Below, piece by piece: positions 1 through 64,000 of a stretch of 64,000 bases of DNA (the stretch's first letter is position 1; each line of letters opens with the position of its first letter). Source of the stretch: a virus. A model generated the notes under the pieces. It made no database searches. It saw nothing but the letters and a program-made list of their open reading frames with translations, and was not told the DNA's origin. The stretch lies in IMG/VR virus record IMGVR_UViG_3300028840_005080, positions 23,413-87,412 of that record; one strand, given 5' to 3'. The position numbers and the translations under genes are program-made.

Positions 1-456
1 AAACTCTGGTTCAATGTTGTATTTGTTAAATAATATTGAAATTCTTTTTGTCATATTCCCATTATATTTCGGCAATTTATATTTGCCATCATTAGCTTTT
101 TTTAATTTATTATATGATGATTTTTTTAATTTTCTTTTTTTAGGTTTTTCGGAAGGATGCAATATTTGCACATGTTCTTCTCTTAAATATATTGCAACAT
201 TCTCCAAAAACATCGGTATTTCATATAATTTCACACTATATCTTTTAGCGTTGTTCTCAATTTTTCCAAGATATGCATTACAATCTGAACATAAAACCCC
301 TCTTATGAATCCACTACCTCCTAATTTTTTCCTATGCTCATGATCGAGGCTTGGTCTTATAATTTGCTTCTTACACAATGGACATATCCCGTTTTGTTTT
401 TTTAATAATTTTTCTCTGAATTGCCTTATTTCTGAAAATTTCAAATATTTATTCAT
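1..456 (-). CDS. Recombination endonuclease VII-like Holliday junction resolvase (3' end runs off window)
   Basis: Not in the ORF track. Manual translation from ATG at 456 gives MNKYLKFSEIRQFREKLLKKQNGICPLCKKQIIRPSLDHEH...IRGVLCSDCNAYLGKIEN, with the CxxC...DHxH...RGxLCxxCN motif of the T4 gp49 family. Confidence 0.85.
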   Translation of the reverse strand, partial: MNKYLKFSEIRQFREKLLKKQNGICPLCKKQIIRPSLDHEHRKKLGGSGFIRGVLCSDCNAYLGKIENNAKRYSVKLYEIPMFLENVAIYLREEHVQILHPSEKPKKRKLKKSSYNKLKKANDGKYKLPKYNGNMTKRISILFNKYNIEPEF

Positions 457-457
457 T

Positions 458-685
458 TTATTTCGATTTTTTTTCTTGCAAAAATTCAAAAGGATCAATG
501 TCAAAAATTGAACACATTCTAATAAAAGATATAATTGATTTGTGATGTCTATTATTTTTTTTAATCCTCAGCATATCAACAAAATCATCATAATCCGAGC
601 CACACATTTCTGCAAGTTCTTTATATTTGTATCTTCGTTTTTTTATTATTTTTCTAATTTTTTCAATATCAAGAAAAACTTCCAT
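458..685 (-). CDS. Small XRE-like HTH protein
   Basis: IRKIIKKRRYKYKELAEMCG...IRMCSIFDIDPFEF resembles an HTH_XRE domain. Confidence 0.5.
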   Translation of the reverse strand: MEVFLDIEKIRKIIKKRRYKYKELAEMCGSDYDDFVDMLRIKKNNRHHKSIISFIRMCSIFDIDPFEFLQEKKSK

Positions 686-1598
686 TGCAAAAATTTTCCC
701 ATCTTATTAATTCGTTTTTACTCAAATTATATCCATAATATTTAAATAATCCGTCAAAATCGCCAATATCAAAACTCGTTTCAAAATATTCAAGTTCTTT
801 TATTTTTTCTTTGCCAAAAGCATAAGGCAGTTTGATAAGCCTGTAATTCCTTTTGTGGATCGTTTTGTCTTTCAATATAGTTTTATACGCTTTGATTTTT
901 TTGTTTAACTCACCTTTCAAAAATTTCAACGCTGTTTTCTCTCCGACATTTTCAGATCCTTTTATATTATCAGAACTATCCCCCGCGATCGTTTTAATTT
1001 TTATGACATCTAACGGATAATATCCATACTTTGCAAAAAATTTTCTTTTATTATAAATCACGTTCGCACTAAGACAATATCTTTTTGTAGTGTTATTTAT
1101 AAGTTGCGACAGATCCGAATCAGATGAAATTATTATTTTATTTTCATCAGAATAAATATTACAAAATTCGGCAATAAGATCATCCGATTCGTATCCATCT
1201 TGAATAAAAAAATTGAATCCCAATTGCTGAATTATTTCTTTCAATTCTTTTATCCATTTGTAAGCCACCATCAATCTCTTTTTTTCTTCTTTGTTTTTTG
1301 GTTTTCTATTTGCTTTATATTCGGAATAAACTTCTTTTCTGTATGATTTTTTTGAATCAAAAAAGAAAACAAAACTGTTCGTTTTGAAAAATTCGGCAAA
1401 ATTCAAAATACGATTCATAAATCCATAAACAATGTCTTTCCCACTTTCCTCAATATCCATCTCTCTCGATAATGAATTAAAAGTAATCATTGCCAAATTG
1501 TTACTATCAATAAGGATGTGTTTACTCAAAACGCCTCTTTCTAACCTTTGTTTCTGTTTTGATGCTTTCAACAAATTCAAGCCATCTTTTCCCGACAA
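669..1598 (-). CDS. 5'-3' exonuclease / T4 RNase H-like flap nuclease
   Basis: Motifs ILIDSNN, YKANR, ESDDLIA, SSDSDL and GDSSDNIKG...VGEKTA (H3TH). True start is probably the TTG near 1530. Confidence 0.9.
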   Translation of the reverse strand: MSGKDGLNLLKASKQKQRLERGVLSKHILIDSNNLAMITFNSLSREMDIEESGKDIVYGFMNRILNFAEFFKTNSFVFFFDSKKSYRKEVYSEYKANRKPKNKEEKKRLMVAYKWIKELKEIIQQLGFNFFIQDGYESDDLIAEFCNIYSDENKIIISSDSDLSQLINNTTKRYCLSANVIYNKRKFFAKYGYYPLDVIKIKTIAGDSSDNIKGSENVGEKTALKFLKGELNKKIKAYKTILKDKTIHKRNYRLIKLPYAFGKEKIKELEYFETSFDIGDFDGLFKYYGYNLSKNELIRWENFCNGSFS

Positions 1599-2694
1599 TT
1601 TTTTTTAATTCTGTTTCCAAATTATTTTTTTCAATAAACTCAATAATTGTTCCGCTTTCTCTGTCATCGCTTTTTTTTCTTGATTCAATAGGAAACGCTT
1701 CATTGTCGAAATCTGTAAGAACATAATGTTTCGGATTCTTATATCCTTGTTTATCGTATTCCGGCCAGAATTTTCTTTCGATAAGCCAATTAATATTCGC
1801 ACGAACATCATCTATTCCATAATCCGCATAAAATGGGATCTTGCTTGTTTTCCAACCAAATCCGGTACTTTTTGTTCGATGGATATTTATAGTCATGTAT
1901 CCGCCGATTTGACACAATTTTTTATTATCTTCTTTATAATTTATGTCTCCGGCATTATGAACCCAAAATCTTTGTTGAGACATAAAATCTATTGCGCCTA
2001 TCTGGCTTTTTTTATATGGCCGAAACACGCTATCTTTCCCAAAATTTTTCATTTCGTGAAAAATAAGAATTAACAAAGAATTAGTTTCTTTCAACCCACT
2101 CGCTATCGTAGTCAAAAATTGCGTTGTGTATTTTGCCTTTTCCGTTTTATAACTTTGCTCGCCTTCCTTTCTTTCCAAATCTTCCTTTACCTTAAATGCG
2201 TCAAACGAATCCAAAACGGCTACAAATGGTTGCTTATCTTCGGACATCTTTTTAATTTCTTCAGCGACCAATTCAAGTCTCGGAGGATAAGGAACTGGCT
2301 CAACATCCCCTATTTTATCATATGTTTTTTGACCGAACATTTTTTTTACATCAAAGCCAAAGCCGTTTTCGGATTCATAATATTTTAATTTGTAGTTATC
2401 GAATTCCGGATTATTCGCGCAACAAGCCATGCAAGTCCCGGCCAACAAAGATTTTCCAGTGTTGCTTCCGCCAGCAAAATTTATTATCGTGCCTTTCTTA
2501 TATCCGCCTTGCCAATGATCAGATAAAGCGAGATTTAAAATCGTAACTCCTGTATCTATAAAATCGCTTGGTTCTTGTTTTTTGCCTTTTGTTTCTGATT
2601 TAACATATTTTTCTATTTGTTCGGTTATTTTTTTTTGTCTGCCCATTATGTTTTTTGCTTTCGTTTCAAAAAAAATTATTTTCCCGCCCACCAT
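1522..2694 (-). CDS. RecA/UvsX-like recombinase
   Basis: IDTGVTILNLALS...GGY, Walker A GGSNTGKS, Walker B VAVLDS, and YGID near the C-terminus. Confidence 0.85.
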   Translation of the reverse strand: MVGGKIIFFETKAKNIMGRQKKITEQIEKYVKSETKGKKQEPSDFIDTGVTILNLALSDHWQGGYKKGTIINFAGGSNTGKSLLAGTCMACCANNPEFDNYKLKYYESENGFGFDVKKMFGQKTYDKIGDVEPVPYPPRLELVAEEIKKMSEDKQPFVAVLDSFDAFKVKEDLERKEGEQSYKTEKAKYTTQFLTTIASGLKETNSLLILIFHEMKNFGKDSVFRPYKKSQIGAIDFMSQQRFWVHNAGDINYKEDNKKLCQIGGYMTINIHRTKSTGFGWKTSKIPFYADYGIDDVRANINWLIERKFWPEYDKQGYKNPKHYVLTDFDNEAFPIESRKKSDDRESGTIIEFIEKNNLETELKKIVGKRWLEFVESIKTETKVRKRRFE

Positions 2695-2709
2695 CCCGTA
2701 AAAAAATAA

Positions 2710-3858
2710 TCAAGCATCAACTATGTCGTCTATCGCATCCCAAAGTTGATCTTTACCCATCCCCTCTGGTTTTTTGATGCTTGAAAGAACAGAGTATTTT
2801 TCAACAACTTTTAGCAATTCTTCTTTCGACATTTCATCAAGATCAAGTTTTTTAAGTTCTACAATCTGGCTTTCATTATCATCAGAATCATCACTATTTT
2901 CTTTATCTTCATCCCAAGGCATTTCTTTATCTGATTTTACTTCAATTGTTTCATGCTCTTCCTGATTATAATCTTCATCCGCACTTTCCGGATCATCATT
3001 TTGAAATTCAACATTATCACCTTCGTAAAATTCGATAAACTTTTGTTCTGTGGCTGCCCAATCAACTTTATCATTATTCCAAACAAAATTAGCCGTAACC
3101 AAATCCTCAATTATATAAGCCTTGGCCATATATTCCTCAACCGAATAATCCCGTTTTTTTAAAGCAACATTTGACATCTTTCCCCATGCTTCTTCATAAT
3201 CAAGCTGGGTAAAAGAAATTATTCTCCCTTGCTCTTCCCAATCCCAATAAAGAATCAATCCGGTTTCATCATCATATCTGTCAGTATCAGGATCTTCTGC
3301 GACATCGTCAATTTGTTCCGCCCATCCCTTGTATTGCTCTTTTACGCTATAAGCAACCCTCCACAATTGCGATCCTTTTTCTTTTTCTTCATCATCCGAA
3401 ATAACAAGCACATTCCAAGCAATTCTGTGTTTTGGCCGAATAGGTTTAATTCTTTCTTGGTTTTTTTCATAATCAAGATATAATCCGTTTTTATCATTAT
3501 AAAGTTCATCGCAGGCTTTACAATATTTCCCATAAGTTTGTTTCAGACACAGCATGCTGTCTTTTCCGGATGTGCCAACATTTCTATGAATCACATGTCT
3601 AAAACAAAACGTCGGATCTCCTGACGATGTTCCGAAAAGATTTTTATTAATAACGCTTGGATATCTTCCAGTAAAATAAGGAACAATAACGCATTGATGT
3701 TTTTGTTTTTGAGCTTTTGGTTTCCATTCATTGAACTTCCCGCCGAAAACCATATCTACATAATCATATATGCTTTCACCGTTTTTCTGCGCCTGTCTTT
3801 TTACGCTATACTGATTTTTTATTTTGTTTTTAAATTTTCGCATTTCGCTTCTTTTCAT
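2710..3858 (-). CDS. Single-stranded DNA-binding protein (gp32-like)
   Basis: H..C..CxxC zinc-site pattern (HRNVG...CLKQTYGKYCKACD), a long acidic C-terminal region, and position between the UvsY-like and RecA-like genes. Confidence 0.7.
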   Translation of the reverse strand: MKRSEMRKFKNKIKNQYSVKRQAQKNGESIYDYVDMVFGGKFNEWKPKAQKQKHQCVIVPYFTGRYPSVINKNLFGTSSGDPTFCFRHVIHRNVGTSGKDSMLCLKQTYGKYCKACDELYNDKNGLYLDYEKNQERIKPIRPKHRIAWNVLVISDDEEKEKGSQLWRVAYSVKEQYKGWAEQIDDVAEDPDTDRYDDETGLILYWDWEEQGRIISFTQLDYEEAWGKMSNVALKKRDYSVEEYMAKAYIIEDLVTANFVWNNDKVDWAATEQKFIEFYEGDNVEFQNDDPESADEDYNQEEHETIEVKSDKEMPWDEDKENSDDSDDNESQIVELKKLDLDEMSKEELLKVVEKYSVLSSIKKPEGMGKDQLWDAIDDIVDA

Positions 3859-4352
3859 TTAATTAATCCTTTCTGTTTTTGTTTCATTAATGGAAAAACT
3901 CGTTTTAACTCATAAATATTAAATGTATCTCTCCTGTGCCAAATAACCGTATCATAAGCATGTTTCAGTATTTTTTCGTCTTTTCTAGCTTTTGCATATC
4001 GATCATTTGCTTTTTTATATTCTTCTCCGTATTCTTTTAGTGTTTTGCAATATTCTGGATTTACCAAAATAACACTTTCTATTACATCTTTTGTAGGCTT
4101 ACATTCAATTCCGTATTTTCTGGGATATTTTGTTATATCAATCCATAATTTAGCTCTAATTTTTTTTATAGAATCATCTTTTTTTGATATATATAAATCA
4201 CCCTCTGCCTTTTGTAATTCTTCAACTGCCAATGCATATTCGCGATTATAATAATCACAAATATTTACATGTCTGTCCCATTCGCCGGCCAAATCGAATT
4301 TATCAAGATTTGCATCCTTTTCATAATCTCTTTCCATTATTCTTCCTCGCAT
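3855..4352 (-). CDS. Putative UvsY-like recombination mediator
   Basis: Helical protein (LDKFDLAGEW...KPTKDVIESVI) in UvsY-type context next to SSB and RecA. Confidence 0.45.
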   Translation of the reverse strand: MRGRIMERDYEKDANLDKFDLAGEWDRHVNICDYYNREYALAVEELQKAEGDLYISKKDDSIKKIRAKLWIDITKYPRKYGIECKPTKDVIESVILVNPEYCKTLKEYGEEYKKANDRYAKARKDEKILKHAYDTVIWHRRDTFNIYELKRVFPLMKQKQKGLIK

Positions 4353-5260
4353 GCATCATAACAAGCGTTTCTAAGTCCTATATATCCACTGTCGTAAAAA
4401 TTTTCCTCAAACCATTTAGCGATCTTCAAAAATTTTTCATCCGTGCTCTTTCTACAACATGAATTAAAATATTTCAAAATCCCGTGTCTTATTCCTTCTG
4501 CTTCATATCTGAATTCAAGATTATTGAGGATTTTATTAGTTTTCTCAAAATCTCCGTTCATCAAATTTCTGCAAAGCTCTTTTATTTCCGGATTTTTAGA
4601 AGATGGTATGCCGCTCTCGACCAATTTTATTTGTGTTTTTTTATCCTCAATATCTATTATTTTATCAAGAGCGACAACCATTTCACGTGGCGCACCTTCA
4701 TTAACATCCGCAATTATTTTTAGTATTTCTATATCAACCTTTTTATTTTCTTTTTTGCAAATCGATTTTAATAGTTTGATCGATTCTTTTTCAGTGAACT
4801 TTCTAACATTATACCCGGCACATCTTTTGATCAATGTCTTTTTGATTTTCTGTGGATCAGTCGTGCAAAGAAAAAACCAAGCATGGCTTTTTGGCTCTTC
4901 GATCGTTTTCAAAAGTGTTTCTTGAAATCCGCTTGATGATTCCTGTGGCTCATCAATTATGTAAGCTGCATCTCTTCCGTCAAAAGCCTTATATTCTGAC
5001 TCAAAATTTATCCTCCTGCCGTCATCTTTTTTCCCTTTATCCGCTGCGTTTACTTCGTTTATTTCAGCATTTATAAAATTCGCGCATATCCTTGCAAGCG
5101 TAGTTTTTCCACAACCCGAAGGTCCGTAAAACAAAAATGATCTTTTTTTTCTGCTTTCGATTGCTTTTTTCAATCCAATTTTAAGTGCATTATTTCCATA
5201 AAATTCATCAAAATTTTTTGGTCTGGATTTTAATTCAAGCGACAACAATTCTTTATTCAC
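4337..5260 (-). CDS. AAA+ clamp loader subunit (DnaX/RFC-like)
   Basis: RPKNFDEFYGN, Walker A GPSGCGKTT, EVNAAD, IIDE, LLKTIEEP, KRC (SRC motif) and GAPR sensor 2. Confidence 0.92.
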   Translation of the reverse strand: MNKELLSLELKSRPKNFDEFYGNNALKIGLKKAIESRKKRSFLFYGPSGCGKTTLARICANFINAEINEVNAADKGKKDDGRRINFESEYKAFDGRDAAYIIDEPQESSSGFQETLLKTIEEPKSHAWFFLCTTDPQKIKKTLIKRCAGYNVRKFTEKESIKLLKSICKKENKKVDIEILKIIADVNEGAPREMVVALDKIIDIEDKKTQIKLVESGIPSSKNPEIKELCRNLMNGDFEKTNKILNNLEFRYEAEGIRHGILKYFNSCCRKSTDEKFLKIAKWFEENFYDSGYIGLRNACYDACEEE

Positions 5261-5278
5261 TGCTTTTCTCTCCCTTAT

Positions 5279-5818
5279 TTAAATTTTTTTCACATCTCTA
5301 TATTCGCAAAAAATGTTTTTATATTCGTCTGTCTTTTTCAGATATTCCAAACACTCCTTGTCTTCAATTTCAAATCTGTGGAGTTTGCAGACAATTTGAA
5401 AAAACAATCGTCTGTCTATTTTTGCTGCAAAACTCCCGCACCATAACGGAAGGCATGAAAAATCCAAATCAGCCCCACGCAAATCAGCCCCACGCAAATC
5501 AGCCCCGGACAAATCAGCCCCGGACAAATCAGCCCGACTCAAATCAGCCCCGGACAAATCAGCCTCTGACAAATCAGCCCGACTCAAATCAGCCCGACTC
5601 AAATCAGCCTCTGACAAATCAGCCCCGGACAAATCAGCCCGACTCAAATCAGCCTCTGACAAATTAGCCCCGGACAACTTTGGGATTATATTCCAATTTT
5701 CAAATCTCCATTTATTCCACTTATCAACCCCGCTTTTCAAAATTTTCAAATATTCTGAATTTGCCATTTTCAATCTCCTTTTTTTGATTTTACTTCCATT
5801 CTTTGAATTTTGCAACAA
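5279..5818 (-). CDS. Pentapeptide repeat protein
   Basis: About 14 A(D/N)LSx repeats. Probable start is [13 protein letters not shown] at 5767. Confidence 0.92.
5465..5677. repeat. 15-bp coding tandem repeat (AAATCAGCCCCGGAC-like)
   Basis: Directly visible period-15 array encoding the pentapeptide repeats. Confidence 0.95.
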
Positions 5819-8800
5819 ATTTTTTTATCCCTTTGTTGAAAAAACCTTTATTTGCTCTGTCATATAAAACACTTGCCGGATGAATACAAAAAACAACCCA
5901 TGCGGCAATTTTATCAATCCACAAGCATTCACCTGATTTTCTTTTAATGCCGTAGTTTTCGTTTAGAAAATATTTCAAAGTAGTGGCGCCACATGCCAAA
6001 ACAAGTCGACACTTAGAATCTCTAATTTCTTTTTGCAAATACTCTCCGCATTTCAAAATATGATGATCTTCCGGTTTTCTTATTCTTCCGTTGATCTTTC
6101 CGGGATAACACTTGCATATATTTGAAATGTGAAAATGCTTTTTTGAACACCCATATTTTTTTAATTCATCCCATAAAACCCTTCCGGCTCTTCCAACAAA
6201 CCCAACGCCTTCTTTATCTTCATCCGGACCCGGCGCTTCTCCGACAACGAAAACATTGTATTTCCCTATTGATGGTTGAACAATTTGATTTGCAATTTTG
6301 CTCAATTCGCATCTCTTACAACTTGCAAAATCATGACCTTTAAATTTTGTTTTTGTTATCAATTCGCATTCGCATTCCGGCGTCAAAATCCCTTTTCTTA
6401 TATCATCATAATCCTTTTGAAACCAATTATCACCAATTATCGAATTCAAATTTTTATATTTATCATTTGAAACCTTAAAGCCGAAATATTTTTCATTTTT
6501 TTCATTCCATCCCTCGTCTATCCGCCTTGCTCCGACTTCATACAAAATTTTATCTTCGGCGGTATTTGTATCTTCCGCAACATAAAATCCGCTTGGAATC
6601 TCATATTTCATTTTCGAAAACTTTTTGGCAAGAACCGGACCTGCTTTGTCGATTTCGATAAAAGGAGTGTATATTTTATCTCCTTTTGTAACCCATTTTT
6701 TCGCATCGGATATGCCTATTTTTGGTGGCATAATTTTTAACCCAAGATCGCCAACCATATTTATAAAATCTTGTTTGTCTTTGTCGTTTTCCGAATACAT
6801 CAACGATGCGGATGCAAATTCGGCAGGATAATAATATTTTAACCACATCATTTGATATGAAATATAGGAATATGCCAAAGAATGCGAAAGATTGAATGCA
6901 TATCCTCCAAACTCTTTGATTTCATTCCATAGATTAGTTGCTTTCTTACTTCCGATGCGTTTCCCAGCACCTTCTATGAATTTTTGCTCATATTTGTATA
7001 ATTCACTGCCAGCGGATTTTGATATTAATTTTATAATTTTGTACGATTCTGATAAAGATATCCCGGCAAGCTCATGACATAACATCATTACCTGTTCTTG
7101 ATATATTATTGTTCCAAACGTCTCTTTTATTATATTATCTACTATTTTATTTCCTGTTTTGAAAATCTTTCTTTTATTCTTTCCTTGTTCGTATCTGTCA
7201 ACAACGCCTCCTCTTAACGGACCTGGACGGCACATTGCGTTTACCGCATAAATATGTTCAAATTTTGTTGGTTTAATTTTTTTAAGAATTCCGGTTTGAA
7301 GATCCGAATTAGCTTGCATTATCCCAGATGTATTGCCATTTGCGAATTCCGAAATTACTTTCTTGTCATTTGGTTCTATGGAATCTATATCTATTTCGAT
7401 ATTTTTATTTTCTTTTATTAATCCCAAAGTTTCGTCAATAACGGATAATGTTGAAAGTCCAAGAAAATCGAACTTTATCAATCCCATTCGCTCACAATAT
7501 TTTTTATCCCAACATACACTAATTTCACCTTTTGTTTTTATAAGAGCGCACCTGTCACTTGTTTTTATATCTTCGTTCGCAAAAACAAATCCCGCAGCAT
7601 GTTGTCCATAATTTCTTATTGTTCCTTCAAGTTTTTTGCAATATTTGACTATTTCAGGATATTTTTCATTAAATTCGCGACCTTCGTATGTTTCATCAAT
7701 CGTCTTTTGAATTGCGTTTTCTGTTTTGTCATCAATAGCTTTTGTAAATTTGTCTACTTCTTTAAGCGGAATGTTAAAAACTCTTGAAACATCTCTGACA
7801 ACACCTCTCGCCTTCATTCTTGAAAAAGTTGGAATAGAAACAGCATCCCCGAATTTTAGTCTTGCATATTTTATAACCTTCGATCTTTTTTCAGGAGCAA
7901 AATCAACATCAATATCGGGCCACGCATCTCTTTTTTCATCGAGGAACCTTTCAAACATCATCTCGTATTTTACAGGATCGAGTTCTTTGGCAGTGATTCC
8001 TATCAAATTCGCAACCAAACTTCCCGAAACGCTACCTCTTCCAGGCCCTACAGGAATACCGTTTTTTTTACAATAATTTACAACATCTTCGACGATTAAA
8101 AAATAATTACTAAACCCCTTTTTTGATATTACACCAAGTTCCCTTTCAATTCTTTCTTTGTATATTTTTTTATTAGGGAGTTTTTTGTATACCAACTCTC
8201 TCAGTTTTTCATCCGGATTTTCGCATACATCCGGCAATGAAATTTCTCTTTGTTCGAATCTGAAATTGCATTTTTCAATAATTTCCTGTGTATTGTTTAT
8301 TGCTCTTTTTGCTTGTTTTTTTGATAATATTTCTTGTTTTTTAAAATCTTGTAAAACTTCAAGCGCTGTTTTCAAATGAGAACTATCGAATTTCCATCTG
8401 TTCGGATCATTCCAAGTTTTACCAGATTGAATTGCCAGCATAATTTCCTGGATTATCTTTTCATCTTCGTTAATATAGTGACAATCGCATGAGGCAACTA
8501 ATTTTGTATTGCATAATTCAAGACATTTTAAATTAACATATTTCTGAATATCCAAATCATGCGCCTGAACTTCATAATAAAAATCATCTTTTAATCTGTT
8601 ACTTAATTCAACATGAAAATTTTTTACATTATCATTCCAATTATAGTCGGAAAGATAACTACTCGCACATCCGGATAAAATTACAAGCCCTTCGCAATGA
8701 TTCAAAACGGTTTCAAAATCTGCTCTTGGACGTTTGTAATATCCCTCCAAATTTGATTTTGAAATGATATTACATAAATTTGCCCAACCTTTTTTATTTT

Positions 8801-9110
8801 TTACAAGACAAGTCAGATGATATCGTTTTTCCTTGCCTATTTTTTTATACATATTTTCGACAAGATATAACTCGCATCCGTGAATAGCTTTTATATCTTG
8901 CTTATCGCACTCATCCTGAAACTCGATAAGACCGGAAACACCTCCATGATTTGTCAATGCAAGCGCTCCAAATCCAAGTTCTTTTACTCTTTTTGCATAG
9001 TTTTTTGCAGATCCGAAACCATCTAAAAGACTATGTTCGTTATGTACATGCAGATGGGTGAAATTCATATTTATTTTTTCCATATCATTCTTACATCTCG
9101 ATAGTATCAA
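5790..9110 (-). CDS. dnaE: DNA polymerase III alpha (DnaE) with C-terminal family-4 uracil-DNA glycosylase domain
   Basis: PHP domain [13 protein letters not shown]; GPGRGS; PDIDVDF; HAAG; KFDFLGL; YAFNLSHS. C-terminal CKRC..GEAPG.ED..G..FVGRAG..NICKCYP..HPA is a UDG family-4 signature. Start is probably ~9083 or 9068. Confidence 0.95.
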
Positions 9111-9435
9111 GTACGGATTGCATTGTTTTTATCAATTTTCTGAATTCCGCAACACTTAGATTTTGTGACAATCACAAATCATGCTTTGAACGTTGTTTGA
9201 ACACAATCGTCGGTATCTTTTTCATAGTTATAATCTCCATTTCTTACTGTTATACGCCGATGTCCGAGCTATTCAGACCTAAAATCCGGCAAGCCAACCG
9301 AATTAACGCCATTCCTGACTTGGTTTTTACATCGGCTTACGAGGCTTTCACACGAAAATCAAATTATTTTTTGACATAGACATATTATTATTTGTTTATT
9401 TTTCTCCTTTCGATAAAAAATTATAATTAGGCTTA

Positions 9436-10428
9436 CTAAACAGATTTTATCTTTACTATTCTTTTGAATTTTTCTCCGATGAACATAATCCCATGATCGT
9501 TGATTTTTGCCTTTTTTGTCAATTTTAAAGAATCATAGAACAAATCAGAATCAACAAAAAATTCGATATTTTCGTTAAATCCGTCGAATTCGATATTCTT
9601 TTTGATTCTGCCTTTTGCGCCTTTGTTGCCGATAATAACCGCTTCATTCTCGAATATTTTTATATTTATTGCGTTATCATCATCTTTAAAAATAACACAT
9701 TCGTCAATAACTTTATCAAAATCTTTCGGAAATTCAATATCATTGCCTTCAAAATCTTCAAAAAATCTTCTCCATCCGTCAAAATTAGAAATATCATGAC
9801 TTTTGAATTTTATTTGATAATCTTCTCCGTTCATTACAACAACATTTTCAGGAAGCACACAATATTCAATCGGATAGTTTTTAATAATGAATTCTGATAC
9901 AATCGGGTGAATACAAAAAGAAGATTTTATATCTACATCGCAACATGTGGCTGCTATCCTCGCTCCTCCTGTCGCAGCATCAATATCGAACACAACACTA
10001 CTTGAAATATGATCTTTGTCTTTATTCGCCGTTTTTTGACAAATTTCCAATGCTTCGAAAAAATCTTCATTTAGTTGTTCAAATTCACCAATTTCAAAAG
10101 AAAATCGCTTAACCTCGTTTTCTATGTCTGTTATTCCGAAATCAAGATTTATTGATTTCGATACAAAAGAAACAGACGACTCATCTATTTTTAAATCAAA
10201 TTCTGTTTCTTTTGTTTTCTTTAGAAATTTTACTAATTCGTTAGCGGGAATGGAAAACGTTTTTTCGTCTGTTTCAAATTTCGAAGATACCAAAATCAAA
10301 CCGTTGGTAACCCAAATTCTGTTGTTGTAAAAAAACAACAAATCGCAATTTTCTAATCTTGGATTGTCTTTTGCATAAGGGGCCAGAATTTGAACTTTTT
10401 TTAATAATTCATCCTTTTGTATTTTCAT
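9436..10428 (-). CDS. DNA polymerase III beta sliding clamp-like
   Basis: 330-aa acidic protein with DnaN-like N-terminus (MKIQKDELLKKVQIL...VTNG...FSIPANELVKFLK), adjacent to dnaE and the clamp loader. Confidence 0.75.
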   Translation of the reverse strand: MKIQKDELLKKVQILAPYAKDNPRLENCDLLFFYNNRIWVTNGLILVSSKFETDEKTFSIPANELVKFLKKTKETEFDLKIDESSVSFVSKSINLDFGITDIENEVKRFSFEIGEFEQLNEDFFEALEICQKTANKDKDHISSSVVFDIDAATGGARIAATCCDVDIKSSFCIHPIVSEFIIKNYPIEYCVLPENVVVMNGEDYQIKFKSHDISNFDGWRRFFEDFEGNDIEFPKDFDKVIDECVIFKDDDNAINIKIFENEAVIIGNKGAKGRIKKNIEFDGFNENIEFFVDSDLFYDSLKLTKKAKINDHGIMFIGEKFKRIVKIKSV

Positions 10429-10652
10429 ATCATCCCTTTAAATTTTGAAATTTCAAGAACTTCTACCCTAATTTTATCTTCTTTCGCTTTTATCCTCATT
10501 TTCAATTCTCCTTTTTTTTAATATTTTTAAAAATGTGTCGTCTTGCGGATATTGCCAGAAAATGTTTTTGGTGAGCGATTGCTATCCGATATCCGCTTTG
10601 TTGGCTAGGACAGACGACGTTGTCCCCTTAAAGGAGCGCAATCATAATCATA

Positions 10653-10681
10653 TATTATATATATGTTTTTGAGATTGTCAA
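10653..10681 (-). promoter_or_regulatory. Sigma70-like promoter upstream of clamp/dnaE
   Basis: Minus-strand TTGACA-N16-TAATAT. Confidence 0.6.
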
Positions 10682-11505
10682 TATTTAAGAGCTTCTTCAT
10701 AAGTCATAAAAAAATGAATTCCATCAGAACATTCAGTTTTCGGATTATTATCATAGTTATCCGCTTTGACATACTTCCCAACAATATATCGCAATTCCGG
10801 CCTAATCGATCCTGTAGATTCTTTTTTTATTTTCCCGTTTTCATCTTTAATTTCAATAACAAAGGCATATTCGGATCTACATTTTCTTCCAATCAAACTT
10901 GATGTTCTTCTTGAAAAAGCAGGGATCCTTAATTTTATTATATCTTCATCCCTTCCTTTTTTCCAACAATGAAATTCTCCATATGTCGGGCAAATTTTAT
11001 AATCAGGCAAATCAGCCTCGAACAAATCAGCCCCGAACAAATCAGCCCCGAACAAATTAGCCTCGGACAAATTAGCCCGTCTCAAATAAGCCTCGGACAA
11101 ATCAGCACATCTCAAATCAGCCTCGAACAAATCAGCCTCGAACAAATTAGCCTCGGACAAATTAGCCTCGAACAAATAAGCCTCAGACAAATCAGCCCGT
11201 CTCAAATCAGCCTTGGACAAATCAGCCCGTCTCAAATCAGCCTCGGACAAATCAGCCCATCTCAAATCAGCCCCAAACAAATTAGCCTCAGGCAAATCAG
11301 CCTCGGACAAATCAGCCCATCTCAAATCAGCCCCAAACAAATTAGCCTCAGGCAAATCAGCCTCGGACAAATTGACATTATACAAATCAGCCTTGGACAA
11401 ATAAGCCTTGGACAAATCTATAATTATACCCGGATTTTTCATCCTAAATTCATTCCATTTTTTTACTCCGCTTTTCAAAATTTCCAAATGTTCTTGATTT
11501 GCCAT
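10678..11505 (-). CDS. Pentapeptide repeat protein with C-terminal phage domain (DUF5758-like)
   Basis: About 27 ADLxx repeats followed by WKK...IIKLRIP...RKCRSE...ECSDGIHFFMTYEEA. Confidence 0.9.
   Translation of the reverse strand: MANQEHLEILKSGVKKWNEFRMKNPGIIIDLSKAYLSKADLYNVNLSEADLPEANLFGADLRWADLSEADLPEANLFGADLRWADLSEADLRRADLSKADLRRADLSEAYLFEANLSEANLFEADLFEADLRCADLSEAYLRRANLSEANLFGADLFGADLFEADLPDYKICPTYGEFHCWKKGRDEDIIKLRIPAFSRRTSSLIGRKCRSEYAFVIEIKDENGKIKKESTGSIRPELRYIVGKYVKADNYDNNPKTECSDGIHFFMTYEEALKY
11008..11417. repeat. 15-bp coding tandem repeat (AAATCAGCCTCGGAC-like)
   Basis: Period-15 array with an internal 60-bp higher-order duplication. Confidence 0.95.
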
Positions 11506-11534
11506 TTTCTTTCTCCTTTTTTATTATTTAAAAT

Positions 11535-11562
11535 AAAATAACAAAGTTTTTTTATAAGTCAA
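11535..11562 (-). promoter_or_regulatory. Sigma70-like promoter
   Basis: TTGACT-N16-TATTTT with extended TG, upstream of an AAGGAG RBS. Confidence 0.5.
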
Positions 11563-11632
11563 TCATGAAAATAGCTGATTACAGTCAATTATCAGCAAAT
11601 ATCAATACAATCCATCAAATTTCCTTCAAAAA

Positions 11633-13162
11633 TCATATAAAATCTCTTTTTTTCTCGATTTTTCTATGCCATTCTGAATCAACAAACATTTTCCCATAAT
11701 CCCGGCATTGTAAACACGCCGCTTGTCTGTCTGAAAAATCCCCATGTCTGTCGAACCAACCAATCCGTATGTATTTTAACCTCTTTTCATATTTTGACTG
11801 CGATAAAAACAAAGCTCCGTCGACATTGGCCAAAACTCCGATTTTTGATCCGGATACATTTTTTTCATCGAGATTGTCCTTTTTTAGTGCATCATAATCG
11901 CCCTGATGCGCCGTAAACAAAGCAGCGTATCTTGATCCGGCCAGACCACACGCATTCCGATACATCAGATCGATGATATCATGCTTTTGTTCACATCCAC
12001 TCATTGACTGTATAGAATCAAGAATGATCACATCCGGAATAAAATTTTCCTGATTCTCCAATATTTCCAAATCGCGCTCAACATTGAAAAATCCTGCCGA
12101 GAATTTTGGATACACACAGATTCTGAGATTATTCAATTTTAATCTTTCTATTTGTTTGCTCTTTTTTAAAACATGGTGTTCGCTCATTTTTTGTTTTTTT
12201 TTTGATTTATACCATACAGACGGAATAAAATGTTTGCTACCTCTGCATTCTGTACAAATTTTATGATCAACCGTCTTATAATCAACGCATATTTTATAAT
12301 CTTTGCCTACTACTGATATTTTGTTTTTTACTCTGTTCGGTTTTCTGCATTCAAGAGACTGATTTAAAAGACAATCAAAATAAGGAAAATCATATTCATC
12401 ATTGTTTTTGTCCAATTTCCCTGTAATTTGCTTATAAATTCTATCATCAGTTGCTTCCATCGTCATTTCAAAAGAAAACCAAACTACGCGAAGATGTTTT
12501 TCTATGGCCAATAACGCTGTTTCCTGAAGCCATGATGTTTTCCCGCGTTTTGGGATCCCCAAATAAACGTATGTATGTCCTTTTTTAAAATGCCCAACCA
12601 ATTCTCCCAAAACTCCCGGAAATTTAAAAAGATTGTTTTTATCGCGATTTGCAAAATGATTTTTAATGTGTTCCGTATTAAAAGGATTATACCATCCGCT
12701 CAGTTGATGTTCGACTTTTTTATATTCATCGTAAATCCTTTCAGCTTCTTCCGTTTTATCGTTTTCAAGAGCTAATTCAATTTTTTTTGTAAACAGCATC
12801 AATGATCGTTTTTTGAAATATTTTACAGCCAAATCATAAACATACGAATCATTAAAATTTTTTAACTCAAAATTTACAGAGATTTTTTCTATAAGAATTT
12901 GAATCAATTCATTTTCAGCATCTTCATATTTTATTTTTTTTTCATCAAATTTGTCAATTATATGTTTATTTGGTACTCTTCCATAATCTTTGAAATACTC
13001 AATACTCCATTCAATAATCTTTCTCATATTCTTGTTTATTATGTAATCACGCTGATATATCGGAATGATTTTTTTTATAAATTCATCAGAAATCACACAT
13101 GCTATTACAATTTTTAATTCAATATTGTTTTCATTCGGTTTTTTTAATTCAACTATTCCCAT
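11633..13162 (-). CDS. Replicative helicase, DnaB/gp41-like
   Basis: Walker A GIPKRGKTS, WFSFEM, PDVIILDS, TAHQ and DRHG; Cys-rich insertion after motif 1a. Confidence 0.85.
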   Translation of the reverse strand: MGIVELKKPNENNIELKIVIACVISDEFIKKIIPIYQRDYIINKNMRKIIEWSIEYFKDYGRVPNKHIIDKFDEKKIKYEDAENELIQILIEKISVNFELKNFNDSYVYDLAVKYFKKRSLMLFTKKIELALENDKTEEAERIYDEYKKVEHQLSGWYNPFNTEHIKNHFANRDKNNLFKFPGVLGELVGHFKKGHTYVYLGIPKRGKTSWLQETALLAIEKHLRVVWFSFEMTMEATDDRIYKQITGKLDKNNDEYDFPYFDCLLNQSLECRKPNRVKNKISVVGKDYKICVDYKTVDHKICTECRGSKHFIPSVWYKSKKKQKMSEHHVLKKSKQIERLKLNNLRICVYPKFSAGFFNVERDLEILENQENFIPDVIILDSIQSMSGCEQKHDIIDLMYRNACGLAGSRYAALFTAHQGDYDALKKDNLDEKNVSGSKIGVLANVDGALFLSQSKYEKRLKYIRIGWFDRHGDFSDRQAACLQCRDYGKMFVDSEWHRKIEKKRDFI

Positions 13163-13171
13163 TATCGCTCC

Positions 13172-14071
13172 TTAAAACAATTCGGGTTTTATTTCTTTTA
13201 TTTTTGCAATCATAAGCCCATAAAGTCTTGAAAAATCAATAACAGGATTTTTATTTTTCTTAATAATACTCCAAATTTCTTCGTTTATCAAATCATAATA
13301 AATCGTTTGTAGCAATCTTGGAATAAATTTTTTATCCCATTCTCCGATATCGTTTACGATTTTCGCATAAGTTTTTTCTACAAAATGTTCGGATATATAT
13401 TTTTCAGCTATTTTCTGTTCTATTCCGCCTTTTGATTTTTTTATTGTTGGTTGATTTTTTGAATGTTTTTCTTTGAATTCGTTCGTGATCATTTTTGCCC
13501 ATGTTGTTCTTCCATATTTATTCCGGAAGTTATAATTTTTAACAACAACACCTTCACCGGTATTTTTGCCGTTATCGACAAGAAACCAATTGCTTTCCAA
13601 TTCGTGCAAAATATTATCCTTTGTCGGATTTTTTATAACACAAAGCGGAGGGATGAAATCAATATCGCGTTCAAAAAGATACAATCTGTATTTTTCATAA
13701 CTCAGATATTCTTCTTTTTCATCATCAAAAACATCAAAAACATAAAACTTCCTCCATGCGTCTTTTTGATAATCCTTAAAACTATGCGGAACCAACCACT
13801 CTCCGTAAAGTCTCAAATTAGGATTGCATTGAAAAAAACATTTATAATTTTTAGATTTTTCTCCGTTTAAGACATAATCACAAAACCCGGCATTATCATC
13901 TTCTGTTGCGAGCTCTCTATTCCTTGATCCGACTTTTATTTTTTCATCTTCAAACCAAATACTCCCGTTTGTTCCGTCAATTTTTGGGAATATGTGACAA
14001 GTTCCTAATTCTATTCCAGCAACTTCGTCATTTTCGAATCTTTTAATGTGCATATATTTTTTAAATGACAT
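13172..14071 (-). CDS. ATP-dependent RNA ligase (Rnl2-like)
   Basis: Nucleotidyltransferase motifs KIDGTNGS, GSRNR, LYGEW, FYVFDV, EGVVVK and AKM. Confidence 0.85.
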   Translation of the reverse strand: MSFKKYMHIKRFENDEVAGIELGTCHIFPKIDGTNGSIWFEDEKIKVGSRNRELATEDDNAGFCDYVLNGEKSKNYKCFFQCNPNLRLYGEWLVPHSFKDYQKDAWRKFYVFDVFDDEKEEYLSYEKYRLYLFERDIDFIPPLCVIKNPTKDNILHELESNWFLVDNGKNTGEGVVVKNYNFRNKYGRTTWAKMITNEFKEKHSKNQPTIKKSKGGIEQKIAEKYISEHFVEKTYAKIVNDIGEWDKKFIPRLLQTIYYDLINEEIWSIIKKNKNPVIDFSRLYGLMIAKIKEIKPELF

Positions 14072-14161
14072 TCTCGCCTCCTCATTTCGCGTATTTTCGA
14101 TTATTTTTTAAAACCCATACCAAACCATTAAGAAAAAATAAAAGTCGAATTTTGAGGGTAA

Positions 14162-14548
14162 TCATGGCATTTTATGAGATTCTTTTATAATCTTCTTTCT
14201 GTCAATAATATCTGTATCGCAATATTCAAAATCATAAAGTAAATCGCCTATGCTTTTAAATTTCGCTTCTTTCGCTTCATTTTTCGTGTCGTATTTAACA
14301 CGAATGACATATTCAACAAAGTATTCTCTTCCAAAAACCCATTCTGGGCAAATTTTTTTAATTTGAAAAAAATCCAAATCAAACTCACCATTTTCAAAAA
14401 CATTCACCCAAAAATCAGTAAACGAATCAAATATATGTTGTTGAGTATCCCGATTCTGGAAAAATTTTTTTTCTTTTGCATCATATATCGCAAATTTTTT
14501 TTCTTTTGCATCATCACGCAAATCGATAAATTTATATTTGTTTGCCAT
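14162..14548 (-). CDS. Hypothetical protein
   Basis: ORF with an RBS and an internal DAKEKKF duplication. Confidence 0.6.
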   Translation of the reverse strand: MANKYKFIDLRDDAKEKKFAIYDAKEKKFFQNRDTQQHIFDSFTDFWVNVFENGEFDLDFFQIKKICPEWVFGREYFVEYVIRVKYDTKNEAKEAKFKSIGDLLYDFEYCDTDIIDRKKIIKESHKMP

Positions 14549-14609
14549 TTTTTTCTGTTCCTTTCTTTTTTTGTTCAGAAACGTTATTCCCTCTCCTTTC
14601 CAATAAAAT

Positions 14610-15971
14610 TTAACATTCTGTTGATTCTATTTCACCTATCCTTTGACCAAACTTCATAACCGTATCATAAAACCATCCCTGTGTAAATATCACAGGAGTC
14701 CAAATAGTATTTTTCTTTTCCGAAATTGAGTTTTCCATCATATCTATCAATTCCGGAAGTGTTGTTATTTCTCCGATAAATTTGTTTTGGTTTTCTCTAA
14801 TCCACTTTTCTGCAATAATTGAGCCCGACATAAGTATTTGTTCTTCCTTCAGACTCAATTTTCTTGGGAATCGCTTTTTTAATTCACCATAAACTTTTTC
14901 ATTGTGTTTTGGAAGTTTTTTAGCAAATTTAAATTCCAGATCTCTGTAATCCGTATCTTTTATTTCGATAAACCAGCAATCTTTTTTTAATTTTATCGGA
15001 TTTTTTGATTCTTTCGCTTTGTTTTTTACATAATTATTCCAGCCATTTAAAAAATCACATAAACTTACTCTATGGCCTATTGCTTGTTTGGATAAAATCA
15101 GCATATCTTTGTTTTGCCATAAACGATCATACTTTTCAATTGATTTTTTAATTATGGCTGAATCTGCGTCTTTTTCCAGTAAATTTATTAATACTTGTAT
15201 TGAATTATTATAAACTTTTGATCCTTCTCTGTGGGATATTAAATTTGATTTGCTGTTCCAATAATCCATGATTTCTTTTGATTTGTTATAAAATTTGTTT
15301 TGTTCTGTTTTGGATAAATTTTTATTTGATTCTGAATTTATAACAGATTTATCAAAAACGGAATCTGTTGCTTTTGATTTATCAAAAAGCATGTTATTAT
15401 TATTAATAACATTTTTTTTATGTTGATAATCTCTGTTGTTAATCTCTGTATTAGTGTTACGAAAATCTTCATGACCCTGGTACAAATTTTTGTAAGAGGG
15501 GGGTACTGTTTTTTGTAAGAGGGGGTGATTATATGTAAAATTTTCAATAGTTTCTGCAACCGGACAAATATACATAACATTATTCAAAATAGTGTTATTA
15601 TTTCGAATTGTTATTTTTCTGAATTCTCTTTTTATCAATCCGAGTAAAACAAGATTATCAATTGCTCTTTTAATTTGTCTTTTGCTTAAACCATAAAAAT
15701 CAGCATAATCTTTATAGCTCTTTTGGAGCATATCGGCTTTGAATTTTGCTTTGTAATTTATTATATAGCCTGTTTTCTCGTCTCTTATTTCTGTTGGGCG
15801 ATACCAATAAACAACATCTGATAAAATATTTATTGCGAGAAGATCAGGCTTGCTTTTGCCCTTTTCTGTTTCCATTAATATCGTCTTAAACCAATTATGA
15901 GGAACAATATTTCCTGTTATGCCAAGTTTCATTATTTTTTCACATATTTCCCACGTTTGTTGTTTTTCCAT
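14610..15971 (-). CDS. Phage replication initiator (wHTH, DnaD/replisome-organizer-like)
   Basis: GNIVPHNWFKTI...ILSDVVYWYRP...LQKSYKDYADFYGLSKRQIKRAI, followed by a low-complexity linker with short direct repeats. Confidence 0.75.
   Translation of the reverse strand: MEKQQTWEICEKIMKLGITGNIVPHNWFKTILMETEKGKSKPDLLAINILSDVVYWYRPTEIRDEKTGYIINYKAKFKADMLQKSYKDYADFYGLSKRQIKRAIDNLVLLGLIKREFRKITIRNNNTILNNVMYICPVAETIENFTYNHPLLQKTVPPSYKNLYQGHEDFRNTNTEINNRDYQHKKNVINNNNMLFDKSKATDSVFDKSVINSESNKNLSKTEQNKFYNKSKEIMDYWNSKSNLISHREGSKVYNNSIQVLINLLEKDADSAIIKKSIEKYDRLWQNKDMLILSKQAIGHRVSLCDFLNGWNNYVKNKAKESKNPIKLKKDCWFIEIKDTDYRDLEFKFAKKLPKHNEKVYGELKKRFPRKLSLKEEQILMSGSIIAEKWIRENQNKFIGEITTLPELIDMMENSISEKKNTIWTPVIFTQGWFYDTVMKFGQRIGEIESTEC
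15487..15525. repeat. Candidate origin iterons inside the initiator gene
   Basis: TTTTTGTAAGAGGGGG twice at 23-bp period (15487, 15510), next to AT-rich DNA. Confidence 0.5.
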
Positions 15972-16116
15972 TATTTGATTCTCCGTTTTTTTTAACTAAC
16001 CAATCTGATATGAGTTTGTTTATAACGCGACTTTTGTTATGCAACCCTTTGTCACAATACTCATCAAATTGTTTTTTTACATTTTCATCAATCGTATAGC
16101 TTACAGTTATTTTCAT
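15940..16116 (-). CDS. Ribbon-helix-helix (CopG/Arc-like) protein, 58 aa
   Basis: Not in the track. MKITVSYTIDENVKKQFDEYCDKGLHNKSRVINKLISDWL... with an AAGGA RBS. Confidence 0.7.
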   Translation of the reverse strand: MKITVSYTIDENVKKQFDEYCDKGLHNKSRVINKLISDWLVKKNGESNNGKTTNVGNM

Positions 16117-16142
16117 TTCTTTCCTTTCACATTATTTATATT

Positions 16143-16182
16143 ATATTATCATAAAAATAATTTATTAAAAAGTTAAAAATTA
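16143..16182 (-). promoter_or_regulatory. Phage-specific promoter, copy 1
   Basis: TAATTTTTAACTTTTTAATAA box plus extended -10 TGA-TAATAT, at the same spacing as the other three copies. Confidence 0.7.
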
Positions 16183-16493
16183 CTTATCATCAAACAAAAA
16201 AAACTCACATTTCTTCATTAGTTCATGTAAAAAAACAGAACAAAAAATCCAATTCTGACAATAAAGACTTTCCGGGTTATCCCAATAAGGGCAATTTTTA
16301 CAGTGCTTTATTTTTGTGTTTGGTTTTGCTTCTGTCACGGTTTGTGCTTTCTTTGTCTATAATACGAAGATTGCAATCACATATTGGTTCAATTCATATT
16401 CCATCGATATATACCACTATGTTTCCACTCCCTTTGCGTTTTTGACAGGCTTTTTCTTCTTCTAGTAGAGGTATCGCCATTGTTTTTTCTCCT

Positions 16494-17049
16494 TTATCTC
16501 CATTGTTCCGCCATGGCTTTTGCTACTCCTGCATAAGTTTTACTCCTTTTCTTTCTTCTGTCATGGCTTGGTGGCATTTTCCATATTTTTTTGCTCTCTT
16601 CCCGATACGATTTTTGTAGGTTTTAGTTGTGGAAGCCTATTTATCCACAGACATGTGGCTTTTGTTTCTCCATGCCCGAATTGCCATGGTTGAATAATCT
16701 GATCAGGCTTTCTATAATGTGTTGACATAATTCCTATTGGATTTTCAATCATCCATTTGCAAGATAAATTCGTGAACATCAAAAAGAAATCTATTGCTTC
16801 TTTTTGCCTACCGTCTTTTTGTTTCTCTTTAAACCATCTTGCTCCTGATGACGCAAGATGAGTACACGGCGGAAATGCCAAGACCATATCCCATTTTTTC
16901 CAAAGTAAATTGGTTACATCATCTTGTATGTGCCATTCAGGATGATCACCACCACATTGTAAAATATCGCATGAAAAAGCACTATGTCCTTTTTTTCGAA
17001 ATTCAATTGTAACAGCTTGACTTTCTTCACATGCAACTAAAATTTTCAT
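16494..17049 (-). pseudogene. Small phage DNA cytosine-methyltransferase-like gene, frameshifted at an A7 tract
   Basis: MKILVACEESQAV..FPPCTHL..IENPIG..QPWQFGHGETKATCLW. Removing one A at 16586-16592 restores the typical tail IWKMPPSHDRRKKRSKTYAGVAKAMAEQWR*. Confidence 0.75.
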
Positions 17050-17262
17050 TTACCAATCCAACTCCTTTCCGCCCCTAAAAAATTTTACAGCACGATTATA
17101 AAGCAAAGCCAAACATTTTTTATCACAGTTATCAATATCAATTTTGAGTTTTTTGGCTTCCGATTCCACAATTTTTTCTGTGATTTCCTCATTTGCCGGT
17201 TTTACAGTGATTCTATAATTTTTGTCTTTAACTGTTTCTTTTGTTTTATGACTTGTAAACAT
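17050..17262 (-). CDS. Hypothetical protein
   Basis: ORF with an RBS, abutting the next gene. Confidence 0.55.
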   Translation of the reverse strand: MFTSHKTKETVKDKNYRITVKPANEEITEKIVESEAKKLKIDIDNCDKKCLALLYNRAVKFFRGGKELDW

Positions 17263-17441
17263 GTTATCCCCTTGTTTTAAAAAGAAGAGGAGCGCGGCAT
17301 TTTTTTATCGATTGGCAGTCGAATACCGCGCGTTTTGGAGAGATTGGCAGAGGTATGAAAACTGTTTTGTTGTTGTAATTTTTTTTATCCAACGCCAATT
17401 TCTCTCACTATAAAGATTGCCAGTCTTTATAAGGAATTTTA

Positions 17442-17624
17442 TCATTCCTTCAAAAATCTGTCAAGTTTTGAACGAAGGAATTTTTGATTGCCAACCAAAG
17501 ATTTATTTTCTTTTTGGTTCTTATATTCAATCGACATAAAACATTTCAGGCAATAATTTTTATCTATTCCTGGGATTTCGTTCGTTGTATCTTTACCACA
17601 TATTTTGCATTTATTCATTTTCAC
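17442..17624 (-). CDS. Small Cys-motif hypothetical protein
   Basis: CKIC...CLKC. Confidence 0.5.
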   Translation of the reverse strand: MKMNKCKICGKDTTNEIPGIDKNYCLKCFMSIEYKNQKENKSLVGNQKFLRSKLDRFLKE

Positions 17625-18052
17625 TCGTTTTCATCTCCCAACATTTCCGAGTTTCGTTTTTTTTGACTCCAACCCTTTTTTATGACCTCTGCAAGTTTAT
17701 TTAATCCTTTTTGCGTATCGATATGATAGTGGAAAACCCCATTACGATATTCATCACTATACCATTCCTTCGGGCTTATCCCTCCGGCATATCCTGCTAC
17801 TCTTATTTCTTTTCCATATTCTTCATGTAGTTTTTCTGCCACTTTGAACGAGATAGGATTTGTTTTTGTCTCTGCTATCCAATAATACCATGCCCGTCTG
17901 AATATCCATCCATTCAAGATTCCTCTGTTTTTCGTTTTGACCTCATAATTTGAAAACGAATCGGAAATAATCAAATCGATTTTTGCTTCTTTTAATTCCG
18001 AAAAAGTTGTTGAATCCGCTATCTTTTCTGTTACCCCTGCCAAATTAATCAT
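17621..18052 (-). CDS. Hypothetical phage protein
   Basis: ORF with an RBS; FRRAWYYW...IRVAG...YHIDTQKGL. Confidence 0.65.
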   Translation of the reverse strand: MINLAGVTEKIADSTTFSELKEAKIDLIISDSFSNYEVKTKNRGILNGWIFRRAWYYWIAETKTNPISFKVAEKLHEEYGKEIRVAGYAGGISPKEWYSDEYRNGVFHYHIDTQKGLNKLAEVIKKGWSQKKRNSEMLGDENE

Positions 18053-18142
18053 TTGTTATCTCCTTTGGCAATGAATTATTTTGTTTTCCATAATCAAAGC
18101 CTCCCTTACGTGGCTTCTGATATTAATAAAATGTTTAAAATT

Positions 18143-18684
18143 TTAATTTAAACTGTTGCATATCCAAACACATTCACCGACGATGTTCGAATCATCATCA
18201 TAATATTTTGATAATTGATTATTTTCTATTCTTTTTCTAAATTCTTTTAAAGTTTCATCCTTAAAAATATGAACATCTTTTTTTAATTTTTATTTTTTTT
18301 TAAAAGCGATATTTCTGTAGACTTGTTCGATTCTTTTTGCTCTTTTGGATTCATTTTTATCAATACCAAAAATTAAAATATCTCCGTTTTTAACAAATTT
18401 TTGCAATCTTTCCGCTTTCAGAATTCGCGAACAGAAAGGCATTCTGTTATTTGCTATTGCTTTGTTGTCATAAAATAATTGCTCAGGATTTCTGCCGTCA
18501 TTATCTATTACTATTTTTTATGATACAAATCTTGTAAATCGTCCAAAAATCTATACAAATCAGGGTGCTCCCATTTTGTATCGTTAAAATATAGAAGGAC
18601 ATTTTTGTTATATTTTTCTATTGCCCAATTTGCACAAAATGCTGATGCCTTGCCTCCGCTTAATGCGACAACAATTCTGTTCAT
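18143..18684 (-). pseudogene. PAPS-reductase/PP-loop family gene, disrupted
   Basis: Not in the track. MNRIVVALSGGKASAF...FNDTKWEHPDLYRFL, frameshift at the A6 tract (18514-18519), then DGRNPEQLF...NRMPFCSRILK, a stop after the A9 tract (~18293), and a short C-terminal remnant. Confidence 0.75.
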
Positions 18685-19541
18685 ATCAACATACTCCTTT
18701 TGAATTCTTTTATTTGTTTTTTTGTCATGTTCCCCGGATCATCATAATCACAACAAAAAACTCGGTTATCTATAAATCCGTCTAATTGACAACCCAAATT
18801 TATCGCCTGCTCTTCCGCTCCTTTTGCTTTCTTTTTTCTTCCATCAAAAATTATATACACAAATTCAAATTTTTTAACAATCAGATTTATTTGTTCATTT
18901 GAAAGGGAATCTCCCAAAGCCGGAATAGTATCACTTTCGTCGAATCTCCAACAATCAATCAAACCTTCAACCAAAAAAACATATTCTGTTGTGATTTTTT
19001 CGATATTATAAAGATACTGATTCGCGCTATCAGATTTCACGTACGGGATTCTTTTTCTTGTACAATCCGCATAAATCCACTCACCACCGTAAATAGGAAC
19101 AAAAATGCTGAATCGATTTTGTCCTATTTTTCCAGTGAATTTTATGTTATATTTTTCTATTAGTTTCCACACATTGAATCCTCTTGATTTCAGATATTTT
19201 TTATGAATTTCAAGAGGTTCATCAAGCAGATCTTTCGGAAGTTTTGTTTTTATTTGTTTTGTTTTTTTATTACTATCTGAAAAATATTTGTCTTTTACCA
19301 ACGAATCGGTTATTTCTTTGGCATTTTTCCACGAACATCTTTCAAAATGTTTTACAAGCTCTGTCAGGTTTGTTTTACACTGACATCTCCAACAATTTAA
19401 GCCGCCTGTTGGGGATATTCCAAGATGATTTGAACTATCTCCGCAAAAAGGACAGCGGATGTTTATCCAACCTTTTCTACCGACGTTTTTACCACCTGTT
19501 TTCGGAGACAGTCCGTGTTTGTTTAACCAATTTAGAAGCAT
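18681..19541 (-). CDS. DNA primase (Zn finger + TOPRIM)
   Basis: CPFCGD..HL..CWRC, FLVEGLID, IIFDG and DDPG. Confidence 0.85.
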   Translation of the reverse strand: MLLNWLNKHGLSPKTGGKNVGRKGWINIRCPFCGDSSNHLGISPTGGLNCWRCQCKTNLTELVKHFERCSWKNAKEITDSLVKDKYFSDSNKKTKQIKTKLPKDLLDEPLEIHKKYLKSRGFNVWKLIEKYNIKFTGKIGQNRFSIFVPIYGGEWIYADCTRKRIPYVKSDSANQYLYNIEKITTEYVFLVEGLIDCWRFDESDTIPALGDSLSNEQINLIVKKFEFVYIIFDGRKKKAKGAEEQAINLGCQLDGFIDNRVFCCDYDDPGNMTKKQIKEFKRSMLI

Positions 19542-20102
19542 TTAACAATCCCACTCACTATTGTCGAATCGTGAGTTTCCCAATTTAAATGGGATCTCAA
19601 GATTGTTCATATCGATATAATGATTTATTTCGTCATTTTTGATATAAATGACTTTTGATCCGTCCCAATGAACAAGATCAGACGGATTGCCTCCTGAAAT
19701 TTTAATACGAATCCATGTTTCTGTTATTGGAAATTCACCTATGACAACATACCAAGATCCGATTCTGCCAGCCGCACCATCCGCTCCGTATGCATAATCG
19801 AGTTCTTTAAACGGATTTGTTTTTAATTTTTTTATAGTCCCATTACCTCGCCTTGTATAACCTCCTTGACTTGACAAAATAAAAAAATCAGCGGAATTGC
19901 CGGAATTAATTCTGCATTTCCCCGTTTTTGTTTGCCCTATTGAGAATGCAGAATTAATTCCTTTTTTTAATTCTATATATCCGGGAGTCGGGATGAAGAC
20001 TTCTTTCCTTCCTCTTCCATATTCTCCGATATGGAATCCCCACAGTTTTCCAAATGACATTTCTTTTTCGTAACTTTCAATACTGAAATTTGTAAAAATC
20101 AT
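19542..20102 (-). CDS. Hypothetical protein
   Basis: ORF with a GGAG RBS, coupled to primase. Confidence 0.7.
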   Translation of the reverse strand: MIFTNFSIESYEKEMSFGKLWGFHIGEYGRGRKEVFIPTPGYIELKKGINSAFSIGQTKTGKCRINSGNSADFFILSSQGGYTRRGNGTIKKLKTNPFKELDYAYGADGAAGRIGSWYVVIGEFPITETWIRIKISGGNPSDLVHWDGSKVIYIKNDEINHYIDMNNLEIPFKLGNSRFDNSEWDC

Positions 20103-20139
20103 TACTTTTCTCCTTGTTTATTTAGCCAATTGATGAGCA

Positions 20140-20484
20140 TTATTGATTTTTCTCGTTCATGACATATGAAAATGCCTGTCTTAGTTGCGCCAAGTCCATT
20201 TCGTCAATCATGGTCGTATAATCTCTGTATTTCGGATCGTTTTTCAAATGTTCCCTGGCTTTGTCCGGCGTCCAATAGACAAGCTCCCAGGCATCCAGGT
20301 TGTCGGCATTTTTAATATCGATTTCATGGTTTGTATCATTGGGATCAAGACCCGCATAAAATATGCCGTGCCTGAATTCTCCACGCCAAGTTTGGTTGCC
20401 CCACAGAGGACGAGGCGCATTGATGATTTTCCAATCCCTCGGAATTATTGCTGGTCTGCTGTCAATGATATGAATCTTTTTCAT
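20140..20484 (-). CDS. Hypothetical protein
   Basis: ORF coupled to the helicase stop codon. Confidence 0.65.
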   Translation of the reverse strand: MKKIHIIDSRPAIIPRDWKIINAPRPLWGNQTWRGEFRHGIFYAGLDPNDTNHEIDIKNADNLDAWELVYWTPDKAREHLKNDPKYRDYTTMIDEMDLAQLRQAFSYVMNEKNQ

Positions 20485-22361
20485 TACTTTTCTCCTTCGA
20501 TAAGTTTTTGGATTAATGATTCTATAATATCGCTTTCTTTGAATTTTCCGTCAATAATTTTTTCCGTGATTTCTCTTTTGTAATCAATAATTTCACACAG
20601 ATATTCGTCAAGCGTGCCCTTTGCAACGAATACATAGATTGTTACCGGCCTTTCTTGTCCGATTCTTACCAATCTGTCACAACATTGATCAAAATCAGCC
20701 GGAACAAAAGGAAGCTCCGTAAAACCTCCGTAACATGCTGATGTAAGCGTTATCCCCACTCCTGCTGCTGAAATACCTCCGACAAACAATTTGATATCAC
20801 CGTTATTCTGAAATTCTTCGACAATGTTCTGACGTTTTTTTACGTCAATATCGCCGTCAATTTTAACACTGTTTTTATGAGATTTCATTAATTCAGAAAT
20901 CGCTTTTTTGTGGTGAGCGAACATGACGAATTTTTCATTATTATTGTCGAAAAAATCAGTTAACCATTTTTTGACAACTTTCGCTTTTGCATCGCCCAAT
21001 ATTCTTCTTAATCTGAATATACAGGCTTTTTTCTTTTTGTTGTCGTATTTACTTATATTATCAACAATTCCACGGATTTCGGCTTTGTACTTTGCCATGT
21101 CAGATGATTCAAGTTCAATTGGCATGATTTGGATTGTTTTTTGCGGAAGATCTTTTAACACATCTGTTTTTTTCATTCTGATCATGCAATAATTAAGATA
21201 TTCATTGAGTTCTTTCGCATTCGAAATTCCGTTATATTGCCACCCAAATCCGTTATGACGTGGATTACAATATCTGAATCTGAAATCATATCTTGTGCTT
21301 GCTACGGAGGGTTTGACTTTGTTCAGAATCGACCACAATTCATCTGCCGAATTTCTGAACGGAGTACCTGTGAGCGGGATTATATGTTTTGCGATATCGC
21401 ATAATTCCCGAACCGCTTTTGACTGATAAGTTTGCGAGTTTCCTATTTTGTGTGATTCGTCTATAATTAATATTTCTACTTTGTTGAAATAATTTATCCA
21501 TCCGGAGTGTTTTATTTCAACATTTTTTTTATGAATATTTCTGATAATATCATAATTGACTATATAGAATTCCGCTTCAGGATCAAGTTGATTATTTTCG
21601 TTCGGAAGGCCGCTTAAAACTTGGATTTTTTTTTCACCAAGCCACTTTTCAATTTCAGATTTCCAATTTAATTTCAGTGTGGCCGGACAAACGATGACAA
21701 CCGGTCTTTTTTCGAGATGATGTTGACAATACATAAGAGACACAAGAGTTTTACCAAGCCCCATGTCCATTGCCAGCATACACTTTCCGGCGTGGCTTTC
21801 GATAAAATTAAACGCATCCCATTGAAAGTTATACGGAATACCTTTTAATCCTGATATTTCTTTAATTCCCGGATCATCAAAATTAATTTCATGAAAATAT
21901 TTTTTGCGAATCGAATCATCAATGTCAAACTCGAAATCAACAAGTTTTTTATAATTATTCAAAGTAAACGGAACATGCCATTTTTTATCAGAATATTTTC
22001 TACCAGCCAAAGTTTTTACGAAACCAAGCGTGTTCCTGAAATTATCTCCCGAAAAAGATAATAAAATTTTATTATCTTTCATTATTGTTGTTTTTTCGTT
22101 TTCGGGAGGTTTTATTTGTTCAGCAGTTGTAGTTATCGGAGTGCATTCCGGATTAATCGAAAACAACCCTGATTTGCTCAATTTCGAGAGATTTTCATTT
22201 GTGGCGTCTATTATCCATGCTTTTCTATCCCAATCAAATTTACGGCCTTTCAGAGTCTTAATGAAGTCTTTTTTCTTAACATTGTATTTGAATGAAGCAA
22301 TAAATTTATCTGTTTCCTGATTTATTTCATATTTGTATGATTTTTTAATTTTTTCTATCAT
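20484..22361 (-). CDS. SNF2-family helicase with two N-terminal HARP-like repeats
   Basis: DMGLGKT, VCPATLKLNW, DESH, LTGTP, FAHH, GVGITLT and DRLVRIGQ; repeated IKTLKGRKFDW / VKTLAGRKYSD units. Confidence 0.9.
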   Translation of the reverse strand: MIEKIKKSYKYEINQETDKFIASFKYNVKKKDFIKTLKGRKFDWDRKAWIIDATNENLSKLSKSGLFSINPECTPITTTAEQIKPPENEKTTIMKDNKILLSFSGDNFRNTLGFVKTLAGRKYSDKKWHVPFTLNNYKKLVDFEFDIDDSIRKKYFHEINFDDPGIKEISGLKGIPYNFQWDAFNFIESHAGKCMLAMDMGLGKTLVSLMYCQHHLEKRPVVIVCPATLKLNWKSEIEKWLGEKKIQVLSGLPNENNQLDPEAEFYIVNYDIIRNIHKKNVEIKHSGWINYFNKVEILIIDESHKIGNSQTYQSKAVRELCDIAKHIIPLTGTPFRNSADELWSILNKVKPSVASTRYDFRFRYCNPRHNGFGWQYNGISNAKELNEYLNYCMIRMKKTDVLKDLPQKTIQIMPIELESSDMAKYKAEIRGIVDNISKYDNKKKKACIFRLRRILGDAKAKVVKKWLTDFFDNNNEKFVMFAHHKKAISELMKSHKNSVKIDGDIDVKKRQNIVEEFQNNGDIKLFVGGISAAGVGITLTSACYGGFTELPFVPADFDQCCDRLVRIGQERPVTIYVFVAKGTLDEYLCEIIDYKREITEKIIDGKFKESDIIESLIQKLIEGEK

Positions 22362-22494
22362 TATCCAGCTCCTTTTCGGTATTATGGATAGTTATTATTT
22401 TTTTGCGGGTTGTGTGTGTTCCTGTTATGTACATCAAAGCCATCAGGAACACACTTGGTTTACTGGGATGCCCGCATCACCCTTAGGAGTGCGG

Positions 22495-22674
22495 CTATTC
22501 TGTCAATTCTTGTCTGAGCTTACCGGCCGTTTTTATTCTGACTTGTCGGCCAGTTTTGAGATTTGTCCCATTCCATCCTCCGTAAATCGATTCGGAAGTT
22601 AATTTTACCGAATCGATTTTGTTCGAGACTTTTACGGCGTATATTTTGCCGATTTTAACATCTTTCTTTTTCAT
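22495..22674 (-). CDS. Small hypothetical protein, 59 aa
   Basis: Not in the track. MKKKDVKIGKIYAVKVSNK...GGWNGTNLKTGRQVRIKTAGKLR, ATGA-coupled to the upstream gene. Confidence 0.7.
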   Translation of the reverse strand: MKKKDVKIGKIYAVKVSNKIDSVKLTSESIYGGWNGTNLKTGRQVRIKTAGKLRQELTE

Positions 22675-23429
22675 ACAAGCGCATCATAAACACGCCGCCC
22701 GTCTTCTGTGTTGAATTCGATTCCTCTTGGCGAACCTGCGGCTTTCGGATGACCGGCAAATTCTATACTGGCTACCGTTTTTCCGCCAAATGCATACTCC
22801 GAAAGCGGATTACAGTAGATTGATATTGATTTGTAATGTTTTCTATGAACAATCACGACATCAATGCCATCTTCATAAGCTCTGGAAGGATCGAGCGGAT
22901 CGTTTGGACCGATAACCCAATATCCGACTGTTCCGTTCGAAGCAACATTACAATCAATATAGGCTTGCAAGCTGGCCATATTGGCTTTTCTGCCAATCTT
23001 GATGATTTTGTTTTCAGTGTGTTCCATCATTGTTTCAATGAGATGTGTAACTTCTTGCGGTTCGTCTTTGGGGAACGGGAATTTGAGATCACGTGCCAAT
23101 TGATTGACGCCCACCATATACAACAGAGTCAGATCAAACTTGTTGGAACATGCTGAGCTACCGTTCAAGTCAATTTTTTCCATTAGATCGACATCGACAT
23201 CCGGCAGTTCTTTTCCTGCCATTCGAAGCAACCCAATATATGTGTCAGCATCGATGTGAGTGATTTCTACCATATCATTTTCATCAAGTGTAGGAATCCG
23301 GTCATCATTGCATGGCGCGGGGTTTTCATGATGCACCCCGTGATGATCAAAATGATTCTGGCCATCTGCCAAACCTGATTCCAACGAAAAACTATTACCG
23401 CTTGCTTTTTTTATCAACATTACTTTCAT
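22671..23429 (-). CDS. DHH/DHHA1-like phosphoesterase-type protein (possibly permuted)
   Basis: FDHHG, THIDAD and C-terminal FAGHPKAAG. Confidence 0.5.
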   Translation of the reverse strand: MKVMLIKKASGNSFSLESGLADGQNHFDHHGVHHENPAPCNDDRIPTLDENDMVEITHIDADTYIGLLRMAGKELPDVDVDLMEKIDLNGSSACSNKFDLTLLYMVGVNQLARDLKFPFPKDEPQEVTHLIETMMEHTENKIIKIGRKANMASLQAYIDCNVASNGTVGYWVIGPNDPLDPSRAYEDGIDVVIVHRKHYKSISIYCNPLSEYAFGGKTVASIEFAGHPKAAGSPRGIEFNTEDGRRVYDALV

Positions 23430-23453
23430 TTTTAATTCCCTTTCTTTTTTTGG

Positions 23454-23783
23454 TTAAACGGCGCATCTGACTTTGACAGTCTTAGCGCCGCACTTTGGAC
23501 AGATTCCACTTTTTTCCGGAGGGCCATCAATCTGTTCATGATAACCGCACATTAATTCGCGTGCCGCCCGAAGGTGCTTGCAATTACGGTGAAAATAAAA
23601 CCCTTTGCAATTGCAGCGGGATCGCCCCCCAATACTGTTGATGTGACATTGCTCGTAACCGCCAATATGAGCGGTATTCCCATTTTTACAAATTTCCATT
23701 GGAACCAAAATCAAATCTGGCATTACACTTTCCCTTTCAGAATCTTTCTTGCTGATTCCGGCCATTTCGTGTCGCACGACCAA
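23454..23783 (-). CDS. SWIM/zinc-ribbon protein
   Basis: CNCKGFYFHRNCKH and CPKCG. Start is probably MPDLIL at 23723. Confidence 0.65.
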   Translation of the reverse strand: MVVRHEMAGISKKDSERESVMPDLILVPMEICKNGNTAHIGGYEQCHINSIGGRSRCNCKGFYFHRNCKHLRAARELMCGYHEQIDGPPEKSGICPKCGAKTVKVRCAV

Positions 23784-24094
23784 CCCGGAGTTTCGCTTTC
23801 CATCTTAAAGCAAGGAATTAATACCCCGTCAATATCCAGTTCAGGAACTGCCCACGTTGAAGATAAATATGTATAACTATCTTCAACGATTTTATTGTCA
23901 CGGAAAATGCAGCCACCTGTCCATTCCCAATCGTTCCTTAATCCGGCATTGCAAAAAACAGGTTTTTCTTTTGCGATTATTCTGGCTGCTTTATCCCAAT
24001 CGAATACCATGAGTTCTTTCCCATAAAATGCATTGAAACTGTTCATAATAATACACTCCTTACGGTTCTGTCTCGACATCGCAAAGGATATCAT
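23723..24094 (-). CDS. Hypothetical phage protein
   Basis: MVFDWDKAARII...AGLRNDWEWTGG...YTYLSSTWAVP. Confidence 0.65.
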   Translation of the reverse strand: MISFAMSRQNRKECIIMNSFNAFYGKELMVFDWDKAARIIAKEKPVFCNAGLRNDWEWTGGCIFRDNKIVEDSYTYLSSTWAVPELDIDGVLIPCFKMESETPGWSCDTKWPESARKILKGKV

Positions 24095-24260
24095 TCGCTT
24101 TGTTAAGAGCGGACAAAATCTCTGTCAGCTTCATTTGTCCTTCCCCTGTCCAATTTTCATGGATATCAGGATTTCTGATTTCGGATTTCAGTAACATTTT
24201 GAAATCATCAATCTGCCCCAATAACATATCGTACATTTCCGAAATTTCTGACATGATCAT
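24060..24260 (-). CDS. Hypothetical protein
   Basis: First gene after a promoter, with an AGGAG RBS. Confidence 0.6.
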   Translation of the reverse strand: MIMSEISEMYDMLLGQIDDFKMLLKSEIRNPDIHENWTGEGQMKLTEILSALNKANDILCDVETEP

Positions 24261-24299
24261 TTTCAGTCTCCTTTATTTTTAATGTTGATATTGAGGAGT

Positions 24300-24328
24300 A
24301 TATTACAGAAAAAAATTACAAAATGCAA
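24300..24328 (-). promoter_or_regulatory. Sigma70-like promoter for the replication arm
   Basis: TTGCAT-N17-TAATAT. Confidence 0.55.
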
Positions 24329-24432
24329 TCCTGATTTTAGTCAAAAAATAACGATTATCGGCAAATATTCGGAAATATTATATCAAAATGAATTATTTTC
24401 TTAATTTTTCAAAGAATTTCTATTATTTTCTC

Positions 24433-25206
24433 TTATTTTCTAAGAAATGACGGATTGTTTTTGATATTTTCACGATATTTCAAAGGAATTCTGATTTTCC
24501 CTTGTTTCGGCGAGCGTAAATATCCGTTTTTTATAAAGAATTCGAATAATTTTCTTGTGATTCGGATGTCGTGCAAACAATATTCAATTGTTTCAATAAA
24601 ATTCGATGTGTTGAAATTTATACTGATTTTTTGTTTATTGAGGGTCATTTTGCATAAATCATTTAAATTTAATCCGCCTGGAGATTTTTTTTTAACAGAT
24701 TCAGATAACTTTATACCATAAAATGATGATAAGACAATTAAAAATATATCATATTCAAGCCAATATGTTTCACGTGAAACAATTTTGAAATACGGGAAAT
24801 TCAAGCGATATTTTCTATTGTTTCCAAGTAAAAGCCGAGTGTCAAAATTAATTCCGTTAAATGAAGCACATATGTTTCCATTCAATGCTCTTATAAGCTC
24901 TGAAGAATTGTCAAATATAAAATAGGTATCGCGATTATAACTGTAAATGCATCCGCACAAAAACCCCATCGTATTTTGGGGATCTTTAAACGTCCCTTTG
25001 TTCCTTGTCTCGCAGTCATATATTAAAATGTCTTGCAATTTATATTCTTTCTTAAGTTTCCCATGGTTCGCCCCAGTCAATTGCGGCATTATTAAAATTC
25101 GGGATTCCTGCCCAATCAAGATTAAGAATTGTATTTGATGTATATCCGTTATCGCAAGAACCCGAATACGTATAATCATCAAAATCATAAAAAGTATCAT
25201 AAACAT
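24433..25206 (-). CDS. DEDD/RNase H-like 3'-5' exonuclease (YprB-like)
   Basis: IYDCET, SFNGINFD and EYCLHD. True start is probably near 25065-25090. Confidence 0.75.
   Translation of the reverse strand: MFMILFMILMIIRIRVLAITDIHQIQFLILIGQESRILIMPQLTGANHGKLKKEYKLQDILIYDCETRNKGTFKDPQNTMGFLCGCIYSYNRDTYFIFDNSSELIRALNGNICASFNGINFDTRLLLGNNRKYRLNFPYFKIVSRETYWLEYDIFLIVLSSFYGIKLSESVKKKSPGGLNLNDLCKMTLNKQKISINFNTSNFIETIEYCLHDIRITRKLFEFFIKNGYLRSPKQGKIRIPLKYRENIKNNPSFLRK
24766..24781. promoter_or_regulatory. parS: parS palindrome (A1)
   Basis: Exact TGTTTCACGTGAAACA, inside a CDS (encodes VSRET). Confidence 0.85.
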
Positions 25207-26176
25207 ATTCTGATGTAAATGAGTAAACGCTAAAGATCATCCCTAATTTTTCCGGACAATTATAATTATTTGTCCAATTGATTCTTAATTGCGATGGTCT
25301 GTTTTCGTTTAGCCATTGTGTATGCTCAATCACGCTTTCGCCAGTCCAATTTTGATTGCAATAATTGCCAAAAGTCGGATATGTCAGATATCTTTGATTT
25401 GATGTTTCCCATTTTGCATAAAAACTCCCTCCGTCATTCCAATAATCTGGAGTGAATCTTGAAACCCATCCGGAATCCGTATTAAATTCTATATTGTTAA
25501 TATAGAAACTTGCTCCATCACGAATTGGACAGCAGATAACCGTTGGTTGTCCTGGTATGAGATAATACATATATAACTGAATATATGTTGCCCAATATAA
25601 ACAATCAACAGGCTCATCCCAAAAACCTACGACAACCGGTCTTTCATAACTCCCATATTCATAAAAAACAACTACTATGTCATCTGCTTCAAATGCTGCC
25701 GTATCGCATTGCATATATTGTGCTTTGCATGATCTTGTAGAATCCCCGTATATTTCTACTTCCATATATTCGGCATCTGTGATCGAAGCAACTTTACCTT
25801 TTTTGTATAACGGATATTCTTTTTGCCAACGCCTGTTTCTTTCAGATGACAGGATGTACCCCTTGACAAGCTGATGTTTGTTGTTTGTTTCCCATAATTC
25901 TTTTGGTTTTTTCCACACAGAATTTGTTGAATATGTGTAAACAGGGATATTTTCTTCTTCCTGGCCCGTATGTGTATTCGGTAGGAATCTTAGATTCCCG
26001 TGTCCTTTGTTGACAACAGGCGGTTCGTTGTCAATATCTGCGATTCTTACTTCGGTGCCCAAAAGAATTTCATCTTTTGTGACGCATTGTGCCGAAGTTT
26101 CGCCGATATCAGGAACATTTACGATATAATTATTATTTTCCGCATCATCAATATTTGTTATTACACCGCGACTCAC
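25052..26176 (-). CDS. Baseplate/tail tip-associated protein
   Basis: Distal tail position; two OB-like segments; aromatic-rich C-terminus. Confidence 0.5.
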   Translation of the reverse strand: MSRGVITNIDDAENNNYIVNVPDIGETSAQCVTKDEILLGTEVRIADIDNEPPVVNKGHGNLRFLPNTHTGQEEENIPVYTYSTNSVWKKPKELWETNNKHQLVKGYILSSERNRRWQKEYPLYKKGKVASITDAEYMEVEIYGDSTRSCKAQYMQCDTAAFEADDIVVVFYEYGSYERPVVVGFWDEPVDCLYWATYIQLYMYYLIPGQPTVICCPIRDGASFYINNIEFNTDSGWVSRFTPDYWNDGGSFYAKWETSNQRYLTYPTFGNYCNQNWTGESVIEHTQWLNENRPSQLRINWTNNYNCPEKLGMIFSVYSFTSEYVYDTFYDFDDYTYSGSCDNGYTSNTILNLDWAGIPNFNNAAIDWGEPWET

Positions 26177-27462
26177 GACTCTTTTCCGATATATGCGCTA
26201 AATGTTGTTGTCGGCATGGATCCATATTGATAGGAATGTTGATATTCATATATTGGACATCCTGTTGCTGCCAAAGTCGCTTCGGTTGAGTTTATTGTGA
26301 CAAACTTCCTTATTCCTATATCAGAATTTAAAATTGTTGTTATTTTAAAATTTTTTTCCATTTCTTGCGCATCTGAAATAATATTTGAAGCCAACCGCGC
26401 TGCCTCTGTTAAATTTTTTATAAGCCCGGATGATATTGTCAAATTGTTTATTCCATGCTTATTTGTATAATCACCAACTGCTTCCTGATATGTACTTGCA
26501 TTTTCGTCTACACCTATTACCTCACATCTTGTTGTTATTCCAAGTACATCATCTGTTTCGAAGCTTATTATTTGTGAATCATTATACGAAAGCGATGTTA
26601 GAAAATCAGAAGGTCTGTTTCCCACAAAATAATTTGTAACTCCTCCTGAATAATCCATGTAATGCCATAATTGCGTTCCAACAATTTTGACTATATCGTT
26701 TACTGCGGCAAGAGCTGTTTTATACGCAAAATCTTGTTCTGTCCAATCATAAAGTGAGTTTGTGTTTACGTAATAACTACCGCTTATTATGTCTCTTCCT
26801 CCAAATATTTTTGCAAGATAATAATTTAGAATTCCATCTGCGTTTCCGGAATATTTTGATCCTGTGGCATCTTCGTATGATTCAAAATACACGGTATTCA
26901 TCTCTGTTGCAATAGATGTTCCTGATAACGTTATATAATTATTCCCTCCGAAAGAATATGTTTCCGGTTTTCTGTTCGCAAACCCTTCAAACAATAATTC
27001 ATAAGAAATTCCATTGTTTGATGAATAATAAATTTGCAATCTTTTATATCTGTGTGGTCCGAGTATTCCATAATCATCCAAATGTCCGGAAACCCACACT
27101 CTTGAATTATATAACTCAGCCTTGTCAATTGTTACGCTAAAACTACCTATGACATTACTTTTGGAATTAGAAATATTAAAAGCGTATGCTGTAGAAAGAT
27201 ATTGCCATTGATAAACGCCCACATCCGGGTCATAATCTCTCCACATTACATATGCTTTTGGCTTTATTATATCGCTTGGAGTAGGTATTATTCCCGGATC
27301 AACCACAACTTCGCCTGGGATTATTCCCGGAATAGGCAACGCAACAAGATTTATGCTATATGGCAAATCTACGGAACCATAATGATACGATCTTGAAATT
27401 TCAAAATTGAGCGTGATCGGGAATTGATGACCTTGGCCACCAAATAGGAGCGTCAGAGACAT
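26173..27462 (-). CDS. Tail hub/baseplate (Tal-like) protein
   Basis: LLFEGF, ITLSGTS and HSYQYGSMPTTTF; position after the tape measure/Dit genes. Confidence 0.55.
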   Translation of the reverse strand: MSLTLLFGGQGHQFPITLNFEISRSYHYGSVDLPYSINLVALPIPGIIPGEVVVDPGIIPTPSDIIKPKAYVMWRDYDPDVGVYQWQYLSTAYAFNISNSKSNVIGSFSVTIDKAELYNSRVWVSGHLDDYGILGPHRYKRLQIYYSSNNGISYELLFEGFANRKPETYSFGGNNYITLSGTSIATEMNTVYFESYEDATGSKYSGNADGILNYYLAKIFGGRDIISGSYYVNTNSLYDWTEQDFAYKTALAAVNDIVKIVGTQLWHYMDYSGGVTNYFVGNRPSDFLTSLSYNDSQIISFETDDVLGITTRCEVIGVDENASTYQEAVGDYTNKHGINNLTISSGLIKNLTEAARLASNIISDAQEMEKNFKITTILNSDIGIRKFVTINSTEATLAATGCPIYEYQHSYQYGSMPTTTFSAYIGKES

Positions 27463-27465
27463 TTA

Positions 27466-28068
27466 TTACTCTCCGCCACCAGCTTGGTATGCTTCCCATG
27501 ATCCGCTACCGGATGGTGTCGAATCGGATATCCATTCATCTATCGCACCCGTTGTTGCGGCATACCAGATATCCGCGCTTGTAACTCCGCCTGTAAGTGT
27601 GACATGCACCCCTATTTTGGCTCCGCCTTTGACAGACCACGTTTGCACCATACACAGTGTGTAATTTCCTGTTGTATACAATGCGCTTGCTGCTCCCGGA
27701 GGTGCGAATCCGGAAAATACTTTTGGTTCAAGAAACCCTAATGCATCATCTCCGCTATCTATCACTATTGGCGTTACTATGACATTGCCGACTGTCGATC
27801 CGGTACAATAATATTGAACAATGCATGTAAAAGTTGTGGCTTCTCCGATTGTTATCGCATTACTTAATATACCTGATGGAATTGTGCTAAACTGAAGATC
27901 ATCATCGGATGACACAGTTCTATTGACCGTATCAAAATCAAGGCCATGATATTTACAAGTCGCATCAAAATACTGGACATCACGGGCATTCGTGTCCGCA
28001 TCGTCAACATTGGCATCGCGTGTGGCTATTCTACTTCCATCTGCTATTGTTGAACTTCTTTCAGCCAT
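27466..28068 (-). CDS. Putative virion protein
   Basis: G/T/S-rich beta protein in the tail operon. Confidence 0.5.
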   Translation of the reverse strand: MAERSSTIADGSRIATRDANVDDADTNARDVQYFDATCKYHGLDFDTVNRTVSSDDDLQFSTIPSGILSNAITIGEATTFTCIVQYYCTGSTVGNVIVTPIVIDSGDDALGFLEPKVFSGFAPPGAASALYTTGNYTLCMVQTWSVKGGAKIGVHVTLTGGVTSADIWYAATTGAIDEWISDSTPSGSGSWEAYQAGGGE

Positions 28069-28079
28069 TTACTTTTCTC

Positions 28080-28520
28080 CTAAGTTGAATCCGGCGTTTC
28101 GAATTTTGCAACTATGCTCTCAAAAACTGCCGAATCTCCATCTAAAATTGTTTGATCACTATCATACGTTATTGCTGACATAATAGGATCGTTTGTGACT
28201 GTATCGTTGTAAATAATTACGACTCTGTAAGGCCCTATGTTACCGCCCGATGCTGTTATTGTCACATTATTAAACGTTCTTTTGGCGAGATTATTTGCGT
28301 CATCAACAGCAACGGAACCACCGGACATCGTCTCTCCTCCGGCTGTGTATCCGTTTCCTGTTGAAAGTTCATTTCCTGAAACGTCAGAATATTCAATATC
28401 ATTATCAACATCAAAAGTGAAATTGCTACATAATATTAATTTGAATGTATCATTATCCCAATCTATTTCTTTTGTGGCCAATAACAGAGCCGCGTTTTGT
28501 GGGATTTGAACCGTAGCCAT
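28080..28520 (-). CDS. Conserved minor tail protein
   Basis: IDWDNDTFKLIL...NELSTGNGYTAGG...IGPYRVVIIYNDT. Confidence 0.7.
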   Translation of the reverse strand: MATVQIPQNAALLLATKEIDWDNDTFKLILCSNFTFDVDNDIEYSDVSGNELSTGNGYTAGGETMSGGSVAVDDANNLAKRTFNNVTITASGGNIGPYRVVIIYNDTVTNDPIMSAITYDSDQTILDGDSAVFESIVAKFETPDST

Positions 28521-28771
28521 TATATTCTCCCTATTTCAAATCCGTTTATATCAAATTTTTTGTATCCCAAAAATGTTTCACGTGAAACATTCGTTTTTTC
28601 ATAATTGAATTTGTTAAAAAATAATTCAATAGTAATATTTTTATAATTATCTTCATTATATGTCTGAATTCCGAATAAGCATTTCATAGAATTATTGAAG
28701 TAAAAATTTAGAAAATTTAGTATCAATCCTTCTTTATCGTTTTTATAAAAAATCAGATTAAAATCAAACAT
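28520..28771 (-). CDS. Hypothetical protein carrying an internal parS
   Basis: AT-rich ORF coupled on both sides; contains VSRET. Confidence 0.45.
   Translation of the reverse strand: MFDFNLIFYKNDKEGLILNFLNFYFNNSMKCLFGIQTYNEDNYKNITIELFFNKFNYEKTNVSRETFLGYKKFDINGFEIGRI
28574..28589. promoter_or_regulatory. parS: parS palindrome (B1)
   Basis: Exact TGTTTCACGTGAAACA; the palindrome extends to 20 bp. Confidence 0.85.
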
Positions 28772-29160
28772 TATGCAGTCTCCATATCAATTGAATCGCC
28801 TGTTACAAGCATTTGAATAGCCGTATATGTTTTTCCGTATTCATTCCCGCTTTTTTGTACATCTGTAATATAAACAGGCCATGTTTTGTCAACATAATTG
28901 AAAAAATATTCCAAATACGTGTTGTCTTCTTTCATTTCCGCAAGCAAATTGTAATCATCTTGTGATAACCTTATATTCGATACTTCTATTTTTGTTCCTT
29001 TGTTGTTATAATCCCATACAGCCCAAACAATATCGCCGTTAAGATATGTGACTTCTGCTATTTTTTTTTGACCTATTCTTTTAAAAGTTGGCTCATCAAT
29101 ATCAAAATTTATTGAATTTCCGGCTGTTCTGTAATATTTGCTATTTATCGAGGCTTTCAT
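28771..29160 (-). CDS. Distal tail protein (Dit-like)
   Basis: 129 aa, immediately downstream of the tape measure gene. Confidence 0.55.
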   Translation of the reverse strand: MKASINSKYYRTAGNSINFDIDEPTFKRIGQKKIAEVTYLNGDIVWAVWDYNNKGTKIEVSNIRLSQDDYNLLAEMKEDNTYLEYFFNYVDKTWPVYITDVQKSGNEYGKTYTAIQMLVTGDSIDMETA

Positions 29161-29162
29161 TT

Positions 29163-32100
29163 TTATCCTTCTTGCCCGAATACATTGAATTGTTCCGCTT
29201 CGGCTTCAACGAAAATTTGATCAATTAATGATTTTGTCAACCCTCTTAGCCATTCCTCCCCGTTTGAATTAACTTCGACATTAAAAACAAATCTTTCCGG
29301 GAATCCGAATTGCCTTATTGCATCTGTTAATTTTTCCTGACTTTCTAAAAGATAACTATTTGATTCTATCAATGATTGGAGGGCATCGCGTGTCGCAGCC
29401 CCTCCTATTTCCGTATCAAAACCCGCAGCCTGTCCAAGCCCTCCTGTTGTTAAAAGCCTACCGATGCCTTCTTCTATCGCAGATGACAAACCCTCTGTTG
29501 TTTCTCCATCTTCTTCGGGAATAATAGGCTGTATCGGCGATACTGATAATTCTCCAAATGTATCTTGCATTGAAGGAAAATCCTCAATGCTTTTAATTAT
29601 TGTTCCTATCCCGCTCGTAACATTGCTAAAATCAGCTTCTATTTTTGGTTTCAATCCGCTTGTTTTATCTGCGAATCCGATTACTTTTCCCTGTATTTCC
29701 GCTATTTTTTCAGAAAGCGGGAGTTTGCTTGAGCCTGTCCCTGTAAAATCAATGTTGTATTGACTTGTTTGTTTTACCAAATCGGAGAGTCTCATAAACG
29801 AAGATGTCATTCCGCCTATTTGATTATTTATGCTTGAGAATGAACTTCCTATTTGATTTCCTATGTTCACAATATCTTTTGATCTGTCAGCTATTCCGCT
29901 AAAAGCCGAATCTATTTGATTACCGAGTCCGCCTATCACATCTGTTGTATTTTTTATTTGATCTTCTACGAGACTTTGTTGTGAAATAAGAGAATCGTTT
30001 TGATTTTGAAGTACGCTTACAGCCGCATCGCTTGCTTTTTGCATAAGATCGATTGAGAGCGTTGTATTTTGTTCAAGTGATTTTACTACTTCACCTGATT
30101 CGTCTTTTATTTCTGTCTGTAATTCTCCGGCAAGATCGGCTGCTTTTTCATACAATTCTGCTGCTGCTTCAAAATTTCCTTTTGCACTTTCTTGCTGAGC
30201 TTGGGCATAAACTTCGTCGTATTCAAGTCGAATATCTTGGAATTGCTCAAGTTCAGTCATTGTTTCGCGTCTGGCTTCTCTTATTTTTTCTTCAGTAGTT
30301 TGCTGAATATCGACGATTTTCCCATTAATTTTATCAATTTCGTCAGCCAAACTTTGCCATTCGGATTTCAGATCATCAAGAATATCCGTAGCCTGATCGT
30401 AAATTTCTTCATATGCGCCTATTACTCCGTCAGCCATTTTTTCAGCGGCTTCTATGTTTCCAGAACCAAACGCTTCGTTTACTTGTTTAATTCCTTCCTG
30501 TAGTTTCGAAGCACTATCAACTATGTCGTTAAAAGAATCGGCTGCTTGCGTTGCCGATTCATCTACGGATGATGTGAAATTTCCATAATCTTCTGTTAGG
30601 ATTGATATTTCACCTGACAAACCAGTAAGCGTATCTTTGAAGTTTGTCCACCCTTCGATTCTTGCTTCAACATCCGCTGCGGCTTCTTCAAGCGTCTGAT
30701 CAAGTACATCGACCTTAAGCCCGAAATTAGCGGCTTCAACAGTTATTGATTGAAATTGCTGTTGAAGTGCTTTTATTGCTTCCATGTCATTTTTTGCCGC
30801 ACTCGCTATTGATCTTTGACTATATGATCCGGCAAATTCTGCTACGTTGATTCTTGCATTATCAAGCAAAAGATTCAGATCATTAAGGCTCTGTGTTGCC
30901 GGATCAATGTCTACAAAAAAAGCTACCGGGATCTGCCATGCTTGCCTCATGTTTGTTGCTCGATCAAAAAGCATTTCAAGTTTTTCGCCAGCTACTTGAA
31001 AATCACTTGTTGTTTGTCTTGATAATTCGCTTGAGGCTGAGGCTGCTTCCTTTTCGGCGCTTGTTACTTCGTCTGTTTTTTCTTTTACCGCCTGCTTTAC
31101 TTCTATTAATTCGAGTTCGGCTTGTTTTTTTGCGAGTACGGCATTTGCATATTCTTCGCTATCCTGCCCATATTGTGATGCGGCAAGTTGTATACTTTCG
31201 CTTAATTTTTGTATTTTAAAATTAAGAAAATCTTCTTCTATTGCACGTTTTTGATTTGTCGCATTTTCAACACTGATAACTCCGCGCGCTTCTTGTTTTT
31301 CTATTTCGACAGTTGCGATTTCGTAGTTTGCTTGTCTTATTGAAATTTCTTCTTCCAGACTACTTTTTAATGCTTCTCTTTCTTCTTCTATTTTTTGTAT
31401 TTTAAATTCTGTAAACTCTCTTTGTACGTCTTTTACTGCCTGATATGCCTCTTTTTGTCTTTCAACATCTTCCGGATAATTTTCTTTTATGATATCATAG
31501 GCTTCTTGCGTTTTGCTTATTTTATCATTTAAATATGTTTCCTGAGCTTCAAGACGTTTTTGCAGAGACTCTTCTTCGTCAATTCTTCCTTCAGCCTCAA
31601 GAAGATTTATATCTGCTATATTTTGTTCATATAATATTTTTTCTTTTTCTAATGAGTTTTCTATATCTGTTAGCCTTGTTTCAAGATTTTTCTTTCTGTC
31701 TTCTTCTGCTTGTTGCTTTAGTCTTGTTACTTCGGCCTCGGCATTTTTTATTACTTCGATTATTTTGGCATTTTCGTCTTTTTCTGCCTGTGTTTTTTCA
31801 CCGGTTTTTGATTTAAAATTTTCTATATCTTCGGAATAAAATTCTTTTAATGTATCAACTCTTGCTTGTGCTGCTTCTATCGAACTTGAATTATATTCTT
31901 CCTGGGCTTCGGCTTTTCTTTGATTTGCTTCTTCCGCGCTTATAACTCCGCTTTTTTCGAGTTCGTTTATTTCGTCTGTTGCTCCTTTATATGTTTCTTT
32001 TCTTAATTCAAGAGATTTTTTTTGCTCTTTGTTAATCGTTTCAAGAGTTCTTTTATTTGATTCTACTATTTTTTCCCCGACTTTTTCTACTATCCTTGCT

Positions 32101-33929
32101 TCTTCTTCAAGTATAAGGCGGGAGATTTCACCGTATTCTTCAAAATCCGCTATTGCCTGATCCGAATCGACTTTTATTTCGGCAGGTGGAAGATTGCTTA
32201 TAACACTATCTGCTTTTTCCGCAACTTGTTCTATGGCATGTATGTTTTCAACGGACGCCTTTAAAACATTATCAACCCATAAATCAATCGGCTCTCTGTT
32301 TGCGATTTCTGCATTGCCTTCTGCCGCTTTTTTCCCGTATTCTTGTATTCTTTGTGTAGTTGCCGCTATTTCTTCTTGCAGATCAACAAAAGGAAGTGTG
32401 TTAAGCCCTTCTTGCAGATCGAGGATATATTTGTTCGCATCTCTTAAAAATTCGTTAAAAATAACCTGAAGCTCTGTAACTCCAAGTGTTGCTGCGGTAT
32501 ACCAACCCGTAAACGCATCATGAACTGTTGCAACTATAAGAGCAATTGAAGTCAGCGACGTATTTATTATTTTTAGTATTCCTTCGAGTCTTTCACCTCC
32601 CGAAGTCGAATCAACAAAGCCTTTTACAAATTCGGCTCCCAAATTTATCATTATTTGGATATTTTGGCTCAGAATTGTTGATATGTCTGAAAGAAATTTG
32701 TAAACGTTTTGTATATTTCCTTGAAACGCTTGGTCAAATACTTCCTGTGCTGCTTGTCTTAATGCGTTAAATGCTTCTACAAGAGGACCGCCTATCCCTC
32801 TGCCTGATTTTTCAAGTTCAAGCAATTGGCTTATAACACCTCTTATTCCGGAGTTTTCATCTTTTCCAACAAATTCTATCAAAACAGGAAGTAACTCTTC
32901 ACCTATCGTTTTTTTAAATACGTCAAGTGTTCCGCCGAGATTATTAAGGACTATGCTCCACTTTTCTGATTTCTGTCTTGCTGCGTCTGTTGAGGAATTT
33001 GTTCCTGTTATTGTTGTTGTTAACTCTTTAATTGCTTGTGATTCGTTGTTTATAATTCCTGCGAATTGTGATGCTTCAACGCCAAATAACGCAACAGCAT
33101 CTGTTGCCGATATTGTTTGCCCTTTGAATGCATTTAATATTTCAATTGAGTTTTTTGTTGCCGGATTTACATCTTTATAAGTAAGGCCGTAATTTGCAAG
33201 TGCTGTTGTTCCTTTTTCTGTTTCTTTTGTCAGTGCAACAAGAGCACCTCTGAAAACAGTTCCTGTTTGAGACGCATCGAGACCTTGTTTCCTTAATAAA
33301 GCCAAAGTCGCGACAGTTTCTTCCAAACCCATATTAAACAAATTTGCTGTTGGCCCTGCGAATTTTAACGCTTCTCTTAAATCAGATACGCTGGCAGCAG
33401 AATTAAATTGTGTTGCGGCGAGTACATTTGAGACTCTTGATACTTCCGTTACTTCAAGACCGAATTGGCTAAGAGTAGAAGTTAAAGCTGATACGCTTGT
33501 ATTTAATTCTGTACCTGTAGCTATTTGTAATTCAATTGCCGCATCGGTAATATTTTCTAACTGATCCGCTGCTCCGAAACCGAATTGGGCAATTGACTCA
33601 AGCGCTTGTCCGGCTTGTGCGCCAGTTACCGGAAATTTTGCAACAAGACGATCAAGAATGTTTCCGATTTCTTCTGTTGATGCTCCCGCCTTGCCAACTA
33701 CCGCACTGACATCAAAAATAGCATCGTTGAAATCCGCTGCGGCTTGAACAGCGCTTTGGCCGATACCTATTGTAAAATTTGCAAGCACCAATGAAAATCC
33801 GGCTATTGCTGCCTGTGCTTCTACCGCTGCTGTCCCGATTCCACCCAAAAGCCCGCCAAATTTTTCAAGCGTTGAACTATAATCGTCGACTGCGCTTATT
33901 ATTATTTTTACTTCTCGATCAATCGCCAT
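29163..33929 (-). CDS. Tail tape measure protein (TP901 family)
   Basis: 1588 aa helical; VKIIISAVD, SDLREALKFAGPTA, GLDASQTGTVFR. Confidence 0.95.
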   Translation of the reverse strand: MAIDREVKIIISAVDDYSSTLEKFGGLLGGIGTAAVEAQAAIAGFSLVLANFTIGIGQSAVQAAADFNDAIFDVSAVVGKAGASTEEIGNILDRLVAKFPVTGAQAGQALESIAQFGFGAADQLENITDAAIELQIATGTELNTSVSALTSTLSQFGLEVTEVSRVSNVLAATQFNSAASVSDLREALKFAGPTANLFNMGLEETVATLALLRKQGLDASQTGTVFRGALVALTKETEKGTTALANYGLTYKDVNPATKNSIEILNAFKGQTISATDAVALFGVEASQFAGIINNESQAIKELTTTITGTNSSTDAARQKSEKWSIVLNNLGGTLDVFKKTIGEELLPVLIEFVGKDENSGIRGVISQLLELEKSGRGIGGPLVEAFNALRQAAQEVFDQAFQGNIQNVYKFLSDISTILSQNIQIMINLGAEFVKGFVDSTSGGERLEGILKIINTSLTSIALIVATVHDAFTGWYTAATLGVTELQVIFNEFLRDANKYILDLQEGLNTLPFVDLQEEIAATTQRIQEYGKKAAEGNAEIANREPIDLWVDNVLKASVENIHAIEQVAEKADSVISNLPPAEIKVDSDQAIADFEEYGEISRLILEEEARIVEKVGEKIVESNKRTLETINKEQKKSLELRKETYKGATDEINELEKSGVISAEEANQRKAEAQEEYNSSSIEAAQARVDTLKEFYSEDIENFKSKTGEKTQAEKDENAKIIEVIKNAEAEVTRLKQQAEEDRKKNLETRLTDIENSLEKEKILYEQNIADINLLEAEGRIDEEESLQKRLEAQETYLNDKISKTQEAYDIIKENYPEDVERQKEAYQAVKDVQREFTEFKIQKIEEEREALKSSLEEEISIRQANYEIATVEIEKQEARGVISVENATNQKRAIEEDFLNFKIQKLSESIQLAASQYGQDSEEYANAVLAKKQAELELIEVKQAVKEKTDEVTSAEKEAASASSELSRQTTSDFQVAGEKLEMLFDRATNMRQAWQIPVAFFVDIDPATQSLNDLNLLLDNARINVAEFAGSYSQRSIASAAKNDMEAIKALQQQFQSITVEAANFGLKVDVLDQTLEEAAADVEARIEGWTNFKDTLTGLSGEISILTEDYGNFTSSVDESATQAADSFNDIVDSASKLQEGIKQVNEAFGSGNIEAAEKMADGVIGAYEEIYDQATDILDDLKSEWQSLADEIDKINGKIVDIQQTTEEKIREARRETMTELEQFQDIRLEYDEVYAQAQQESAKGNFEAAAELYEKAADLAGELQTEIKDESGEVVKSLEQNTTLSIDLMQKASDAAVSVLQNQNDSLISQQSLVEDQIKNTTDVIGGLGNQIDSAFSGIADRSKDIVNIGNQIGSSFSSINNQIGGMTSSFMRLSDLVKQTSQYNIDFTGTGSSKLPLSEKIAEIQGKVIGFADKTSGLKPKIEADFSNVTSGIGTIIKSIEDFPSMQDTFGELSVSPIQPIIPEEDGETTEGLSSAIEEGIGRLLTTGGLGQAAGFDTEIGGAATRDALQSLIESNSYLLESQEKLTDAIRQFGFPERFVFNVEVNSNGEEWLRGLTKSLIDQIFVEAEAEQFNVFGQEG

Positions 33930-33940
33930 GTGAATTTCCT

Positions 33941-34004
33941 ACAAAAATGTAATTTATACAAGGAAAGTTACCAGAAATGCAAATTATTAAAAAGTGAAAA
34001 ATTA
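33941..34004 (-). promoter_or_regulatory. Phage-specific promoter, copy 2 (tape measure operon)
   Basis: TAATTTTTCACTTTTTAATAA plus TGG-TAACTT plus downstream ATTACATTTTTGT. Confidence 0.75.
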
Positions 34005-34011
34005 GGATGGA

Positions 34012-34491
34012 TTAGGATTGTTCAATTTCAGTGAGATCAAGTGAGAATTTTACAACTTCGTTTATAAATCTTGGAGCTTTTTCGCTAATTTGTAGAATTT
34101 CTTCAAAAGTGAATTTTGGATCAACAACATTTCTTTTAAAAACGCTTAGTTCAAAAATAGTGGAGTTGCCTATTTTTTCAGAATTTATTATCTCCATAAT
34201 TTTGTTAAAATCAACTTTTTCACCTTTTTCGGAACATTTGTTTATATATGAAAACAAAATTCCTGGCTGATTTGCCAAAGATTTGCATTGAATATGATCA
34301 TCAAGAGAGGCTCCTTTGACTCTCAATATAAATTGTTCATTTTCTTTCAGTCCTATTTTTTTGTTCCATTTGAGCGGAATTTTGAATTCTCTTATAATAG
34401 TTTTATTATTGATAAAATCGACAAAACTATCTTTGTTTAATATTACTTTTTCAGTTTCTTTGCTCTTTTTGTTTTTTCTTTTTTTATGCAT
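34012..34491 (-). CDS. Tail assembly chaperone paralogue
   Basis: Aligns with 34682-35311 (EKVILNK/ERILLDK; RVKGASL/KVSGIDF; VVDPKF/MVDPKL). Confidence 0.55.
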   Translation of the reverse strand: MHKKRKNKKSKETEKVILNKDSFVDFINNKTIIREFKIPLKWNKKIGLKENEQFILRVKGASLDDHIQCKSLANQPGILFSYINKCSEKGEKVDFNKIMEIINSEKIGNSTIFELSVFKRNVVDPKFTFEEILQISEKAPRFINEVVKFSLDLTEIEQS

Positions 34492-34685
34492 TCCAACAAA
34501 CTTTCAAAATCGTATTTTTCATATTCAATGTTATAAAATTTTGCTGTTTGTATAATATTATAAATCCACCAATATTGAATTTCTTCGAGTGTTAATTTGT
34601 TGCCAAATATTCCGGACGTTTCATAAATAAATTTGTTTTTATCAGCACATAATGAAAACAGACTTTGAAGATAAATATCATTCAA
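34443..34685 (-). CDS. Tail assembly chaperone T-like segment (expressed by -1 frameshift)
   Basis: Open in the -1 frame from the slippery site at 34698-34709; only a TTG start of its own. Confidence 0.65.
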   Translation of the reverse strand: MNDIYLQSLFSLCADKNKFIYETSGIFGNKLTLEEIQYWWIYNIIQTAKFYNIEYEKYDFESLLECIKKEKTKRAKKLKK

Positions 34686-35311
34686 ATAGACTTCAAATTT
34701 TTTTTTAAAGTAGGTCCTTTTGCGGTAAGGGTTGAAATTTTATCCGAAATTCTTTGACAAACCATCGGAAACATTGTTGATAACCAAACTATGTCCGACC
34801 AATTTAACTTTGGGTCAACCATTCCGTATTTTATCAAAAGTAGTTGAAATTTTGCTTGGGGATTCATGTTTTTGACTTTTTTCAGAGCATTTAATGTCTC
34901 ACTTTCCACTTCTTCCTCTGATTTTGCGGATGCACTTGTTATTCCGTCGACAAGATTCTGAATTTGTTCATTAACATCCATTCGCGCTCTTATGTATGAT
35001 GAAAAATCAATTCCTGAAACTTTTATTGTGACTACTTTTATTTCTTCTTTTTCAAGCTCTTTTATTTCTTTTTGGAGTTTTTCTATTCTTTTATTTGTTT
35101 TTTTTACATCTTCGTCTTTTTGAATTGTTGTTTTTAATTTTTCCAATTCCGTTCTTTTTTGTCTTAAATCCTCTTCCTTTTTATTTAATTCTTCTATTGA
35201 CAGAAGCCCCATAATCGGATTTAGTTCCGGAACTTCTATATCAACAATTTCTTTTTCAAATACATTGTCTTTTCTTGAAAATTTAGCTTTGTCAAGAAGG
35301 ATTCTTTCCAT
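34682..35311 (-). CDS. Tail assembly chaperone (G-like)
   Basis: Lies between the tail tube and tape measure genes; ends ACT TTA AAA AAA AAT. Confidence 0.7.
   Translation of the reverse strand: MERILLDKAKFSRKDNVFEKEIVDIEVPELNPIMGLLSIEELNKKEEDLRQKRTELEKLKTTIQKDEDVKKTNKRIEKLQKEIKELEKEEIKVVTIKVSGIDFSSYIRARMDVNEQIQNLVDGITSASAKSEEEVESETLNALKKVKNMNPQAKFQLLLIKYGMVDPKLNWSDIVWLSTMFPMVCQRISDKISTLTAKGPTLKKNLKSI
34698..34709 (-). other. Programmed -1 frameshift slippery site
   Basis: T TTA AAA / A AAA AAA heptamers; -1 reading gives KKKFEVYLNDIYLQSLF. Confidence 0.75.
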
Positions 35312-35347
35312 TATGCAGTCTTTCTTTTTAAGATAGGATTGTTTGAA

Positions 35348-35368
35348 TAGGGGGATTAATCCCCCCTA
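35348..35368 (-). terminator. Hairpin after the major tail gene
   Basis: GGGGGAT-TA-ATCCCCC stem with a weak U tract. Confidence 0.5.
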
Positions 35369-35373
35369 ATTGT

Positions 35374-36417
35374 TTAACTAAGTTTCGCGTAAAGTTCTCC
35401 GTCCCCATTCACTGTTACAGCCGCATTAAGCGTATCTTCAACCGGGAAGTTTCGAGAAACAGTCCAAATTGCAAGGCCGGCATAATACGGGGTTTCATCA
35501 GCATCCGGATAATGTTTGTACCATCTCTTTTTGTTTTTCAACAGAGACAATACGTCATTTACAGCGTTAAAATAAGCACTTCCGGAACTCGACCAGCTTG
35601 GAGTTCCCAATGCTTTTTTGGATGCCGGATCGCGATATGCTCTTGATTCAATTACGGACACGTCTTCTGTGAAATTGAAATCATATGTATCCGGAACTTC
35701 CTCAAAAATCGCGTCATAATATTGAGCGTAAACGTTTCTACGTGCTGTTCCCGATCCTGCTCCGTGTATCAACGGCAAAACAGATGCAAATTGAATACAT
35801 CCGACATTTTGGGCGTCATTTCCACTTCCGTCATGATGAAGGATGGAAAAAGACGGAATATTAGCATATTCTTTTGTATCGCTATTGATTTCGCCCGCTG
35901 TTACCGCAGCCGCACCGGAAACGCTTCCACCGTAATATGTCATTGTAACATATCCGATGAGAAATTCATTTTCCGGAATAAACGGAGGACCGCCAGCAGC
36001 GCCTCTTGTAGAACTTGTATTCCCCTCTGTTCCCACTGTTTTATTGATAGTTCCGTTTGTATCAACACTAAGCGCTGTAACTTTCACATAAGTAGCCGCT
36101 CCGGTAGGTCTTTCAAGATCGCTAATTGTTGTACCAGTAACTGTTACGGTTGATCCCAAAAGATACCCGGTTCCGGAACTCACATCCACTTCGTTATTCC
36201 CACTACCCGCTGTTATTGTAAATCCGCTTACAACACCATCTAATCTTACTTCGGCTTGTCTGTCTTCATCATCACTAATGAATGTTGCAGATGTTACAAA
36301 TTTTTTCCCAATATCAGCAGCGGGAGAGGACACAGTGCTTAGCACATTCCAAGGATAAAAGTCGGAACCAATTTCGGCTTCGATTTTTACATCTTTCCCT
36401 GTTTTTCTTGTACCCAT
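35374..36417 (-). CDS. Major tail tube protein with inserted domain
   Basis: TGKDVKI N-terminus and WSSSGSAYF...YPD...YYAGLA...VTVNGDGEL C-terminus. Confidence 0.75.
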   Translation of the reverse strand: MGTRKTGKDVKIEAEIGSDFYPWNVLSTVSSPAADIGKKFVTSATFISDDEDRQAEVRLDGVVSGFTITAGSGNNEVDVSSGTGYLLGSTVTVTGTTISDLERPTGAATYVKVTALSVDTNGTINKTVGTEGNTSSTRGAAGGPPFIPENEFLIGYVTMTYYGGSVSGAAAVTAGEINSDTKEYANIPSFSILHHDGSGNDAQNVGCIQFASVLPLIHGAGSGTARRNVYAQYYDAIFEEVPDTYDFNFTEDVSVIESRAYRDPASKKALGTPSWSSSGSAYFNAVNDVLSLLKNKKRWYKHYPDADETPYYAGLAIWTVSRNFPVEDTLNAAVTVNGDGELYAKLS

Positions 36418-36420
36418 TTT

Positions 36421-37251
36421 TTAACCTCCCACATATACCTCTTCCGTGACCAAAAGCGGAATAATTCGGTATCTAACCGGGAAACGCAAATTGTCGACGG
36501 TTATGGTATCAAATGTGTAATCAATTATATTTTTCCCTCTTTCTTCCGTAGGATTGTCATAACCCAACAGAACACTACAATCATTCGAAGCGCCAGCAGA
36601 TACTGTGACATAGTTTTGCGGACCTTCGTAACTTTCGATTTTGAATTTATTTGTTTCTGAATCGAAAGTTACGGTCGCATCGAGATATCCGTCATCACTA
36701 TGCGTTCCAAGTGCTCTTAGAGATGTTTGAATGTTTGTAGCTATGGCAGATCCGCTTAAAGTGGAACTACCGCAATTTATATTGTTATAACCGCTCGAAG
36801 TCTTTCCGTTGATAATTACGGTTATTGTTGATTGCGAAGGTGTAAGATCGAAAGTCGATCCGGTATTTGAATTGCTTTCGCTATAACCTTTTGTGTTATA
36901 ATTCGTTATCAGATCATTTCCTAATTCTCTTATTGCGTTTTTTATATCATCCGTAAATTCAAGCAATCCTTTGTAAGTTGTTCCGCCATCCGTATATCCG
37001 GTGATTATTTCGGATAGTTGTTTTTGAAACTCCATTCTTGCGTATATGTCTATTTGGTAAACAAATTCCGCAATGTCAGGATAACTTCTTTTTCCGGTTG
37101 CTTCCACTTCGTTCAAAGGTTCAAGGATTACGGTATAAGGTTGTCTCGGATAATTTTCTTTAAACGCTTTTTCGAAATTACTTACATATGCCGCAAGCGT
37201 GGTGTTGTTGTTAAGTTGATTGTATATGGCATTGTAAACGTCTTTAAACAT
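36421..37251 (-). CDS. Tail terminator/completion protein with inserted beta domain
   Basis: AIYNQLNNNTTLAAYV...PYTVI N-terminus; position before the tail tube gene. Confidence 0.6.
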   Translation of the reverse strand: MFKDVYNAIYNQLNNNTTLAAYVSNFEKAFKENYPRQPYTVILEPLNEVEATGKRSYPDIAEFVYQIDIYARMEFQKQLSEIITGYTDGGTTYKGLLEFTDDIKNAIRELGNDLITNYNTKGYSESNSNTGSTFDLTPSQSTITVIINGKTSSGYNNINCGSSTLSGSAIATNIQTSLRALGTHSDDGYLDATVTFDSETNKFKIESYEGPQNYVTVSAGASNDCSVLLGYDNPTEERGKNIIDYTFDTITVDNLRFPVRYRIIPLLVTEEVYVGG

Positions 37252-37422
37252 TGTTTTTCTTATTATAAAAAAGGTTGTAAGTATCTTTATGGCTAAATTT
37301 TATTCCGTTGTTTTCGAAATGTTCTATAATGTTATAAATTTCCATACATCCGTCAACTATGTATTTTTTAAAACCAAACCATGGATATTTATTTTTATAT
37401 GCTCTTTTCGCAATAGGAATCA

Positions 37423-37983
37423 TTATACACCCAATCTTTTTTTAATCGTTTCATCGATCATTCTTTCAATATGCTCAACGTCGCTACCACCTGGAATTCG
37501 TGAATATTTGTCACTAACTCCCAAATGAATCCTTGGTTGGATTTTGATATTAAATTCAACAGTTCTTCCGCTTGATTTTAATATCATTTTCGATTCGCCG
37601 CCTGTCTGAGTCAATGTGGCTCGTTCTTTCGCATTTCTTTTATAAAATATTTCAGCCTTGTTTTCACCCACTGTTTTCCATAATTCATTTGCCATTCTTG
37701 TAGTGTTAACTGTCTGAAATTCCCACCCCTTGAATCGCCCGCCTTTAACTTTCTTTGTTGTCGGACCTGTAAGCGGGGAATTTTGCCCTTTCATGTCGGC
37801 ATACCATTTTGGGTTTTCAGGCCATGGTTTCAATTCCGGATCGACTTTACGAGCGTATCCTATCTTTGCCGAATTTAGCAAAATTGTAGCCGCATCATCT
37901 AATATTTTTTGACGATCAAGCTGTGAAATACTTTTGAATGTTTGTCTGACTTCTTTGTCATCTATTTTTAGTTCGATAGCCAT
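37423..37983 (-). CDS. Virion morphogenesis (Mu gpG / P2 gpS-like) neck protein
   Basis: DPELKPWP...IQPRIHLGVS. Confidence 0.65.
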   Translation of the reverse strand: MAIELKIDDKEVRQTFKSISQLDRQKILDDAATILLNSAKIGYARKVDPELKPWPENPKWYADMKGQNSPLTGPTTKKVKGGRFKGWEFQTVNTTRMANELWKTVGENKAEIFYKRNAKERATLTQTGGESKMILKSSGRTVEFNIKIQPRIHLGVSDKYSRIPGGSDVEHIERMIDETIKKRLGV

Positions 37984-38060
37984 TTTAAATCATTGGGCAT
38001 CCGTATACAAAAAACATCGATATAAAAAGTAGCATAAATCCTAATTTCGTTCTGTTCATA

Positions 38061-38435
38061 TTATTCCTTTCTTGAATGATATTTATCATAATGTTCCTGA
38101 TATCGTTCTTTTAGAGCATCTATACATACACGATTTTCCGTTATTTTACCTTCGATATATGTCCATTTTTCGACATTTCTTTTTTCGAAATTCTCATGCA
38201 TTCCTCTTATCATATCACGCATATCTATTTTTTGGGCTTTATAACGTTCTTCGAGATCAGCTTTTACTTCCTGATAACGCGCATCCATATCGTCTTTAAC
38301 TTCTTTATAGCGTCTGTTCATATCTTCTTTGACATGACGTGCCCAAAAAAAGATGGCTGTGAGGATTAATCCTGAAAAAGTTCCGTTTATAATCCCCACA
38401 ATTTTAATTACATCATATGTTGTTATCGGATTCAT
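38061..38435 (-). CDS. Single-TM coiled-coil protein (holin/haemolysin-like)
   Basis: N-terminal TM followed by 11-aa repeats (DMNRRYKEVKD/DMDARYQEVKA). Confidence 0.5.
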   Translation of the reverse strand: MNPITTYDVIKIVGIINGTFSGLILTAIFFWARHVKEDMNRRYKEVKDDMDARYQEVKADLEERYKAQKIDMRDMIRGMHENFEKRNVEKWTYIEGKITENRVCIDALKERYQEHYDKYHSRKE

Positions 38436-38783
38436 TTATTGTCTGATTTTTTCCATGTTATCATCATGCCCCGCATTAAACCAAGTTTCATACGCTTGAG
38501 TAGTAGTGACGCAACTTGTCAATTGAGCCACTGTGAATCCCGAAAACGAGGTTGCATCGATATCCGCTTGAATAAATTCATTTGCTTCGCCGCTGCTAAA
38601 CGCAAGACTCGACCATTTTTGATCCATTTGTTTTGCATATTCGCGCACTTCGACCATCATATTTGCCAATGTTCGCATATCTGACAAATAAGTTGCTTTT
38701 TGATCATCGATTAATGCTGCTCCTACAAGTCCTGCAAATCCGATTACGAGTACGAGTATCAATCCTACGATTTTTTCTTTCAT
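38436..38783 (-). CDS. Hypothetical protein with signal peptide
   Basis: MKEKIVGLILVLVIGFAGLVGA-A. Confidence 0.65.
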   Translation of the reverse strand: MKEKIVGLILVLVIGFAGLVGAALIDDQKATYLSDMRTLANMMVEVREYAKQMDQKWSSLAFSSGEANEFIQADIDATSFSGFTVAQLTSCVTTTQAYETWFNAGHDDNMEKIRQ

Positions 38784-38828
38784 TCCAATCCCCCTTATGT
38801 GTATGAATTTATTATAATTTCAAATCCT

Positions 38829-40334
38829 TTACGATGTTGTCCCCATCAATCTCCATCTGTTTGCAATTGGATCGTGCCAAATTATACACGAATCATTCTC
38901 AGTTAAGGTCAACGTACCAGGCAACGCAAATCTGTTTACGGTTGTTGATGTTAGCTGTTCGTGTAACAGACGTATGTTGTTTGTGCTTATATTTATAAGG
39001 TGTATTTTTTTATTGGCCTGTTTTGCAATTCCGTTAATATCGACATTTGTCGTTGTATCTATTCTGATTATCCTTGCCGATGCCAATCCCGTTGGGTTCC
39101 AATCGTCCTGATCAGCGCTTAAAGCCGCCGGGGATATATACGATGATATGTATTCATCCTGAAAATCAAATGTTCTGTCAAGATCAAGGCGTGATTGATC
39201 TTCAACCCACGTAAACGTTGCATCATCGTTGAACCCGTTAAATGACAATGTGTAATCTATGTTAAATAGCCCTCGGCCGATTATCAGGTTTTTCCCTGAT
39301 ATTATGTTTGATCCGGTGGTCCTAATCTCCAATATGCCTGTTGAATCTGTTTCGAACGTTGAATATACAGAACCGCTATATCGGCTTCTCATTTGCGGCC
39401 CCGCTGTAGATATGAAATCCAATTTATTTAATGGGTTCGAGACACCAAATCCCACATCACCGTCCGTGTCAACAACGATAGAACTGGCAGGGGTTCCAGC
39501 CAGAAATGTCAATACGTTCGCGCCCCCTGTGACATCTCTGACGACGAACGCCTCAGCTGAATTCAAACCGAAATTCCATGTTCTATCTGTATTTGCAAGC
39601 TCCAGGTTAAACGCCGCCCCGTCGTTTTTTTCTGCCCGAAACGCAGTCGTACCAGTTGTGTATATGTGTAGCGTTCTCGTCGGGTCGATATTTATTCCAA
39701 TAGCATTGGAAGGCGCATCAACCCTTAAAACCGTATTTTCAACCCATGCGCTCCCATTCCAAAACAACGTATTTTGTGTCGCCGTGCCATCGGCTATCAA
39801 CACGTTGGCCGTCGCCGCCGTCACGCGTCCGAAGGAGTCAACAGTAATATCCGCGCTCGTGTATGATCCCGGGGTCACACCTGACGTAGCCATACCGATT
39901 GTCATTGACGGAAGCGCCAATGTTCCACCGCCTGTAATCGGTGATGTGACGTTCACCTGAAACGCCTCACAAGCTATTTGACACGCGTCACCGTTCGGAT
40001 CGTATACCGACGTGTACATGTCACCTCCGCCAGCGCCATTTGTTGCTGCTGTTATTTGCCCTTGCGCATTAACGCTGATATTTGCAGATGTATAATCTCC
40101 GGGCGTTACAGTTGTATTTGAAATATCTATTGTTCTATCAGCGGACAAATCGCCTCCGCCTTCAAGCCCGATTCCGGCTATTATTTGACGTGATTCTGAA
40201 ACACCGCTTGATTCCTGAACATAATCAAAAGCATTTGTGTATGGATTGAAAACCGTTTTATATGGCTGTGCATCGCTTTTTTGCGCGATACATACAAACG
40301 CAATCAATATCGATATGTAGAATATCTTTTTCAT
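38829..40334 (-). CDS. Fibre-like beta protein with N-terminal signal peptide
   Basis: Repeated VTPGxYTSAxIxVxxxGxxTAAT units, GLEGGGDLSADRTI, VGFGVSNP; GC content higher than the flanks. Confidence 0.7.
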   Translation of the reverse strand: MKKIFYISILIAFVCIAQKSDAQPYKTVFNPYTNAFDYVQESSGVSESRQIIAGIGLEGGGDLSADRTIDISNTTVTPGDYTSANISVNAQGQITAATNGAGGGDMYTSVYDPNGDACQIACEAFQVNVTSPITGGGTLALPSMTIGMATSGVTPGSYTSADITVDSFGRVTAATANVLIADGTATQNTLFWNGSAWVENTVLRVDAPSNAIGINIDPTRTLHIYTTGTTAFRAEKNDGAAFNLELANTDRTWNFGLNSAEAFVVRDVTGGANVLTFLAGTPASSIVVDTDGDVGFGVSNPLNKLDFISTAGPQMRSRYSGSVYSTFETDSTGILEIRTTGSNIISGKNLIIGRGLFNIDYTLSFNGFNDDATFTWVEDQSRLDLDRTFDFQDEYISSYISPAALSADQDDWNPTGLASARIIRIDTTTNVDINGIAKQANKKIHLINISTNNIRLLHEQLTSTTVNRFALPGTLTLTENDSCIIWHDPIANRWRLMGTTS

Positions 40335-40591
40335 TTTATATATTCCTGCCTACTACCAAGCGAATCTTTTTCTATGTGTACATCGAATTCAATTATGTAT
40401 TCAGTCAATGAACTCGGATCAACACCCGCAAAAAGAACGCTATCATTAGATACATCTCTGAAAATAGCAAAATGGATACAGCAACTCATGCTTGTAATAG
40501 TATAAAAACAGATTCCATCATCCATCGATAATATATTCAAGAGCATCATAATCATCAGCTTTATGAACAAAGTCATTATTTCCATTTGCAA
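40331..40591 (-). CDS. Hypothetical protein
   Basis: Fills the gap; probable start MDDGIC at ~40525. Confidence 0.4.
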   Translation of the reverse strand: MQMEIMTLFIKLMIMMLLNILSMDDGICFYTITSMSCCIHFAIFRDVSNDSVLFAGVDPSSLTEYIIEFDVHIEKDSLGSRQEYIK

Positions 40592-40805
40592 ATATTTTTT
40601 CTATGACATTATTATTACCGTCATAAATAAACTTTACTATTTGCCATAAATAATCAGATAATCTTGTTTTTCTTCCTTCCCTTACATTCCAAGGCTTTGA
40701 AACCAAGACATATTCAACAAGATTATTTGCGTTATATTTGTAAACATATTGCAAATCATCTCTTATTTGAGGATTTTTATCAATATTGTTATGCCATTGA
40801 CTCAT
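40518..40805 (-). CDS. Hypothetical virion-associated protein
   Basis: WQIVKFIYDGNNNV..FANGN..F motif, typical of genes preceding fibres. Confidence 0.6.
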   Translation of the reverse strand: MSQWHNNIDKNPQIRDDLQYVYKYNANNLVEYVLVSKPWNVREGRKTRLSDYLWQIVKFIYDGNNNVIEKIFANGNNDFVHKADDYDALEYIIDG

Positions 40806-40807
40806 TA

Positions 40808-41482
40808 TTATGCCCTCACCATTTTTTCTATTTTTACAATTTTGAACCTGCTTGCATACGTTTCAAGAATAAATTTATCATCCGCAGCAAAATCAATACT
40901 ACCTGAATTAATAGTTACATAAAAAGGAAATTTTACCCAATCTGCCCAATCATTTTCAGGATATCTGATATCAATTGTTAGCGTTGGCAATGCCCCTGTT
41001 TTTGTTCCGTTTACTGAAAATTGATTATTTGAATTTGCTGTAAAAAGCCATATTTCAGTTTTTGTAAATTCTTCGTTTAACGAATGAACCGTCATAGTTC
41101 CATTTCCAGTATTCTCACTACCTGCTTCCGGAACATTTGCGGAAGAATCAAACTGCATATTTTCAAGGGCTTTTATGGCATCTTCATATTTGGGTTGCCA
41201 TTCGGATTGATTCAGAGTTTCTTGGACATGACTATCCCTAATCAGATATGAAAAAACCAAATCAATTTCAATCTCTTTCAAAGCTGGGATATGTGTTGCC
41301 GGAATTGCTGTTTTTCCACGGAGTTTGTCATTAATGAAGTTATACGCTTTTGTTCGCGCACTTTCCATCAACGTATCTTTTTCAGCTTGAGACAATCCGG
41401 ATATGAAAAATCCTAATTGCGGATCATCAATCGAGATTCCGTTTAAAAGCGTCAAATCCGAATTTGTTGAGTACGTAGCCAT
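40808..41482 (-). CDS. Head-tail adaptor with C-terminal extension
   Basis: MATYST..DL; AYNFINDKLRG...IP...LKEIEIDL...YEDAIKALE. Confidence 0.7.
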   Translation of the reverse strand: MATYSTNSDLTLLNGISIDDPQLGFFISGLSQAEKDTLMESARTKAYNFINDKLRGKTAIPATHIPALKEIEIDLVFSYLIRDSHVQETLNQSEWQPKYEDAIKALENMQFDSSANVPEAGSENTGNGTMTVHSLNEEFTKTEIWLFTANSNNQFSVNGTKTGALPTLTIDIRYPENDWADWVKFPFYVTINSGSIDFAADDKFILETYASRFKIVKIEKMVRA

Positions 41483-41492
41483 TATATTTCCT

Positions 41493-41556
41493 ACAATTTT
41501 GTAATTTCTTTAAGGAAATATAACAGTAAAGAGGATTATTAAAAAGTTAAAAATTA
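41493..41556 (-). promoter_or_regulatory. Phage-specific promoter, copy 3 (neck/tail operon)
   Basis: TAATTTTTAACTTTTTAATAA plus TGT-TATATT plus ATTACAAAATTGT. Confidence 0.75.
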
Positions 41557-41572
41557 AAGAATGGATTATATG

Positions 41573-41605
41573 AAAAAAGAGATATGAAAAAATTCATATC
41601 TCTTT
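41573..41605 (-). terminator. Intrinsic terminator
   Basis: AAAGAGATATGAA/TTCATATCTCTTT stem ending in a U run. Confidence 0.7.
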
Positions 41606-41616
41606 ACTATAAAACG

Positions 41617-41763
41617 TCAAGTTTTTTTATTTCTGTTTCTCCACTTATTCATACATGCTGCTATTCTTTGTTCGCGAGTCAGCGACCCTGACTTTGTTTC
41701 TGTCATTCATCTTCGTATATAATTTTGTTGTTTCTCGTTTTTTCTTGGCTTTGGCAAAGGCAT
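41617..41763 (-). CDS. Candidate selenoprotein, 48 aa (in-frame UGA at 41709-41707)
   Basis: GGAGG-N7-ATG; MPLPKPRKNEKQQNYIRR-U-MTETKSGSLTREQRIAACMNKWRNRNKKT*; SECIS-like hairpin directly downstream of the UGA. Confidence 0.6.
41677..41693 (-). promoter_or_regulatory. Candidate bacterial SECIS element
   Basis: AGUCAG-GGUCG-CUGACU; the loop begins 19 nt after the UGA. Confidence 0.55.
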
Positions 41764-41886
41764 TATTTATCCTCCGTTTCGTATTCTTTTTTATGTTTTT
41801 CTTTTCTCATATACCATTTTATCTTTTCTTTAATTTGCTGATTCTTTTTGGTTGTTTTATGATCATCTTTTTTTGACATAAAAATA

Positions 41887-42594
41887 CTATTCCTCTTTCA
41901 TGCATCTTATTTTTGCAAGTTTTTCAACATACCCATAAAGATGAAGCCCTTTTGATTCTACTATCATTTCTCCGTCATCAACACTTATTTCACTTGCCAT
42001 ATATTCTTTTAACTCTTGGATTGCCGCAAGATTGGCTGGCATACCTCCCCACAAATCCCATGATCTGAAATAGACAAAAAAATGTAATTTGTCATTTTGA
42101 ATCCTTGTGTCAATATGGCGTAAACACGGAGGGTCTTTTAAAATCAAATCTCTTGGTTGTGCTATTTGCAAAATCATTTGATTATTTCTATATCCGTAAT
42201 TTTTGTAAGTATCAATAATATATTTGATTTGGTCCAAAAAACAATCGCTTAAATCAACACTTGTAAGTCTTTCTCCGTATGTGTATGATTCATCTTCTTC
42301 TTTTAGAGACGTCATTAAGTATTCGATATAAGATCTTGAATAATTTTCGCCACCATATACATAATCATACTCAACAGGATTAGGGATTCCAAGATGATCA
42401 GGTATTCCTGGCAATTTTGGTTCTATTCTGGGATATTTTACATGACCGATAAAATAATCATATTCAAGACGTGTCTGGCCTTCATATGAACCTCTGTTTA
42501 TTTTGAATCTTCTTCCATTATTCAAAATATCATAAACAGCTTGAAACCACAGATCTGGCAAATCTCTTGCTTCTATTTTGTGAATTTTGATCAT
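41887..42594 (-). CDS. thyA: Thymidylate synthase family protein (short, archaeal-like ThyA)
   Basis: YTYGERL, DPPCLRHID, FRSWDLWGGMPANL and GLHLY. Asn at the specificity position implies a dUMP substrate. Confidence 0.85.
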   Translation of the reverse strand: MIKIHKIEARDLPDLWFQAVYDILNNGRRFKINRGSYEGQTRLEYDYFIGHVKYPRIEPKLPGIPDHLGIPNPVEYDYVYGGENYSRSYIEYLMTSLKEEDESYTYGERLTSVDLSDCFLDQIKYIIDTYKNYGYRNNQMILQIAQPRDLILKDPPCLRHIDTRIQNDKLHFFVYFRSWDLWGGMPANLAAIQELKEYMASEISVDDGEMIVESKGLHLYGYVEKLAKIRCMKEE

Positions 42595-43808
42595 TTATAA
42601 ATTTTCCAAACTGCTCTTTTCGATCTGTCTTCGGTAAATTCTATAAATTCAAAATCATAGTTATATTTTCTGAATTTGTCTTCAATTTCCTTCGCTTGAT
42701 CGGATTTTCTATTTTGTATCGCATTACTTTCTACATAACAAATATCCCAATCAAACGATTTTAGTAATTCGAATAATTTTTCTCCGACATGTTTATATAA
42801 CGAAAGCGCAAATACTATATCAATTTTTCTGTCAAATTTTAAATTATCTTTTGTTATGTCGAATTCGAGAAAATTGATATTCATTGCATTATATCTCGCC
42901 AAATCTCTTGCACAATCAATATAATCAAATTCGTTATCATATCCGTGTAACAATCTTGATCCCCTGTTCCAACACTCGGTTAAAACAGAGCCAAGTTGAC
43001 ACCCAAGATCAACTATCGATTTTTCGGAAAGATTTTTGTCAATTTTCATTTGATCAAATCTGTAAAGTGTATCTCTTGATCCGGCTTGCCATTTGCCGTC
43101 TATAAAATACGTTTGATAGTTTTGTTTTCTATTTTTATGTGGAAATTGTGTGAGTTTTTTTATTCTATCTTCCAATAATTCCTTGCTTTGTTTATATTCA
43201 AATGATTCTCTCCATTTTTTTCTAAACCATGAATCAGAATAATTCAGATACATCATATCCCATATTGTTCGACGTACATCTATCAAACACCCGTTAACAA
43301 TATTTTTTTCTTTTATTATGTCTCCGATTGTTCTTTTTGACGGGATTTTAATTCTGACATTTTTCATTATATAATCAAGATTAAAATTTCCGTTTTCTGA
43401 TTTATTAGCATCATCCATAAAATATCCGTATCTTCCTTTACAGTCGCAATATTTGTAACCATATGGGAAGTCAGATACAAAGTTTTCAATATAAAATGAT
43501 TCTCCGATTTTTGGAGAACATCGGTTTTTTTGAAGATATTTCAAGATTTCGTATTCCGATATGATTGATTTTTGACTCTCGAAATCAAAATGTTTTTCAG
43601 AATTATTGAAAGTTCCGGTTTTGATTGATTCTTTGTTTAGCCCTTTTCTCCAATCATGATAAGGCTCTATTTTCCCATTAAAGGAATTAATTATTTTCAT
43701 TCCTAATTCCGGAATCCATAATGCGTGTTTTCCAATTACGATATCATATTTGTTATTTAATATGTCTATTTTATTATTTTTGATTTCTGCTTTTTTAATT
43801 ATTTTCAT
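42591..43808 (-). CDS. Kinase-like domain fused to class I SAM methyltransferase
   Basis: N-terminal GMKII..EYEILKYL..SPKI..GDIIKEKNIVNGCLID; C-terminal IVDLGCQLG..GYD..DIVFALSLYKH. Confidence 0.7.
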   Translation of the reverse strand: MKIIKKAEIKNNKIDILNNKYDIVIGKHALWIPELGMKIINSFNGKIEPYHDWRKGLNKESIKTGTFNNSEKHFDFESQKSIISEYEILKYLQKNRCSPKIGESFYIENFVSDFPYGYKYCDCKGRYGYFMDDANKSENGNFNLDYIMKNVRIKIPSKRTIGDIIKEKNIVNGCLIDVRRTIWDMMYLNYSDSWFRKKWRESFEYKQSKELLEDRIKKLTQFPHKNRKQNYQTYFIDGKWQAGSRDTLYRFDQMKIDKNLSEKSIVDLGCQLGSVLTECWNRGSRLLHGYDNEFDYIDCARDLARYNAMNINFLEFDITKDNLKFDRKIDIVFALSLYKHVGEKLFELLKSFDWDICYVESNAIQNRKSDQAKEIEDKFRKYNYDFEFIEFTEDRSKRAVWKIYK

Positions 43809-43836
43809 TTTTTCTCTTTCGTATTATTATTTATAA

Positions 43837-43865
43837 AAAATATATTAAAATAAAAAATTTGTCAA
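43837..43865 (-). promoter_or_regulatory. Sigma70-like promoter
   Basis: TTGACA-N17-TATTTT. Confidence 0.65.
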
Positions 43866-43874
43866 TATAGATAT

Positions 43875-43911
43875 AAAAAAAAGAGATGTCTAAAAACATC
43901 TCTTTTTTTTT
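43875..43911. terminator. Bidirectional intrinsic terminator
   Basis: A-run GAGATGT..ACATCTC T-run. Confidence 0.75.
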
Positions 43912-43915
43912 GAAT

Positions 43916-44647
43916 TTATATATATTTTTGTAAATCTTTTTTTATAATATAAGGTTTTTTGTATTTTTTCATAATAAGAATGATATTCTTACCAAATTGT
44001 TGCCAATCTATTTCTTTTGATATTGGATGATGATTCATTTTTCCTACTTTATAAAAATCTGTAAATTTATACGTTTTTTCAATAAGTCTATAAACTGCTT
44101 CCGGATTAAAAACAGGCTCGAACGATACCCATGTTTTTAAGCCAAAATCTCTTTTTGCGATTAATAACGATTCGATTCTTTCATTTGGAAAACTGGCTTT
44201 TGGCTCCCACTTTAATGATTCCGAGTCTGAGTCTGTTGTCAATGTAACCGCAAACTCATTTGTTTTATTTTTTTTTAAAACGTCAAAATCTCTTGTCGCA
44301 AGGAGGCCGCCTTTTGTTAATATTGAAACACTTAAATTATATTCTGAAAATATTTCAAGCGCACGTTTTGTTATTTCCAATTCTTTTTCGATTGGTTGAT
44401 AACAATCAGACGTGAAAGATAACAATATATTTGTATTTGTATTTGTATTTATTTTTTTGCAATTATTTTTAAGTTTTTTTATAATATCTTTTCTTGGCGT
44501 AGATTGTGAATAAAATGCTTCTCTTTTAACGAAAGTTGCAGATGGTGCATAACAATATACGCATCCATGCTCGCACCCTTTATAAAGATTACATGCCAAT
44601 CCCGCATATTCTTTCGCCTTCCCTTTTGGTTCATAAATAACATTCAT
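43916..44647 (-). CDS. Radical SAM protein (SplB/spore-photoproduct-lyase-like family)
   Basis: NLYKGCEHGCVYCYA (CxxxCxxC), SDCYQPIE, ILTK, WEP, WVSFEP. Confidence 0.9.
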   Translation of the reverse strand: MNVIYEPKGKAKEYAGLACNLYKGCEHGCVYCYAPSATFVKREAFYSQSTPRKDIIKKLKNNCKKINTNTNTNILLSFTSDCYQPIEKELEITKRALEIFSEYNLSVSILTKGGLLATRDFDVLKKNKTNEFAVTLTTDSDSESLKWEPKASFPNERIESLLIAKRDFGLKTWVSFEPVFNPEAVYRLIEKTYKFTDFYKVGKMNHHPISKEIDWQQFGKNIILIMKKYKKPYIIKKDLQKYI

Positions 44648-44680
44648 TTCCCTCTCCTTTGTTAATTGTTTTCTAAATAT

Positions 44681-44709
44681 AGAATAATAATATTTTTCTT
44701 ATTTGTCAA
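44681..44709 (-). promoter_or_regulatory. Sigma70-like promoter for the radical SAM gene
   Basis: TTGACA-N17-TATTCT. Confidence 0.65.
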
Positions 44710-44712
44710 GGG

Positions 44713-45267
44713 TTATTTGAAACAGAATCGGAATGTTCCATATATTTTTTTTTGTTCGGGTTGATAATATTTTATTTTTTTGACTTGCGTTAATGATAGA
44801 TATTGGAAAAACCTATCATTATTATAAAATAAAGTAGGGCATTCGTTTATCATTTCATTGGAAAAACCAATTTTATTTAGCATATTTTTCGGAAGGGCGC
44901 CATATAATGACCTAATAGCTGTGAAAAACACAATTCCAGTATACTTTTTATTGTATAATATTTCACATTGTTTGAACGGGATGCCATAAGAATCGAGATC
45001 TATTATATCAAATATGTTTAAATTTTCCATGCCAAGTAAATATTTTATATTATCACCGATTATTTTTGCATGTTTGTTATCTTTTTTATCTATGCCGATT
45101 ACATTTATATTTTTATTTTTATTTATTTTTATTATTTCTTTCCACAAAAAACCATTGCCATAAAAACAATCCAATACACAAATATTTTTTTTATTTGGTA
45201 AAAAATCGTTTCTTAATCTTTTTTTGATATCGAAATTTGAATTATCTGTTTTTTTAATTTGAGCCAT
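44713..45267 (-). CDS. SAM-dependent methyltransferase-like protein
   Basis: VLDCFYGNGFLW, GID and FDIIDLDSYGIP. Confidence 0.75.
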   Translation of the reverse strand: MAQIKKTDNSNFDIKKRLRNDFLPNKKNICVLDCFYGNGFLWKEIIKINKNKNINVIGIDKKDNKHAKIIGDNIKYLLGMENLNIFDIIDLDSYGIPFKQCEILYNKKYTGIVFFTAIRSLYGALPKNMLNKIGFSNEMINECPTLFYNNDRFFQYLSLTQVKKIKYYQPEQKKIYGTFRFCFK

Positions 45268-45781
45268 AAGTTATCTCAATATCTTGCTTCGTTTCTGCAT
45301 AAGTTATTATGTCCGACATATCTTCTATTTTATCAACTGGTAACGATATCAATAAATGCAATTTTTTATATGGAATAAGATCTTTTTCTTTTATTGCGTT
45401 GTTATTTTCTTCGTTTTTATTGTTAAAACCAATAATGTTGATATTGTTTAATTCTGATATAAGATAATTTAATTCGTTTTCATCTGCTTCAGATAAAAAT
45501 GGCAAAGAGTTATCCGCTATCAATAATTCTATCGCTTCTTCTTTGTTTAGATGTGACACATCATTGACGAATAATGTTTTATAATCCTTTCTTTTTGCTG
45601 CTTCAACCAAACCGTTTCCGGCTATTACCTGATTATCCTTCCAAATTACAATATTTTTATATTGCAAGAATTTTTCTAACGATTTTTCAAGCTCTCTTAT
45701 TTGATTTTCCGGATGTTTGTTGTAATTAGAAAAATCATAAGGTTCCTTTAGTTCTGATATATCAATTTCTTTAAGTTTCAT
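45254..45781 (-). CDS. ParB/Srx N-terminal domain protein (no obvious HTH)
   Basis: IDISELK..N..HPENQIREL..SLEKF..IVI..VIAGNGLVEAAK..LLIADN. Confidence 0.85.
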   Translation of the reverse strand: MKLKEIDISELKEPYDFSNYNKHPENQIRELEKSLEKFLQYKNIVIWKDNQVIAGNGLVEAAKRKDYKTLFVNDVSHLNKEEAIELLIADNSLPFLSEADENELNYLISELNNINIIGFNNKNEENNNAIKEKDLIPYKKLHLLISLPVDKIEDMSDIITYAETKQDIEITYGSN

Positions 45782-45783
45782 TT

Positions 45784-46731
45784 CTAATCCAAATAAATAT
45801 TTTGTAGTTTTTTACCATCAAAAAAATCCAGTATCATCCGTAATCGTTCTTTTGTTGAGTGATATTTTTGGCAAAACTCAAATCCTTTTTCGCGTATGCA
45901 TTTTTTATCATTGAATTGATTGAATTTTCTAATAAAAACATCAACATTGCCAAGCTCATAAGGAACATAATGAATATAGTCCCGAAAAAAACTTTGTATA
46001 TTTTTATGATTTTCATGAAAATAAATAGCTCCGGCACCTATGTATTGAAACGGACGGACGTCCAAATAAAGATCGATATCGCTCCCCATTTGTGTTCCAA
46101 GAATTCCTTTTGCGGATGATGAAACTACAGGAGTAATGAACATAGAATTCCCGTATTTTTTATCAGGATATGTTTTTATTTGAATTCTTTTTGACAATTG
46201 TTTTAAAAATTCTTTTCTTTGTTTGTGGTGTTCCCCGAAGTCAAGACTGCCTGTAAACACAATATCGGCTTTGAAACGATCTTGTTTATCGGCTATATCT
46301 TTTTGATACATACATCCATAAGGCCAGTGAATTGCAGGTATTTTCCATAATTCAGAAAAACCCTTGTGTTCGGCGTGATTCACAAGTCCCAAATCGCATA
46401 TGTCAGAAATATTATGTGGAAATCTTGGTTTTTTTCTGGCATCTCCGCAATGATATACTATTTTTGTTCCCCATTTTTTTCTTGTATCTCTTAGGATTTG
46501 AAATAAATCATCTCTGTTCCATGGCTTTTTATCAAAAATACAATGGCAAAGAAGAATATCAGGCTTATAAAAATCAATTTGGTTTTTTAGATAAGTCAGA
46601 TCGGATTGTGGTAACAAGGGAATTGGAAACGCCGAACATCCGCATCTTATAGCTCCTTCAAGCACGCCTATATTAAAATAACTCGGATATGTTGTGTATT
46701 TACCAAGTATTGCTATCCTAATTTGTTTCAT
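45784..46731 (-). CDS. GT-B glycosyltransferase (CgeB-like)
   Basis: KPDILL, DIVFTGS..RKEFL, RPFQYIGAGA, IREKGFEFCQKYHSTKERL. Confidence 0.8.
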   Translation of the reverse strand: MKQIRIAILGKYTTYPSYFNIGVLEGAIRCGCSAFPIPLLPQSDLTYLKNQIDFYKPDILLCHCIFDKKPWNRDDLFQILRDTRKKWGTKIVYHCGDARKKPRFPHNISDICDLGLVNHAEHKGFSELWKIPAIHWPYGCMYQKDIADKQDRFKADIVFTGSLDFGEHHKQRKEFLKQLSKRIQIKTYPDKKYGNSMFITPVVSSSAKGILGTQMGSDIDLYLDVRPFQYIGAGAIYFHENHKNIQSFFRDYIHYVPYELGNVDVFIRKFNQFNDKKCIREKGFEFCQKYHSTKERLRMILDFFDGKKLQNIYLD

Positions 46732-46873
46732 TCTTTTCTTTCAAATTTTTCACATGAATCACGCCAGATTTTTATATCCCAAGTATAAAAACATCTTCTT
46801 ACAGCATATCCATTATCAGAATATTTTATCCAATGTTTGCAATAAACGCATATTTTTGTCGGATTTTTCATAT

Positions 46874-47434
46874 TTATTCATTTTTAATATCCAATTCAAA
46901 ACAAAACCCAAGCCCGTATGATGGCAGTACTATAAACTCTTCTTTATTGACTTCTTTTATATAATCTTCGTTGCCTGTTTTAAATCTTACAAAATATTTT
47001 TTATTTATTAAATTAATATGATCATGAAAATCAAATATATTAAGAAATTCATTTGGGGGATAATGCCATGGATTTGGATGGTAATTTCCATTTGGCGTTG
47101 CGACAAAAATATATTTGTTGGATATAAAACAAATATCATCAATCCATCTGTTTAAAATATCAATAGTCACATGCTCAATAACATCGAAAGCCGTAACAAG
47201 ATCGTAACTATGATTAACAGATGCTGGCCAACATACATAATCAATGGTATTCATTAAGGCTCTGTTGATATCCTGCGTTTTTACATTTTCTGTTATTATT
47301 TTTAATCGTTCTTTTGCTTTTCCCCAACCCGAACCAACATCAAGAACAGAATTTATATTTTTATTTTTGAAATATTTACCTACAAACTCATGCCAAACTT
47401 TTTGCAGATCTTTTGGTGGTGTTTTTGTATACAT
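46874..47434 (-). CDS. Class I SAM methyltransferase
   Basis: SVLDVGSGWG, YDLVTAFDVIEHV and ATPN. Confidence 0.85.
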   Translation of the reverse strand: MYTKTPPKDLQKVWHEFVGKYFKNKNINSVLDVGSGWGKAKERLKIITENVKTQDINRALMNTIDYVCWPASVNHSYDLVTAFDVIEHVTIDILNRWIDDICFISNKYIFVATPNGNYHPNPWHYPPNEFLNIFDFHDHINLINKKYFVRFKTGNEDYIKEVNKEEFIVLPSYGLGFCFELDIKNE

Positions 47435-47743
47435 ATTTTCTTCTTATTTATCGCTTTTTATACCATTTCTTCGACGTTTGATTTTTTCAAGGATTTCATC
47501 TTTGTTAAGAAGTTTCATTCCATTATCTATTGCTTTTTTCGTAAAGTCAATAAGTTTTTGCTATTTTTTTTCTCGTTTATCTTCCATGTTCCAAATCAGA
47601 CTCATAAATCCAATCAAATTCATTATATTTCGGATCATCAAATCTTATTTTGTATTTATAATCAATTTCTGTAATCTTTTTCTCTTCTATTATTGTTCCT
47701 AATTCGTTATTTAAAAATTTTACCCTTACTTTGTTACCCACTG

Positions 47744-47911
47744 TCATTTTTTTCTTCCTATTTTTGGTTTGAATTCGTCACCAAGTTCATATACATACAT
47801 TCCCGATTTACAAAGAGGGCATTTTTTAATTTTTTTTGGTCGTTGTGTCTTTATAACAATTTCATTATCTGTATAAAAACATTGTGAACATTGCCAAGAG
47901 TAGCTTTTCAT
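47744..47911 (-). CDS. Small zinc-ribbon protein (FmdB-like), 55 aa
   Basis: Not in the track. MKSYSWQCSQC...KCPLCKSG. Confidence 0.55.
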   Translation of the reverse strand: MKSYSWQCSQCFYTDNEIVIKTQRPKKIKKCPLCKSGMYVYELGDEFKPKIGRKK

Positions 47912-47913
47912 AT

Positions 47914-48156
47914 CTAACCTTCATCGTTAATTACTTTAATCGTAATAAGTATATTTGTTTCTGAAACTCCGTGCTCATTGATATTATATGAAAATTCAAA
48001 ATTATATTTATCAACAAATGGTTTTTTTATTTCATGTAATTCCAAACATTCTTTCAAATGTTTCCCAACCATATCGGAAACAACATTATTACTCGAACAA
48101 TTGCACATTTGTTTATAGTACCTTTCTTTTATGAGCAAATACAATCGACTCATCAT
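47914..48156 (-). CDS. Hypothetical protein
   Basis: Fills the gap in the operon; start uncertain. Confidence 0.4.
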   Translation of the reverse strand: MMSRLYLLIKERYYKQMCNCSSNNVVSDMVGKHLKECLELHEIKKPFVDKYNFEFSYNINEHGVSETNILITIKVINDEG

Positions 48157-48862
48157 CGCCTATATGTTTATTTGCAAAGCTGTTATCATCGCCTATTCCA
48201 CCATACAGATAACATCCGAGATTTTCAATTATCCATTCGGCATCTATATCATCGCTTTTAAAATCAAGTTCATCTTCCAAGTGTTCTGTAAACGTTTTCC
48301 AGGGATTATATTGGCCACCTGTTCCGTTAATTTTTTCGAAACAACATTCAAAACAATCAAGCATGAAATCAGTACGCCAAATTGAATTCAAACTTGACCA
48401 TCTTGGGCTTGTAGTTAGTTTTATTCCATCAATTTTTATCTCTTCTTTTATAAAATTACCTTTAAAGCTATTATTTATTCTTTTATTAAAAATGATTTGA
48501 TTTATTTCCGGATTATTATCCATTAGTTTGATAAGTTTTGTAATATCAATGTGTTTAGTAAATACAAAATCATCACATAAACGCAACATATATCTTTTAT
48601 TGTATCCGGAAGAAAGGCCAAGAATATTTCGTATTGTACCAATAAGGCCTATTCTCGGATTCGATGTTATAATTGCATCAAAATCGCCTTCGTATTTTGC
48701 CCAATGAATGTTTTGATTTGATTTTTCTTCGTCAAAAAAATCTTCATGCAAAATTAATTTGCCCGCTTTTTGTATTTTCAGATATTTTTTTGCTGATTTG
48801 AATGATTCTTTTAACAAATTTGGTCTTGATGCGCTTGTTATGCATACCGCAAGATTATTCAT
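48113..48862 (-). CDS. GT-A glycosyltransferase
   Basis: ITSASRPNLL, LHED, LCDDF (DxD-like) and KHIG; paralogue of 48937-49656. Confidence 0.75.
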   Translation of the reverse strand: MNNLAVCITSASRPNLLKESFKSAKKYLKIQKAGKLILHEDFFDEEKSNQNIHWAKYEGDFDAIITSNPRIGLIGTIRNILGLSSGYNKRYMLRLCDDFVFTKHIDITKLIKLMDNNPEINQIIFNKRINNSFKGNFIKEEIKIDGIKLTTSPRWSSLNSIWRTDFMLDCFECCFEKINGTGGQYNPWKTFTEHLEDELDFKSDDIDAEWIIENLGCYLYGGIGDDNSFANKHIGDDESIVFAHKRKVL

Positions 48863-48936
48863 TTGTTTTTTCTTTTACTCCGACTTTTGTACTAAAATCT
48901 GTATCATATATAATCATTTTATTATCCTCTCATTTT

Positions 48937-49656
48937 TTAATATTTATATCCCATACCTCTGTTACTATAACCTCCGCCTATGCTTTTAATATAAGGAGGC
49001 TCGCCAATAGGTCCCCAATAATACGTTCCGAGATTATCGATTATCCAATTTGCGTCAGGTCTTGTTTTATGTGGCCTTTTAAGTACTTTGTTAATTTGCC
49101 AATGGCTATTATCTGAATTCGGAAAATCAACCCATCTTTGCTTTATAAAAGATGTTCTCCATATTGCTGCTGTATAACGCCAATGGGGAGATGTTGTTAA
49201 TTTGAATCCTGACCTTTCTACTTCTTTTTTAGGCCAATCCGCAACACTTCCCATCGTCCCACGTTTGTTGAAAGCGATTTGATTGACATCTTCATTTTCT
49301 TCCATAACTTTGATAATATCATCAAGCGGAACATCTCTCAAAGCGATATGATCATCTTCCCAGTGAATAAAATACTTTGTGTTACATGGTTTAAGAACAT
49401 TTCCAATTGACATCCCCTGACCTATCGGTTTATTCTTTTCTATTCTGTCAAAAAACTTTGAATATTTCGCCCAATGAACACATTCTGCTGAAAGCTCTTT
49501 ATATAATTCGGCTTCGTGAAGAATGTAAACAAGTTTCCCAGAATATTTAAGATGTTCAATGATTGTCGGAACTGATTGCTTTAGCAAAAATGGCCTTGAA
49601 GCACTGTCAATCATTATTTGAATGTCCGGATAGTTCATGGCTTCACAAATTCGCAT
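48937..49656 (-). CDS. GT-A glycosyltransferase
   Basis: DSASRPFLL, YFIHWEDD, QIAFNKR, LTTSPHW. Confidence 0.75.
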   Translation of the reverse strand: MRICEAMNYPDIQIMIDSASRPFLLKQSVPTIIEHLKYSGKLVYILHEAELYKELSAECVHWAKYSKFFDRIEKNKPIGQGMSIGNVLKPCNTKYFIHWEDDHIALRDVPLDDIIKVMEENEDVNQIAFNKRGTMGSVADWPKKEVERSGFKLTTSPHWRYTAAIWRTSFIKQRWVDFPNSDNSHWQINKVLKRPHKTRPDANWIIDNLGTYYWGPIGEPPYIKSIGGGYSNRGMGYKY

Positions 49657-50120
49657 ATTCCGCGTTCTTTGTTGTCAATTTTGTAATTAATTCCATACAT
49701 ATTTTTCAATGCTTTAAGTAACGTTCTGATACCGCGTGTATTGGCATCATCAAATAGGCACAAAGCTCCTGATTTTATATTATCCCAATGAAAGAACAAC
49801 GGAGCTATTCTTTTTTCGGATGATGGTCCGTCTATAAATGCAAAATCGTAACTAATATCTTTTTCAATAAACGTGAAGTAGTTTTGAATACATCTTACAT
49901 TGCCGCTATTATTACCAAATTTTTCAAACACATATCGAAAATAATTCGGATCATCTTCAAACGTATCAACTTTTTCTGAATATTTTGCAATGATTTCAGT
50001 AGCAGTACCATATCCCGTGCCAAATTCAAGCGAATATTTTGGTTTTATTTCTTTTAGTTTTTTTTCAAGATAATTTTGCAAATATTTTGGAATGCTCATT
50101 CCTTCTTTGAATTCAATCAT
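49635..50120 (-). CDS. Class I SAM methyltransferase (Methyltransf_24-like)
   Basis: LEFGTGYGTAT, YDFAFIDGP and LFDDA. Confidence 0.85.
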   Translation of the reverse strand: MIEFKEGMSIPKYLQNYLEKKLKEIKPKYSLEFGTGYGTATEIIAKYSEKVDTFEDDPNYFRYVFEKFGNNSGNVRCIQNYFTFIEKDISYDFAFIDGPSSEKRIAPLFFHWDNIKSGALCLFDDANTRGIRTLLKALKNMYGINYKIDNKERGICEFVKP

Positions 50121-50337
50121 TGATCACCCTGTTGTTCCACAATGTTATCATTTCTTCATAATCATCGAATACAGATGACATTTTGTTTGTATGCGCTATA
50201 CATTTATTATCAGAACATCCTATCGAATAATGCATACCTCTTTGTGTAATAACTCCGTCATTGCCACAAAACGGACATGACTCAATATCTAACTCTATTT
50301 CTTCAATTTTTTGCACATCGATTTTTATTTTTTTCAT
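50113..50337 (-). CDS. Lar-like restriction alleviation protein
   Basis: CPFCG...C..C...WNNR. Confidence 0.65.
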   Translation of the reverse strand: MKKIKIDVQKIEEIELDIESCPFCGNDGVITQRGMHYSIGCSDNKCIAHTNKMSSVFDDYEEMITLWNNRVIND

Positions 50338-50342
50338 TTATT

Positions 50343-50918
50343 TTAAACCCTTTTTGTATTTTGTTCTTCCATTGCGTTTCTAAGTTGCGTAAATGCATTG
50401 CTCATAAGTGTTTTTAAAGATTCGAATTCTTGTTCGTTCCCGATTGCGAATATCTTTTTTTTCATATACCCGATTTCAGAAGCAATTGTTGCGATTTTTG
50501 AATACCCTGTTTTGCGCCATTCGTCTTCAAACAAACTCGAAAGTTTTTGCATATATTCTTGATTTTTCGGATTTTGCGCGCTGTATTCGATGTTTTTTAT
50601 GATTGTTTCTATTTTTATCTCTGGTTCAATATTAAAGGCGCGTTGCAAAAGTTCATATTTTTGGCGAATTACAGATTCCGTAGTCGCTCCGTCGTTCAAA
50701 GCTAATTCAACAGCTAATTCGACAAGAATAGGGTCGTATTTTGGCTTTGTTCCCATTGTTGTTATTGCCATTGGTTTGGGGAGGTTTTGTTTTTTGAACA
50801 ATTCCGTCAAAAGTTTTCCAATTTCGTTTTTTATACTATCAAAAATTTTAGTTTTGATATCATTTGGTAGAACTTCCCACAAATCAACAATTAATTTTAC
50901 GATATTATCTGTTTTCAT
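50343..50918 (-). CDS. Hypothetical protein
   Basis: Helical ORF in the operon. Confidence 0.65.
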   Translation of the reverse strand: MKTDNIVKLIVDLWEVLPNDIKTKIFDSIKNEIGKLLTELFKKQNLPKPMAITTMGTKPKYDPILVELAVELALNDGATTESVIRQKYELLQRAFNIEPEIKIETIIKNIEYSAQNPKNQEYMQKLSSLFEDEWRKTGYSKIATIASEIGYMKKKIFAIGNEQEFESLKTLMSNAFTQLRNAMEEQNTKRV

Positions 50919-50921
50919 GAT

Positions 50922-51578
50922 TTATTTTCCTAATTTTATATCTTTTGCCCTAATGATTTGATTCAATTTTGCAAATTCATCATGATATTTAATAGCAGCT
51001 ACATTATACGCTTTTGCAGCTTCGTTTTTTGTATTAAAATAACCAAGATGGATTTGTTTTCTGTTTTTTTGGATTGTCGATCTCCATTTATTATGCATTT
51101 TATGCCAAGAGGCACCTTTGAACCCGGAAGTATTATTATTTTGTTTACCTCTATTCATTTGGTTTTTGGAATTTGTACATATTCTCAGATTGCATTTTCT
51201 GTTATCTAAAACATTCATATTGATATGATCTACAAAATAATTATTATCATTAAGATCTATAAGAAATCTTGATAAAATAATTTTGTTGTTATCAACAACA
51301 TATCCTCCTTTCGATATATGCCGTTTTCGATTTTTAATTTTTTTATAATCTTCTTTATCAATGATTGCTTCTGTTATTTTATTACCATGATAATCATAGA
51401 GATGGATTTTACAAATATTATCTTCAAACATAAAATCATTAGGGTCGAATCTTGTTCTTTTTAGTATTTTACCATGTAAGCGAATATGATCGTAATGTCG
51501 TCTACAAAATCCGTTTACAGATTTTTTTTTATAACATTTGTCAACTTTGCAAGTTTTCATATTAAACCTTTCAAACAA
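50922..51578 (-). mobile_element. HNH-AP2 homing endonuclease gene
   Basis: VDHINMNVLDNRKCNLR..N..N; NTSGFKGASW..WRSTI..HLGYF..EAAKAYN. Confidence 0.9.
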
Positions 51579-53235
51579 CAGACCAAAACATTTTTCGATA
51601 ATTTTCGGCTTGATTTTTCCACGTCCATGATTTTTCGATTGTTTCCCTTGCCTTGATTCCCATTTGTCTGCATTCTTCTCTGTTTTCTTTTAAATATTTT
51701 AATGCCTTAACATACTCATTTACATTATTTTTGTCTGAAATCATTATACCATTTTTTTCATTACCGTCAATATAAAATTCAGGAACATTTCCTATATTAT
51801 TTCCAATAAACGTCCTCCCGATACTACCTCCCTCAATTAAAAAATTCGGAGTTCCATCATAATCAGATGCTATCACAACACAATCTATATCATGATAAAA
51901 TTTTGGCATATCTTCATAATTTATCCGGTTTGTACTGTTATGTTTCGCAACCTGTGTTTTTAATTTTACATCAGCTTTCTGACAAGCCGGAATTATAATA
52001 TCTCGTAACCCCTTTCTTTTAATATCTTTACCAACATAACAAGCGGTAAATTCCTCTTTTATATTCCGCTCAAAAAATTCAAATTGTTTTTCATCTATTC
52101 CGTTTGGAACATAATGGCAATTATTATTCAAGTATTTGATTTTATTAAAAAGCAATATACTGTTTGCATGAATGGCATTTGCATTTTTCATTATTTGTTC
52201 AAAATTAGGAATATTGTTATATACATGTGCTGTTATTCCGGTAATGTATTTTGCCTTTCTATTTGGTAATCTTCTTTCATATGAAAAATACACATCTGCA
52301 TTTTGGTTCCATTCAAAAGTTATATCGATATCAAAATCATCCGATAACCATTTTTTTATGTTTATTGATTTTGTATTCCAACACCAAACCGGGGAATCTA
52401 TAAGTATATTAATTTTTGGTTTTTTATTAAGATTGATGTTAAATGTTTTTTTCTTATTCAGCCATTTATTACAAAAATATCTATGTGATTTTCTCCACGC
52501 CTCCTGACTATCAAAATCTTTTTGATTATTTACTGTCTGATGTTTCAAATGTTCTATGTTCGGATTTGGATGATATCCTATTGTATATCCTTTTCCCTTT
52601 GCCTTATAACAAAAATCAGCATCGGAAAACCAAGCCGGAGCATAATTTTCATCAAGATAGCCTATGGTTTCGACAATTTTCTTTTTTACTATAAGCCCAC
52701 CACCACCTACATATGCAAGCGGCCCTTTGTTATCTTTAATATCAAAAGCGTATCCGGACCTATCCATCGACCACGCTTCTGTTCCTACGATATCGGCTTC
52801 AATTGATTGAAGTTTATGGAGAGAATCAGAATTTATAAATTGATCATCATCGAGAATAAACAAAGTTATTCCCGTAGCCGCTTTCATTGTCTGATTTCTT
52901 GCAAGAATACAACCAAGATTTGTTTTATTTTCTATATAAATGTATTCGTTTTTTGAGAATAATTGATTTACGTTTGGCTCTGTAAAAGTTTTACATCCGT
53001 TATTCGCTACTACAACCTGATCTGTTTTTCTTTTGTGTTCTTTTATTCTTTCAAGACATTTTCTTATGTTTTTATCGTTGGCATAAACAATACAATAGGA
53101 AATATTTGGCTTTGACAAAATATCAACTGTTTTTCCAAATACTTCATCAACGGATATCGATTGGGAGCATCCGGGATTTTTTCTTCTTTCAAGCTGTCCG
53201 TTTGAGCAATGAATTTTATACCAGCATGGCTTCAT
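51571..53235 (-). CDS. Two-domain glycosyltransferase (GT2 + GT4/GT-B)
   Basis: NLGCILARN..ILDDD..SDADFC (GT2); KRKG..SDYDGTPNFLIE..GNVPE..ARETIEKSWTW (GT4). Confidence 0.9.
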   Translation of the reverse strand: MKPCWYKIHCSNGQLERRKNPGCSQSISVDEVFGKTVDILSKPNISYCIVYANDKNIRKCLERIKEHKRKTDQVVVANNGCKTFTEPNVNQLFSKNEYIYIENKTNLGCILARNQTMKAATGITLFILDDDQFINSDSLHKLQSIEADIVGTEAWSMDRSGYAFDIKDNKGPLAYVGGGGLIVKKKIVETIGYLDENYAPAWFSDADFCYKAKGKGYTIGYHPNPNIEHLKHQTVNNQKDFDSQEAWRKSHRYFCNKWLNKKKTFNINLNKKPKINILIDSPVWCWNTKSINIKKWLSDDFDIDITFEWNQNADVYFSYERRLPNRKAKYITGITAHVYNNIPNFEQIMKNANAIHANSILLFNKIKYLNNNCHYVPNGIDEKQFEFFERNIKEEFTACYVGKDIKRKGLRDIIIPACQKADVKLKTQVAKHNSTNRINYEDMPKFYHDIDCVVIASDYDGTPNFLIEGGSIGRTFIGNNIGNVPEFYIDGNEKNGIMISDKNNVNEYVKALKYLKENREECRQMGIKARETIEKSWTWKNQAENYRKMFWSVV

Positions 53236-54341
53236 TTAAAATCACACATTCCTTGAATAAAATGTGTTATATCAGGATCGTAATTTTTTATCCTTATACT
53301 TCCATCGATATGTGTGAACAACCACAAAGTCGGAACATTCAAAGCACTCGCCATATGCATAGGGCCTGTATCCGGACCAATGACAAGATCACATATATTT
53401 AACAAACTTGCTACCTGTCTTAATGATTTATTGAACCACGGATTTGATTTTCCGACTTTGTAATTTTTTGGTTTTGATTTTGCCACATCATACCCAATAA
53501 TGTTTTTATCTTCCAGTAATCTGTTTCTTAACTCATAAATTTTATCCCAAGATCTTACCGGAGCATTTGATTCAAGGATAAATGCAATTTTTTTAAATTC
53601 CCAGATATTGATCATTGAAAAATCATTCAATTCTTTTTCTGACAAATACAATTTTGGTCTTGGTGTTTCTTTTGGATTAAACCCGACTGAATCCATAAAT
53701 ACTTCTGAACGATTCATAGATACGTTTGGTTGATGTTTCATTTCATATTTGATACAATCCCGAGTCAGATCAATCACAACATCCCAATTTTTTTTTGTAA
53801 CATTGTCAGAATATGGAACAAGCGTATCTATATAGGGATTATTTTCAGCAAGACACAGAAATTCAGTAGGGCATGAATAAGTGATTTTGTAATTCGGATT
53901 TTTCTTTTTCGCATATTCAATAACCGGGAAAGTCATAATCACATCACCAAGCCCTCCGAGTTTTCTGAATATAAGCGTATTTACAGTCGTATCGAAATTT
54001 TGATAATCAGAAAGTTTTTGCTCTGAATAATTTACAATTCGATAAATTCTTGTTCCGTCGCCTCTTTCTGCTTGTTTTATTACAAAAGGAATTTTTTCGA
54101 GTTTTCTGGTAACAAATCTGTCCGAACAAAATATCAATCCGTTTTCAAATCGTAGATAATCCGCGATGCCAAGGAACAATTTATAATCAAAATGACAAAC
54201 ACAATCAAACACATCCGGATGTTTTGTAAGCCAATGATAAAGATTTATGTTATCGATTTGTTCCCACTCTGGTGTGATTTGATACGTTTGCTTTGAAAAT
54301 CTTACTCTTTTTGTTCCGGATTTTCTATATCTTGCCTTCAC
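53232..54341 (-). CDS. GT9 (heptosyltransferase-like) glycosyltransferase
   Basis: KLGGLGDVIMTFP, NNPYID, RSW, DLVIGPDTGPMHMASALNVPTLWLF. Confidence 0.9.
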   Translation of the reverse strand: MKARYRKSGTKRVRFSKQTYQITPEWEQIDNINLYHWLTKHPDVFDCVCHFDYKLFLGIADYLRFENGLIFCSDRFVTRKLEKIPFVIKQAERGDGTRIYRIVNYSEQKLSDYQNFDTTVNTLIFRKLGGLGDVIMTFPVIEYAKKKNPNYKITYSCPTEFLCLAENNPYIDTLVPYSDNVTKKNWDVVIDLTRDCIKYEMKHQPNVSMNRSEVFMDSVGFNPKETPRPKLYLSEKELNDFSMINIWEFKKIAFILESNAPVRSWDKIYELRNRLLEDKNIIGYDVAKSKPKNYKVGKSNPWFNKSLRQVASLLNICDLVIGPDTGPMHMASALNVPTLWLFTHIDGSIRIKNYDPDITHFIQGMCDFK

Positions 54342-54670
54342 TTCTCAGATGCTTTCTTTCTTCCGGGTTTTTTCTTTGTAATATATTTTGAAAGGATATC
54401 AGAAATTTCATTTTCGGTCAAATTTGTTTTTTCAATAAGTGATGTAATGTTGTCTTCAAACGCTTCTTTCGGCGATAATTGATATTGTTCATATTCGAAA
54501 AATTTTCCGTATTCTCTTTTCAATAATCTGAATGCGTTTGGCGAGATATTTTTTCCGGAAACAAAAACGCAATTTGGTGTGCATGCAATTTTTCTATATT
54601 CACTTAATGCGCTTAGCCCCTTGATTATAAAAACTTTTTCTTCTTTCCCTATATAAGTCAGTTTTTCCAT
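54338..54670 (-). CDS. Hypothetical protein
   Basis: First gene after the capsid gene; basic C-terminus. Confidence 0.6.
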   Translation of the reverse strand: MEKLTYIGKEEKVFIIKGLSALSEYRKIACTPNCVFVSGKNISPNAFRLLKREYGKFFEYEQYQLSPKEAFEDNITSLIEKTNLTENEISDILSKYITKKKPGRKKASEK

Positions 54671-54687
54671 GAATTATCTTTCTGATA

Positions 54688-54703
54688 TGTTTCACGTGAA
54701 ACA
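54688..54703. promoter_or_regulatory. parS: parS palindrome (A2)
   Basis: Exact TGTTTCACGTGAAACA, intergenic. Confidence 0.85.
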
Positions 54704-54708
54704 ATTTT

Positions 54709-54736
54709 AAAAAAGCGGGATATGTTTCAATCCCGC
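54709..54736 (-). terminator. Intrinsic terminator after the capsid gene
   Basis: GCGGGAT/ATCCCGC stem plus U6. Confidence 0.8.
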
Positions 54737-54750
54737 CAGAATAAAGAATA

Positions 54751-55752
54751 TTAGGCGTTCGGAGCCTCAGAAGATGTTACAATTTGTTTAATTGCTTTTG
54801 CACAAAGAACTTTGTCCTGATAAGCAATTTCAATCCCAACACCATGTTCAAATCCATAATCCCGAGTTTGTTCGTTCCAAGTCAGAACTTTGTTTTCTCC
54901 GTGTGCAATTGCTTCGGCTCCGATCATAACAGCACGAGAATAATAAACAGCCGGAGAATTGGCGTTTTGAGTTCTTCCGCAATTTGTAGATTCGTAAATT
55001 ACGGCACCGTCCAATTCACCCAAAGCGCCGGTAAAAATCGGATTCATTTTGCCACGTTCCGAACAATCACGATGATTTGTGATCCATTCCGTATCTTGTT
55101 TCAAGCTATAAGCCTGATAAGGATGAATCATACAAACAAAATATTCTTCGCCAGGCAATCCGGGAATAGAGATACCATGAATATTGTCGCCACGCATAAG
55201 AGCAACTGTTTTTCGGACTGTTTCTGCTGTGAATTCATCAGAACTGTCAATTGTATCAACAGAAGTAGCATCGCCTCCGTAAACAATCCCAATCGCTTCG
55301 GATTCCCAACCTACCGCCGCTGTCTGTTGCGCCGCTGTCCATTTGTCTTTGTCCTGCTTTTCGGCAATCCAACGGGCGAGCAAAGTCATAGCCATCTGTC
55401 TGAAGTCATTATTAATTTGCTTTTTCGCTTTTCCCGTCGAAGCAACCCCGTGCCTGATCCATTCCGGAACAACAGATACCTGCTGAGTAGTGATTTGTTC
55501 CTCGTTCCCAACAAGTGTACTTTCGCCTGTAACCCCCGTTCCCGTAAGATCGACAAGCCTGTTAACACGAATGGTATCGCCTGGTTCTGTAAGCAATTCT
55601 GTTTTGCGGATAATAGGCATTCCACTTCCTTCGTTACCCACAAATCGCTGCCACCATTGAAGCGCCTGAGCCTTCATAAACAGCTTCCGCGCCCAAATTT
55701 CAGGAATAAGATTCGCGAATTCCGTTGTCGTTGTCAGATTCATAAAAGCCAT
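54751..55752 (-). CDS. Major capsid protein (N4-gp56/DUF4043-like HK97 fold)
   Basis: IPEIWARKL, GDTIRV, GESTLVGNEE, IHPYQAYSL..D..W, NPIFTGALGELDGAVIYE, DYG. Confidence 0.92.
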   Translation of the reverse strand: MAFMNLTTTTEFANLIPEIWARKLFMKAQALQWWQRFVGNEGSGMPIIRKTELLTEPGDTIRVNRLVDLTGTGVTGESTLVGNEEQITTQQVSVVPEWIRHGVASTGKAKKQINNDFRQMAMTLLARWIAEKQDKDKWTAAQQTAAVGWESEAIGIVYGGDATSVDTIDSSDEFTAETVRKTVALMRGDNIHGISIPGLPGEEYFVCMIHPYQAYSLKQDTEWITNHRDCSERGKMNPIFTGALGELDGAVIYESTNCGRTQNANSPAVYYSRAVMIGAEAIAHGENKVLTWNEQTRDYGFEHGVGIEIAYQDKVLCAKAIKQIVTSSEAPNA

Positions 55753-55844
55753 TTTTTAATACCTCCCAAACATATATATAATTCGATTTGAGTCAGTTTT
55801 TCAGCATTCCTTCAATCAATTCGGGAAGGCAATGGCATCAAGCC

Positions 55845-56654
55845 TTATTTCTTTTGTCTCTCCTCGATGCGATTCAAAATTTCGTCCATTTCTTTCAGTT
55901 CTTTGTCTGTCAATTCTTCTCTGTCTTTTGACAATAAAGTGTTCAATCTGTCAATATCCGGGACTTCGCTCATTTTATTATTATTCCCAGGAGCGGGTGT
56001 TTCCGGAACTTTTACACGAGTTTTTTTAAATTTGCTCATTTCATAAACAATTGATTCTTCGTTATGAATAAATTCTCCGTCATCATCTTTTTCAAGCAAA
56101 TTTCTTACAAATCCGTCACGCTCGTATTTTGAGGCAAATTGAATTCCCTGAGCTTGGGCAAGTCTGTCGATCATAATTTTTCTATCCTGAATTTTTGTCT
56201 TTTCGGATAGTTGACTTACGATTTTATCTTTTTCCTCAATTTGTCCTTTATAATCATTCACCTGATTCGCAAGTTTTTCAAGTTGCCTTGTGAGTTTTTC
56301 GATATCTGATGCACCGGCCAAATCACGTTCTTCTTTTTCTTTTTGAAGCTCAGAAAGTTGTTCTTGGATTTCGTCAAAAGTTTTGAGTTTTATATTCAAT
56401 TCTTTTTCGAGTTTACTTGCCTTTTCTTCCGCTTGCTTTACTCTGATTCGTTTTTCGGCAGCTTCGTTTCTAAGTTTTTCAACATAATCTTTATCGAAAA
56501 CCTTGGGCTCTTCTTTTTCTTTGGATTGTTCTGGTTTTAAAATAATTTTAGCAGGCTGAAATTTAGGTTCTTCCTGTGTTTCAGTTTGTTGGGATACCTG
56601 ATCCATTTTGTTTTCTTCTGACATAAAAGTTACCCTTTCTGTATAAAATGACAA
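55845..56654 (-). CDS. Capsid scaffolding protein
   Basis: FDKDYVEKLRNEAAEKR coiled coil upstream of the capsid gene. Probable start is the ATG at 56624. Confidence 0.85.
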   Translation of the reverse strand: MSFYTERVTFMSEENKMDQVSQQTETQEEPKFQPAKIILKPEQSKEKEEPKVFDKDYVEKLRNEAAEKRIRVKQAEEKASKLEKELNIKLKTFDEIQEQLSELQKEKEERDLAGASDIEKLTRQLEKLANQVNDYKGQIEEKDKIVSQLSEKTKIQDRKIMIDRLAQAQGIQFASKYERDGFVRNLLEKDDDGEFIHNEESIVYEMSKFKKTRVKVPETPAPGNNNKMSEVPDIDRLNTLLSKDREELTDKELKEMDEILNRIEERQKK

Positions 56655-56714
56655 AAATGTAATAATTTATGGAAAAGATAACAGAAAAGGATTTTATTAA
56701 AAAGTTAAAAATTA
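56651..56714 (-). promoter_or_regulatory. Phage-specific promoter, copy 4 (scaffold/capsid operon)
   Basis: TAATTTTTAACTTTTTAATAA plus TGT-TATCTT plus ATTACATTTTTGT. Confidence 0.75.
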
Positions 56715-56754
56715 AAAGAGGGGGTTGTTTGCTGAGCCTGGATGGATTAGAAAT

Positions 56755-56786
56755 AAAAAACCCGCTTCATTAATTTGAAGCGGGTT
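56755..56786 (-). terminator. Intrinsic terminator
   Basis: AACCCGCTTCA/TGAAGCGGGTT stem plus a U run. Confidence 0.85.
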
Positions 56787-56812
56787 AATGGATTTAAGTT
56801 TGTATTGTTATT

Positions 56813-57220
56813 TTATTCGGCATAAATGACTTTTGCCGAATTTACGATAATTTCGTTTTCCGCAACAGGCCCTATATCTCTTTTTCTTCCGTAATTCCAT
56901 CCGACTATGACATGAATATCATAACCGAAGTCCGTTGCCTGATCGTAGCAGGCTTCTATTTCCTCTTCCGGATTTTCAAGAAAAGCCTTTGGGTCTATTT
57001 TGAATCCGCATGTTCCTCCGACGGATTCCAGACTTTCCCACTCATCCGATCCGTATTCGATTTCATCCCAGCCATCAAAATCAAGAGATTTCGATTCTGG
57101 AATCCTTTCACCAACTTTGAAGGAGACTTGGTCGCCACGAATAGCGACAACCAAAGTGGGGTCATCAAGCCATAATTCGTAGTTTTCCCAATTTTTAATG
57201 GCTTCGATGATTTCTTTCAT
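56813..57220 (-). CDS. Acidic hypothetical protein (moron)
   Basis: Has its own promoter, AGGAG RBS and terminator. Confidence 0.75.
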   Translation of the reverse strand: MKEIIEAIKNWENYELWLDDPTLVVAIRGDQVSFKVGERIPESKSLDFDGWDEIEYGSDEWESLESVGGTCGFKIDPKAFLENPEEEIEACYDQATDFGYDIHVIVGWNYGRKRDIGPVAENEIIVNSAKVIYAE

Positions 57221-57268
57221 GTTTCAATCTCCTTTAAGTTTTGTTGTTTTTCCCCATGTTCTAAATAT

Positions 57269-57297
57269 ATAATAATATCAAAAAAAGGATTTGTCAA
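57269..57297 (-). promoter_or_regulatory. Sigma70-like promoter
   Basis: TTGACA-N17-TATTAT. Confidence 0.7.
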
Positions 57298-57353
57298 GAG
57301 AAAAGTTTATTATTTTTTATATTTTTCAAACAGATGTGCAGTGGTGTATGGAG

Positions 57354-58424
57354 TTATATTGATTCAGGATTTGGGATTTCGTATTCATCAACAGGATTTG
57401 ATTCAAGCAATCCGATCATCTCTTCCATGTTTTTATACAGTAATTTTCCGGCCGCTCTTGTTGGATCATTCGGGATTATTCTTTTCTTTTCCCCGTTGAT
57501 ATTCGCAAACCATGATGATTTCTGATACGAATCCGGATCTGATTTCAATATATCAATTAATTTTATTCTTCTCTCTTCTATTGTCTGATTGATCCCTGTG
57601 TTTATATCGCTCCATTCGCATCTTGTATAAACCAAATCACATCGGCAAATATATCTCGGAGGAGGCCCATAAGTATCAAGCATTTGCTTTTCAGGGATAA
57701 CACCTGCAATTGATGCTTCAAGGCATATCGGTTTTGTTCTTCTGTCTATTGGATTACCGTTCCAACAACATTTCAAATTTTGTTTCTTCGCATCTTCCAT
57801 TACAAACGCAGTTCTTTGCGATACGGCATTTATGATCATTTCGGCTTCTGTCGATTGTCCGAATGAACTACCTATTCGAATCGATCCAAACTGAGTCAAC
57901 AATTGCTCAATTATTTTATCAATTGTTTGTTGTTGCGTTATCCCTCTAAGAAAAACACCATAAGCAAAATCATGCCATTTTTTTATTGTCTGATTTATTC
58001 TTTGAAATGACGCTTTGTTCAAATTTGACAACCTGGCATTCAAATCTTTTGTGATTATCGTTTTGTTTTCTAATCCGAAAAGATTGTTCCTGCTTTTTAT
58101 AAAATTTTTCTCTTGCTTTAGAACATCTCTGACAGTTGAATTAGAAACTTTTGAATATTTTTTTTTGTACGGATTAAACACCTTCTCTTCGGTTTTATTT
58201 AAAAATATGTTTATTTTCGCGATATTTGAATTTTTATTTGCAAGCCTGTTGTCTTTGTCTTTTTCCAAGTCTGACAAAAATTTCATATATTCTGTTGATG
58301 CTTTTTTATCTATTATATTGTTTAATCGATTTATGTCAGCTTGCGAGTCAGAAAGAATTTTATTTGAATCTTTTCTTGATCTTATTGCAAGCGAGTAAAA
58401 TTTTTTGCCGTTTGTGATGGTCAT
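57354..58424 (-). CDS. Minor head protein (SPP1 gp7/Mu F-like)
   Basis: W...DRRTKPIC...G...PPPRYICRC. Confidence 0.75.
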   Translation of the reverse strand: MTITNGKKFYSLAIRSRKDSNKILSDSQADINRLNNIIDKKASTEYMKFLSDLEKDKDNRLANKNSNIAKINIFLNKTEEKVFNPYKKKYSKVSNSTVRDVLKQEKNFIKSRNNLFGLENKTIITKDLNARLSNLNKASFQRINQTIKKWHDFAYGVFLRGITQQQTIDKIIEQLLTQFGSIRIGSSFGQSTEAEMIINAVSQRTAFVMEDAKKQNLKCCWNGNPIDRRTKPICLEASIAGVIPEKQMLDTYGPPPRYICRCDLVYTRCEWSDINTGINQTIEERRIKLIDILKSDPDSYQKSSWFANINGEKKRIIPNDPTRAAGKLLYKNMEEMIGLLESNPVDEYEIPNPESI

Positions 58425-58444
58425 AATTGAAATGTATCCAAAAA

Positions 58445-58460
58445 TGTTTCACGTGAAACA
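58445..58460. promoter_or_regulatory. parS: parS palindrome (B2)
   Basis: Exact TGTTTCACGTGAAACA, intergenic, abutting the stop codon of the lysozyme-like gene. Confidence 0.85.
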
Positions 58461-58997
58461 TTACATACAATATTTTTTATAATTATGGATAAATTCTTCC
58501 GGCTTCCCTTTTCCGAGATATGTATTATAATAATCTTTCCAATATTTTGCCATGCCTTTTACATCTCCGGAATCAGGTAGTTTTTTGGGAATAATCCAAT
58601 ATTTTATTCGAGTCATAATTATTTGATAAACAATGTTTCCTGTCATATGTAATTCGTTCGGGCCGTTTACTTTGCATGTTCTGATTATCTTTGATTCAAG
58701 CATTGGTCGTTTTTTGATAATGCGATCCCATAAATCTTTTTCAGTAATCGGCTCCATTTGAAATATTCCCTTTGCCGGCCCTCCTCCCCTTTGAACCAAT
58801 CCGGCCTGACCAAGATGTGTCTCCTGGGCCGCAGTCCCCATTAACAATTCAACCGCACTATCGGAATATAGATCAATATTTTTAAGTGTGATTTCAATTA
58901 AATTTCTCAAATCATTTTTATTAATCGGCATTTGCTCTAATCCGGCATAAGAATTTGATGATAGAAACAAGAATAAAAATAAAATTATTTTTTTCAT
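58461..58997 (-). CDS. Lysozyme-like endolysin with signal peptide
   Basis: LLMGTAAQETHLG..GPAKGIFQMEP.T..D.W..AKYWKDYYNT; hydrophobic N-terminus ending SYA. Confidence 0.7.
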   Translation of the reverse strand: MKKIILFLFLFLSSNSYAGLEQMPINKNDLRNLIEITLKNIDLYSDSAVELLMGTAAQETHLGQAGLVQRGGGPAKGIFQMEPITEKDLWDRIIKKRPMLESKIIRTCKVNGPNELHMTGNIVYQIIMTRIKYWIIPKKLPDSGDVKGMAKYWKDYYNTYLGKGKPEEFIHNYKKYCM

Positions 58998-59015
58998 AAA
59001 TAGTCGAAAATAGAA

Positions 59016-59222
59016 TCATTGTTTTCCTGATCCTATTTTATTTCCGACTTCGACCCCCAACAATACAAACAAATTACTCAAAACGTCCGAAACTATTGTT
59101 ATAAAATCATCAGATTTAAGTATCGATATGACTGTTATAATCATTATTGCCGTAACAGCGATCATTCTATAATTAATTTTTATCGGACTTTTCATCTTTT
59201 TTCTTTTTCTTGCATAATTCAC
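59016..59222 (-). CDS. Putative holin
   Basis: Two hydrophobic segments; immediately upstream of the lysozyme-like gene. Confidence 0.5.
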   Translation of the reverse strand: MNYARKRKKMKSPIKINYRMIAVTAIMIITVISILKSDDFITIVSDVLSNLFVLLGVEVGNKIGSGKQ

Positions 59223-59269
59223 AATTGCATTTATGATGGTTTTCTGACAATTTCCTTTTATAAATTTTT

Positions 59270-60721
59270 CTATTCGGTATTCTCAGAATCATTTTCTTCA
59301 TCTTCTCCGATCATATCTTCAGTATTTTCAAATTGTTCCATTCCGATTGATTCATTAAATTTTCTGTTTTCAAGCCATTTTGTTTGTGCTTCTTCTCTTG
59401 TCATTTCCGGATTTTCGCGTATCATAATATCTATCGGAGTGATAATGTTGTTTCTTAAATCCGCATCATCTTTCATTATTTGTTCATTCGGCGATAAGGA
59501 TACCGTTTCTTCCGCAAATTTCACATTCGCAATAATATCGTTGAACCCTGGAATATAATTTTTTCCTTGATTAATCAGCGAAATAATCACAGACATTTTG
59601 GCAAGTCTTAGATAACTCGGGCCGTATGTTGTTTTTTTGTCAAAATATTGTGATTCAAGTGGCATTTGGCGGATTTTGAGAGCATAACCTGATTCCGGAC
59701 TTCCGCTATCACCTGTCTGGATTACGGAAGACGGCATTGATGAAATATTCTGCAATTCTGATTTCATCATCATTAAAACATTTTTTACATCGCTGATTTT
59801 GGCATTCGGAGTAATATAGTATGCGTCATCCGGGGATCTCTCATCGTTTGGCAACTGATCGAATTTGATAAAACGTTTTGGTCCGAATTCTGCCTTAAAT
59901 TCCTTGGCAGTTTTAACTACCAACACAGAAAATGATTGCATCTCAACTATTGTGGCAAGAGAAGTCCAAAGATTGTTATAAGATTGATTAATATCCGTAA
60001 CATCTCCGATATTTGTAAGCCCGTAAAATGTGTTGTCGTCTTTCTTCGGCTGGAATAAAACTATTGGAATAAAACCATATGGATTGACGCCCTCATCCGC
60101 ATATAAAAGTTTTTTTGTTCTATCTGAAAATATGTAAACTCCGTAGCTTTCTTCGTCCCAAATTTCCACCCTGTGTCTGAGTCTGTCACCAGCAACAAAT
60201 GAATCAAACGGATATGATATTTCAATCCTCCCTATCTGTTTCCCATCGTTTTCTTTTGGAACAAAATGAAGAAATTCCCCCCGTATATCCTCAAAAGTTA
60301 TATCGCCGGTTTTCGGATTTGTTCTGACTATTATGGCACAAGTGTCAGAAATCTCAGCAATTCTTTGGACCATTTTCATAAACGGAGAAATGTCGTAAAA
60401 CGTCCTGGGGCTTATAATTGCATCCCAAATATCCTGATATGATCTGTCCTCGAATTCGACTTTTACAGGTTTGCCAAAAATTCCTTCGATGTACTTATCA
60501 ACAACAAGGCGAGTATAGTTGAGTTTTATTTTTTCTTTTTCTTTCCACTCATCATCTTCTTCGCCAATATATTGCTTAATCCATTTTTCCTGATTGCCGT
60601 CGTAGAAATCCCAACGCTTTCCTATATGTTCGATTTCCTGTTGGCGTTCGATTGTCAGCAGATTCGCAAACGTTTCGTTAACAATTTCCTCTGCCATATT
60701 TTTGAAGAGCATTTCAACCAT
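59270..60721 (-). CDS. Portal protein (SPP1 gp6-like)
   Basis: DFYDGNQ, LNYTRLVVD, NPYGFIPIV, SGYALK and an acidic tail. Confidence 0.92.
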   Translation of the reverse strand: MVEMLFKNMAEEIVNETFANLLTIERQQEIEHIGKRWDFYDGNQEKWIKQYIGEEDDEWKEKEKIKLNYTRLVVDKYIEGIFGKPVKVEFEDRSYQDIWDAIISPRTFYDISPFMKMVQRIAEISDTCAIIVRTNPKTGDITFEDIRGEFLHFVPKENDGKQIGRIEISYPFDSFVAGDRLRHRVEIWDEESYGVYIFSDRTKKLLYADEGVNPYGFIPIVLFQPKKDDNTFYGLTNIGDVTDINQSYNNLWTSLATIVEMQSFSVLVVKTAKEFKAEFGPKRFIKFDQLPNDERSPDDAYYITPNAKISDVKNVLMMMKSELQNISSMPSSVIQTGDSGSPESGYALKIRQMPLESQYFDKKTTYGPSYLRLAKMSVIISLINQGKNYIPGFNDIIANVKFAEETVSLSPNEQIMKDDADLRNNIITPIDIMIRENPEMTREEAQTKWLENRKFNESIGMEQFENTEDMIGEDEENDSENTE

Positions 60722-60763
60722 AAAAAAATCCTCTGAGAAAGTTTATTTTTCTCAGAGGATTTT
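60722..60763 (-). terminator. 16-bp perfect hairpin/terminator covering the portal RBS
   Basis: AAAATCCTCTGAGAAA-N7-TTTCTCAGAGGATTTT, then T run and ATG. Confidence 0.75.
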
Positions 60764-60787
60764 ATAACAATTTTGAAATTATGTCAA
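60759..60787 (-). promoter_or_regulatory. Sigma70-like promoter overlapping the portal hairpin
   Basis: TTGACA-N17-TAAAAT. Confidence 0.7.
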
Positions 60788-60842
60788 ATTATGGAATCGG
60801 ATGGAGTCTTAAAGTTTTGCGGGTTTGACTCCCTTCTGCAAT

Positions 60843-61238
60843 TCAAATAGCCACATTTAGCCCCAAAATTATTTCAAGAACTTCGATCCTAATCTCATTT
60901 TCAGGACTCGGATCATTTCTCAGATTATCAAGCCACTCCTCGATATCTTGCTTCTTCATCATTACATCTGTTTTCTTTTTTCTTTTTCTTCCCGTTTTAG
61001 TTCTTTCGCCCGATTTCTTTTCTTTTCCCACTTTCTCCAATTCTTCTTTTTGTTTTTCAATGCTTCCTTCAATTGGCACACCGTTTTCATAACAATAGAT
61101 AAAAGCTTTTCTTCTACGATGACTTTCCGTTCTTGATTTCGGATTTAGATGAAAAGGAATTACTCTTTTCAAAAAATCTTGATAATTCATTCGAAACATT
61201 CTTTCATTTCTTTTCCCGTATTTAATCCTCATTTTCAT
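60843..61238 (-). CDS. Basic hypothetical protein
   Basis: ORF with a GGGGG RBS. Confidence 0.55.
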   Translation of the reverse strand: MKMRIKYGKRNERMFRMNYQDFLKRVIPFHLNPKSRTESHRRRKAFIYCYENGVPIEGSIEKQKEELEKVGKEKKSGERTKTGRKRKKKTDVMMKKQDIEEWLDNLRNDPSPENEIRIEVLEIILGLNVAI

Positions 61239-61274
61239 CCCCCTTTTTTAAATTTTTTTTATTCTATCCAATCC

Positions 61275-61688
61275 TCAATCCTCAATAAAAAATTCTCTCA
61301 TTTTTTTAACTATATTTTTTTCAATCTGGCGAATCCGTTCCCTGGATATGCCATAGCGATCACCGATTTCCTGCAAGGTTGTGGGCGAATCGGAATATAT
61401 TCTTGAATCAAATATATCGATTTCCTTTTTTGTCATTTTTCGTCTGAATTCGGCGTTTTTTTCAGGAGTTGCAAGGAGTTTTATTTTATTGATGGTCGTT
61501 TTTACAACCCCGACTTTTTTGTTTTTTTGAATATAGACAATGGCAGATTCGAAATAATCGTATCTCCCAATTTTTTTGCCATTGCCTATATTTTTGGCAT
61601 GCCCGTTTTCAACCAATTTGTTTGTCCAAACATGCCTGATTGTATCAGGCTTTATCCCGACTTTTTCAGATAGTTCAATTATTTTCAT
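61275..61688 (-). CDS. HTH + sigma-70 region 4 domain protein
   Basis: TLQEIGDRYGISRERIRQIEKNIVKKMR is region 4.2 of RpoH/RpoD type; N-terminal IIELSEKVGIKPDTIR HTH; no region 2. Confidence 0.85.
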   Translation of the reverse strand: MKIIELSEKVGIKPDTIRHVWTNKLVENGHAKNIGNGKKIGRYDYFESAIVYIQKNKKVGVVKTTINKIKLLATPEKNAEFRRKMTKKEIDIFDSRIYSDSPTTLQEIGDRYGISRERIRQIEKNIVKKMREFFIED

Positions 61689-61689
61689 T

Positions 61690-62232
61690 TTATTCCTTTA
61701 AGCTCAATTTGATATCATCAATAATATCATTGAAATTTGTGTTTTGTATGTTTTTGATTTTTGGTTTTGGCCTGCATTGATGGTTATTATCATCAAATCT
61801 CCATCCACAATATTTGCATTTCAAATTTGATCCAAATACAATATTTGTATATGGCCAAATTTGTTCGATTGTCCAAAATCCGCCAATAGGAAGCAAGCCA
61901 GCCTCTGAATTTCCATATTTTTCGGTATATTGACAAAAATTATTGCTCGTCATACCGGAATTATAAGATAATTTTATCCATTTGTGTTCAATCTTACAAG
62001 TGGATAAATCATCTATAATCATATTCAAACTATGGGCAACATTTCGGACCGCTTCTTCCAAATTTTCTCGGACAATAACCTTTAATCCCGCTGTTGTTCT
62101 GAATACCAAAGCATATTTTTCGCCGTTTGTAAAAATATGCCCTTTGGCATTCATATATGATTCAAAGACGCTTTTTGTTGTTCCTTCTATTTCTAATTTT
62201 CCAATTCCTATCATTTCAATCATCGTTTCCAT
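61690..62232 (-). CDS. Hypothetical protein
   Basis: GGGAG RBS; CKYCG..HQC. Confidence 0.65.
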   Translation of the reverse strand: METMIEMIGIGKLEIEGTTKSVFESYMNAKGHIFTNGEKYALVFRTTAGLKVIVRENLEEAVRNVAHSLNMIIDDLSTCKIEHKWIKLSYNSGMTSNNFCQYTEKYGNSEAGLLPIGGFWTIEQIWPYTNIVFGSNLKCKYCGWRFDDNNHQCRPKPKIKNIQNTNFNDIIDDIKLSLKE

Positions 62233-62369
62233 TTTCTCCCTTTCGTTATCTTGCTCCTGGATTTCAGAATCCCGACTCGGTTTCCCGGTATGGGTATCCG
62301 GGTTGCCTCCGCTTGTCTCACGGCCAGCTTGCCGGAATCCATATCTACGCCGGGGATTCTGAATTTTAT

Positions 62370-62633
62370 TTAAATGTTCGCGTTACATCCCGGACAAGTC
62401 CGAGATTCCCCGACATCGCATCCGCAAACTCCGCAGGCTTGAGCTACTGAAGAGAGATCGATAAACTCCTCTCCGTTCTCATCAATGCACGCGCCGCATC
62501 CTGGTTCCTGATATCCCGGAGAACCTGGAACTATCCCGGAGTCCCAACAATTTATGCATGATCCGCTCGCTCCGGCAAAGGGCCAGTCGCTAGCCTGCAA
62601 TTCATTCCCGCAATAAGGACATTTGTCTTTCAT
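62370..62633 (-). CDS. Cys-rich zinc-ribbon protein
   Basis: Five CxxC pairs. Confidence 0.7.
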   Translation of the reverse strand: MKDKCPYCGNELQASDWPFAGASGSCINCWDSGIVPGSPGYQEPGCGACIDENGEEFIDLSSVAQACGVCGCDVGESRTCPGCNANI

Positions 62634-63037
62634 TTTTTTTCTCCTTTTTCTTTAAAAAAATGTTGCCCATCCTTTTTTCCCATATATTCAAAATAGCCGC
62701 CGCTCTTTATCGGCCTTCCGTGCAGTGCTCCACGGAGATTTCCGGACGAAACAACAACAGGTTTTATTTTTTCGTCCGGCCTCATCGGTCTCATTCCGAG
62801 GCCGCCTCCGGTAAACGTACACATAGTACCTACCGGCGGCATCGGAATCGTCTGGACATGGGTCGCCCTAAGCATTCCATCGACCCTTTCCATTTTTAAC
62901 ACCCCATCAAATCGATGAGTAAACATACCTTTTTCTCCTTTATTAATTCCTTTTCCTAATAGCATAGAACGATTCCGCAAACACATAAGATTTATCGATT
63001 TGAACATAGGCGACACGATCGTCGCCTTTCTCGTCAA
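62630..63037 (-). CDS. Hypothetical protein
   Basis: Probable start MFTHRF at ~62926 after an AGGAG RBS. Confidence 0.55.
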   Translation of the reverse strand: MTRKATIVSPMFKSINLMCLRNRSMLLGKGINKGEKGMFTHRFDGVLKMERVDGMLRATHVQTIPMPPVGTMCTFTGGGLGMRPMRPDEKIKPVVVSSGNLRGALHGRPIKSGGYFEYMGKKDGQHFFKEKGEKK

Positions 63038-63083
63038 GTTTTCTTCCCATTGGGCTTGGTTGCGTCACAACCAAGCCCGGCTT

Positions 63084-63278
63084 TTATACCAAAATATCAC
63101 ATTCCGAATCAAAAACGATTCTTTCATCCACATAACCATAATTTTCAATCACAACCCCGCCAATATTGGCGCAAACTCTCTCCGCTTCTTCCTGTTCATC
63201 CCATATTTCCGCCTCCGGATACTCATCCGCCCATTGATTGCCGTCGAAAAATTTTTCACCGTATTTTATTATGAACAT
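63084..63278 (-). CDS. Small acidic hypothetical protein
   Basis: ORF in the early gene array. Confidence 0.6.
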   Translation of the reverse strand: MFIIKYGEKFFDGNQWADEYPEAEIWDEQEEAERVCANIGGVVIENYGYVDERIVFDSECDILV

Positions 63279-63306
63279 CTCACGAGTTCCCCTATGTCTT
63301 CGTTGT

Positions 63307-63335
63307 GCCCGCCGAAGCGGGCGGTTTGTGGTTAA
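63307..63335 (-). repeat. Intergenic hairpin repeat, copy 1
   Basis: TTAACCACAAACC-GCCCGC-TTCG-GCGGGC. Confidence 0.85.
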
Positions 63336-63643
63336 ACTGCGATTTCAATGGCAGGATTGATTTCATAGCCTTCTTCTGTATACGGATTTTCAGCCCATCC
63401 GCCGCCATCACAGGATTCATATGTGTACATGTTTGGAGCCACTTCCTCCGGATAATCGACCGAATCATCCGGGGAAAACCCGAAAAATTTTTCAAACGCT
63501 TCGTTCCGATTTTCTGCCTCAACCGTAAACGAATTACGATTTGCGCCTCCGATTTGAGACGCGACATGAGCAAGGCATCGATCTTTATTAATTACTTCCT
63601 GTGTAAAAAACGAGTTCCCATCTTTTGCGAATTCGTATTTCAT
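63332..63643 (-). CDS. Acidic hypothetical protein
   Basis: GGGGAG RBS. Confidence 0.65.
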   Translation of the reverse strand: MKYEFAKDGNSFFTQEVINKDRCLAHVASQIGGANRNSFTVEAENRNEAFEKFFGFSPDDSVDYPEEVAPNMYTYESCDGGGWAENPYTEEGYEINPAIEIAV

Positions 63644-63822
63644 TTTTCTCCCCTTTCGTTGTGTCCATCGGCTATTTCTATTATGATTTCTTCTTCAGGA
63701 TTGTTCATGCTTCTCAGATATGTTCCTGGTTTGTGATTGTATGCGACATGCTCGAAGTCGCATCTTGCCTTTTTCATTTCTTCTCTGGCCTCTTGCGTGT
63801 TTTCTACTATGATTCTTTTCAT
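63640..63822 (-). CDS. Small hypothetical protein
   Basis: ATGA-coupled to the next gene. Confidence 0.55.
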   Translation of the reverse strand: MKRIIVENTQEAREEMKKARCDFEHVAYNHKPGTYLRSMNNPEEEIIIEIADGHNERGEK

Positions 63823-63842
63823 TGCCGTTCCCCATTTCGTTG

Positions 63843-63871
63843 GCCCGCCGGAGCGGGCGGTTTATGGTTAA
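63843..63871 (-). repeat. Intergenic hairpin repeat, copy 2
   Basis: TTAACCATAAACC-GCCCGC-TCCG-GCGGGC. Confidence 0.85.
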
Positions 63872-64000
63872 ATCAATCCTAATCCCAATTGCTGCTATGA
63901 CCTTCTCCCCCAAAGCAGCTTTTGGTGGAATATTCATCCCAGCCCCTTCTGCGCCTTTGTCTTCTTGCCATTTTTTTCCAAATGTTCTTGCTGAACTTAA

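Follow-up and report, generated by a model that had tools for sequence, protein, structure and literature searches.

A UGA at a conserved cysteine codon, followed by a SECIS-like hairpin, in a phage head-protease module: candidate phage selenoprotein genes

Cells and a few animal viruses are known to decode selenocysteine (Sec); examples from the viruses are the glutathione peroxidase homologues encoded by molluscum contagiosum virus and fowlpox virus. In bacterial genes with an in-ORF SECIS element, whose prototype is Escherichia coli fdhF, the UGA stands where homologues have Cys and is followed by a stem-loop within the ORF; the fdhF loop contains GGUC, starting 18 nt after the UGA. Recognition of a SECIS can depend on the host. 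Stop codons are used in another way by some crAss-like and huge phages, in which TGA or TAG is read as sense in late genes. A few viruses have been described as redefining UGA as Sec (PMC8310308), and a 2026 review of the prokaryotic selenoproteome leaves phages unmentioned (PMC13188914). Our full-text literature search found no phage selenoprotein, in agreement with the first-pass annotation of the DNA described here, which knew of no characterised phage example.

The window analysed in this work is the whole stretch of 64,000 nucleotides taken from the 87-kb genome of an uncultured phage (IMG/VR record IMGVR_UViG_3300028840_005080, positions 23,413 to 87,412). The minus-strand ORF at 41763..41617 translates as MPLPKPRKNEKQQNYIRR, an internal stop, MTETKSGSLTREQRIAACMNKWRNRNKKT and a final stop, and the features around it are collected in Table 1. 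The analysis confirmed the Shine-Dalgarno (SD) sequence with its ATG, the internal TGA (41709-41707), the perfect hairpin and the terminator, all of which the first-pass annotation had claimed. The start of the gene overlaps the stop of the upstream ORF in the string TAATG, and around the UGA there is neither a frameshift nor a second stop before the gene's own end. SD cores lie upstream of 38 of the 89 phage genes, compared with a background of 7%, which suggests an SD-using host. The AF2 model of the 48-codon product (pLDDT 85) contains one helix at residues 12-22 and another at residues 30-46.

Table 1. Coordinates of the UGA-containing gene and its neighbouring signals in the window
Feature	Position	Strand	Remarks
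Lys-rich 38-codon ORF, upstream, translationally coupled	41766..41879	-	No family match
Shine-Dalgarno sequence GGAGG	41771..41775	-	7 nt upstream of the ATG; direct reading
48-codon gene (stop counted), free-standing MPLPKP..RCM..QR.AVC..W module	41617..41763	-	Homologous loci, alignment, AF2 model
In-frame UGA, codon 19, proposed Sec codon	41707..41709	-	Aligned with the family's first Cys, which is nearly invariant
SECIS-like hairpin	41677..41693	-	Codes K24-T29, the loop joining helix 1 and helix 2
Second conserved Cys codon, TGT (C37), helix 2	41653..41655	-	Retained in 8/8 TGA forms
Intrinsic terminator, 13-bp stem, 4-nt loop, T-run	41576..41605	-	11 nt past the gene's own stop

This gene shares with the bacterial in-ORF SECIS genes both the UGA at a Cys position and the downstream stem-loop; unlike them, it is encoded by a phage that lacks Sec machinery. 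Its product, a 48-residue helix-loop-helix tied to head proteases, also differs from the known selenoprotein families of oxidoreductases, and its hairpin is minimal compared with a bacterial SECIS, having 6 bp, no lower stem and an energy at the threshold. The animal-virus selenoproteins are comparable insofar as a viral UGA would be decoded by the Sec machinery of the host; however, they use a eukaryotic SECIS in the 3'-UTR and belong to a host-captured selenoenzyme family, whereas the element here is of the bacterial in-ORF type and the family is phage specific. Phages with genome-wide reassignment likewise carry an in-frame stop inside a translated gene, but here a single codon in a single conserved column is concerned, suppressor tRNAs are absent, and TGA still terminates 30 of the 89 genes of the phage. 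This phage and the other contigs with TGA forms described below use the standard genetic code, and in the latter the ORFs neighbouring these forms terminate with TGA. Global reassignment of TGA (codes 4 and 25) was consequently ruled out, both by these 30 TGA stops and by the long ORFs of the other forms, each of which has a single TGA. No suppressor tRNA, tRNA-Sec or selB was found in the 87-kb genome, nor was a second in-frame TGA with a hairpin joining long frames, and a crude scan for interrupted genes returned only noise. The nearest isolated phages are at most 28% identical in the capsid protein and are uninformative on the host. Through the gp36-like neighbour gene, relatives at 57-59% identity were found, and relatives at 40-49% identity do not have the module in that place.

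The family that the first-pass annotation had described does exist. About 97 distinct IMG/VR members of the form MPLPKP..F[IV].RCM..QR.AVC..W have Cys exactly at the position of the TGA, and homologous loci of the module number 49 plus at least 120. Codon 19 is therefore a nearly invariant Cys column of a large family, read as TGC in 57 and as TGT in 40 of the 97 distinct Cys forms, which is the Sec/Cys pairing looked for in a bacterial selenoprotein gene. The window peptide has the family pattern (MPLPKPRK.E, aromatic-[IV]-x-R-Cys-Met and, about 12-15 residues on, Q-R-x-A-x-C-x-x-x-W, in a helix-loop-helix), shares 38-54% identity with 19 members (E values as low as 7e-14 among the candidates), and keeps every other nearly invariant residue before and after the UGA, namely E10, aromatic 15, R18, Q32, A35, C37 and W41. 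It is like the Cys forms in length, conserved residues and predicted helix-loop-helix, and differs from them in having TGA with a SECIS-type hairpin, which the TGC/TGT forms lack, and an inter-helix loop that is two residues shorter and without the E[FY]PD motif. Members of the family are found either free-standing, the forms of 47-73 residues being common, or N-terminal to S49/ClpP/HK97-type head-maturation proteases and protease-capsid fusions. The module itself has no significant match in Pfam, PHROG or PDB, by sequence or by fold; weak fold matches to disulfide-linked helix pairs (E > 1) were not taken as evidence. A word-index protein search with the window peptide gave zero candidates, and tblastn against isolated phages gave only matches at E >= 0.7.

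That the TGA arose in sequencing or assembly, or is an infrequent variant of a Cys codon, is scarcely credible. Although the record is a metagenome assembly, a contig of about 39x depth from public runs with the same DNA has the TGA at 41707-41709, and the assembled reads agree on it with no variant or alternative letter, as the earlier proposal required; the two runs with this contig form one data set, which is possibly the record's own source. Two further runs contained almost none of the words sampled, which does not speak for absence. The third base of the codon is also unchanged in a minor related contig, which co-occurs at 2x depth. This contig, 151 nt long, is about 86% identical to the window gene, with 16 differences over 117 nt. 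The differences listed spare the hairpin, the spacer and the third base of the UGA; the first two bases of this codon lie 31-32 nt from the aligned end, possibly beyond the listed part. The changes flanking the UGA and the hairpin alter variable residues and leave Q32, R33, A35 and A36 intact.

The hairpin, AGUCAG (41693-41688), GGUCG (41687-41683) and CUGACU (41682-41677), is a perfect 6-bp stem with a GG-leading loop of 5 nt; its 17 nt begin 13 nt 3' of the UGA, and the loop begins 19 nt after it. It was compared with the Zhang and Gladyshev consensus model of the bSECIS, in the form given by PMC13188914 and PMC10778597. This model calls for a stem of 4-16 bp and a loop of 3-9 nt with a G at its first or second position; the distance from the UGA to the start of the loop is 16-37 nt, and the energy does not exceed -7.5 kcal/mol (PMC13188914). 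The window hairpin lies within all four consensus criteria, borderline in energy at -7.6 kcal/mol in context and at -6.9 in isolation; in a 63-nt context, the minimum free energy fold is a different one (z = 0.01). The model is passed by 35 of the 3643 TGAs of the 87-kb genome (1.0%), by one of the 97 family Cys codons and by 0.8% of the synonymous recodings of the window peptide, and synonymous resampling gave p = 0.010. Furthermore, this is the sole hairpin with a GGUC loop and a stem of at least 5 bp on either strand of the genome. It is built of rare codons (CTG 7%, CGC 5%, AAG 12%, TCG 13%) and sits where the peptide deviates from the E[FY]PD loop of the family.

These results bear on a rival explanation, in which a Cys codon has mutated to the nonsense codon TGA, the gene is dead or split into 18 and 29 residues, and the hairpin is a coincidence. 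The step from TGY to TGA needs one third-base change, this phage uses TGA as an ordinary stop, and the hairpin is short with an energy at the threshold. An AUG stands immediately 3' of the UGA, so that termination-reinitiation could yield two peptides; this adjacency follows automatically from the conserved Cys-Met of the family, although no SD sequence precedes the internal AUG. The window type, defined by the 19-nt spacing, the GGUCG loop and the short inter-helix loop, is a singleton without a full-length second example in IMG/VR, JGI metagenome contigs and 185,579 genomes, the 2x-depth contig being the exception, and the 26-mer of the hairpin has no match in viral and metagenome contigs. 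However, a hairpin of this kind accompanies just 1% or so of TGAs, Cys codons or synonymous recodings, the conserved residues flanking the UGA on either side are all intact, and the co-occurring contig, diverged by about 14%, appears to retain the UGA and the whole hairpin while variable flanking codons have changed. In addition, seven other family members repeat the UGA and the hairpin at the start of essential head genes, where the 18 upstream codons are conserved. A nonsense mutation is thus unlikely.

These seven further diverged members with TGA in the codon-19 column (L200, L215, L216, L228, L230, L245 and L284) have modules that are 27-60% identical. An early scan for TGA forms requiring PKP[RS]K.E returned nothing real in IMG/VR and six chance matches in genome contigs; this empty result was an artefact of the pattern, since the N-termini of the true TGA forms are different. 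The seven forms share with the window copy the UGA column, the second Cys, the AUG after the UGA and a hairpin of SECIS geometry. Six of the seven stand at the start of genes of 357-808 codons, which are ClpP-protease-capsid fusions or resemble head-maturation proteases, whereas the window copy is free-standing. The coding continuity expected of a selenoprotein gene is evident in these six fused forms, where the frame runs 338-766 codons past the UGA and MPLP.. is conserved before it. Each long fused ORF has exactly one in-frame TGA, its other 3-6 Cys being TGY, and in four TGA forms the frame opens solely at MPLP.., so that the 18 conserved codons before the UGA are translated with the remainder.

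The hairpins of the seven other forms differ from that of the window in position, which is 24-26 nt past the UGA over the [VR][RAQ]E[FY][PS]D codons, and in loop sequence, which is (A)GUU or GAAUAUC instead of GGUCG. In the module tree, the window copy groups with a 12-member clade (support 98/91). Since it is placed with this Cys clade and apart from the other TGA forms, the window TGA form, with its different hairpin, probably had a separate origin, sister to the Cys clade.

Hairpins of bSECIS geometry are present in 8/8 TGA forms. The synonymous-resampling p values for the seven other forms were 0.018, 0.016, 0.092, 0.006, 0.022, 0.086 and 0.006, whereas the Cys forms behave as a null set (10/96 at p <= 0.1, median 1.0). 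The difference between TGA and Cys hairpins was significant by Fisher's exact test (1e-6, computed on seven of the TGA forms) and by the Mann-Whitney test (2e-7), in a comparison where the TGA lineages are not all independent and the Cys control set was gathered with an N-terminal pattern different from that of the TGA forms. The nearest Cys relatives of the window copy have no hairpin. Compensatory pairs were found in the stems: three pairs are altered on both sides between L284 and L200, at the cost in L284 of R-to-A and P-to-S changes in the conserved EFPD motif, and L228 has A-U where L216 has G-C. RNAalifold on the codon alignment gave a weak signal because the two hairpin registers differ by one base, and the stem comparison was therefore anchored on the loop. 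The checks taken up from the first-pass annotation favour its reading: the site passes a bSECIS model that few TGAs of the genome pass, the hairpin is not shared by the Cys relatives, and across the family hairpins of this geometry are limited to UGA copies, in which stems covary.

The same contrast bears on the suggestion that the hairpin has another job, as an antisense terminator or as a palindrome bound by an RNase or another protein, its proximity to the TGA being incidental. A consensus scan does call the complement terminator-like on the plus strand, with 7 pairs and, behind them, a weak T-rich tail. However, this tail is poor (TGTTTCTGTC), no credible plus-strand gene runs into the hairpin, and such a role fails to explain hairpins that accompany every TGA form but not the Cys forms. 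We consider it very improbable.

A further rival is UGA read-through without Sec. In this explanation, a near-cognate tRNA (Trp, Cys or Arg), maybe aided by the hairpin, reads the UGA and gives a low, regulated amount of the full-length product. It accounts equally for the two-sided conservation and the conserved downstream structure, and it does not require Sec machinery in the host. Against this, the UGA replaces Cys specifically, in one column and in eight members, and the hairpins of the TGA forms fit SECIS geometry (PMC13188914), with stems starting 13-20 nt and loops 19-26 nt after the UGA and a G leading the loop in 7/8 of the best hairpins, the exception being L215, whose best fold has an AUA loop with no G. 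The expression of an essential protease-capsid fusion by leakage alone also seems costly. Read-through of this type is, in our view, improbable.

Within the family, UGA alternates with Cys codons at one column, the conserved residues persist on both sides, and hairpins of SECIS geometry are confined to the UGA forms. With the UGA at a Cys column, seven UGA relatives, and hairpins limited to the UGA forms, a selenoprotein is the most likely reading, and the decoding of the UGA at 41709-41707 as Sec is the best explanation, one that we hold to be moderately probable from the sequences compared. The proposal of a phage selenoprotein is in this way supported by the Cys column, the TGA relatives with their hairpins and the standard code. 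Under this reading, the UGA would be read by the SelB/tRNA-Sec machinery of the host, with the 17-nt hairpin acting as a bacterial-type in-ORF SECIS that directs Sec insertion. The resulting protein of 48 residues would form a helix-loop-helix in which Sec19 sits on the first helix and Cys37 on the second. We infer that the host carries selA, selB, selC and selD and that the inserted residue is Sec and not another; U19 and C37 may form a redox or selenenylsulfide pair. If the Cys pair of the family were structural or metal-binding instead of redox-active, Sec at this position would be unusual.

For the family as a whole, we lean slightly towards a scenario in which the head-protease module switched its first Cys to Sec at least twice, each time with its own in-ORF SECIS, making capsid maturation by the fused forms, and the free-standing mini-protein of this phage, dependent on a selenium-replete, Sec-decoding host. 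If this is true, these phages would have genes readable solely by a Sec-competent host, and the success of infection would be tied to the sel genes and the selenium supply. The in-ORF SECIS, or its type, would then indicate the host range of uncultured phages. Gene callers would systematically truncate such genes: they overlook the window gene or call an ORF of 29 residues in its place, and in the fused forms they cut ~18 codons from the start of the head protease. The known selenoprotein families would be joined by an unnamed module, a helix-loop-helix with a U/C...C pair, and the gene would provide a compact natural cassette of 144 nt for tests of SECIS specificity. Bacterial viruses would thereby have a selenoprotein family involved in virion assembly.

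At one conserved column of a small phage protein module, UGA alternates with cysteine codons under the standard code, with coding conservation on both sides, and hairpins of SECIS (selenocysteine-insertion) geometry are confined to the UGA forms of the module, with covariation. The candidate gene in the window had been described by the first-pass annotation as a short frame with an internal TGA, together with its Shine-Dalgarno (SD) sequence, ATG, hairpin, spacing and terminator, and that description is correct in every element (see table); given where the hairpin begins, the distance from the UGA to the start of the loop is 19 nt. The IMG/VR record is complete (87,412 bp, terminal repeats of 144 bp), and the window is its final 64 kb, with 34% G+C and a minus strand densely coding under the standard code. 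The gene closes an apparent nucleotide-modification operon and immediately precedes a Mu gp36-like neck gene. Directly 5' of it, 41887-44647 (minus) encodes a protein resembling thymidylate synthase (the match is weak, and it could be a pyrimidine hydroxymethylase), a 405-residue protein carrying a SAM methyltransferase domain, and a radical SAM enzyme, which together look like a nucleotide- or DNA-modification set.

Features of the candidate gene in the window, and hairpins of the other TGA forms (L-numbers are IMG/VR loci)
Feature	Position	Strand	Detail
48-codon frame	41763..41617	minus	translation MPLPKPRKNEKQQNYIRR, stop, MTETKSGSLTREQRIAACMNKWRNRNKKT, stop
Shine-Dalgarno GGAGG	7 nt 5' of ATG of 48-codon frame	minus	
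Upstream 38-codon ORF	stop overlaps ATG of 48-codon frame (TAATG)	minus	
Internal stop TGA	41709-41707	minus	
Hairpin, perfect	41693-41677	minus	AGUCAG-GGUCG-CUGACU; begins 13 nt after UGA
Terminator	11 nt 3' of final stop of 48-codon frame	minus	13-bp stem and T-run
L200 hairpin			GUCCGGG-AGUU-CCCGGAC; -14.4 kcal/mol
L230 hairpin			GUUCGGG-AGUU-CCCGGAC; -11.3 kcal/mol
L284 hairpin			GGUCGCUG-AGUU-CAGCGACC; -14.6 kcal/mol
L215 hairpin			UGCGUUCG-GAAUAUC-CGGAUGCA; -9.3 kcal/mol
L216, L245 hairpin			CGGGA-GUU-UCCCG; -6.8, -6.6 kcal/mol
L228 hairpin			UCAGGA-GUU-UCCUGA; -6.6 kcal/mol

The phage family described in the first-pass annotation as carrying Cys at the UGA position is real. Searching IMG/VR by back-translation yielded 49 loci and a DNA-pattern search at least 120 more, which combined and with duplicates removed make 97 distinct modules of consensus MP[LIM]PKP[RS]K.E...F[IV].RCM...[EYFP]..QR.A[VI]C..[WFY]. 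Codon 19 is Cys in 97/97 aligned modules (TGC 57, TGT 40), and the second Cys is conserved as strongly as the first. The sole member without the first Cys, L047 (1147-1296), has Ala there and Ala in place of the second as well, a joint loss hinting that both residues work together. No match to the module was found in Pfam, PHROG or PDB. AlphaFold2, run on a 20-row alignment, gave a confident helix-loop-helix (pLDDT 85, helices 12-22 and 30-46), with the UGA/Cys19 position on helix 1, Cys37 on helix 2 and the inter-helix loop encoded by the hairpin RNA. Modules either stand alone as proteins of 47-73 residues or form the N-terminal part of head-maturation proteases (S49/ClpP-type or other) and of protease-capsid fusions; free-standing genes adjoin an AAA+ protease in three cases and a terminase in one. 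These fusions and neighbours suggest that the module acts in assembling the head or in controlling proteases. At L013:579-2993 and L038:588-2993, the gene of an AAA+ ATP-dependent protease of about 800 residues (phrog_4871, E 1e-200) is followed directly by a free-standing Cys form.

TGA forms preceded by the N-terminal PKP[RS]K.E codons were absent from IMG/VR, and 185,579 genomes gave chance matches only. With the N-terminus left unconstrained (TGA ATG, 30-48 nt, then QR.A.C...W), 75 loci matched, mostly by chance, among which L200, L215, L216, L228, L230 and L245 are unmistakable family members; L284 was added by a scan for modules ending in F/Y. The proposed check for UGA in homologues at the Cys column thus yielded seven further TGA forms, 27-60% identical among themselves and 27-42% to the window's. 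About 20 IMG/VR contigs (L264, L266, L268, L269, L271, L272, L275-L277, L279 and others), many from samples 33000300xx-33000304xx, fit the F/Y-ending pattern with an identical out-of-frame gap of 35 nt; this is a recurrent sequence, apparently unrelated to the module.

In six of the seven, the frame runs on for 338-766 codons past the UGA. L200 and L230 each join a ClpP protease to a major capsid protein (Pfam CLP_protease and Phage_capsid_4; phrog_133, E 1e-161 and 1e-175), L216, L228 and L245 match head-maturation-protease PHROGs, and L215 is a long ORF of no assigned kind. Each long ORF has one in-frame TGA, its 3-6 remaining Cys being TGY, and neighbouring long ORFs end in TGA, so recoding is site-specific. 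The frame of L215, L216, L228 and L245 opens only 18-24 codons upstream of the UGA, at the conserved MPLP.. start, and the family motif is kept in those codons, which is not expected if translation simply started at the AUG after the UGA. Upstream of the TGA in L230 (3343-3466, minus), the first module helix seems to be duplicated in tandem (..EDYEDFIARLNRHFNDWVWREWLDAYEDFIAR, stop, M), with a TGA after the second copy only.

All seven carry a stem-loop 24-26 nt after the UGA, over [VR][RAQ]E[FY][PS]D codons; the hairpins of L216, L245 and L228 lie within longer interrupted stems (-20 to -28 kcal/mol over 66 nt). When the peptide was held fixed, codons were redrawn from each contig's own usage and the best hairpin of bacterial SECIS (bSECIS) geometry was scored, the eight TGA forms gave p of 0.018, 0.016, 0.092, 0.006, 0.022, 0.086, 0.006 and 0.010 (the last for the window), although these eight do not all represent independent lineages. 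Cys forms, of which 96 were testable, behaved like a null, with a median of 1.0. The expectation that the hairpin goes with UGA copies only was borne out, at p <= 0.1, in 8/8 TGA forms against 10/96 Cys forms (Fisher exact 1e-6, for seven of eight TGA forms; Mann-Whitney 2e-7; Fisher-combined 2e-6). Among Cys forms with G+C >= 0.42, 5/33 had p <= 0.1 and 1/33 reached -7.5 kcal/mol, and L006, L082 and L107, which are the closest Cys neighbours of TGA forms in the tree, lack any hairpin. L284 differs from L200 by three pairs changed on both sides, at the cost of R>A and P>S in a conserved motif, and L228 has A-U where L216 and L245 carry G-C. RNAalifold gave little signal on the codon alignment, owing to two registers offset by a single base, and the best unconstrained fold of L215 has an AUA loop with no G. 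SECIS-independent read-through would leave the same sequence signature as selenocysteine, but it fits a Cys-specific column with SECIS geometry less well, and we consider it improbable. Selenocysteine is likely encoded by the fused UGA forms, with greater confidence than for the window's gene.

The window's own hairpin is borderline in energy. The consensus bSECIS model has a loop of 3-9 nt with G within the first two positions (mostly G then G or U), a stem of 4-16 bp, a spacing of 16-37 nt and an energy <= -7.5 kcal/mol (PMC13188914, a 2026 review; spacing likewise in PMC10778597). The hairpin passes this model, albeit narrowly (-7.6 kcal/mol in context, -6.9 for the hairpin by itself). By looser criteria it is not particularly rare, since a perfect hairpin of at least 6 bp, with G leading the loop and an allowed spacing, follows about 3.3% of the genome's TGA triplets, and in its 63-nt context it is not the minimum-energy fold (z = 0.01). 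The full model is passed after 35/3643 TGAs of the genome (1.0%), in 1/97 family Cys codons (0/64 of the A+T-rich ones) and in 40/5000 synonymous recodings of the same peptide in phage codon usage (0.8%). The stem uses codons rare in the phage (CTG 7%, CGC 5%, AAG 12%, TCG 13%), and no other hairpin with a GGUC-type loop occurs on either strand of the genome. Another role for the hairpin is very doubtful: on the plus strand its complement has a weak resemblance to a terminator, yet no gene on that strand leads into it.

In a poorly resolved module tree of 88 rows and 52 columns, the window's copy pairs as sister (98/91) with a Cys clade of 12 members and lies away from the remaining TGA forms. 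That tree needs five Cys/TGA changes (4-6 over bootstraps), at least two of which are required by strongly supported branches alone. Its hairpin coincides with the peptide's departure from the family (KSGSLT instead of the ..E[FY]PD.. loop, two residues shorter). This position and the different hairpin (19 nt, GGUCG loop, remodelled peptide loop) point to an independent Cys-to-UGA change. Two 151-nt contigs of 2-3x depth, 86-88% identical to the window over 41358-41506 and 41623-41739, reveal a co-occurring related strain, with about 5-7% of the depth of the main phage. No second full-length example of the window's type was found; the sole partial one is the latter contig (2x depth, same sample), about 86% identical over 41623-41739 with 16 differences. 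Those listed (41659, 41662, 41664, 41673, 41675, 41676, 41703) leave the spacer, the hairpin and the UGA's third base unaltered, the first two UGA bases lying 31-32 nt from the aligned end, maybe outside the listing. On the minus strand they correspond to T21>A, R30>Y, E31>K, I34>L and one synonymous substitution at A35, leaving Q32, R33, A35, A36 and the hairpin intact. The chance of 26 unchanged bases at 14% divergence is about 0.02, and retention of UGA and hairpin in this relative is suggestive only. A nonsense mutation, or a split gene with reinitiation at the AUG adjoining the UGA, would suit a singleton with marginal hairpin energy; against it stand the rarity of such a hairpin (roughly 1% by chance), the undamaged motifs, this minor contig and the UGA-plus-hairpin pattern across the family, and we regard it as unlikely. 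On balance, the window's gene probably encodes selenocysteine.

TGA terminates 30/89 genes of the phage, and real genes are not lengthened when it is opened as sense, which excludes TGA reassignment. Two frames of 382 and 390 codons (2710..3858 and 1522..2694, minus) share a frame split by one TGA (2710-2712) and a few codons; no hairpin follows that TGA, and they are probably just neighbours. The whole phage encodes tRNA-Met and tRNA-Gly only and no selB, and the window has no Rfam match. SD use (38/89 genes vs 7% background) argues only against SD-poor hosts, and the capsid protein is at most 28% identical to those of isolated phages. An assembly error at the TGA is hardly credible: the assembled data uphold the TGA, with a contig depth of about 39 and no alternative letter. 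Two public runs holding this DNA (X1, X2) are deposited as separate studies that differ in year and sample type (sediment, 2018; seawater, 2021; region 41300-42100 compared). Their contig sets are identical (same 52,544-nt contig, same minor contigs); therefore, they appear to be a single data set under two entries, possibly the source of the record, and not independent confirmation.

The mechanism itself is the known bacterial one. Host SelB with Sec-tRNA(Sec) would recognise the hairpin when the ribosome arrives at the UGA, selenocysteine would be inserted there, and the product would be a helix-loop-helix protein with Sec19 facing Cys37. As the first-pass annotation had supposed, no characterised phage selenoprotein was found reported in the literature searched; the words 'phage' and 'virus' are absent from the 2026 review of the prokaryotic selenoproteome (PMC13188914). 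Gene callers would drop the first ~18-50 codons of the TGA-form head genes because of the single in-frame TGA at the first Cys. The novelty would lie in the carrier being a virus that infects bacteria, in the protein family and in its connection to head-maturation genes.
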